Source of the DNA: an uncultured Clostridia bacterium
GTDB taxonomy: Bacteria > Bacillota > Clostridia > TANB77 > CAG-508
Direction: 5' to 3'
Assembly (NCBI GenBank): GCA_963558115.1
Contig: CAUWFY010000001.1
Location: forward strand, 1 to 29,430
DNA: 29,430 nt
Part shown: piece by piece, positions 1 to 29,430 of the stretch
Numbering within the stretch: the first letter of the stretch is position 1
Layout: each line of letters begins with the position of its first letter
Notes under the pieces: model-generated
The model's database searches: none
The model's input: only the letters and a program-made list of their open reading frames with translations
Told to the model about the DNA's origin: nothing
Translations under genes and position numbers: made by a program

Positions 1-882
1 GGGATAACATGTGCAGCATTTTTGGCAAAAGAAGCTATAGATGTTACTATATATGAAAAATATAAATATTTAGGCGGATTATTAGTATTTGGAATTCCTG
101 AATTCAGATTAGAAAAGAATAGAGTAGAAGAGGTAGTAAAACAAATACTAGAATTAGGAATAAAAGTAGAATATGAAAAAGAATTAGGCAGAAATTTAAA
201 ACTAGAAGAACTAGAAAAAGAATATGATGCAATATTTTTAAGTATTGGAGCTAATAAATCAACTAAAATGGGAGTTGAAGGAGAAGAGCTAAATGGAGTA
301 TATGGTGGAAATGAACTATTAGAATATAATTTGCATCCTAATTATAAAAATAAAAATATTGCAATAATTGGAGGCGGAAATGTTGCAATAGATTGTGCAA
401 GAACAATAAAAAAACTAGGTGCAAAAAAAGTAACAATTATATATAGAAGAGCAGAAGAACAAATGCCAGCAGAAAGAAAAGAAATAGAAGAAGCAAAGAA
501 TGAAGGAATAGAATTTGCATTTAAAAATAATATAGTAAAAATAATAGGAGAAAAATCAGTAGAAAAGATAGAATTAATAAAAACAGAACTGATAAAAAAA
601 GAGGGAGAGGAGAGATTATCTCCAGTTAATATAGAAAATAGTAATTATACAATAGAAATGGATTATGTTATAATGGCTTTAGGTTCAAAACCATCAGAAA
701 TAGTAGATGAATTAGGACTTGAATTAAATAAATGGGGAAATATAAAAATAGATGAACAATATAGAACATCAAAAGAAAAAATATATGCAGGAGGAGATTT
801 AGCAGGTGTCAAAGGAACTGTTGCTTGGGCTGCATATTCAGGAAGAGAAGCTGCAAAAAGCATAATAGATGAAATTATTTAA
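1..882 (+). CDS. FAD/NAD(P)-dependent oxidoreductase, glutamate synthase small subunit (GltD/SudA/NfnB)-like; 5' end lies outside the window
   Basis: Frame is open from base 1 (GITCAAFLAKEAIDVTIYEK, tail of the first dinucleotide-binding motif). Also GGLLVFGIPEFRL, IIGGGNVAIDCAR, IIYRR and YAGGD motifs typical of GltD-family proteins. The track's start at 22 is an internal TTG. Confidence 0.85.
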   Translation, partial: GITCAAFLAKEAIDVTIYEKYKYLGGLLVFGIPEFRLEKNRVEEVVKQILELGIKVEYEKELGRNLKLEELEKEYDAIFLSIGANKSTKMGVEGEELNGVYGGNELLEYNLHPNYKNKNIAIIGGGNVAIDCARTIKKLGAKKVTIIYRRAEEQMPAERKEIEEAKNEGIEFAFKNNIVKIIGEKSVEKIELIKTELIKKEGEERLSPVNIENSNYTIEMDYVIMALGSKPSEIVDELGLELNKWGNIKIDEQYRTSKEKIYAGGDLAGVKGTVAWAAYSGREAAKSIIDEII

Positions 883-1059
883 TTAAGAAGTAATTTCAGT
901 TGATTAATATTTGATATATGTAGTAATTTATTGTTAACCATATATGTGAAAAAATTTAGAAAAGTATATTACAAATTACCGATAGATATATGTAAAATAA
1001 ATATTAGTTTATATAGAAAAAGTGATTATACAGTAAGAAAAAATAAAATTTATATATTA

Positions 1060-1104
1060 AAAATAAGCTATCATATATTATAAAGTTATATGATAGCTTA
1101 TTTT
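1060..1104. terminator. Bidirectional intrinsic terminator
   Basis: Perfect 18-bp inverted repeat AAAATAAGCTATCATATA / TATATGATAGCTTATTTT between convergent genes. Confidence 0.8.
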
Positions 1105-1111
1105 AATGTAT

Positions 1112-2224
1112 TTAAAATTCATCATTTTTATTATAAACATTATTAGATTTATTTCCTAATATTAGCTTTTTTAAATACTTAAAGAATGAAGACAGTTTAC
1201 TTTCTTTTTTTACAATTAAATTAAGTGAAGAAATATCTGTTCCATTTTCTAAGGCATTATACTTTTCTTCAAGTAAATCCATTTTCTGAATATAATAATC
1301 ATTAAAAAATGTATATCCATCACAATACCCTAAATAATTTTTAAAAGAGTAAAGTTTTTTTCTATAAATTTCTATCTCTTCTAAATTAGAGATTTTATCA
1401 AAAGTGCTATCAAAGTAACTTGAAATGATAAGATTTTGAGTTCTTAAAAAAGTTAATTTTATTTCATTTTTTAATTCATCAATTTTTTTCACCATATCAT
1501 CAACCTTCTTAGTTTGTGAATCAGAATTTATAATTTTATTGTTTAATTTTATAATATCTTCTTCAGCAAAAAGAATATCATCAATAGCATTTTGAATAGT
1601 CATAAAAGTTTTTTTAGAAGTTATATCGGCAAATAAAAGTTTAAAATTATCATTACTATTCAAAGTACTTTTAAATAACACATCTTCTCCAACTAAATAG
1701 GCTAATTGATTTACTAAACAACATTCTAATGGATAATATGAAGGACTAGTAGTTTCAAAAGTAATTCCAAAATATTTAACATATTCCTTGGGAATACCAA
1801 TAATTTTAGAAGACATAAGTTGAACAGATGCTTCATTAAGTCCAAGACCATATATTTTAAATTCAGTATAATCACATAATCCCATTTTTAATAAATAATT
1901 TTTTTTATCTTTTACTTCTTGTAAATAATGTATGCACTCATGAACAGCAAATTCTTCCATATCATCATCTGGGATATGTTCATTAAAATAAATAGAAGAA
2001 TTTTTATAAAAATAATTTGCTTCTGCCATTCCATCAGGCATTTTAGCTTTATACATATCCAATCTTGATAATTTTATAAATAATTCATTTTCATTTAAAC
2101 CATAATCAGGGAAAGTTTCACAAAGTTTTGATGCAATATTTTTTGCAATAGAATTTATTTTTAAAGTATCTAATTTTTTAATAACTTCAATTCCATCTTT
2201 TTTTAAATCTGACTTAATGCTCAT
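1112..2224 (-). CDS. Hypothetical protein with HExxH zinc-metallopeptidase-like motif (370 aa)
   Basis: Start refined to MSIKSDLKK (ATG at 2224, AAGGAG RBS upstream). Contains FAVHECIHYLQ and a downstream GLNEASVQLM, a gluzincin-like HExxH...E arrangement. Confidence 0.65.
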   Translation of the reverse strand: MSIKSDLKKDGIEVIKKLDTLKINSIAKNIASKLCETFPDYGLNENELFIKLSRLDMYKAKMPDGMAEANYFYKNSSIYFNEHIPDDDMEEFAVHECIHYLQEVKDKKNYLLKMGLCDYTEFKIYGLGLNEASVQLMSSKIIGIPKEYVKYFGITFETTSPSYYPLECCLVNQLAYLVGEDVLFKSTLNSNDNFKLLFADITSKKTFMTIQNAIDDILFAEEDIIKLNNKIINSDSQTKKVDDMVKKIDELKNEIKLTFLRTQNLIISSYFDSTFDKISNLEEIEIYRKKLYSFKNYLGYCDGYTFFNDYYIQKMDLLEEKYNALENGTDISSLNLIVKKESKLSSFFKYLKKLILGNKSNNVYNKNDEF

Positions 2225-2257
2225 ATAAAACTCCTTAAAATAATCTAATAATATTAT

Positions 2258-2286
2258 ATAATAAAAATAACAATGATAAATGTCAA
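2258..2286 (-). promoter_or_regulatory. sigmaA-type promoter for the HExxH gene
   Basis: TTGACA-17 bp-TATTAT on the minus strand, about 35 nt upstream of the ATG. Confidence 0.55.
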
Positions 2287-2436
2287 AAATATTAAAATTA
2301 TGTGACATTTAGGTTACGAAAGATATATATATGGTATTTATAATAACAAAAGAATTAAGTTATAGAAAAAATTAAATCAAACAAAAATAATAAAAAGAGT
2401 TCAGTAAATAAGAAAAAAGAAGATAAGTAATTGAAA

Positions 2437-2453
2437 TGTCGAAAAATGACGAT
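2437..2453 (+). promoter_or_regulatory. Tandem Spo0A-box-like sites
   Basis: TGTCGAA (2437-2443, matches TGNCGAA) and TGACGAT (2447-2453, 6/7), 10 bp apart, just upstream of the -35 at 2463. Confidence 0.35.
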
Positions 2454-2462
2454 GAAAAAAAC

Positions 2463-2491
2463 TTGACAATAAAACTTTAGAAATATATAAT
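2463..2491 (+). promoter_or_regulatory. Consensus sigmaA promoter
   Basis: Perfect TTGACA-17 bp-TATAAT, followed by AGAAAGGAGG RBS and ATG at 2549. Confidence 0.8.
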
Positions 2492-2548
2492 GTTCATACA
2501 TTAATTCTGATTAGAATTAATAGTTCAAGTTAGAAAGGAGGAAGAACT

Positions 2549-3106
2549 ATGACACAAGAACAAAGAGATGCTATGCTTATGGAAATATTATCAAAAGTAA
2601 ATAATCAAGAAAAAGGTTTATCTACGATAATGGACAAATTAAATGAACATGAAAAGATGATTTTAAAACTAGATGAAAAAATTGATATTGTTCGTGATGA
2701 ATTAAATGCAAAAATAGATGTAGTTTATAATGAATTAAATAACAAAATAGATAAAGTTTATGAAGAGCTAAATAATAAAATAGACAAAGTCCACGAAGAA
2801 TTAAACAACAAAATAGAAATGTTAAATGATAAAATAGACAAAGTTGACAAAAAACTAAGCAATAAAGTAGAAATCTTACGAAGCAGAATAGAATTTGTAG
2901 ACAAAAAATTTGAAAAATTGTATTTTGAACTAGATATGCAGATCAAGAAAATATACATAGAGCATGGCGAAATGTTAAGAGAACAAAGCAAAGTACTAAT
3001 AGAGCATGGCAAAATATTAAGAGAAAACTCAAAGAAACTAGAAAGAGTTGAAAGAGACTATGGACTAATGTTAGAATATCATCAAAAGAAGATTCAAAGT
3101 TTATAA
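2549..3106 (+). CDS. Hypothetical coiled-coil repeat protein (185 aa)
   Basis: Strong RBS and own promoter. Contains 11-residue repeats (EELNNKIDKVY-like) and 14-residue repeats (EHGxxLRExSKxL). Confidence 0.75.
   Translation: MTQEQRDAMLMEILSKVNNQEKGLSTIMDKLNEHEKMILKLDEKIDIVRDELNAKIDVVYNELNNKIDKVYEELNNKIDKVHEELNNKIEMLNDKIDKVDKKLSNKVEILRSRIEFVDKKFEKLYFELDMQIKKIYIEHGEMLREQSKVLIEHGKILRENSKKLERVERDYGLMLEYHQKKIQSL
2696..2827 (+). repeat. Four tandem 33-bp intragenic repeats
   Basis: Units start at 2696, 2729, 2762 and 2795; consensus ~GAAGAATTAAATAACAAAATAGATAAAGTTTAT. Confidence 0.85.
2959..3042 (+). repeat. Two tandem 42-bp intragenic repeats
   Basis: AGAGCATGGC...TTAAGAGAA at 2959 and 3001. 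Confidence 0.75.
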
Positions 3107-3151
3107 TCAAATAAAAATTTATATCAAGCAATTATTTCATAATCAGGTTAA

Positions 3152-3191
3152 AAAATAACCTATTAGAGCTTTAAGTCCAATAGGTTATTTT
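3152..3191. terminator. Bidirectional intrinsic terminator
   Basis: 13-bp inverted repeat AAAATAACCTATT / AATAGGTTATTTT between convergent genes. Confidence 0.8.
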
Positions 3192-3196
3192 AAATA

Positions 3197-5620
3197 TTAT
3201 TTTATTACTATATTATAAATCTTATTTTTTACATAAATTTCTTTAATAATATTTTTTCCTTCTAATTTAGAAGAAATTGCATTATGTACTTTTTCTTTAA
3301 CAGAAGTTTCATCTTCATCTAAAGAAATATTTACAGTAGCCTTTAATTTTCCGTTGAATTGAATAGGTAAAGTAATTTCATCAATAATAGTTTTATTCTC
3401 ATCATATTTAGGCCATTCCATATAAGCAAGCATTTCATCTCCATTTAATACTGTTTGCCAAAGTTCTTCAGTTATATGTGGTGCAACTGGATTTAAAAGT
3501 TGTAAAAATGTTTTAAATTCAGCTTTATTAATAGATTTTTCTTTATAAAATTCATTAACCATAGACATAAAAGTTGATATTACAGTATTAAATTTCATTT
3601 CTTCAATATCAGAAGAAACTTTTTTAATTGCTCTATGCATCATTTTTTCAAACTTTGGAGAATAACTATCTCCATCAATTAATATATTTTGTAAATTCCA
3701 AACTCTATCTAAAAATTTAGAGCAACCTCTAATACTTTCCATAGACCATGGAGCTGTTTGGTCAAATGGACCCATAAACATTTCATAAACTCTAAAAGAG
3801 TCAGCACCAAATTCATTTACAATGTCATCAGGATTTACAACATTACCTTTAGACTTAGACATTTTTTCACCATTAGAACCTAAAATCATTCCATGAGAAG
3901 TACGCTTTTGATAAGGTTCTTTAGTTGGGACTACGCCTATATCATATAAGAATTTATGCCAAAATCTTGAATATAATAAGTGTAAAGTAGTATGTTCCAT
4001 ACCACCATTATACCAATCAACAGGAGACCAGTATTCTAAAGCTTCTTTAGATGCTAAAGCAGAATCATTATGAGCATCCATATATCTTAAATAATACCAA
4101 GAAGAACCAGCCCATTGAGGCATAGTGTCAGTTTCTCTTGTAGCTTTAGCACCACAATTAGGACAAACAGTGCTTACCCATTCTGTATGACGAGCAAGAG
4201 GAGATTCACCGTTTTCTCCAGGCTCGTAATCATCAACTTCAGGCAATCTTAAAGGTAACTCATCTTCAGGGATAGGAACCCATCCACATTTATCACAATG
4301 AACCATAGGTATAGGTTCACCCCAATAACGCTGTCTTGAAAATACCCAATCACGTAACTTAAAATTAACTTGTTTTTTACCAATATTATTTTTCTCTAAA
4401 TATTCTAATACTTTATTCTTAGCATCTGTAACAGATAAACCATTTAAGAAATCAGAATTTATTAAAATACCAGTTTCAACATCAGTAAAAGCTTCTTCTT
4501 CAATATTAAATACGACATCATCAGATATTGGCTTAATAACTTGCTTGATAGGTAAATTAAATTTTTTAGCAAATTCATGGTCACGTGTGTCATGTCCAGG
4601 AACAGCCATAATAGCACCAGTACCATATGTAATTAAAACATAATCAGAAATCCAAATAGGAATTTCTTTACCAGTAAGAGGATTTATAGCTTTAATTCCT
4701 TTGATTTCACAACCTGTTTTTTCTTTATTTAATTCAGCTCTTTCAAAATCAGATTTTAGTGAAGCTAAATGCTTATAATTTTCAATTTCATCAATATTAG
4801 TTATTTTATCAGCTAACTTTTTAATAATATTATGTTCAGGTGCAACCACCATATAAGTAGCTCCAAATAAAGTATCTGGTCTAGTTGTATATACAGTTAA
4901 AGTTTCTTGAGAATCCGAAATTTTAAAATTAACTTCAGCACCTTCACTACGACCAATCCAATTAGTTTGTTGAGCTTTAATTTTATCTAAGAAATCAACA
5001 TCATCTAAATCATTAATTAGCCTTTCAGCATATTTAGTAATTCTTAACATCCATTGACTTTTTTCTTTTTGAACAACAGGACTACCACATCTTTCGCAAA
5101 CTCCATTTACAACTTCTTCATTAGCAAGTCCAACTTTGCAACCAGTACAGAAGTTAATTGGCATTGTAGCTTTATAAGCTAATCCATGCTTATAAAGTTG
5201 TATAAAAATCCATTGAGTCCATTTATAATATTCTGGATCAGTAGTATTTACTTCTCTTGACCAATCAAAAGAAAAACCAAGAGACTTTAATTGTTCTCTG
5301 AAATGATTAATATTTTGCTCAGTAGTGATTTTAGGATGAACATGAGTTTTGATTGCATAATTTTCAGCAGGTAAACCAAATGCATCAAAACCAATAGGAA
5401 GTAAAACATTATATCCTTGCATTCTTCTCTTTCTAGCAATAATATCTAATGCAGTATAACTTCTTGGATGTCCAACATGAAGACCTTGTCCTGAAGGATA
5501 AGGAAATTCAATTAAGCCATACCACTTTCTCATAGTATAGTCATCTTTTGCATTAAAAGTTCCTTCACTATACCATTTATTTTGCCATTTTCTTTCTATC
5601 TCTTTAAAATTATATGACAT
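3197..5620 (-). CDS. leuS: Leucine--tRNA ligase
   Basis: [13 protein letters not shown] (HIGH) and KMSKS motifs, CP1 editing region [19 protein letters not shown]; 807 aa. Confidence 0.98.
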
Positions 5621-5651
5621 AAAAAAGCCCCTTTCAAAAAATATTTTTTGT

Positions 5652-5680
5652 ATTATATAACAAAATTAGGAATAAAGCAA
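5652..5680 (-). promoter_or_regulatory. sigmaA-type promoter of leuS
   Basis: TTGCTT-17 bp-TATAAT on the minus strand, ~30 nt from the start codon. Confidence 0.55.
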
Positions 5681-5778
5681 TAACTAGAGCTTCAAAAAAT
5701 CCTATAAATGCTAATAAATCAATAAGTATAAAGATATTTAAAAAATAAAATTTACTTTTTAAATTCACAATAATTCTA

Positions 5779-5807
5779 TTGCATAAAAAGATGAAAAATG
5801 TTAGAAT
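5779..5807 (+). promoter_or_regulatory. sigmaA-type promoter (extended -10) of the HD-HD-topB operon
   Basis: TTGCAT-17 bp-TAGAAT with TG at -15/-14; GAGGTG RBS before ATG 5828. Confidence 0.6.
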
Positions 5808-5827
5808 TTGCATTGAGGTGTTAAAAG

Positions 5828-6649
5828 ATGATAGATATAACAAAAGCAAAAAAAGCATTTAAAGAATATATAAAAAACTATGATATAAATAATCCAAAAG
5901 TAAAACTAAAAATAGCTCATATTGAAAGAACAGCTAATATAGCAAAGAAAACAGCCGAAAGCTTAAATTTAGAAAAAGAAGATATAAAATTAGCTGAACT
6001 AATAGGATTGTTACATGATATAGGAAGATTCGAACAAATAAAAAGATACAACACATTTGTAGATCACTTAAGTGAAAACCATGCTAAATTAGGTGTAGAT
6101 ATTTTATTTAAAGAAAACCTAATACGAAAATTTATAGAAGATGATAAATATGATAGAATAATAAAATTAGCGATATTAAACCATAATAAAGATAAAAAGG
6201 ATATAACAAGAAACATAACAGAAAAAGAGAAATTACACATAAAGCTAATTAGAGATAGTGATAAAACAGATATAATATATTTACTAACCTTTGAAGAGAA
6301 AAAAGCTGCATGGGAAAAGGAAGATTTGTCAGACGAAGTGTTTACAGATGAAATTTATAGAGAATTTATAGAAGATAAAAATATATTTTATCCAAATATG
6401 AAAACATGTGCTGATAGATTAATTGGCCATTTTGCTTTTATATATGATTTTAATTATGAATATGGTTTAAATACAATATATGAAAATAAATATTATACTA
6501 AAATTTATAGTAGATTTAATTTTAATAGTAAAAAAACAGAAGAGCAATTTGATGATATTTATAGGACTACAATAAATTATATAAATGAGAGGTTAAGCAA
6601 AAAAGATGTTAGATATGTTAAAAGCAGAGAAAGAATTTATTCTGTATAG
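5828..6649 (+). CDS. HD-domain metal-dependent phosphohydrolase (paralog 1)
   Basis: H...GLLHDIGRFEQ...H...HN...RDSDK signature of the HD superfamily. Confidence 0.88.
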   Translation: MIDITKAKKAFKEYIKNYDINNPKVKLKIAHIERTANIAKKTAESLNLEKEDIKLAELIGLLHDIGRFEQIKRYNTFVDHLSENHAKLGVDILFKENLIRKFIEDDKYDRIIKLAILNHNKDKKDITRNITEKEKLHIKLIRDSDKTDIIYLLTFEEKKAAWEKEDLSDEVFTDEIYREFIEDKNIFYPNMKTCADRLIGHFAFIYDFNYEYGLNTIYENKYYTKIYSRFNFNSKKTEEQFDDIYRTTINYINERLSKKDVRYVKSRERIYSV

Positions 6650-7376
6650 CCAAAAATTTGATTTAAAAAATGAAAATATAAAAATGAAGCAATTACATTC
6701 AATTAGAGTAATGAAGATTTGTGAAAAAATTGCAAAAGAAATAAATTTAAATAAAGAAGAAATAAACTTAGCAAAACTAATAGGATTATTACATGATATA
6801 GGAAGATTTAACCAATATGAAAAATGTAAAACATATATTGATAGAGAAAGTTTTGACCATGGAGACTATGGAGAAACACTATTAAAAAAAGATAATCATA
6901 TAGAAAAATTTATAGAAGATAAAAAGCATATTGAAATACTATTAAAAGCAATAAAAAATCACAATAAATATAAAATTCAAGAAGGATTGAAGGAAAAAGA
7001 ATTAAAATATGCAAAATTAATAAGAGATGCTGACAAAATTGATATATTATATGAAGCAACAGACATTTTTTGGAATAAATTAGAAGAAAAAAATCAAATG
7101 GAAAATTCAACAATTAGTGAAGAAACAGAAAAGCAATTTTTTCAAGAAGTAAATATAAAAAGCAGAGGTAGTAAGGAAACAAAAGCAGATAATCTAGTAA
7201 AAATAATCTCATTTATATATGACATAAACTATAAAGCAAGTCTAAAAATTATAAAAGAAGAAAAATATATAGATAAAATAATAGATAGATTTGAATTTAA
7301 AGATAAAGAAACAAAAGAAAAAATGATAAAAGTAAGAATAAAAGCCAATGAATATATAAAAAAGTATAAAGGATGA
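6606..7376 (+). CDS. HD-domain metal-dependent phosphohydrolase (paralog 2)
   Basis: HS...GLLHDIGRFNQ...H...HN...RDADK; overlaps paralog 1 by 44 bp. Confidence 0.88.
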   Translation: MLDMLKAEKEFILYSQKFDLKNENIKMKQLHSIRVMKICEKIAKEINLNKEEINLAKLIGLLHDIGRFNQYEKCKTYIDRESFDHGDYGETLLKKDNHIEKFIEDKKHIEILLKAIKNHNKYKIQEGLKEKELKYAKLIRDADKIDILYEATDIFWNKLEEKNQMENSTISEETEKQFFQEVNIKSRGSKETKADNLVKIISFIYDINYKASLKIIKEEKYIDKIIDRFEFKDKETKEKMIKVRIKANEYIKKYKG

Positions 7377-7382
7377 TAAAAA

Positions 7383-9353
7383 TTGGGCAAAAAATTATTA
7401 ATAACAGAAAAGCCATCAGTAGCTATGGAATTTGCGAAGGCACTAAAAATTACAACAAATAGGAAAAATGGATACTTAGAATCAAATGACTGGATAATAA
7501 CTTGGTGTGTAGGCCATTTAGTAACAATGAGTTATCCTGATAAATATGATGAAAAGCTAAAGTTTTGGAGATTAGATACATTACCATTTATACCAAAGAA
7601 ATGGAAATATGAAATAATTCCGAATGTACAAAATCAATTTAATATAATAGAACAATTAATGCACAGAGAAGATATTGAAGAAATATATAATGCAGGTGAC
7701 TCAGGAAGAGAAGGAGAATACATACAAAGATTAGTTTTTATGATGGCAAAACCAAATCCAACAATAAAAATAAAAAGAGTATGGATAGATTCACAAACAG
7801 AAGAAGAAATTTTAAGAGGAATTAGAGAAGCAAAAGATGAATCAGAATATGATAGCTTATCAGATAGTGCATATTTAAGAGCAAAAGAAGATTATTTAAT
7901 AGGAATCAATTTTTCAAGATTATTATCAATAATATTTGGGAGAAGATTAGCAAAAGATATAAACGAAGAAAAAGCATCAATTTCAGTAGGAAGAGTAATG
8001 ACTTGTGTATTGGGAATGGTTGTCTCAAGAGAAAGAGAAATCAGAAACTTTGTAAAAACAAAATACTATAAAATAGTTGGAGAATTTGGAGAAGAAAATT
8101 CATCCTTTAAAGCTGACTGGAAAGTAACTGAAAAATCAGAGTTATGGGAATCTCCTAAACTATATAATGAAACAGGCTTCAAAAAAGAAGATGATGCAAA
8201 AAACTTCATAATGAGTTTAGCAGGAAAAAAAGCAAAAATAACAGAATTAAAAAAATCAAAACAAAAGGAAAATGCACCATTATTATTTAACTTAGCAGAA
8301 ATACAAAATGAATGCACAAAAAGATTCAAAATAAAACCTGATGAAACATTAGAAATAATACAAAATTTATATGAAAAAAAATTAGTAACATACCCAAGAA
8401 CAGATGCAAGAGTTTTATCAACAGCAGTAAGCAAAGAAATAACCAAGAACTTAAATGGAATAGCAAAAGGTTTCAAGAATGAAGAAGTACAAGGATATAT
8501 AAAAAAGATGGCAGAAGAAAAATATTCTACTAATTTAGCAAAAACAAAATATGTAAATGATAGCAAAATAACAGACCACTATGCAATAATTCCAACAGGG
8601 CAAGGATATGAAAATTATAACAATTTACCACAATTACAAAAAGATATATATTTAGTAATTGTAAAAAGATTTTTAGCAATATTTTATCCACCAGCACTAT
8701 ATAATAAAATTCAGATGACAATAGAGGTAGAAACAGATGAAAATAATAAAAAAGCTGAGACATTCACAGCAAGTGGAAAAGTATGTGTAGATAAAGGATA
8801 TCTAGAAATTTTAAGACCAAATGAGAATAAAAAGTCCACAAATAGTGAGAAAAATGTGGAAAGTACTGAGAATAACAAGGAAAACGATTTAGAAATATTA
8901 AGTAAACTAAAAAAAGGACAAGAGATAGACGTAAAAAATTATGAAATAAAAGAGGCAGAAACTTCGCCACCAAGTAGATACAATTCTGGCTCGATAATAT
9001 TAGCAATGGAAAATGCAGGTAAATTGATAGAAGAAGAGGAACTAAGAGAACAAATAAAAGGTGCAGGAATAGGCACAAGTGCAACAAGAGGAGAAATTAT
9101 AAAAAAATTAGAAAAAATAAAATATATAGAAATAAATACAAAAACACAAATTGTAACTCCAACCAAAAAAGGAGAATTAATTTATGACATAGTAAATCAA
9201 TCAATGCCAGATATGTTAAATCCAAAGCTTACTGCTAGTTGGGAAAAGGGACTGGATTTAGTAGCTAAAAAGGAAATAGAACCAGAAGAGTTTATGATAA
9301 AATTGCAGAAATACATAAATTCAAAATTTGATAGGCTAGTTATGAGGCGATAA
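7383..9353 (+). CDS. topB: Type IA DNA topoisomerase (topoisomerase III)
   Basis: TOPRIM ITEKPSVA, WCVGHL, DSGREGE, SVGRV, active-site TYPRTD, DHYAIIPT, GIGTSATR; TTG start. Confidence 0.92.
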   Translation: MGKKLLITEKPSVAMEFAKALKITTNRKNGYLESNDWIITWCVGHLVTMSYPDKYDEKLKFWRLDTLPFIPKKWKYEIIPNVQNQFNIIEQLMHREDIEEIYNAGDSGREGEYIQRLVFMMAKPNPTIKIKRVWIDSQTEEEILRGIREAKDESEYDSLSDSAYLRAKEDYLIGINFSRLLSIIFGRRLAKDINEEKASISVGRVMTCVLGMVVSREREIRNFVKTKYYKIVGEFGEENSSFKADWKVTEKSELWESPKLYNETGFKKEDDAKNFIMSLAGKKAKITELKKSKQKENAPLLFNLAEIQNECTKRFKIKPDETLEIIQNLYEKKLVTYPRTDARVLSTAVSKEITKNLNGIAKGFKNEEVQGYIKKMAEEKYSTNLAKTKYVNDSKITDHYAIIPTGQGYENYNNLPQLQKDIYLVIVKRFLAIFYPPALYNKIQMTIEVETDENNKKAETFTASGKVCVDKGYLEILRPNENKKSTNSEKNVESTENNKENDLEILSKLKKGQEIDVKNYEIKEAETSPPSRYNSGSIILAMENAGKLIEEEELREQIKGAGIGTSATRGEIIKKLEKIKYIEINTKTQIVTPTKKGELIYDIVNQSMPDMLNPKLTASWEKGLDLVAKKEIEPEEFMIKLQKYINSKFDRLVMRR

Positions 9354-9369
9354 AATAACAAATTAAAAT

Positions 9370-9406
9370 AGAACTAATAAATTAACATTGTCAATTTATT
9401 AGTTCT
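9370..9406. terminator. Bidirectional intrinsic terminator
   Basis: Perfect 14-bp inverted repeat AGAACTAATAAATT / AATTTATTAGTTCT between convergent genes. Confidence 0.8.
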
Positions 9407-9413
9407 TAATTCG

Positions 9414-9791
9414 TTAGCCTTCCCAATAAAATAAGATAGGAAGACCGTTACTTGAACTTTTTTTGTAAAAGTCAAGTAATGTATTAGGAGAATGAAAATT
9501 GTATACAGTTTTTTCTCCTAATACTTTTGCCGAAATCTCTTCGCCAGAGAAAACTAATTCTAATGCTTCATCTAATGAAACACAAATGGAGTCCTCTGGA
9601 AGGCGTTTAAACTGCGAGATTTCAGATTCTGACCAACCATATAATGTATAAGGTTGAACAGAAGCGAGCCTTTGCATTTGGTCTAATTCTGCTTTAGACC
9701 GAATGGGCTTTAGGATTCTAGCAACAGCACATTGAGGGTAATACCCTCGGTTGATAAGTTTAATTGCTTGAATTTCATTTATTCTTTTCAT
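9414..9791 (-). CDS. Hypothetical protein (125 aa), on the minus strand
   Basis: The reverse complement of 9781-9791 gives ATGAAAAGAAT (MKRI), so the gene is on - although the track says +. GGAGG RBS, own promoter, about 35% GC by hand count. Confidence 0.75.
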   Translation of the reverse strand: MKRINEIQAIKLINRGYYPQCAVARILKPIRSKAELDQMQRLASVQPYTLYGWSESEISQFKRLPEDSICVSLDEALELVFSGEEISAKVLGEKTVYNFHSPNTLLDFYKKSSSNGLPILFYWEG

Positions 9792-9836
9792 ATAGTTCCC
9801 TCCATTTTTGGAAACTTATTACTTAGTTACATAAAT

Positions 9837-9865
9837 ATTATACAATTATTAACATAAAAAGTCAA
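9837..9865 (-). promoter_or_regulatory. sigmaA-type promoter
   Basis: TTGACT-17 bp-TATAAT on the minus strand. Confidence 0.7.
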
Positions 9866-9934
9866 TAAAAGGAAATAAATTTATTTTAAGAAATGTTTTA
9901 AATAAAATAACTTACAAATTATATGATTTTTTAT

Positions 9935-9968
9935 AAAAAAAGAGGAGAGACCTAAAATAGATCTCTCC
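9935..9968 (-). terminator. Intrinsic terminator of the small Cys-rich gene
   Basis: Minus strand GGAGAGATCTA-TTT-TAGGTCTCTCC followed by TCTTTTTTT. Confidence 0.8.
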
Positions 9969-9975
9969 GAAAGGA

Positions 9976-10110
9976 TTACTTCAGCAAACGCTTTTTAGTC
10001 TTTTCACAAAAAGCACAAACATTTTTGACAGTTCCCTCAGGAGTCTTCTGCTGCTTTCCATTACATTTGCTAGGGTTTCCGAGAGGGCAAGTTGCTGTTG
10101 TTTTAAACAT
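9976..10110 (-). CDS. Small Cys-rich protein (44 aa; C-x7-C-x15-C-x2-C)
   Basis: Start refined to MFKTTATCPLG (AAAGGAG RBS 6 nt before ATG at 10110). Has its own promoter and terminator. Confidence 0.6.
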   Translation of the reverse strand: MFKTTATCPLGNPSKCNGKQQKTPEGTVKNVCAFCEKTKKRLLK

Positions 10111-10180
10111 AATGTCTCCTTTCGCCTTGCGTAAAGAACATAGCAAGGTCTTAAAAATATAAATTTTTAGATACAAATAT

Positions 10181-10209
10181 AGTATAACATATTTTACATA
10201 AAAAGTCAA
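10181..10209 (-). promoter_or_regulatory. sigmaA-type promoter (extended -10)
   Basis: TTGACT-17 bp-TATACT with TGn extension, minus strand. Confidence 0.7.
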
Positions 10210-10358
10210 AAATAACAAAAAACTATTTCAAATTTTATAAAAATATAGTATAATAAATAAATCAAAGAAATAAAGTAAAAATATAAAGACAGATAATATC
10301 AAATTTTGAAATTATTTACTATAATATATACTTCAAATGGAAGGAAAGATAACAAAAA

Positions 10359-13300
10359 ATGAATACAATAATAGGAGAATTAGGCAAATCAAAAAAATTT
10401 GTAGACCTAATAAAACAAATAGAAGAAAAAACAAGTCCGATAACAATATCGGGCTTAACCAGCGTGGGAATGTTAGAACTATTAGCGAGCATAAATGAAT
10501 ATTCAAAAAGACCAATAGCAATAGTAACATATAATGAAATACAAGCAAAACAAATAATAGAAAACCTAAAAGTATTTACAGATAAGGCAATATTCTTTCC
10601 AAAAAAAGAAATAGTAACATATGACTATGTAGCAGAAAGTAAAGAATTACCATATGAAAGAATAGAAACTCTAAATCAAATAAAAGACAAAAGAACACCA
10701 ATAGTAGTAACGACAATAGAAGCAATAATGCAAAAATTACCTAGCAAAGAAACAATCTTCAAAGATGTTCTAAAGTTTAAAGTAGGAGATGTATGCTCTT
10801 TAGAAGAAATAAAACACAAATTAATAAAATTGGGATATACCAGATGTGACCTAATAGAGGGAAGAGGACAATTCAGTATAAGAGGTGGAATCTTAGACAT
10901 TTCATTAAATGATAAAATAGGAGTAAGAATAGAATTTTGGGGAGATGAAATAGATTCTATAAGAAATTTTGCAATAATAAGCCAAAGGTCAATAAAGACT
11001 TTAGAAAAAGTAGAAATAACTCCAGCACATGAATATATTTTAGAGAAAAACATTGAAGAAGTTTGCAAGAAAATAAAGAATTTAGAAATGACTGAAAAAC
11101 AAGAAGAAATAATGCAAGAAGATATTGAGCAAATATTAGCTGGAAATTATATAAGTAAAATTGACAAATATTTTGATTGCTTTTATGAAAATACATCAAG
11201 TCTAATAGATTATTTTTCAGGTAAATATATAATAGCACTAGATGAAGAAAGAAAAATAGAGCAAAGAACAATAAATATAGAACATGATATAGAAAATTTA
11301 GAAAACGCATTAACAGAAAAAGAAAAATTTATTCCACAAGCTTTAAGCAATATAAATAACTACGAAGATATACAAAATCAAATAGAAAAGAAACATGGAA
11401 ATTTAATATACTTAGAAAAACAAGATTTTTCAACAGATAAAACATCAGAAAAATATAAATTTGAATACAGAGAAATAAATTACTATAAAAGTGAGATAGA
11501 AGGATTTTTTGAAGAAATAAAAAAAGCACTATTAGATAAAAAAAGTATATACATACTTGTTGAAAGCAAAGAAAAAGCTAAAAAGCTAAAAGAAACGTTA
11601 GAAAAAGAAGAAATAATTGCAAATATTGAAGAAAAACTAGATAAAACAATAGTAGTAAAATCTACAGAAAAAATAGTAACAATAGGAATAGGAAAATTAA
11701 GTTCAGGATTTGAAAATTTCGAAATAAATCAATTAGTAATTTCAGCAAATGAGTTAATTAGTGGAGAAAAAAGAAAGAAAAAAGTATCACATGAGGCATA
11801 TAAAGAAGGAGAAAAGGTAGTATTTGCAGACCTAAAAATAGGTGACTATGTAGTACATAGAACTTATGGAATAGGAATATACATAGGTGTAAATACGATA
11901 AAAGCAGATGGAACAACAAAAGACTATATAAAAGTAAAATATCAAAATGATGATATTTTATATGTTCCTACAAACCAAATGGACTCAATAAGAAAATATG
12001 TAGGTGGAGATGCAATACAACCTAAGATAAACAAGTTAGGAAGTAAAGATTGGGAAAACACAAAAACAAAAGTAAAAAAGAATTTGAGAGAAGTTGCAAA
12101 AGAACTAATAGAATTATATGCCAAAAGAGAAAAGGCACAAGGACATAGTTTTAGCAAAGATACACCATGGCAAAACGAATTTGAAGCAAAATTTCCATAT
12201 CAAGAAACAGATGACCAACTAAGATGCATAGAAGAAGTAAAAAAAGATATGGAAGATTCAAAACCTATGGATAGATTACTATGTGGAGATGTAGGTTATG
12301 GAAAAACAGAAGTAGCAATAAGAGCAGCATTTAAAGCAGTTATGGATCAAAAACAAGTTGCATATTTAGCACCTACAACAGTGTTAGCAGAGCAACAATA
12401 TCAAGAATTTAAAGAAAGAATGGAAGAATATCCAATAAAAGTAGAGATATTAAACAGGTTTAAAACACCTAAATATCAAAAAGAAGTAATAAAAAAATTA
12501 AAATTAGGAGAAGTTGATATTGTTATAGGGACACATAGATTATTAAGTAAAGATGTTGAGTTTAAAGATTTAGGACTATTAATAGTAGATGAAGAGCAAA
12601 GATTTGGAGTAAAAGATAAAGAAAAAATAAAACAATATAAAACCAATGTAGATGTTTTAACAATGACAGCAACACCAATTCCTAGAACTTTACATATGTC
12701 AATAGTTGGAGTAAGAGATATGTCAGTTATATACGAACCACCTCAAAACAGAAGACCTGTTCAAACATATGTATTAGAATATGACTCAGAAGTAATAAAA
12801 GAAGCAATAACAAAAGAATTGGAAAGAGATGGTCAAGTATTTTATATATTTAATAATGTTGAAAACATACAAAAAAAAGCAGATGATATATCAAGATTAG
12901 TACCAGAAGCAACAGTATCATTTGCTCATGGAAGAATGTCAGGAAAAGAAATAGAAGAAATAATGGAAGATTTTGTTGAGAAAAAATCAAATGTATTAGT
13001 ATGTACAACAATATTAGAATCAGGAATTGATATACCAAATGCAAATACAATAATAGTAGAAAATGCAGACAGAATGGGATTAGCTCAACTATACCAAATA
13101 AGAGGAAGAGTAGGAAGAGCAGACAGGCAAGCATATGCATATATAACATATAAAAGAGATAAAATGTTATCAGAAGTTGCAGATAAAAGGTTAAAAGCAA
13201 TAAAAGAATTTACAGAATTCGGTTCAGGATTTAAAATAGCAATGAGAGACCTAGAAATAAGAGGTGCAGGAAGCTTGCTAGGAGAAATACAATCTGGACA

Positions 13301-13850
13301 CTTAGAACAAGTAGGATATGATACATATTGTAACTTATTAGATGAAGTAGTAAAAGAAATGCAAGGTATAGAAGTAAAACCAGAAGTAGATATACAAATA
13401 GACTTAAATGTAACAAGCTATATACCAGAAGAATATATACAAGATTCAAATCAAAAAATAGAAATATATCAAGATATTGCATTATGCAAAAATGAAGAAG
13501 ATATACAAAATGTAACAGATGAGATAATAGATAGATTTGGAGATATGCCAGGAGAATTAGAAAATTTGATTGATATTGCAAGAATTAAATATTTAGCAAA
13601 AGCACTAAAAATATCAAAAATTGCAAGCAAAAAAACAACAGTATTAATAACATTTGCAGAAAATCAGTTTTCTTATGATATACCAAAACTTGTAAAGGAA
13701 TACGGAAATAGGTTGAAATTTTCAGCAGGAATTAAACCAATGATTACCTTAGAAATTGGTACAAATAATGAAATGAAGATATTAAATGATGTAACAGAAT
13801 TTTTAAAAACACTTGATAAAATGGAAATAAATCAAAAAATAAAAGGATAA
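10359..13850 (+). CDS. mfd: Transcription-repair coupling factor
   Basis: UvrB-like N-terminus, CarD/RID region (DLKIGDYVVH), CGDVGYGKT, DEEQRFGV, TATPIPRTL, QIRGRVGR, RDLEIRGAG, C-terminal TRCF domain. Confidence 0.97.
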   Translation: MNTIIGELGKSKKFVDLIKQIEEKTSPITISGLTSVGMLELLASINEYSKRPIAIVTYNEIQAKQIIENLKVFTDKAIFFPKKEIVTYDYVAESKELPYERIETLNQIKDKRTPIVVTTIEAIMQKLPSKETIFKDVLKFKVGDVCSLEEIKHKLIKLGYTRCDLIEGRGQFSIRGGILDISLNDKIGVRIEFWGDEIDSIRNFAIISQRSIKTLEKVEITPAHEYILEKNIEEVCKKIKNLEMTEKQEEIMQEDIEQILAGNYISKIDKYFDCFYENTSSLIDYFSGKYIIALDEERKIEQRTINIEHDIENLENALTEKEKFIPQALSNINNYEDIQNQIEKKHGNLIYLEKQDFSTDKTSEKYKFEYREINYYKSEIEGFFEEIKKALLDKKSIYILVESKEKAKKLKETLEKEEIIANIEEKLDKTIVVKSTEKIVTIGIGKLSSGFENFEINQLVISANELISGEKRKKKVSHEAYKEGEKVVFADLKIGDYVVHRTYGIGIYIGVNTIKADGTTKDYIKVKYQNDDILYVPTNQMDSIRKYVGGDAIQPKINKLGSKDWENTKTKVKKNLREVAKELIELYAKREKAQGHSFSKDTPWQNEFEAKFPYQETDDQLRCIEEVKKDMEDSKPMDRLLCGDVGYGKTEVAIRAAFKAVMDQKQVAYLAPTTVLAEQQYQEFKERMEEYPIKVEILNRFKTPKYQKEVIKKLKLGEVDIVIGTHRLLSKDVEFKDLGLLIVDEEQRFGVKDKEKIKQYKTNVDVLTMTATPIPRTLHMSIVGVRDMSVIYEPPQNRRPVQTYVLEYDSEVIKEAITKELERDGQVFYIFNNVENIQKKADDISRLVPEATVSFAHGRMSGKEIEEIMEDFVEKKSNVLVCTTILESGIDIPNANTIIVENADRMGLAQLYQIRGRVGRADRQAYAYITYKRDKMLSEVADKRLKAIKEFTEFGSGFKIAMRDLEIRGAGSLLGEIQSGHLEQVGYDTYCNLLDEVVKEMQGIEVKPEVDIQIDLNVTSYIPEEYIQDSNQKIEIYQDIALCKNEEDIQNVTDEIIDRFGDMPGELENLIDIARIKYLAKALKISKIASKKTTVLITFAENQFSYDIPKLVKEYGNRLKFSAGIKPMITLEIGTNNEMKILNDVTEFLKTLDKMEINQKIKG

Positions 13851-13888
13851 CTTAATAATAAAATAAAGATAGGAAGAAGGAATTTTAT

Positions 13889-15007
13889 ATGGAAAAATCA
13901 AAAGTTTATTTCACAGATTTTAGAGCGAGACCAGGATATAATTTACTACAAAAATTAGAAAAGTTAGTAAAAAAAGCAGGAATTGAAAATATCAATTTTG
14001 AAAATAAATATGTAGCAATAAAATTACATTTTGGAGAACCAGGTAATCTAGCGTATTTAAGACCTAACTATGCAAAGGTTATCGCAGATTTAGTAAAAAA
14101 ATTAGGAGGAAAACCTTTCTTAACAGACTGTAATACTTTATATGTAGGAGGAAGAAAAAATGCTTTGGACCATTTAGAGTCTGCATATCTAAATGGATTT
14201 ACTCCATTTTCAACTGGATGTCATATAATTATTGCAGATGGATTAAAAGGAACAGATGAAACAAATGTAGATATTAATCAAGAATATGTAAAAACAGCAA
14301 AGATTGGAAGAGCAATTATGGATGCAGATGTTTTCATATCTTTAAATCATTTTAAAGGTCATGAAGGAACAGGCTTTGGAGGAGCAATCAAAAATATTGG
14401 AATGGGATGTGGCTCAAGAGCTGGAAAAATGGAAATGCATAGTAGTGGAAAACCAGAAGTTATTTTAGAGAAATGTAAAAAATGTAAGCAATGCATAAAA
14501 ATATGTGCACATGGTGCTATTTCATATAATGAAGAAGGAAAAGCTATAATAGACCATACAAAATGTGTTGGTTGTGGTAGATGTATTGGAATATGTAATT
14601 TTGATGCAATAAAATCTCCAAATGATGAATCAGCTGATATTTTAAATAAAAAAATGGCAGAATATGCATTAGCAGTTGTAAAAGAAAAACCACAATTTCA
14701 TATTAGTTTAATTTGTGATGTTTCACCAAACTGTGATTGTCATGCAGAGAATGATGCTCCAATTGTTCCAAACATCGGAATGTTAGCATCATTTGACCCA
14801 GTAGCATTAGATAAAGCATGTGCAGATTTAGTTAATAAACAAGAAATATTCCAAAATAGTGCATTAGGTGAAAATATCGAGAAAAAAGTACAAGGCCATG
14901 ACCATTTTCATATTAATCATCCAGAAACTAATTGGGAAAGCCAAATTGAGCATGGGGAGAAAATAGGACTTGGGAATTCAAATTATGAATTAATAGAAAT
15001 AAAATAA
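13889..15007 (+). CDS. DUF362-family protein with a 2x[4Fe-4S] ferredoxin insert
   Basis: AIKLHFGEPGN, FLTDCNTLY, HFKGH, GGAIKNIGMG; CxxCxxCxxxC motifs CKKCKQCIKIC and CVGCGRCIGIC. Confidence 0.85.
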   Translation: MEKSKVYFTDFRARPGYNLLQKLEKLVKKAGIENINFENKYVAIKLHFGEPGNLAYLRPNYAKVIADLVKKLGGKPFLTDCNTLYVGGRKNALDHLESAYLNGFTPFSTGCHIIIADGLKGTDETNVDINQEYVKTAKIGRAIMDADVFISLNHFKGHEGTGFGGAIKNIGMGCGSRAGKMEMHSSGKPEVILEKCKKCKQCIKICAHGAISYNEEGKAIIDHTKCVGCGRCIGICNFDAIKSPNDESADILNKKMAEYALAVVKEKPQFHISLICDVSPNCDCHAENDAPIVPNIGMLASFDPVALDKACADLVNKQEIFQNSALGENIEKKVQGHDHFHINHPETNWESQIEHGEKIGLGNSNYELIEIK

Positions 15008-15009
15008 TA

Positions 15010-15057
15010 AAAAAATGAAATTATCCAAAAAAAATATTGTTGATAATTTCATTTTTT
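15010..15057. terminator. Bidirectional terminator overlapping the XRE stop codon
   Basis: 16-bp inverted repeat AAAAAATGAAATTATC / GATAATTTCATTTTTT. Confidence 0.75.
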
Positions 15058-15273
15058 ATTAATTTTGGGATAAGGCTTAGTTTCATTAGTAAGACCAAGT
15101 ATATAATCAACACTTGTATTAAAGAAAGAAGCTAACACTTTCAAAGAGTTAATAGGGATATTGACTTTGCCTAACTCATATTTACTATAATTAGTTTGAG
15201 AAATATTTAATAAATTGGCAATGTCTTCTTGTTTTAAATCTTTATCTTCACGTAAATCCTTTAATCTTAACAC
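15049..15273 (-). CDS. XRE-family helix-turn-helix regulator (74 aa)
   Basis: Start refined to GTG at 15273 (GAGGTG RBS). LKDLREDKDLKQEDIANLLNISQTNYSKYELG...LASFFNTSVDYILG is a typical HTH_3 pattern. Confidence 0.9.
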   Translation of the reverse strand: MLRLKDLREDKDLKQEDIANLLNISQTNYSKYELGKVNIPINSLKVLASFFNTSVDYILGLTNETKPYPKINKK

Positions 15274-15298
15274 AAATATCACCTCGACCATATTTTAT

Positions 15299-15344
15299 AA
15301 TAGTTACTAAATGACTATTGACAAATAGTTATATTTTAACTAAA
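15299..15344. promoter_or_regulatory. Two palindromic operators in the XRE/pilin divergent region
   Basis: TAGTTA-CTAAA-TGACTA (15301-15317) and TAGTTA-TATTT-TAACTA (15326-15342), both preceded by AA. Confidence 0.65.
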
Positions 15345-15346
15345 AT
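15318..15346 (+). promoter_or_regulatory. sigmaA promoter of the pilin-LRR gene
   Basis: TTGACA-17 bp-TAAAAT, then AAAGGAGG RBS and ATG 15378. Confidence 0.75.
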
Positions 15347-15377
15347 AAGATGAGAAAATAAAAAAGGAGGGATACAA

Positions 15378-16829
15378 ATGACAAGAGAAAAAGGAATAAC
15401 TTTGATAGCACTAGTAATAACAATCGTAGTCTTATTAATATTAGCAGGAGTAAGTATAGCAATGCTAACAGGAGATAATGGAATAATAACTCAAGCGCAA
15501 AATGCAAAAGAAAGCACAGATAGTGCAGAAGAAAAAGAAGGTGTTGAACTAGCAGTAACAGCAGCTACAATAAAAGATAATGTGTATGGGAAAATAAATC
15601 AGAATAATCTACAAAATGAAATTGATAATCAGTTTGGAGCAGGAAAAGCAATCGCTAGAAATAATGGAGATGGAACTTTTACAGTTAGTTTTGCTGATAG
15701 TAAAAGGGATTACAATATTAATTCTAAGGGAGTAGAAACAGGAATAGATTGGAATACGGCAATGCAAAATGTAAAAGCTCCTGAAAGTCAAGATGAAGAA
15801 AGAAATAATGGTGTAATAGGAATTGGAACAGATGGAAAAGCAGTAGATATGGATTTATGGAAATATAATTTATTAGAAGATGATACATATTGCCTAGGAA
15901 AAATAGATGGATGGGAAACAGGTTATATAGGAGAATTTAATGAAGATGGAAGTATAATAGGAGAAGTACCACAATATATATCAATAGATGGCAAAAGTTT
16001 TAAACCTGTAACAACTATGGCTGCAACTTTTAGAAATTGTACTTCATTGAAGATTCAACCTAAAATACCAACTACAGTAACTAATTTAAGATATACTTTT
16101 TGGAATTGTGATAATTTAGTAAAATTAAATGAAATTCATAATGGAGTTATAACAATGGAAGGAATATATATGGATTGTGCTGCTATATCAGAAATTCCTA
16201 AATTACCTAATAGTGTTAAAATACTTACAAGTACTTTTAGTCAAACGAATATAAGTGTAGCACCTGAGATTCCAGATGGTGTTGAAATAATGATCAATAC
16301 TTTTGGAAATTGTGTGAATTTATTAGAAACACCATATATTCCAAATTCTGTAACAAATTTTAGTGCTACTTTTACGGGGTGCACAAATTTAAAAAAAGTA
16401 AAAAATATACCACAAAAAACTACAACATTATCTCACACTTTTTTTAAGTGTACTAGTTTAATATCAATACCAAACGAAATTCCAAATACTGTTAAGGATA
16501 TGCCATCAGCATTTCAGTTTACAGGATTAGAAATTGCACCAGATATACCAGATAGTGTAACAAATATGAGTAGTACATTTAGAGAGTGTAAAAATTTGAA
16601 AAAAGTAAATAAAATATCTGATAATGTAGAAGATATGCAATTTACTTTTTACAATTGTAATATATTGGAAGGAAATTTAGAAATTAATGCTAATCCTACT
16701 AATTATTTAGCTTGTTTCAATGGATGTTCAATAAATAGCACTAATAATTTAATATTAAAAGGAAATTCTAAGGTATTAACTGAATTATTAAATACAAAAT
16801 CAAGTAATTCTAAAATTATAATTGAATAA
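15378..16829 (+). CDS. Type IV pilin-like protein (class III signal peptide) with C-terminal BspA/TpLRR-type leucine-rich repeats
   Basis: MTREKG|ITLIALVITIVVLLILAGVSI prepilin-like N-terminus, followed by about ten ~22-23 aa repeats (TFxxCxxLxxxPxIPxxVxxM) from ~16026 to ~16730. Confidence 0.85.
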   Translation: MTREKGITLIALVITIVVLLILAGVSIAMLTGDNGIITQAQNAKESTDSAEEKEGVELAVTAATIKDNVYGKINQNNLQNEIDNQFGAGKAIARNNGDGTFTVSFADSKRDYNINSKGVETGIDWNTAMQNVKAPESQDEERNNGVIGIGTDGKAVDMDLWKYNLLEDDTYCLGKIDGWETGYIGEFNEDGSIIGEVPQYISIDGKSFKPVTTMAATFRNCTSLKIQPKIPTTVTNLRYTFWNCDNLVKLNEIHNGVITMEGIYMDCAAISEIPKLPNSVKILTSTFSQTNISVAPEIPDGVEIMINTFGNCVNLLETPYIPNSVTNFSATFTGCTNLKKVKNIPQKTTTLSHTFFKCTSLISIPNEIPNTVKDMPSAFQFTGLEIAPDIPDSVTNMSSTFRECKNLKKVNKISDNVEDMQFTFYNCNILEGNLEINANPTNYLACFNGCSINSTNNLILKGNSKVLTELLNTKSSNSKIIIE

Positions 16830-16972
16830 AATATAATTGAAAAATAATAGCAATGATAACTTTAGATGAAATTTATGTAGTTGTATATACAATAAAAAAT
16901 GATATAGTATTTTAATTTAGTTTATATCTATTATATGTATAATAAGAAAAATATAGTAAATCGAAAAGAGAT

Positions 16973-17005
16973 AAAATATGTAGGAAAATACCTGCATATT
17001 TTTTT
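16973..17005 (+). terminator. Intrinsic terminator downstream of the pilin gene
   Basis: AAAATATGTAGG-AAAATA-CCTGCATATTTT followed by a T run. Confidence 0.65.
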
Positions 17006-17135
17006 GAATAAAAACAGGTATCTCCAGAATCTTATGTTAGTGGATAATGTTTTTTAAATTATCACCTATTTCCAGATCCTCTACAATAAATAATATTATT
17101 TAATAATAAGTTAAGGTTAAAACAGAAATAAAATG

Positions 17136-17164
17136 TTGAAATATGTAAACAAAAATGCTACAAT
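17136..17164 (+). promoter_or_regulatory. sigmaA-type promoter (extended -10)
   Basis: TTGAAA-17 bp-TACAAT with TGn extension, upstream of the methyltransferase pair. Confidence 0.5.
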
Positions 17165-17281
17165 AGATAAAACATATAGATTTAATGTAAGGTTAGATGT
17201 TTAATAAATAAAAAATAATAATTATGATATATATAAATAGAACAAGGAAAAGTGTGTATAATAATAAAAAAGGAGAAAAAG

Positions 17282-18076
17282 ATGCAAGTAATTTCAAGTA
17301 AAGAAAATGAAATAATAAAAAATATAAAAAAACTAAAAGAGAAAAAATACAGAGATTTAAACAATGAATATATAATAGAAGGAATAAAAATAATCCAAGA
17401 AGCAATACAAGAAAATGCAAAAATAAAACAAATAATTATATGTGATGATTGTGAAAAAAATTCATATATCCCACAAGAACTGATGTATGAAATTGCAAAA
17501 TATGAATGTATATATGTAACAAATAAAATATTTACAAGTTTAACAGATGTGAAAAATCCACAAGGAATAATGGCGATAGTAGAAAAAAACAATTCAAAAG
17601 AAGAGGAAATTGATTATAATCAAGATATTATAGTAGCCTTAGATGACATTCAAGACCCGGGAAATCTAGGAACTATATTAAGAACAGTAGATAGTATAGG
17701 AATTAATCAAATATTAGTATCAAAAGGAACAGCTGATAGCTATAATCCAAAAGTAGTTCGTTCAACAATGGGAGCTATATTTAGAGTAAAAATAATAGAA
17801 TGTGAAGATTTAGAAAAAACACTAAAAGAAATAAAAAAACATAAATTTGAAATTTTAGTAACATCATTACAAACTGAAAATAGTATATATGACATTAAAT
17901 ACAATAAAAAGGTAATAGTAATAGGAAATGAAGCTAATGGAGTAGAAGAAAAAATACAAAATATGTCTGACATAAAAGCGAAAATACCAATGCTAGGAAA
18001 AACAGAAAGTTTAAATGCATCAGTAGCAACAGGAATAATATTATATGAATATGTTAGGCAAAAAATAAAGCATTAA
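17282..18076 (+). CDS. TrmH/SpoU-family RNA 2'-O-methyltransferase
   Basis: Start refined to MQVISSKEN (AAGGAG RBS). SPOUT motifs IQDPGNLGTILRT, VIGNEANGV, IPMLGKTESLNASVA. Confidence 0.92.
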   Translation: MQVISSKENEIIKNIKKLKEKKYRDLNNEYIIEGIKIIQEAIQENAKIKQIIICDDCEKNSYIPQELMYEIAKYECIYVTNKIFTSLTDVKNPQGIMAIVEKNNSKEEEIDYNQDIIVALDDIQDPGNLGTILRTVDSIGINQILVSKGTADSYNPKVVRSTMGAIFRVKIIECEDLEKTLKEIKKHKFEILVTSLQTENSIYDIKYNKKVIVIGNEANGVEEKIQNMSDIKAKIPMLGKTESLNASVATGIILYEYVRQKIKH

Positions 18077-18094
18077 TTGAAAGGAAATATAAAA

Positions 18095-18595
18095 ATGAAA
18101 ATAAATATTGTAATGGTAGAACCAGAAATACCACAAAATACAGGGAATATTGCAAGAACGTGTGCAATAACAGGAGCTAAATTGCACTTAGTTCATCCAC
18201 TAGGTTTTAAAATAGATGACAAGTCAATAAAAAGGGCTGGATTAGATTATTGGGACAAACTAGAAATAGAAGAACATAATTCATTAGAAGAATTTTTAAA
18301 TAAATATAAACCAGAAGAATATAATATGTTTTTTGCAACAACAAAAGGAAAAACAAAATATACAGATATAGATTACTCAAAAATGGAAGAAGTATTTGTA
18401 CTATATGGAAAAGAAACAAAAGGCTTACCAGAAGATTTATTAGAAAAATATTTAGATAAAAAAACAATAAGAATACCAATGCTTCCAACATTAAGGTCAT
18501 TAAATTTATCTAATTCAGTTGCTATAATTACATATGAAATATTAAGACAAAAGAATTTTGAAGACTTGCAAGAAATAAGCAATTATTTTGATTAA
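18095..18595 (+). CDS. trmL: tRNA (cytidine/uridine34-2'-O)-methyltransferase
   Basis: IVMVEPEIPQNTGNIARTC, RAGLDYW, YGKETKGLP, RSLNLSNSVAI. Start refined to ATG 18095. Confidence 0.93.
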   Translation: MKINIVMVEPEIPQNTGNIARTCAITGAKLHLVHPLGFKIDDKSIKRAGLDYWDKLEIEEHNSLEEFLNKYKPEEYNMFFATTKGKTKYTDIDYSKMEEVFVLYGKETKGLPEDLLEKYLDKKTIRIPMLPTLRSLNLSNSVAIITYEILRQKNFEDLQEISNYFD

Positions 18596-18600
18596 AAGCA

Positions 18601-18629
18601 TTGAAAAAACTCATATAAAAATATATAAT
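18601..18629 (+). promoter_or_regulatory. sigmaA-type promoter
   Basis: TTGAAA-17 bp-TATAAT upstream of the S1 gene. Confidence 0.6.
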
Positions 18630-18673
18630 AACAAAAAGCAAAAGAAAACAATGCAAATACAAAGGAGAAAATA

Positions 18674-19477
18674 ATGAAAACTTTTAAATTTATACCAGAA
18701 GGTTGGAATGAAGAGGAAAAAAAGATTTCTAGCATAAATGAAGCTAAAGATTATATAGATACAAAAGAAATATTGCAAGGTAAAGTAGAAAGTTATGATG
18801 AAAACTATAATTTACATATAAACTTAGGAAATGGATTTAAAGGAATTATTCCAAAAGCAGAAGTTGAAAATACTAAAGATGGACAAGATATAGACACAAA
18901 ATTATGTGTAGGAAAGTTAAATAAATATGTTCAATTCAAGGTTGAAGGAATAGAGAATAAAGATACATTACTTTTATCAAGAAAAGCTGTTCAAGAAGAA
19001 GTTATAAATTCAATACAAAGATACTTAGAAATTGGACAAGTTCTTACAGGAATAGTAAAAAATATAAAACCATATGGAGCATTTATAGAAATTGGTGGAG
19101 GAGTAGTAGGATTAGCACATATTGAAGATTTATCAATTGCGAGAATAAAAACACCATATGAAAGGCTAAAAATTGGACAAAAAATAAATGTTGTGGTAAA
19201 ATCAATAGATAAAGAAAGTGGTAAAATAAATTTATCGTACAAAGAAATATTAGGAACTTGGGAAGAAAATGTACAAAAATTTACTCAAGGAATGGATGTT
19301 CAAGGAATAGTAAGAGAAACAGAAAAAAATAAAAATGGAATATTTATTGAACTTACTCCAAATTTAGTTGGTATGGCAGAATATAGTGAAGGACTTGAAT
19401 ATGGACAAGAAGTTAATGTACATATAAAAAAAATTGACAAAGAAAAAAGAAAAGTAAAATTAAGTATAAATAATTAA
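18674..19477 (+). CDS. S1 RNA-binding domain protein (three S1/OB repeats, short RpsA-like)
   Basis: GQVLTGIVKNIKPYGAFIEIGGGVVGLAHIEDLS...LKIGQKINVVV...INLSYK, plus two further S1-like repeats. Confidence 0.85.
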   Translation: MKTFKFIPEGWNEEEKKISSINEAKDYIDTKEILQGKVESYDENYNLHINLGNGFKGIIPKAEVENTKDGQDIDTKLCVGKLNKYVQFKVEGIENKDTLLLSRKAVQEEVINSIQRYLEIGQVLTGIVKNIKPYGAFIEIGGGVVGLAHIEDLSIARIKTPYERLKIGQKINVVVKSIDKESGKINLSYKEILGTWEENVQKFTQGMDVQGIVRETEKNKNGIFIELTPNLVGMAEYSEGLEYGQEVNVHIKKIDKEKRKVKLSINN

Positions 19478-19577
19478 AAAAAGAAATCCAAAGACAAATA
19501 TATATAGATTTAAACAAATTAATATAAGTTTATAAATTTTAAATAATAGATATTTCTAAATTTAAGGAGGATTAAAA

Positions 19578-20513
19578 ATGGTTAAAGATAATGAAATTAA
19601 GGCACAAGTATCTCCATTTGCAATAAGAGAAGGAGAAATAAAAACTTTTGATGGAAAAGATGGTTATGTGTCAATGAACCAAATCGTACATAAAATAAAT
19701 ATAGGACATATTAATGAAATTCATTTTGCAATATTAGATTTAGTTAATGAATTTGAATTTATTACATCAAGACAACTATATCAAATGCTAGAAATAAAAG
19801 GATTTGACCCAAAATCACAAGACAAATTAAATAATAAATTAGAGCAATTAGTAAAATCAAAAATTTTAACAAGATATTATTTTACTTCAGATGAAGGAAA
19901 AGGAATTTATAGAATTTACTGTTTAGAGAAAATGGGAAAATACTTATTAAATTCAAAAGAAATAGACTGTAAATGGCAACCTTCAGACAACACAAAACCT
20001 GTACCAATGATAAAGAAAAGACTAGCAGGAAATCAAACTTTAATTGCATATTTAAGAAAAGTTAAAGCTTTTGATAGTTATATAGTAAAACCTGCAATAA
20101 CAGCAAAAACAGCAGGAAAATTATTCAAAGCAAGTGGAGGAGCAGTTAAACTAACAAAAAACAATAAATCTATTCAATTTGTTTTTGAAGTAATAAGAAG
20201 AGAACAAGACTGGGAGAAAAAACTAGTTGAAAGAATGAGATTGTATAAAGATTTCTATGAAAATTATGTTTTAGGAGATTCAGGATTTTCTAGTATGCCA
20301 CAATTAATATTAGTTTGTGAAGACGAAAAACATATGGCAGAAACTTTCAAAGAAATTGTAAAAAATCAAGTTGAAATACCACAAATAAAATTATATTTTA
20401 CTACTGATTTAAGACAAAATAAAGAAACTTTAGAAGAAACATTAGTAGAGTTTAAGTTAATAGATGGAAAATATAGAATGGAAAATGTGGAATTAAAATT
20501 GTTAGGAATGTAA
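19578..20513 (+). CDS. Hypothetical protein resembling the replication-relaxation (Replic_Relax) family: winged helix plus nuclease-like domain
   Basis: AAGGAGG RBS. N-terminal ILDLVNEFEFITSRQL...LEQLVKSKIL...YCLEKMG (wHTH-like); C-terminal FVFEVIRR...KLVERMRLY...PQLILVC. Family assignment is by motif recall only. Confidence 0.45.
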   Translation: MVKDNEIKAQVSPFAIREGEIKTFDGKDGYVSMNQIVHKINIGHINEIHFAILDLVNEFEFITSRQLYQMLEIKGFDPKSQDKLNNKLEQLVKSKILTRYYFTSDEGKGIYRIYCLEKMGKYLLNSKEIDCKWQPSDNTKPVPMIKKRLAGNQTLIAYLRKVKAFDSYIVKPAITAKTAGKLFKASGGAVKLTKNNKSIQFVFEVIRREQDWEKKLVERMRLYKDFYENYVLGDSGFSSMPQLILVCEDEKHMAETFKEIVKNQVEIPQIKLYFTTDLRQNKETLEETLVEFKLIDGKYRMENVELKLLGM

Positions 20514-20618
20514 TTTTAATATTAAAAAAATATAGAAAATATAAAAAATAATCAACTAGACTTTAATTAAAATCTAAATTTTTAAATATGTAAATTAAGA
20601 AAAAATATTGAGAATTTA

Positions 20619-20648
20619 TTGACATAACGAATAAAAACATAGTATAAT
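20619..20648 (+). promoter_or_regulatory. sigmaA promoter of the type III TA operon
   Basis: TTGACA-18 bp-TATAAT immediately before the repeat array. Confidence 0.8.
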
Positions 20649-20680
20649 TAATATACTAGAAGAGTAATCTGATGCTTACT

Positions 20681-20801
20681 AATAGGAAGTTCTTACCTAA
20701 AAAGGAACGATTTAAAATTAGGTAAAGTTCAAGCCTTATAAATGAACTGATTTGAAATTAGGTAATGCTTAAGCCTTATAAATAAGCAGTTTTAAAATAG
20801 G
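20681..20801 (+). repeat. Tandem antitoxin repeats: unit A 20681-20715 (~35-36 nt), B 20716-20755 and C 20756-20795 (40 nt each), plus partial AATAGG
   Basis: B and C share AATTAGGTAA...AAGCCTTATAAAT. A is a shorter variant, AATAGGAAGTTCTTACCTAAAAAGGAAC. Confidence 0.88.
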
Positions 20802-20836
20802 GGGTACATTTGAAAAAAGTGTACTCCTTATGTTTT
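20798..20836 (+). terminator. Internal terminator between toxI repeats and toxN
   Basis: TAGGGGGTACATTT-GAAAA-AAGTGTACTCCTTA stem (with G-U pairs) followed by TGTTTT. Confidence 0.8.
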
Positions 20837-20854
20837 ATAAAGAAATGAGGAAAA

Positions 20855-21355
20855 ATGGAAGAATTATTATTTTATACAGTTGATAAAAACTATATTAAAT
20901 ATTTAAGTGAATTTGAAAGCCATGTAAGTTATAATAAAGATGAAATTGGACATAGTAGACCATATTTAGGAATTGTATTAATAATAGCAAATTATGAATA
21001 TTTTGTACCATTATATTCATATAAAGAACATTATAAAAAATACAAAAACAATCCTAGTTTTTTCTTTGTGTATGATAGAAAAAATAATCCATTAGCAATT
21101 ATTAAGTTTTCAGCTATGATACCAGTTCCAAATAATTTAAATGTAACATCAGTATTAGAATATAATAGGCGAGATAAAAAATATAAAGATTTAATATCAG
21201 CAGAATATAGATATATAAATTCTAATAAAGAGGAAATATATAAAAGAGCAAATAAAATGTATGTTGCAGTAACAAAACATAAAAATAATTTTTTAAAAAC
21301 AATAGCTTGTAATTTTACATTATTAGAGAAAAAATGTGTTGAATATAATAAATAA
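20855..21355 (+). CDS. toxN: Type III toxin-antitoxin endoribonuclease, ToxN/AbiQ family
   Basis: FYTVDKNYIKYL...RPYLGIVL...YFVPLYS.K...MIPVP...Y..L...EY...I...A.KMY...FTLLEKKC.EY matches the ToxN/AbiQ pattern; canonical locus architecture. Confidence 0.9.
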   Translation: MEELLFYTVDKNYIKYLSEFESHVSYNKDEIGHSRPYLGIVLIIANYEYFVPLYSYKEHYKKYKNNPSFFFVYDRKNNPLAIIKFSAMIPVPNNLNVTSVLEYNRRDKKYKDLISAEYRYINSNKEEIYKRANKMYVAVTKHKNNFLKTIACNFTLLEKKCVEYNK

Positions 21356-21494
21356 TATCTAAGTGACAACTTGCAATCTTTTTTTTACAGTAAAAAAGTA
21401 AAAAGCAAGAAAAAATAAAAATTGGCTTAAAATAAAAAAAGAAATAGATTAAAATTAATAAAGAAATAGTTTCAAGAAATTCAATAAAAATAAT

Positions 21495-21533
21495 AAAAAA
21501 TTCTAAGTATAAATTAAATACCTAGAATTTTTT
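21495..21533 (-). terminator. Terminator overlapping the pflA 3' end
   Basis: Minus strand AAAAAATTCTAGGTAT-7 nt-ATACTTAGAATTTTTT. Confidence 0.65.
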
Positions 21534-22272
21534 TAGCTCTATTAATATCATCATTAGTAGCATCTTTAATACCATCTAAATCATATTTTAGACCTAATTT
21601 TTTCCACTTATATTCACCCATACTATGATAAGGCAATAATTCAACTTTTTGAACATTAGTAAGTGTACCTAAAAATGATTTTAATTCTAATAAATCAGAT
21701 TCATCATCAGTATAACCAGGAATAAGAACTTGTCTAATCCATACAGGAATATTATTATCACTTAGATATCTAGCAAATTCTAATTCAAGTTTATTACTAT
21801 GACCAACTAAACTTTTGCATTTTTCATCATTAATATGCTTTATATCAAGTAAAACTAAATTAGTTAAAGATAATACCTCTTTTATATCATCTGTTAAAGC
21901 GACCATTCCGGAAGAATCTATACAAGTATGTATATTTTCAGCTTTTAATTTCTTAAATAACTCAATTAAGAATTTTACTTGTAACAAAGGCTCTCCACCA
22001 GAAATTGTAACACCACCATTAGGGGTTATATAATTTTTATATTTCATTATTTTTTCAAAAATATCTGAAAGAGAACGATAAGCTCCACCATTCATATCCC
22101 AAGTGTCACGATTATGACAGTATTTACATTGAAGATGACAACCTTGTAAAAAAAGTACAAACCTAATTCCAGGACCATCAACAGCACCAAAGGATTCAAC
22201 TGAATGAACTTTAGCAAAATATTTTATATCTTTTTTTTCTAAATTTATATTATTCACAATATACTCTCGCAT
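21514..22272 (-). CDS. pflA: Pyruvate formate-lyase activating enzyme (radical SAM)
   Basis: HSVESFGAVDGPGIRFVLFLQGCHLQCKYCHNRDTW (CxxxCxxC), GVTISGGEPL, ELLPYH. Start uncertain (ATG 22272 or GTG 22257; no strong RBS). Confidence 0.95.
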   Translation of the reverse strand: MREYIVNNINLEKKDIKYFAKVHSVESFGAVDGPGIRFVLFLQGCHLQCKYCHNRDTWDMNGGAYRSLSDIFEKIMKYKNYITPNGGVTISGGEPLLQVKFLIELFKKLKAENIHTCIDSSGMVALTDDIKEVLSLTNLVLLDIKHINDEKCKSLVGHSNKLELEFARYLSDNNIPVWIRQVLIPGYTDDESDLLELKSFLGTLTNVQKVELLPYHSMGEYKWKKLGLKYDLDGIKDATNDDINRAKKILGI

Positions 22273-22283
22273 AATAAACAAAA

Positions 22284-22420
22284 GTGACCTTCAAAAATTC
22301 TCAATATTCTTATTTATATAGCTTCGCTATTATTTTTGAGATTTTCTAAATACAGCCCCCAAATGCAAGTCGGCTAGAAAAATGTAGCAAAGCCACTTTT
22401 TATATGCGAAATTCTCCTTT
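22284..22420 (-). other. Structured non-coding element in the pflA leader (possible MITE/IS200-IS605-end remnant or cis-regulatory RNA)
   Basis: GC-enriched patch, nested hairpins including TAGC-GAA-GCTA, ends ...GAAGGTCAC, and is preceded by an orphan AAAGGAG. Confidence 0.35.
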
Positions 22421-22615
22421 CTTTATAATATATAAAGTAAATAATTAATATAGTTTAATTATTACTTTGATTTATAAAAAGTGAATATTTCATAAAAATA
22501 TCAAATTTTAATTATAAGAAAAACAATAGCTATTTAAAAGTAGAAAGTATCTTTTAATCTAATAGTATATACAAATTATTCTACATAAATAGTAAAAGAA
22601 ATATTTAAAAGGAAA

Positions 22616-22654
22616 CACCAAATCGTATATTCAAACTACTGAAACGATTTGGTG
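22616..22654 (-). terminator. pflB terminator
   Basis: 11-bp inverted repeat CACCAAATCGT / ACGATTTGGTG, 12 nt after the stop, followed by TTTCCTTTT on the minus strand. Confidence 0.8.
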
Positions 22655-22666
22655 AAAACTTAAATA

Positions 22667-24904
22667 TTAAATTCTTTCATGAATTGTTCTATTTATTACA
22701 TCTAATTGTTGTTCTCTAGTTAATTTTGTAAAGTTTACAGCATAGCCAGAAACTCTAATAGTTAATTGAGGATATTTTTCTGGATGTTCCATAGCATCAA
22801 CTAATAAACTTCTATCAAAAACATTAACATTTATATGATGTCCAGTTTGTTTGAAATAACCATCTAACATATTTACTAAATTTGTTACTTTTGTTTCTTC
22901 ATCTTTTCCTAGAGTTCCAGGAGTTATTGAGAATGTATAAGATATACCATCTTCAGAAGAATCAAAAGGTAGTTTAGCAATAGAGTTCATTACTGCTAAA
23001 GCTCCATTAGTATCTCTTCCATGTAATGGGTTTGCACCAGGACCAAATGGTTCACCTGCACGTCTTCCATCAGGAGTATTTCCAGTATTTTTACCATATA
23101 CTACATTTGAAGTTATTGTTAGAATTGATAATGTATGTTTTGAATTTCTATAAGTTGGATATCTTCTTAATTTATTCATAAACATTTTAACTATTTTAAC
23201 AGCTATTTCATCAACTCTTTCATCATCATTACCGAATTTAGGAAAATCACCTTCTACTTCATAATCAGTAGCTAAACCAGTTTCATCTCTTATAACTTTA
23301 ACTTTAGCATATTTAATTGCAGACAATGAATCAGCTACAACTGATAAACCAGCAATACCACATGCCATTGTTCTTAAAATATCTTTATCATGTAAAGCCA
23401 TTTCAATTGCTTCATATGAATATTTATCATGCATATAATGAATTGCATTTAGTGCTTTAATATATATTTTAGCAACATAATCCATCATTTGACTGAATTT
23501 TTCCATTACTTCATCATAATTTAAATATTCAGAAGTTATAGGAGCGAATTTTGGAGTGATTTGTTTTCCTGAAACTTCATCTCTACCACCATTTATAGCA
23601 TATAATAAAGTTTTTGCTAAGTTTGCTCTTGCACCAAAGAATTGCATTTGTTTTCCTATTTTCATTGGAGAAACACAACAAGCAATTCCATAATCATCAC
23701 CTAAAGTAATTCTCATTAAATCATCATTTTCATATTGAATTGAAGATGTCTTTATAGATAATTCTGTTGTATATCTTTTAAATCCATCAGGTAATCTTGT
23801 AGACCATAAAACTGTTAAGTTTGGCTCAGGAGCAGGTCCAAGATTTTCTAAAGTATGAAGAACTCTAAAAGAGTTTTTAGTAACTAAAGTTCTTCCATCA
23901 AGTCCCATACCACCAATACTTTCAGTTACCCAAACAGGGTCACCGCTGAATAATTCGTTATATTCAGGAGTTCTTAAGAAACGAACAAGTCTTAATTTCA
24001 TTACAAAATGGTCCATAATTTCTTGAACTTCTTCTTCTGTTATAGTTCCATTTTTTAAATCTCTTTCAAAATAAATATCCAAAAATGTTGAAGTTCTACC
24101 AATACTCATAGCAGCACCGTTTTGGTCTTTAATAGCACCTAAATATCCAAAATATAACCATTGAACAGCTTCTTTACTATTAGTTGCAGGTTTAGAAATA
24201 TCAAATCCATATTTTAAAGCCATTTCTTTTAAAGCCATTAAAGCTCTAATTTGTTCTTGAATTTCTTCTCTTTCACGAATTACTTCTTCAGATAGACAGT
24301 CAACATCTAAAATAGATAAATCATTTTTCTTTTCTTGGATTAAAACATCAACACCATAAAGAGCAATTCTTCTGTAATCTCCTATAATTCTTCCTCTACC
24401 ATAACCATCAGGAAGACCTGTAATTAAATGAGAACTTCTAGCAGCTCTAATGTCAGGAGTATAAGCATCGAAAACACCGTCATTGTGAGTTCTTCTATAC
24501 TTATGGAATATCTCTTCAACTTCAGCATCAACTTTTCTATCATAAGCCTCACATGATTTTTCTACAATTCTGATACCACCAAAAGGCATAATAGCTCTTT
24601 TTAAAGGTGCATCAGTTTGAAGACCTACAATTTCTTCTAAATCTTTATCAATATATCCAGCTTCATGACTATTAACTGTTGATATTGTTTTTGTATCTAT
24701 ATCTAGAACTCCACCTTTAGCTTCTTTTTCTTTTTTGTAAAGTTCTAAAACTTCATCCCATAATTTTCTTGTTTTTTCAGTTGGATTTGCTAAGAAGTCA
24801 GAATTACCTTCATAAGGTGTATAATTGTGTTGAATGAAATCTCTAACATTTATTTCATCTTGCCAATCACCTTTTTCAAATCCATTCCATTGATCAAATT
24901 TCAT
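22667..24904 (-). CDS. pflB: Formate C-acetyltransferase (pyruvate formate-lyase)
   Basis: [10 protein letters not shown] (adjacent catalytic Cys-Cys), [10 protein letters not shown] (glycyl-radical loop), [17 protein letters not shown]; AGGAGG RBS. Confidence 0.98.
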
Positions 24905-24954
24905 AATTTACCTCCTTTAAATTATATATATTATTATCATTTTTTACCGATAAT

Positions 24955-24983
24955 ATAATAACATAGTAGAAAAATATTATCAA
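24955..24983 (-). promoter_or_regulatory. sigmaA-type promoter of pflB (extended -10)
   Basis: TTGATA-17 bp-TATTAT with TGn extension, minus strand. Confidence 0.55.
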
Positions 24984-25053
24984 TAAAATAATACACATAA
25001 TTTTAGAAAAGTGATGTTGTATTTGCAACAAATTAGAGAAAATTAGCAAAATA

Positions 25054-25082
25054 TTGAAAATGGTTGGAAAACATAGTATAAT
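25054..25082 (+). promoter_or_regulatory. sigmaA-type promoter of the repeat-protein gene
   Basis: TTGAAA-17 bp-TATAAT; AAAGGAGG RBS before ATG 25160. Confidence 0.65.
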
Positions 25083-25159
25083 ATATTATGTAAAACTGTA
25101 GCAACGGAACATCTTTTATAGAAGGTTTCGGTTAATAAAAAAAGGAGGATCATATTATA

Positions 25160-27049
25160 ATGGCAAAAGCAAGAAAACTTCGGAGTTTAGAGGAGATTAA
25201 AGAAGTTAGTAGAACAGTATACACATATAGCGAATTAGCTGAAAAATTAGGTATTACCTGTATGACATTATTTTCTTGGTTAGAAATGTATTATTCAAAA
25301 GACAGAAATGATATTAAATCAACATTAAAAGCAAATAGAGAAAAGAGAGAAAAAGAGGAAAATATACAAAAATTAAAAGATTTAAAACTTGTGAGTCAAA
25401 AAAGTAGTTCTTTTAAAGAATTAGAATTAAAAACAGGAATCAGCAATCCAAAAAAATGGATTTGTGAAAACTTTCCAGAAGAAATAAGCATAATTAAAAC
25501 TAATCTAAAAGCTAATAGAAGAAACAGAGAAAATAAAGAACAATACAAAGTTATTTCTCAAAAAATGGAAGAAATTAAAGAAATAAGCAAAGAAGTATAT
25601 TCTTTTAAAGAACTAACAGCGAGAGTAGGAATAAAATATTTATCTGAAAACTTATCGATATATTTTCCAAAGGAAAAAAATGAAATTAAGTCTAATCTCG
25701 CAGCAAATAGAGAAAAGAGAGATAACGAAGAAATGAAACAAAAACGAGAAAAAGATTTAATAACTTTGGAAAAAGTTAAAGATTTAAGCAAGGTAGTATC
25801 CACTTTCAAAGAACTATCAGAAGGAATGGGCATATCAAGTATTAATAATTGGTTAGATAAAAATTTTCCAGAAGAAAGGCTTGAAATTGAAGCTAACTTA
25901 AAAGCAAACCAAAAAAAAGGAGATAATGAAAACAATAGGCATAAGCAAAATAAAAATTTAATAATATTGGAGATAGTCAAAGAAATAAGCTTGAGAGTAT
26001 CTACTTTTAAAGAGATATCAGAAGAAGTAGGGATATCTAATATTAGTAGTTGGCTAACACAAAATTTTCCAGAAGAAAAAGCTGAAATTAGAGCTAATTT
26101 AGCAGTAAAAAAAGAAGAAAAAGATAATGAAAGAAAGAGACAGAAACAAAATGAAAATTTAATACGATTGGAAAAAGCCAAAAAAATAAGTATGAGAGTA
26201 TCTACCATTAATGAGCTATCACAAGAAATAGGAGTATCAGGTATTAGCAAATGGTTAGAACAAAATTTTCCAGAAGAAAAAGAGGAAATTAAAGCTAATT
26301 TAGACTATAATCGACAAAAAAAGAAAAAAGCAAGTGAAAATCAAAGCGATATTGAAAAAATAGAAAGGATTAAAGAAATAAGTCAAAGAGTATGTGATTG
26401 CAGAGAACTAGCAAAAGAAATGCACGAAGAAAGCCATAACATAGATACTTTTTTAAAAAAATTTCCAGAAACAAATGAAGAAATTAAGGCAAACATAAAA
26501 GCTAATAGGTTGAAGGAAAAGGAGAAAATAGAACGAGAGTATTTAGAGCTGGCAAGAAAAGCAAGTAAGAGAGCTTATAGTGTTACAGAAATAGCTGAAG
26601 AAATAAAAATAAATGTAACATCTTTAAGTAATTCTTTAAAAAAATTTCCTGAGATAAAGGAAGAAGTTCAAAACAACATAACCACTAATAAAGCTGAAAA
26701 AAATAAATTTGAATTAGATGAAATTGAGTTAAGGGAAAATCATATGATTTTTCATACTAGGGATAATTCAATAGCAGAAGTTTGGAGATTTTATCATACT
26801 TCTCCACTTAGTTTCCTAAAACAAAATCAAGAAATAGAAATAGAAAAAGGCGATTATATATTAGTGGCACAATATGATCCAATTACTAATTGTATTATTC
26901 TTATGGGATTTGAAATCTATCTTGAAAACTCAAAGATAGTTAAAGTAAAATATAGAAAAGTACAAGATGATATGAGAATTTACCATAATGAAAAAATACA
27001 AAATTTTGCCGATAAAGCAAAGGAAATATTAGGTTCTAAAATTAAATAA
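25160..27049 (+). CDS. Hypothetical protein with eight tandem ~61-67 aa HTH-like repeats and a ~105-aa C-terminal domain
   Basis: Repeat consensus LExIKEISxxVSTFKELSExxGISxIxxWLxxNFPEEKxEIKANLxANRxK. Units 4-6 start at 25766, 25967 and 26168 (201-bp period). Confidence 0.8.
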   Translation: MAKARKLRSLEEIKEVSRTVYTYSELAEKLGITCMTLFSWLEMYYSKDRNDIKSTLKANREKREKEENIQKLKDLKLVSQKSSSFKELELKTGISNPKKWICENFPEEISIIKTNLKANRRNRENKEQYKVISQKMEEIKEISKEVYSFKELTARVGIKYLSENLSIYFPKEKNEIKSNLAANREKRDNEEMKQKREKDLITLEKVKDLSKVVSTFKELSEGMGISSINNWLDKNFPEERLEIEANLKANQKKGDNENNRHKQNKNLIILEIVKEISLRVSTFKEISEEVGISNISSWLTQNFPEEKAEIRANLAVKKEEKDNERKRQKQNENLIRLEKAKKISMRVSTINELSQEIGVSGISKWLEQNFPEEKEEIKANLDYNRQKKKKASENQSDIEKIERIKEISQRVCDCRELAKEMHEESHNIDTFLKKFPETNEEIKANIKANRLKEKEKIEREYLELARKASKRAYSVTEIAEEIKINVTSLSNSLKKFPEIKEEVQNNITTNKAEKNKFELDEIELRENHMIFHTRDNSIAEVWRFYHTSPLSFLKQNQEIEIEKGDYILVAQYDPITNCIILMGFEIYLENSKIVKVKYRKVQDDMRIYHNEKIQNFADKAKEILGSKIK

Positions 27050-27064
27050 TTTCAGAAACCTAAA

Positions 27065-27104
27065 AAAGAGAATCCAATTCATAGACTTGAATTGGATTTT
27101 CTTT
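27065..27104. terminator. Bidirectional intrinsic terminator
   Basis: 17-bp stem AAAGAGAATCCAATTCA / TGAATTGGATTTTCTTT (one G-U) between convergent genes. Confidence 0.8.
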
Positions 27105-27168
27105 ATGTTGAATAGTATCTAAAGTATTCAAGTATTTCTGATAATAAGATGAATAATCTTCTAAATAT

Positions 27169-27495
27169 TTATTCAGCTTCAGCAATTATTTTAGCAACTT
27201 TATAAATTAATCTTTGCTTATCAGCAGAACAACTTTTTATTAAATCATTAAATTCTTGTGTTAAATAATTTTTAGAGTCACTAGAAGCACCATTTAAAAT
27301 ATAACCTTCTGAAACATCTAACAAATTGCATATTTGATGTAATCTTTTTAAGTTTATATGTGAGCTACCTCTTTCAACTCTACTTAAAAAAGCTATAGAA
27401 ACATCTAATATTTCGGACAACTCATCTTGAGTATAATTTTTAGCAAGTCTTGCTTGTCTTATTCTTTGACCTATTATTGTATAATCAAGTCCCAT
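27169..27495 (-). CDS. XRE-family helix-turn-helix regulator (108 aa)
   Basis: IGQRIRQARLAKNYTQDELSEILDVSIAFLSRVERG...LDVSEGYIL; GGAAGGTG RBS. Confidence 0.9.
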   Translation of the reverse strand: MGLDYTIIGQRIRQARLAKNYTQDELSEILDVSIAFLSRVERGSSHINLKRLHQICNLLDVSEGYILNGASSDSKNYLTQEFNDLIKSCSADKQRLIYKVAKIIAEAE

Positions 27496-27538
27496 AATTA
27501 ATCACCTTCCAACTTTCTAGTTTATTTTTACTATCTAA

Positions 27539-27567
27539 GTTATATAACAATAAGCAAGAAAAGTCAA
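27539..27567 (-). promoter_or_regulatory. sigmaA-type promoter of the second XRE gene
   Basis: TTGACT-17 bp-TATAAC on the minus strand; a 10-bp palindrome GTTATATAAC overlaps the -10. Confidence 0.5.
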
Positions 27568-27999
27568 GGAAAATATTAAGACTGATAGCATAAACTTTTA
27601 GTAGGATTTCTTTTTTCATAAATATACATAAATTTTGTTTAACAATGTTAGAAGAAGTAAAAATCTACATAAAAGTAGTTTAAAGAGAATAAGAAAAAAG
27701 TATTCCAATAAATGCAGAAAAAGAGACAGTTGAAATTATCAAAATAATAAATAATTTTGATAATTCAACTATATAAAGACCAAATTGAGAATAATAATAA
27801 AAATAAAAGTATAGAAAATATATTATTCTATATATTAATTTATAAGCCTAATTAAATATATATTTATTTTACATGTATAAAATAAGGAGAAAAAATAAGA
27901 AAAAAAGAGATAAAAAGAGAAAAATAAAAATGAAATTGAAAATTTATAAATTAATAAAAAAAATAAATGGTAAATCAGCCAAAATAAAGTATACATAAT

Positions 28000-28028
28000 T
28001 TGATTTTGGAAAAGATATGTAGTATAAT
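28000..28028 (+). promoter_or_regulatory. sigmaA-type promoter of the M23 gene
   Basis: TTGATT-17 bp-TATAAT, followed by AAAAGGAG at 28045-28052. Confidence 0.65.
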
Positions 28029-28057
28029 ATAAAACAGTCGCGCTAAAAGGAGAGTGA

Positions 28058-29050
28058 ATATATATTTTAAAAAGAAAACTAAAAATCTATACAAAAGAGT
28101 TTTTGAAATATTTTAACATTACGATTATAGCTTTTGGTTTAGTAGTAGCGATTATATTAATAAAATATAAACCAATGTATAAAGTAAGTATATCAGGTGA
28201 AGAATTAGGATATGTAAATAGTAAACTAGCTTTAGAAGAAAGTGTTGAAGAAGACATAATAAATGATAGTAATAAAAATATAGAGGCAGTGGACTTAAAA
28301 GAACAACCTATATATGAGTTAAAACTAGTAAGTAGAACTGAAAATACAGAGGAAGATAAAATAATTGAAAAAGTAAAAGAAGATGCAATAATAACATATA
28401 AATATTATGAAGTAGCATTAAACAATAATGTAGTAGAAACTGTTGATACGAGCAAAGAAGCAGAAGAATTAGTAAGTGAAATAAAATCTAATGGAATTGC
28501 TGAAAATATCAATTTAAGTATACTTGAAAAATATACAAGTAATAGTGAGGAAGTAAAAACTAATGATTTAGAAGTTGCTAAATTAGACATAGAAAATAAA
28601 GTTTCTGAAACAATAAAAGAAATAGAAGAACAAGAAGCCGAAAAAAATGCAATAGCAGATATAAATGGAATAAAATTAGCAACAATACCAGTAACAGGTA
28701 CAATTTCTTCAAGATATGGAGTAAGTAGTAGAATAAGAAGGTCAAATCATACAGGATTAGATATTGCAGCAATAACAGGAACACCAATTAAAGTAATGGC
28801 AGATGGTGTAGTTACAAATGCAAGTTATAGTGGTTCATATGGAAAACTAATAAAAGTAGACCATGGAAATGGAGTTGAAACTTGGTATGCACACACTAGC
28901 AAGATGTATGTAAAAAAAGGACAAGAAGTAAAAGCAGGAGATATAATAGCAGAAGTTGGCTCAACAGGAAATTCAACAGGTCCACATTTGCATTTAGAAA
29001 TAAGATTAAATGGAGAACATATAAATCCACAAAAATATGTATATAAGTAA
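28058..29050 (+). CDS. Membrane-anchored M23-family (LytM/NlpD-like) metallopeptidase
   Basis: C-terminal HTGLDIA...YGKLIKVDHGNG.ETWYAH...GSTGNSTGPHLHLE; N-terminal TM segment. The frame is open back to ATA 28058 next to the RBS (track start is TTG 28103). Confidence 0.88.
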   Translation: MYILKRKLKIYTKEFLKYFNITIIAFGLVVAIILIKYKPMYKVSISGEELGYVNSKLALEESVEEDIINDSNKNIEAVDLKEQPIYELKLVSRTENTEEDKIIEKVKEDAIITYKYYEVALNNNVVETVDTSKEAEELVSEIKSNGIAENINLSILEKYTSNSEEVKTNDLEVAKLDIENKVSETIKEIEEQEAEKNAIADINGIKLATIPVTGTISSRYGVSSRIRRSNHTGLDIAAITGTPIKVMADGVVTNASYSGSYGKLIKVDHGNGVETWYAHTSKMYVKKGQEVKAGDIIAEVGSTGNSTGPHLHLEIRLNGEHINPQKYVYK

Positions 29051-29057
29051 AAAAGTA

Positions 29058-29100
29058 TTATAAATGAATAAATCACTTTAAAGTGAAAGTTCATTTATAA
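29058..29100 (+). terminator. Hairpin/terminator after the M23 gene
   Basis: TTATAAATGAA...TCACTT-TA-AAGTGA...TTCATTTATAA nested inverted repeat. Confidence 0.6.
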
Positions 29101-29208
29101 TACTTTTTAAATTTATCTATATTTGTAAGAAAATATATAAAAACAAAATTTTTATAAAAACTATGACGGATTTAAGAAAACAGTATATAAAATAAATTTT
29201 TAAAACCA

Positions 29209-29236
29209 TTGACAAAACTATTGATTACTATATAAT
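29209..29236 (+). promoter_or_regulatory. sigmaA promoter of adhE
   Basis: TTGACA-16 bp-TATAAT, then AAAGGAGG RBS and ATG 29267. Confidence 0.65.
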
Positions 29237-29266
29237 GTATCTAACAAAAGAAAAGGAGGAATTTTT

Positions 29267-29430
29267 ATGCCAAACGAAACTAATGTTGACGAGGAATTAA
29301 GAGTAAAGAAAATGATAGATGATTTAGTAGAAAAAGCAAAAATAGCGTCAAAACAATATTTAGAATTAAATCAAGAACAAGTAAATAATATTGTCAAAGC
29401 TATTTCAATGGCTGGATTAGAACATCATAT
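29267..29430 (+). CDS. adhE: Bifunctional aldehyde/alcohol dehydrogenase (or acylating aldehyde dehydrogenase), N-terminus only; truncated by the window edge
   Basis: Hand translation MPNETNVDEELRVKKMIDDLVEKAKIASKQYLELNQEQVNNIVKAISMAGLEHH resembles the AdhE N-terminus (QEQVDxIV.A). Not in the ORF track. Confidence 0.7.
   Translation, partial: MPNETNVDEELRVKKMIDDLVEKAKIASKQYLELNQEQVNNIVKAISMAGLEHH

Follow-up and report, generated by a model that had tools for sequence, protein, structure and literature searches.

An array of eight diverged HTH-like units in a Clostridia protein related to an uncharacterised HTH-PIN_4 family

To our knowledge, bacterial helix-turn-helix (HTH) proteins almost always have one or two HTH motifs, and they reach higher valency by forming oligomers. 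SpoIIID combines a small HTH with a helix behind it and a basic region that aids DNA binding. In AraC/XylS-type DNA-binding domains, two consecutive HTH motifs are joined by one long helix. HTH-type modules are also described together with nucleases: PMC5499597 presents PIN-(OST-HTH) as a predicted substrate-recruiting architecture, and PMC6217404 describes MARF1 as an NYN domain with eight LOTUS repeats, which bind both single-stranded and double-stranded RNA and are required for cleavage. In literature listings, we saw no account of one polypeptide with eight diverged HTH modules mounted on rigid charged helices.

We analysed a window of 29,430 nucleotides (the whole stretch of DNA considered here) from an uncultured Clostridia bacterium, a gut species. 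The sole long frame at the site of interest encodes a 629-amino-acid protein (P0001), which is made up of eight tandem units of 61–69 amino acids and then a 108-amino-acid beta-rich C-terminal domain. As the initial annotation stated, the gene lies between pflB and an XRE gene: one neighbour is PFL-like (E = 6e-221) and the other has an XRE-type HTH_3 domain (E = 3.6e-13). The same annotation credited the gene with its own promoter, ribosome-binding site, and terminator, and we located signals for all three:

25054..25082, + strand: promoter-like TTGAAA-17-TATAAT, with 11/12 consensus matches
25141..25149, + strand: ribosome-binding site AAAGGAGGA, 10 nt upstream of the ATG, read directly from the sequence
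25160..27049, + strand: coding sequence, 629 amino acids
27065..27104, no strand assigned: terminator-like hairpin with 17-bp arms, an inverted repeat that is T-rich on both strands
25034..27162, no strand assigned: insert of ~2.1–2.2 kb, specific to the species and flanked by pflB and the XRE gene; it carries the gene together with a promoter and terminator of its own

Judging by its sequence, the hairpin is terminator-like in both directions and would be common to the 629-amino-acid gene and the convergent XRE gene. Across the region, promoter-like sites are not enriched (17 observed vs. 16.6 expected). RNA-library contigs, which contaminating DNA can also yield, cover 25090–26814 (run X18) and, in pieces, 25107–26880 (run X15). 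Flanks without contig cover in the RNA runs were left out as evidence. The contig start at 25090, just 3' of the promoter-like site, is a weak hint only.

The array and the domain that follows it are laid out as follows, all on the + strand:

25160..25366, +: unit 1, amino acids 1–69, canonical HTH spacing, net charge +3
25367..25555, +: unit 2, amino acids 70–132, helix 3 shorter by two residues, net charge +7
25556..25756, +: unit 3, amino acids 133–199, net charge +2
25757..25957, +: unit 4, amino acids 200–266, inside the 201-bp periodic core
25958..26158, +: unit 5, amino acids 267–333, rear half absent from the 7-unit variant
26159..26356, +: unit 6, amino acids 334–399, front half absent from the 7-unit variant
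26357..26539, +: unit 7, amino acids 400–460, turn without Gly
26540..26722, +: unit 8, amino acids 461–521, aligns with the first unit of PIN-bearing relatives (alignment A2)
26723..27046, +: beta-rich domain with a terminal helix, amino acids 522–629, common to the relatives

The eight units align in register, with pairwise identities of 19–58%, which confirms that the protein contains eight tandem repeats. Their length had been given as 61–67 amino acids; this holds for units 2–8 but not for unit 1, which has 69 because of an N-terminal extension. The reported 201-bp period was recovered both by Tandem Repeats Finder (25662–26303, period 201, 3.2 copies, 74% matches, 0% indels, score 680) and by a separate repeat search, which found three copies at a spacing of 201 + 201 bases. 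DNA identity among the units is only 71–75%; the duplications are therefore of old date and were retained. Also, a profile built solely from the proteins of other genomes (A8) matches 5 of the 8 units (E = 1e-7 to 4e-4), so the units exceed chance. The best conserved motif in the units is FPEE plus NLxANR, and the N and the R/K of NLxANR rank with the best conserved columns, both in the units and in the two groups of relatives.

In the canonical HTH pattern, positions 4, 8, 10, 15, and 18 are hydrophobic, position 5 is Ala, and position 9 is Gly. Unit 1 fits this pattern fully, and 6 of the 8 units have the turn Gly. AlphaFold2 predicts for every unit a helix 1, a helix 2, a turn, and a helix 3, and then a long helix continuing into the unit that follows. 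In the full-length model, all eight units have a helix 2 of 7–8 residues, a turn of 3–4, and a helix 3 of 8–11, and the connecting helices have 34–41 residues, of which 39–54% are charged and 17–26% are hydrophobic. The pLDDT of this model is 72–92 across residues 11–510, except for block 251–260 (55); its pTM is 0.28, and the packing between units is without confidence. A model of unit 8, with the relatives as the alignment, has helices at residues 2–9, 15–22, 26–34, and 37–54 (pLDDT 91–95). All units have a predicted three-helix core in which a tight turn connects helix 2 to helix 3, and helix 3 is two residues shorter in units 2–6 than in units 1, 7, and 8 and in the relatives. An alignment of shifted three-unit blocks (A3) was rejected for folding, as MAFFT matched the identical overlaps instead.

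Summed over the repeats, the whole protein exceeds the Pfam cut-offs for HTH_10 (24.2 vs. 23.1 bits) and HTH_24 (23.0 vs. 21.9 bits); these scores are sums, and no single stretch reaches the cut-off. When the units were scanned singly, none reached a cut-off, and units 2–6 had no families at E ≤ 10. The best single-unit match is from unit 1 to HTH_Tnp_1 (E = 2.1e-4, 21.9 bits, under the cut-off of 24.1), the N-terminal HTH of IS3-type transposases. This match spans positions 16–66 of the 75 in the profile, which are the HTH and the helix that follows it. The 629-amino-acid protein lacks a transposase catalytic domain. Other simple three-helix HTH families that come close are HTH_23, HTH_28, and Sigma70_r4_2; the relatives match HTH_23 (E = 0.0026) and Sigma70_r4_2 (E = 0.0066), and all of these matches are under the curated cut-offs. 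Such subthreshold HTH matches recur in the units and in the relatives.

The structural neighbours of a unit are mostly DNA-binding three-helix domains. They include CoREST SANT2 (Z = 5.5), SpoIIID bound to DNA (5.1; 56 residues at 18% identity for structure 2L0K), the Sf6 small terminase (4.9), and the AraC-type proteins XylR, AdpA, and Ada (4.7–5.1); all of the unit's structural matches have Z of 4.7–5.6, a range that the tool rates as common. Foldseek gave no row at E = 1e-3 or better against the PDB, for either model, and its best E against BFVD was only 2.1e-3. Of the AlphaFold and Foldseek check that had been proposed for the repeats, the first part predicted an HTH in all units and the second gave no significant row. 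The perfect pattern in unit 1, the predicted HTH in 8 of 8 units, and the recurrent subthreshold Pfam matches support the description of the units as HTH-like. Because no single unit passes a Pfam cut-off and the structural neighbours are only at Z ~5, the HTH assignment is supported and not proven.

The array resembles an AraC/XylS-type domain in that consecutive HTH motifs are joined by one long helix, with eight motifs instead of two. The C-terminal domains of AraT and YesN appear as weak local Foldseek rows (E = 2.0–4.3), and neither the whole protein nor any single unit matches the Pfam AraC family. The SpoIIID model (PF12116) matches two other contigs of this genome (C153 and C3) and not C1:25160-27046.

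The protein had been called an orphan. Using HMMER against 1.84 billion representatives, we found its own cluster, four distant relatives, one spurious match, and nothing else (phmmer E = 4.9e-13 to 7.5e-5 for the relatives). A profile of the unit, run over 151 genomes of the order, identified four further open reading frames of 311–338 amino acids. Word-index searches returned at least 6, at least 4, and at least 12 proteins, all within the same few clusters. Thus, "orphan" holds only in part: the protein has distant relatives, and these are rare. We rejected two candidates: P0009 (1600 amino acids, E = 2.7e-9), a eukaryotic-like repeat protein that has only the stretch "FPKTKKEI" in common, and L030, where the match falls in a McsB-like open reading frame.

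The relatives (P0008, P0010–P0013, and open reading frames in L027, L028, L029, and L031) have the same domain order: one or two units, then a PIN_4-like nuclease domain, and then the C-terminal domain. They likewise have the FP(E/K)E and NLxxNR motifs in their units and a terminal helix in their C-terminal domain. Within the 311–338 group, the open reading frame in L029 reaches the cut-off for PIN_4 (PF13638; 22.0 bits vs. 21.9) and another scores 20.2 bits. By ESM features, PIN clusters lie closest to the central domain of the relatives, with a score of 0.90 and 163 features in common. Profile A8 and the alignment of the nearer group (A1) match each other in hhalign with a probability of 99.5% (E = 1e-22), collinear across 324 columns. 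The first PIN aspartate of the 311–338 group is a histidine in the nearer group. The evidence supports well that this is a rare and uncharacterised family from Clostridia.

In contrast to these relatives, the 629-amino-acid protein carries eight units and lacks a PIN domain. It has no Pfam PIN match, and unit 8 directly adjoins the C-terminal domain. When it is aligned to the relatives, unit 8 and the C-terminal domain match their two ends and the PIN part is a single gap. It is therefore well supported that the protein is an HTH-PIN_4 offshoot whose PIN domain was lost and whose unit was amplified to eight copies. (Alignment A4, of the full-length protein with the relatives, was rejected for folding because it placed the PIN domain over units 5–6.)

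The earlier statement that no family could be assigned stands, in that no curated family contains the protein; since the family that we found is itself uncharacterised, the protein does not map to an already characterised one. The best E in NCBIfam was 0.039 for the protein and 0.0017 for the relatives. PHROGs gave weak rows only (best E = 1.1e-4), and PADLOC gave only mad1 (E = 2.9e-4, 19.1 bits, 25 residues). In sequence searches of the PDB, the best E was 0.73 with profile A1 and 0.13 with profile A7.

In five other species of the genus, pflA-pflB-XRE-M23 occurs without this gene, and DNA homology to those species stops at 24918–24984 and restarts at 27166–27177. Among the species searched, only one has the gene. 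Scans of sequence collections found one locus in genome contigs and one in metagenome contigs, but none in viral contigs, phages, or plasmids, and we saw no terminal inverted repeat or target duplication at the borders, so we do not call the insert a mobile element. The insert site is an accessory-gene hot spot, and it is well supported that the gene is a real, species-specific accessory gene. The relatives have no neighbouring genes in common.

The 629-codon frame is open in every full-length copy seen (P0002–P0004 and L005, at 95–99% identity). The check for variable repeat number among homologs found 8 or 7 units: the sole length variant has lost exactly 67 amino acids (302–368), in frame and in register. 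Contigs from four sequencing runs contain none that skips 201 bases. The 7-unit variant and the 201-bp period both support the proposal that the array grows by intragenic duplication. Relative to locus L005, dN/dS is 0.52 for the whole gene and 0.50 for the repeats, whereas pflB has 0.05 and the XRE gene 0, and the ratio of nonsynonymous to synonymous codon changes is 32:14 in the repeats vs. 10:62 in pflB (Fisher p = 8e-10). At 0.5, dN/dS is ten times that of pflB, so constraint is relaxed. Between strains, helix 3 is the least variable element; just 3/68 of its positions vary, vs. 57/521 for the repeats overall and 5/105 for the C-terminal domain.

The relaxed constraint raises the question of whether the gene is a remnant that has been drifting without function since the loss of the PIN domain, with repeats that arose by slippage or unequal crossing-over in A-rich DNA. 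Besides the high dN/dS, its occurrence in one species among those searched would fit with decay, as would a possible presence/absence polymorphism: one DNA-run contig of 197 bases joins 25033 to 27163 and skips 2129 bases. On the other hand, dN/dS is still well below 1, the one indel keeps both frame and register, and change is lowest in helix 3 and in the C-terminal domain. The age of the retained duplications, the strong promoter, ribosome-binding, and terminator signals, and the RNA-library contigs over the gene also argue against drift, and we think it quite unlikely that the gene is decaying. The intact frame, the in-frame length variant, the dN/dS below 1, and a helix 3 that changes least among strains support a function.

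What might that function be? We give roughly even odds to the protein being a multivalent nucleic-acid binder. The nucleic acid would meet, in every module, helix 3 and the first part of the long helix with its conserved FPEE/NLxANRxK, the charged long helices would space the modules apart, and the C-terminal domain might act in oligomerisation or in binding a partner or substrate. In the relatives, the unit lies at the place expected for the substrate-recruiting module of a PIN nuclease. Given the unit's place beside the PIN domain and the parallel with OST-HTH/LOTUS-NYN proteins, RNA is as likely a ligand as DNA.

In MARF1 and the bacterial NYN-(OST-HTH/LOTUS) proteins, as in the HTH-PIN_4 family, a nuclease of the PIN superfamily is joined to tandem modules of HTH type. 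MARF1 has eight modules, like the 629-amino-acid protein, and they bind RNA and recruit substrate; this is the nearest functional analogy for the family. The resemblance is an analogy: LOTUS differs in sequence and is a winged helix, and MARF1 keeps its nuclease, whereas the 629-amino-acid protein is without one. The units are predicted to be all-helical, unlike the LOTUS winged helix with its beta strands. OST-HTH/LOTUS (PF12872) is absent from the Pfam matches of the whole protein (E ≤ 1) and of the units (E ≤ 10), although HMMER's filters may hide very weak matches.

The multivalent binder has some evidence against it: helix 3 has a net charge of -1 to +2 with almost no Lys or Arg, units 4–8 are neutral (-1 to +1; the whole protein is only +13), and helix 3 is short in units 2–6. 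These observations bear on the suggestion that the array is instead a scaffold, in which the HTH-like bundles are protein-protein modules and the charged single helices are rigid spacers, so that the array holds several copies of a partner or keeps the C-terminal domain distant. Some SANT, LOTUS, and sigma region 4 domains act as protein-protein modules. Two of the closest structural rows, CoREST SANT2 and the RepB helical domain, make protein contacts, and the composition of the connecting helices is presumably like that of ER/K-type single helices. Also, according to PMC6217404, the LOTUS domain of Oskar binds a helicase and not RNA. However, there is no partner gene alongside (the insert carries this gene alone, and the relatives do not share neighbours), a basic N/R motif is conserved behind the HTH, and the fusion of the unit to a nuclease domain in the family favours a role with nucleic acids. 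We consider a scaffold unlikely.

If the modules do bind nucleic acid, each helix 3 might read its own sub-site, as in TALE, PUF, or PPR arrays, and specificity would then evolve by duplication of units and changes in helix 3. The variable segments that the initial annotation quoted are present in the sequence as written. Helix 3 differs in all units and is the most variable helix between them, with a mean entropy of 1.93 bits vs. 1.32–1.58 bits for the other helices. Calling it hypervariable overstates the case, as the unstructured tail has 1.97 bits, and the variation is spread along the helix, with no fixed code positions. The small change in each unit's helix 3 between strains, the regular spacing of the units by the long helices, and the polymorphic unit number (8 or 7) would suit coded reading, but the near absence of basic residues from helix 3 would not. 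Furthermore, spacer helices of 34–41 residues match no derivable regular register of DNA or RNA. Coded repeat proteins of the TALE/PUF/PPR type have a near-constant scaffold, few hypervariable positions, and a regular solenoid. We found instead identities of 19–58% throughout, which leaves no constant scaffold with a few variable residues, and a pTM of 0.28, with no superhelical solenoid. It is improbable that helix 3 is a code, and equally improbable that the eight modules read a long composite DNA or RNA target, having evolved by unit duplication from the targeting arm of a PIN nuclease.

If the modules bind nucleic acid, as in the reading that we prefer, the protein could serve as a model of how several sites or one long site are recognised, and small, stable HTH modules could be taken from it. 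If they do not, then the HTH fold has been reused as a scaffold, and if coded reading turned out to be true, the array would be a bacterial HTH-based counterpart of the TALE and PUF arrays and of MARF1's LOTUS array. The case also shows a route by which an array can originate: a rare HTH-PIN nuclease family supplied the substrate-binding unit, which was retained and copied repeatedly, and the nuclease was dropped. Whether or not the modules bind nucleic acid, the uncharacterised HTH-PIN_4 family merits a name.

Finally, the C-terminal domain is distinct and beta-rich, as the initial annotation had it, and is 108 amino acids long. AlphaFold2 gives it seven strands and a terminal helix, in a model of low confidence (pLDDT only 45–73). 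Over query residues 496–624, phmmer matches the relatives at E = 8.3e-6 to 7.5e-5, and an alignment of the domain (A5) has 14 invariant columns. Its profile matches this genome only, among 400 scored genomes of the class. In hhalign, A5 matches A8 with E = 1.7e-4 and a probability of only 49%, so the domain may be homologous to that of the 311–338 group. The ESM Atlas gave no usable feature match for the domain and structural TM scores of at most 0.46. Polo boxes, whose fold is a sheet of six strands with one helix packed on it, account for 8 of the 26 best VIA rows for the domain; their Z of 5.0–6.5 is in a common range, and the query model has a pLDDT of only 45–73 there.

An uninterrupted frame of 629 codons occupies positions 25160–27049 of the window (+ strand), and it is well supported as a real gene. 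The initial annotation had given this gene its own promoter, ribosome-binding site and terminator, and sequences matching all three are present:

25054–25082, + strand: promoter-like site TTGAAA-17-TATAAT, from a consensus search
10 nt 5' of the ATG, + strand: ribosome-binding site AAAGGAGGA, read from the sequence
27065–27104: hairpin with 17-bp arms, 3' of the stop codon and common to the convergent XRE gene

As a class, promoter-like sites are not enriched in this region (17 observed versus 16.6 expected).

The protein consists of eight units of 61–69 amino acids each, followed by a 108-aa tail domain. Units aligned in register share 19–58% pairwise identity. The 201-bp period that had been reported for the repeats is borne out at 25662–26303 (3.2 copies, 74% matches, no indels), and a repeat search places the copies 201 and 201 bases apart. 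Because the copies are just 71–75% identical in DNA, the duplications are old. A profile of the 311–338 aa relatives (A8), which was built solely on proteins from other genomes, matches five of the eight units (E = 1e-7 to 4e-4). There is also an antisense frame of 230 aa at 25558–26250, which is unsupported and is best explained as a side effect of how repetitive and purine-rich the coding strand is.

To describe the fold, we used two predicted structures. Unit 8 and the tail domain were folded with an alignment of five relatives, and the unit was predicted to form four helices (residues 2–9, 15–22, 26–34, and 37–54 of the piece; pLDDT 91–95). For the full-length model, the alignment held orthologues only (mean pLDDT 75.9; pTM 0.28); because the pTM is low, this model does not give the arrangement of the units relative to each other. 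It does repeat the same pattern eight times: helix 2 (7–8 residues), a turn (3–4), helix 3 (8–11), and a long helix (34–41) that continues into helix 1 of the following unit. The long helices are 39–54% charged and 17–26% hydrophobic, reminiscent of ER/K single helices. The spacing in unit 1 is the textbook helix-turn-helix (HTH) pattern, and the glycine of the turn is retained in 6 of 8 units. In units 2–6, helix 3 is two residues shorter than in units 1, 7, and 8 and in the relatives.

Similarity to known families is slight. Summed across the repeats, Pfam's HTH_10 and HTH_24 score 24.2 bits (cut-off 23.1) and 23.0 bits (cut-off 21.9). The best score for a single unit is from HTH_Tnp_1 in unit 1 (21.9 bits, under its cut-off of 24.1), and none of units 2–6, searched individually, has a Pfam match with E ≤ 10. 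Neither model has a Foldseek match at E = 1e-3 or better. The unit's neighbours in VIA-align are mostly three-helix DNA-binding domains, with Z values of a size that is common: CoREST SANT2 (5.5), SpoIIID bound to DNA (5.1), XylR, AdpA, and Ada (4.7–5.1), and the Sf6 small terminase (4.9). The RepB helical domain is a further neighbour (5.6). The SpoIIID family model matches two other loci of the genome and not this one. So, of the earlier claim that the units are HTH-like, the helix 2-turn-helix 3 arrangement stands as a prediction for all eight, but no significant family or structural match accompanies it. Prediction and sequence pattern together support the term HTH-like, and the description of the protein as eight such modules on long helices is well supported.

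The protein had been described as an orphan, which holds only in part. In a HMMER search of 1.84 billion representatives, six proteins reached E = 1e-3. They comprise the protein's cluster, four distant relatives (P0008, P0010, P0011, and P0012; E = 4.9e-13 to 7.5e-5), and a repeat protein that we took to be spurious. The four relatives have 1–2 units of this type at the N terminus, a central domain, and a C-terminal domain that is homologous to the tail. A unit-profile search of 151 genomes of the order added four ORFs of 311–338 aa with the same plan. A further match of this search, to the C terminus of an McsB-like ORF (L030 1501–1623, G469:C1, E = 2e-5), was considered spurious; this stretch reads like helix 2-turn-helix 3 plus "FSKEEENIK".

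The central domain appears to be a PIN nuclease domain. Among the 311–338 aa ORFs, Pfam's PIN_4 scores 22.0 bits in one (cut-off 21.9) and 20.2 bits in another. By ESM features, the nearest clusters to the central part of P0012 are PIN clusters (0.90, 163 shared features), which is a lead only, and in Pfam P0011 matches DUF5615 (E = 0.01). The two groups of relatives align with each other in hhalign (E = 1e-22, probability 99.5%) and are collinear across 324 columns. The link from the tail domain to the second group, through a C-terminal profile built with this domain, has E = 1.7e-4 (probability 49%). In the first PIN motif, an aspartate is invariant in the 311–338 aa group, and a histidine is invariant at the aligned column in the nearer group. 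In the window's protein, unit 8 adjoins the tail domain, and the relatives' entire PIN part is a gap in the alignment. Descent from this rare family of HTH-PIN_4 proteins, with the PIN domain now absent, is well supported; the simplest history is that, in either order, the PIN domain was lost and the unit was amplified to eight. We found no PIN-bearing paralogue in the window's genome (91.8% complete).

One relative's 494-aa frame (G447:C28:5654–7033, L038) contains the C-terminal domain twice, and in another relative a 145-aa frame (G570:C44) contains it alone, adjoining a full-length member; therefore, the family duplicates its other end too. Another member, of 338 aa, lies directly 3' of a ClpC-like ATPase gene fragment (L029 239–2469, G466:C17). 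In Bacillus, the PIN/TRAM gene yacL is located in the clpC region.

Close relatives are few, and include 629-aa forms with 95–99% identity. In a 562-aa form, precisely residues 302–368 are missing, which is one 67-aa unit, in register, so that the front of unit 5 is fused to the rear part of unit 6. Both forms also occur as truncated copies. Polymorphism in the number of units is well supported.

The family is patchily distributed. Among other genomes of the genus, the A8 profile matches 7 of 36; it also matches 1/7 genomes in family f3 and 1/4 in family f4. The full protein matches 1/24 other genomes of the genus, the C-terminal profile matches none of 399 other genomes in a class sample, and the phage, plasmid, and viral collections yielded no match. 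In five other species of the genus, pflA, pflB, XRE, and M23 are ordered as in the window but the gene is absent, and the pflB-XRE gap measures 154–1790 bp. DNA homology to these species stops at 24918–24984 and restarts at 27166–27177. The gene is also found at this place in a metagenome locus (L005). The insertion is well supported as species-specific. We saw no terminal repeats or target duplication at its borders. The insert does not include the XRE gene, which is conserved in 23 of 30 other genomes in the genus. In DNA run X1, a 197-base contig links 25033 to 27163 at a depth of 19.3, versus 26.2 for the gene-bearing contig, and may derive from a strain or near relative that lacks the gene.

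The pflB-XRE spacer is a variable spot in the genus (window 24905–27168; L020 4208–5997; L022 6321–7097). It is empty in three species (154–341 bp); G019 instead has two unrelated ORFs there (367 and 145 aa), and G006 a 63-aa XRE-like ORF.

Eleven studies contribute the 20 listed runs that contain the stretch; where the organism field is legible, it names a gut, faecal, bovine, or canine metagenome. Of these runs, three are recorded as RNA. In one (X18), a single contig of 1726 bases spans 25090–26814 with 52 differences and begins 8 nt past the -10 hexamer; in another (X15), five contigs span 25107–26880 piecewise. Because contigs cannot prove a transcript start and RNA libraries can contain DNA, this coverage is only a hint that the gene is transcribed.

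Compared to L005, synonymous and nonsynonymous codon changes number 14 and 32 in the gene, 62 and 10 in pflB, and 7 and 0 in the XRE gene. For the repeats, pflB, and the XRE gene, dN/dS is 0.50, 0.05, and 0, respectively. This relaxed constraint bears on a rival explanation, that the gene is a decaying remnant; on the other side are the intact reading frame and the steadiness of helix 3 between strains. The gene's dS (0.04–0.05) is about a third of that for pflB (0.15) or the XRE gene (0.12), and the tail domain has no synonymous changes in 108 codons. A recent sweep, transfer of the insert between strains, or the limits of Lys/Glu/Asn-rich codons are possible explanations.

Across eight orthologous sequences (leaving out the last three residues of P0006, at a contig end), 57 of 521 repeat positions vary, including position 270, which is a start-codon artefact of P0014. 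Helix 3 varies at 3/68 positions, the lowest of the helices (not significant; Fisher p = 0.09), and the tail domain at 5/105. The ordering between units is the reverse: entropy is 1.93 bits for helix 3, 1.97 for the unstructured tail, 1.58 for helix 2, 1.38 for helix 1, and 1.32 for helix 4. The proposed hypervariable recognition helix is thus variable between units, but no more so than the unstructured tail, and it is the helix that varies least between strains. Because helix 3 differs by unit and varies little between strains, each unit has its own, strain-kept helix 3. Unit-specific function would give this pattern, although the numbers are small. A coded modular reader, in which each helix 3 would specify part of a target, is a rival explanation that would fit this pattern. 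Conservation across units and relatives peaks outside helix 3, at the FP(E/K)E turn and at NLxANR(x)K, with which the long helix begins.

The whole protein has a net charge of +13 and a pI of 9.0. From unit 1 to unit 8, the net charges are +3, +7, +2, +1, -1, +1, 0, and 0, and helix 3 has few Lys or Arg (net -1 to +2). These values weaken a simple DNA-binding reading of units 4–8, and would suit another rival, a protein scaffold; the first 70 residues of 4/5 relatives carry +7 to +11. We infer multivalent nucleic-acid binding: helix 3 and the conserved basic motif of the units would make the contacts, and the tail domain would serve oligomerisation or partner binding. By analogy, the ligand may as likely be RNA as DNA, because the unit adjoins a PIN nuclease in the relatives, much as in the NYN-(OST-HTH) proteins described in PMC5499597. 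MARF1 is described as having eight LOTUS repeats that bind RNA and are required for cleavage (PMC6217404); the window's protein likewise has eight HTH-like units. A full-text literature search for tandem HTH arrays found no bacterial parallel among the papers listed, which suggests only weakly that none has been published.

Elsewhere in the window, a ToxN/AbiQ-type toxin gene lies at 20855–21355 (Pfam ToxN_toxin, E = 5.9e-43; PADLOC AbiQ, E = 3.7e-41), just downstream of a 40-nt tandem repeat (2.5 copies, 20701–20798). Together (20701–21355), they are arranged like a type III toxin-antitoxin pair whose antitoxin is an RNA. Two SpoU-type RNA methyltransferase genes (274 and 172 aa) are side by side and followed by an S1-domain protein at 17252–18595, and a 483-aa protein at 15378–16829 has BspA-type leucine-rich repeats (LRR_5, E = 4.4e-12).
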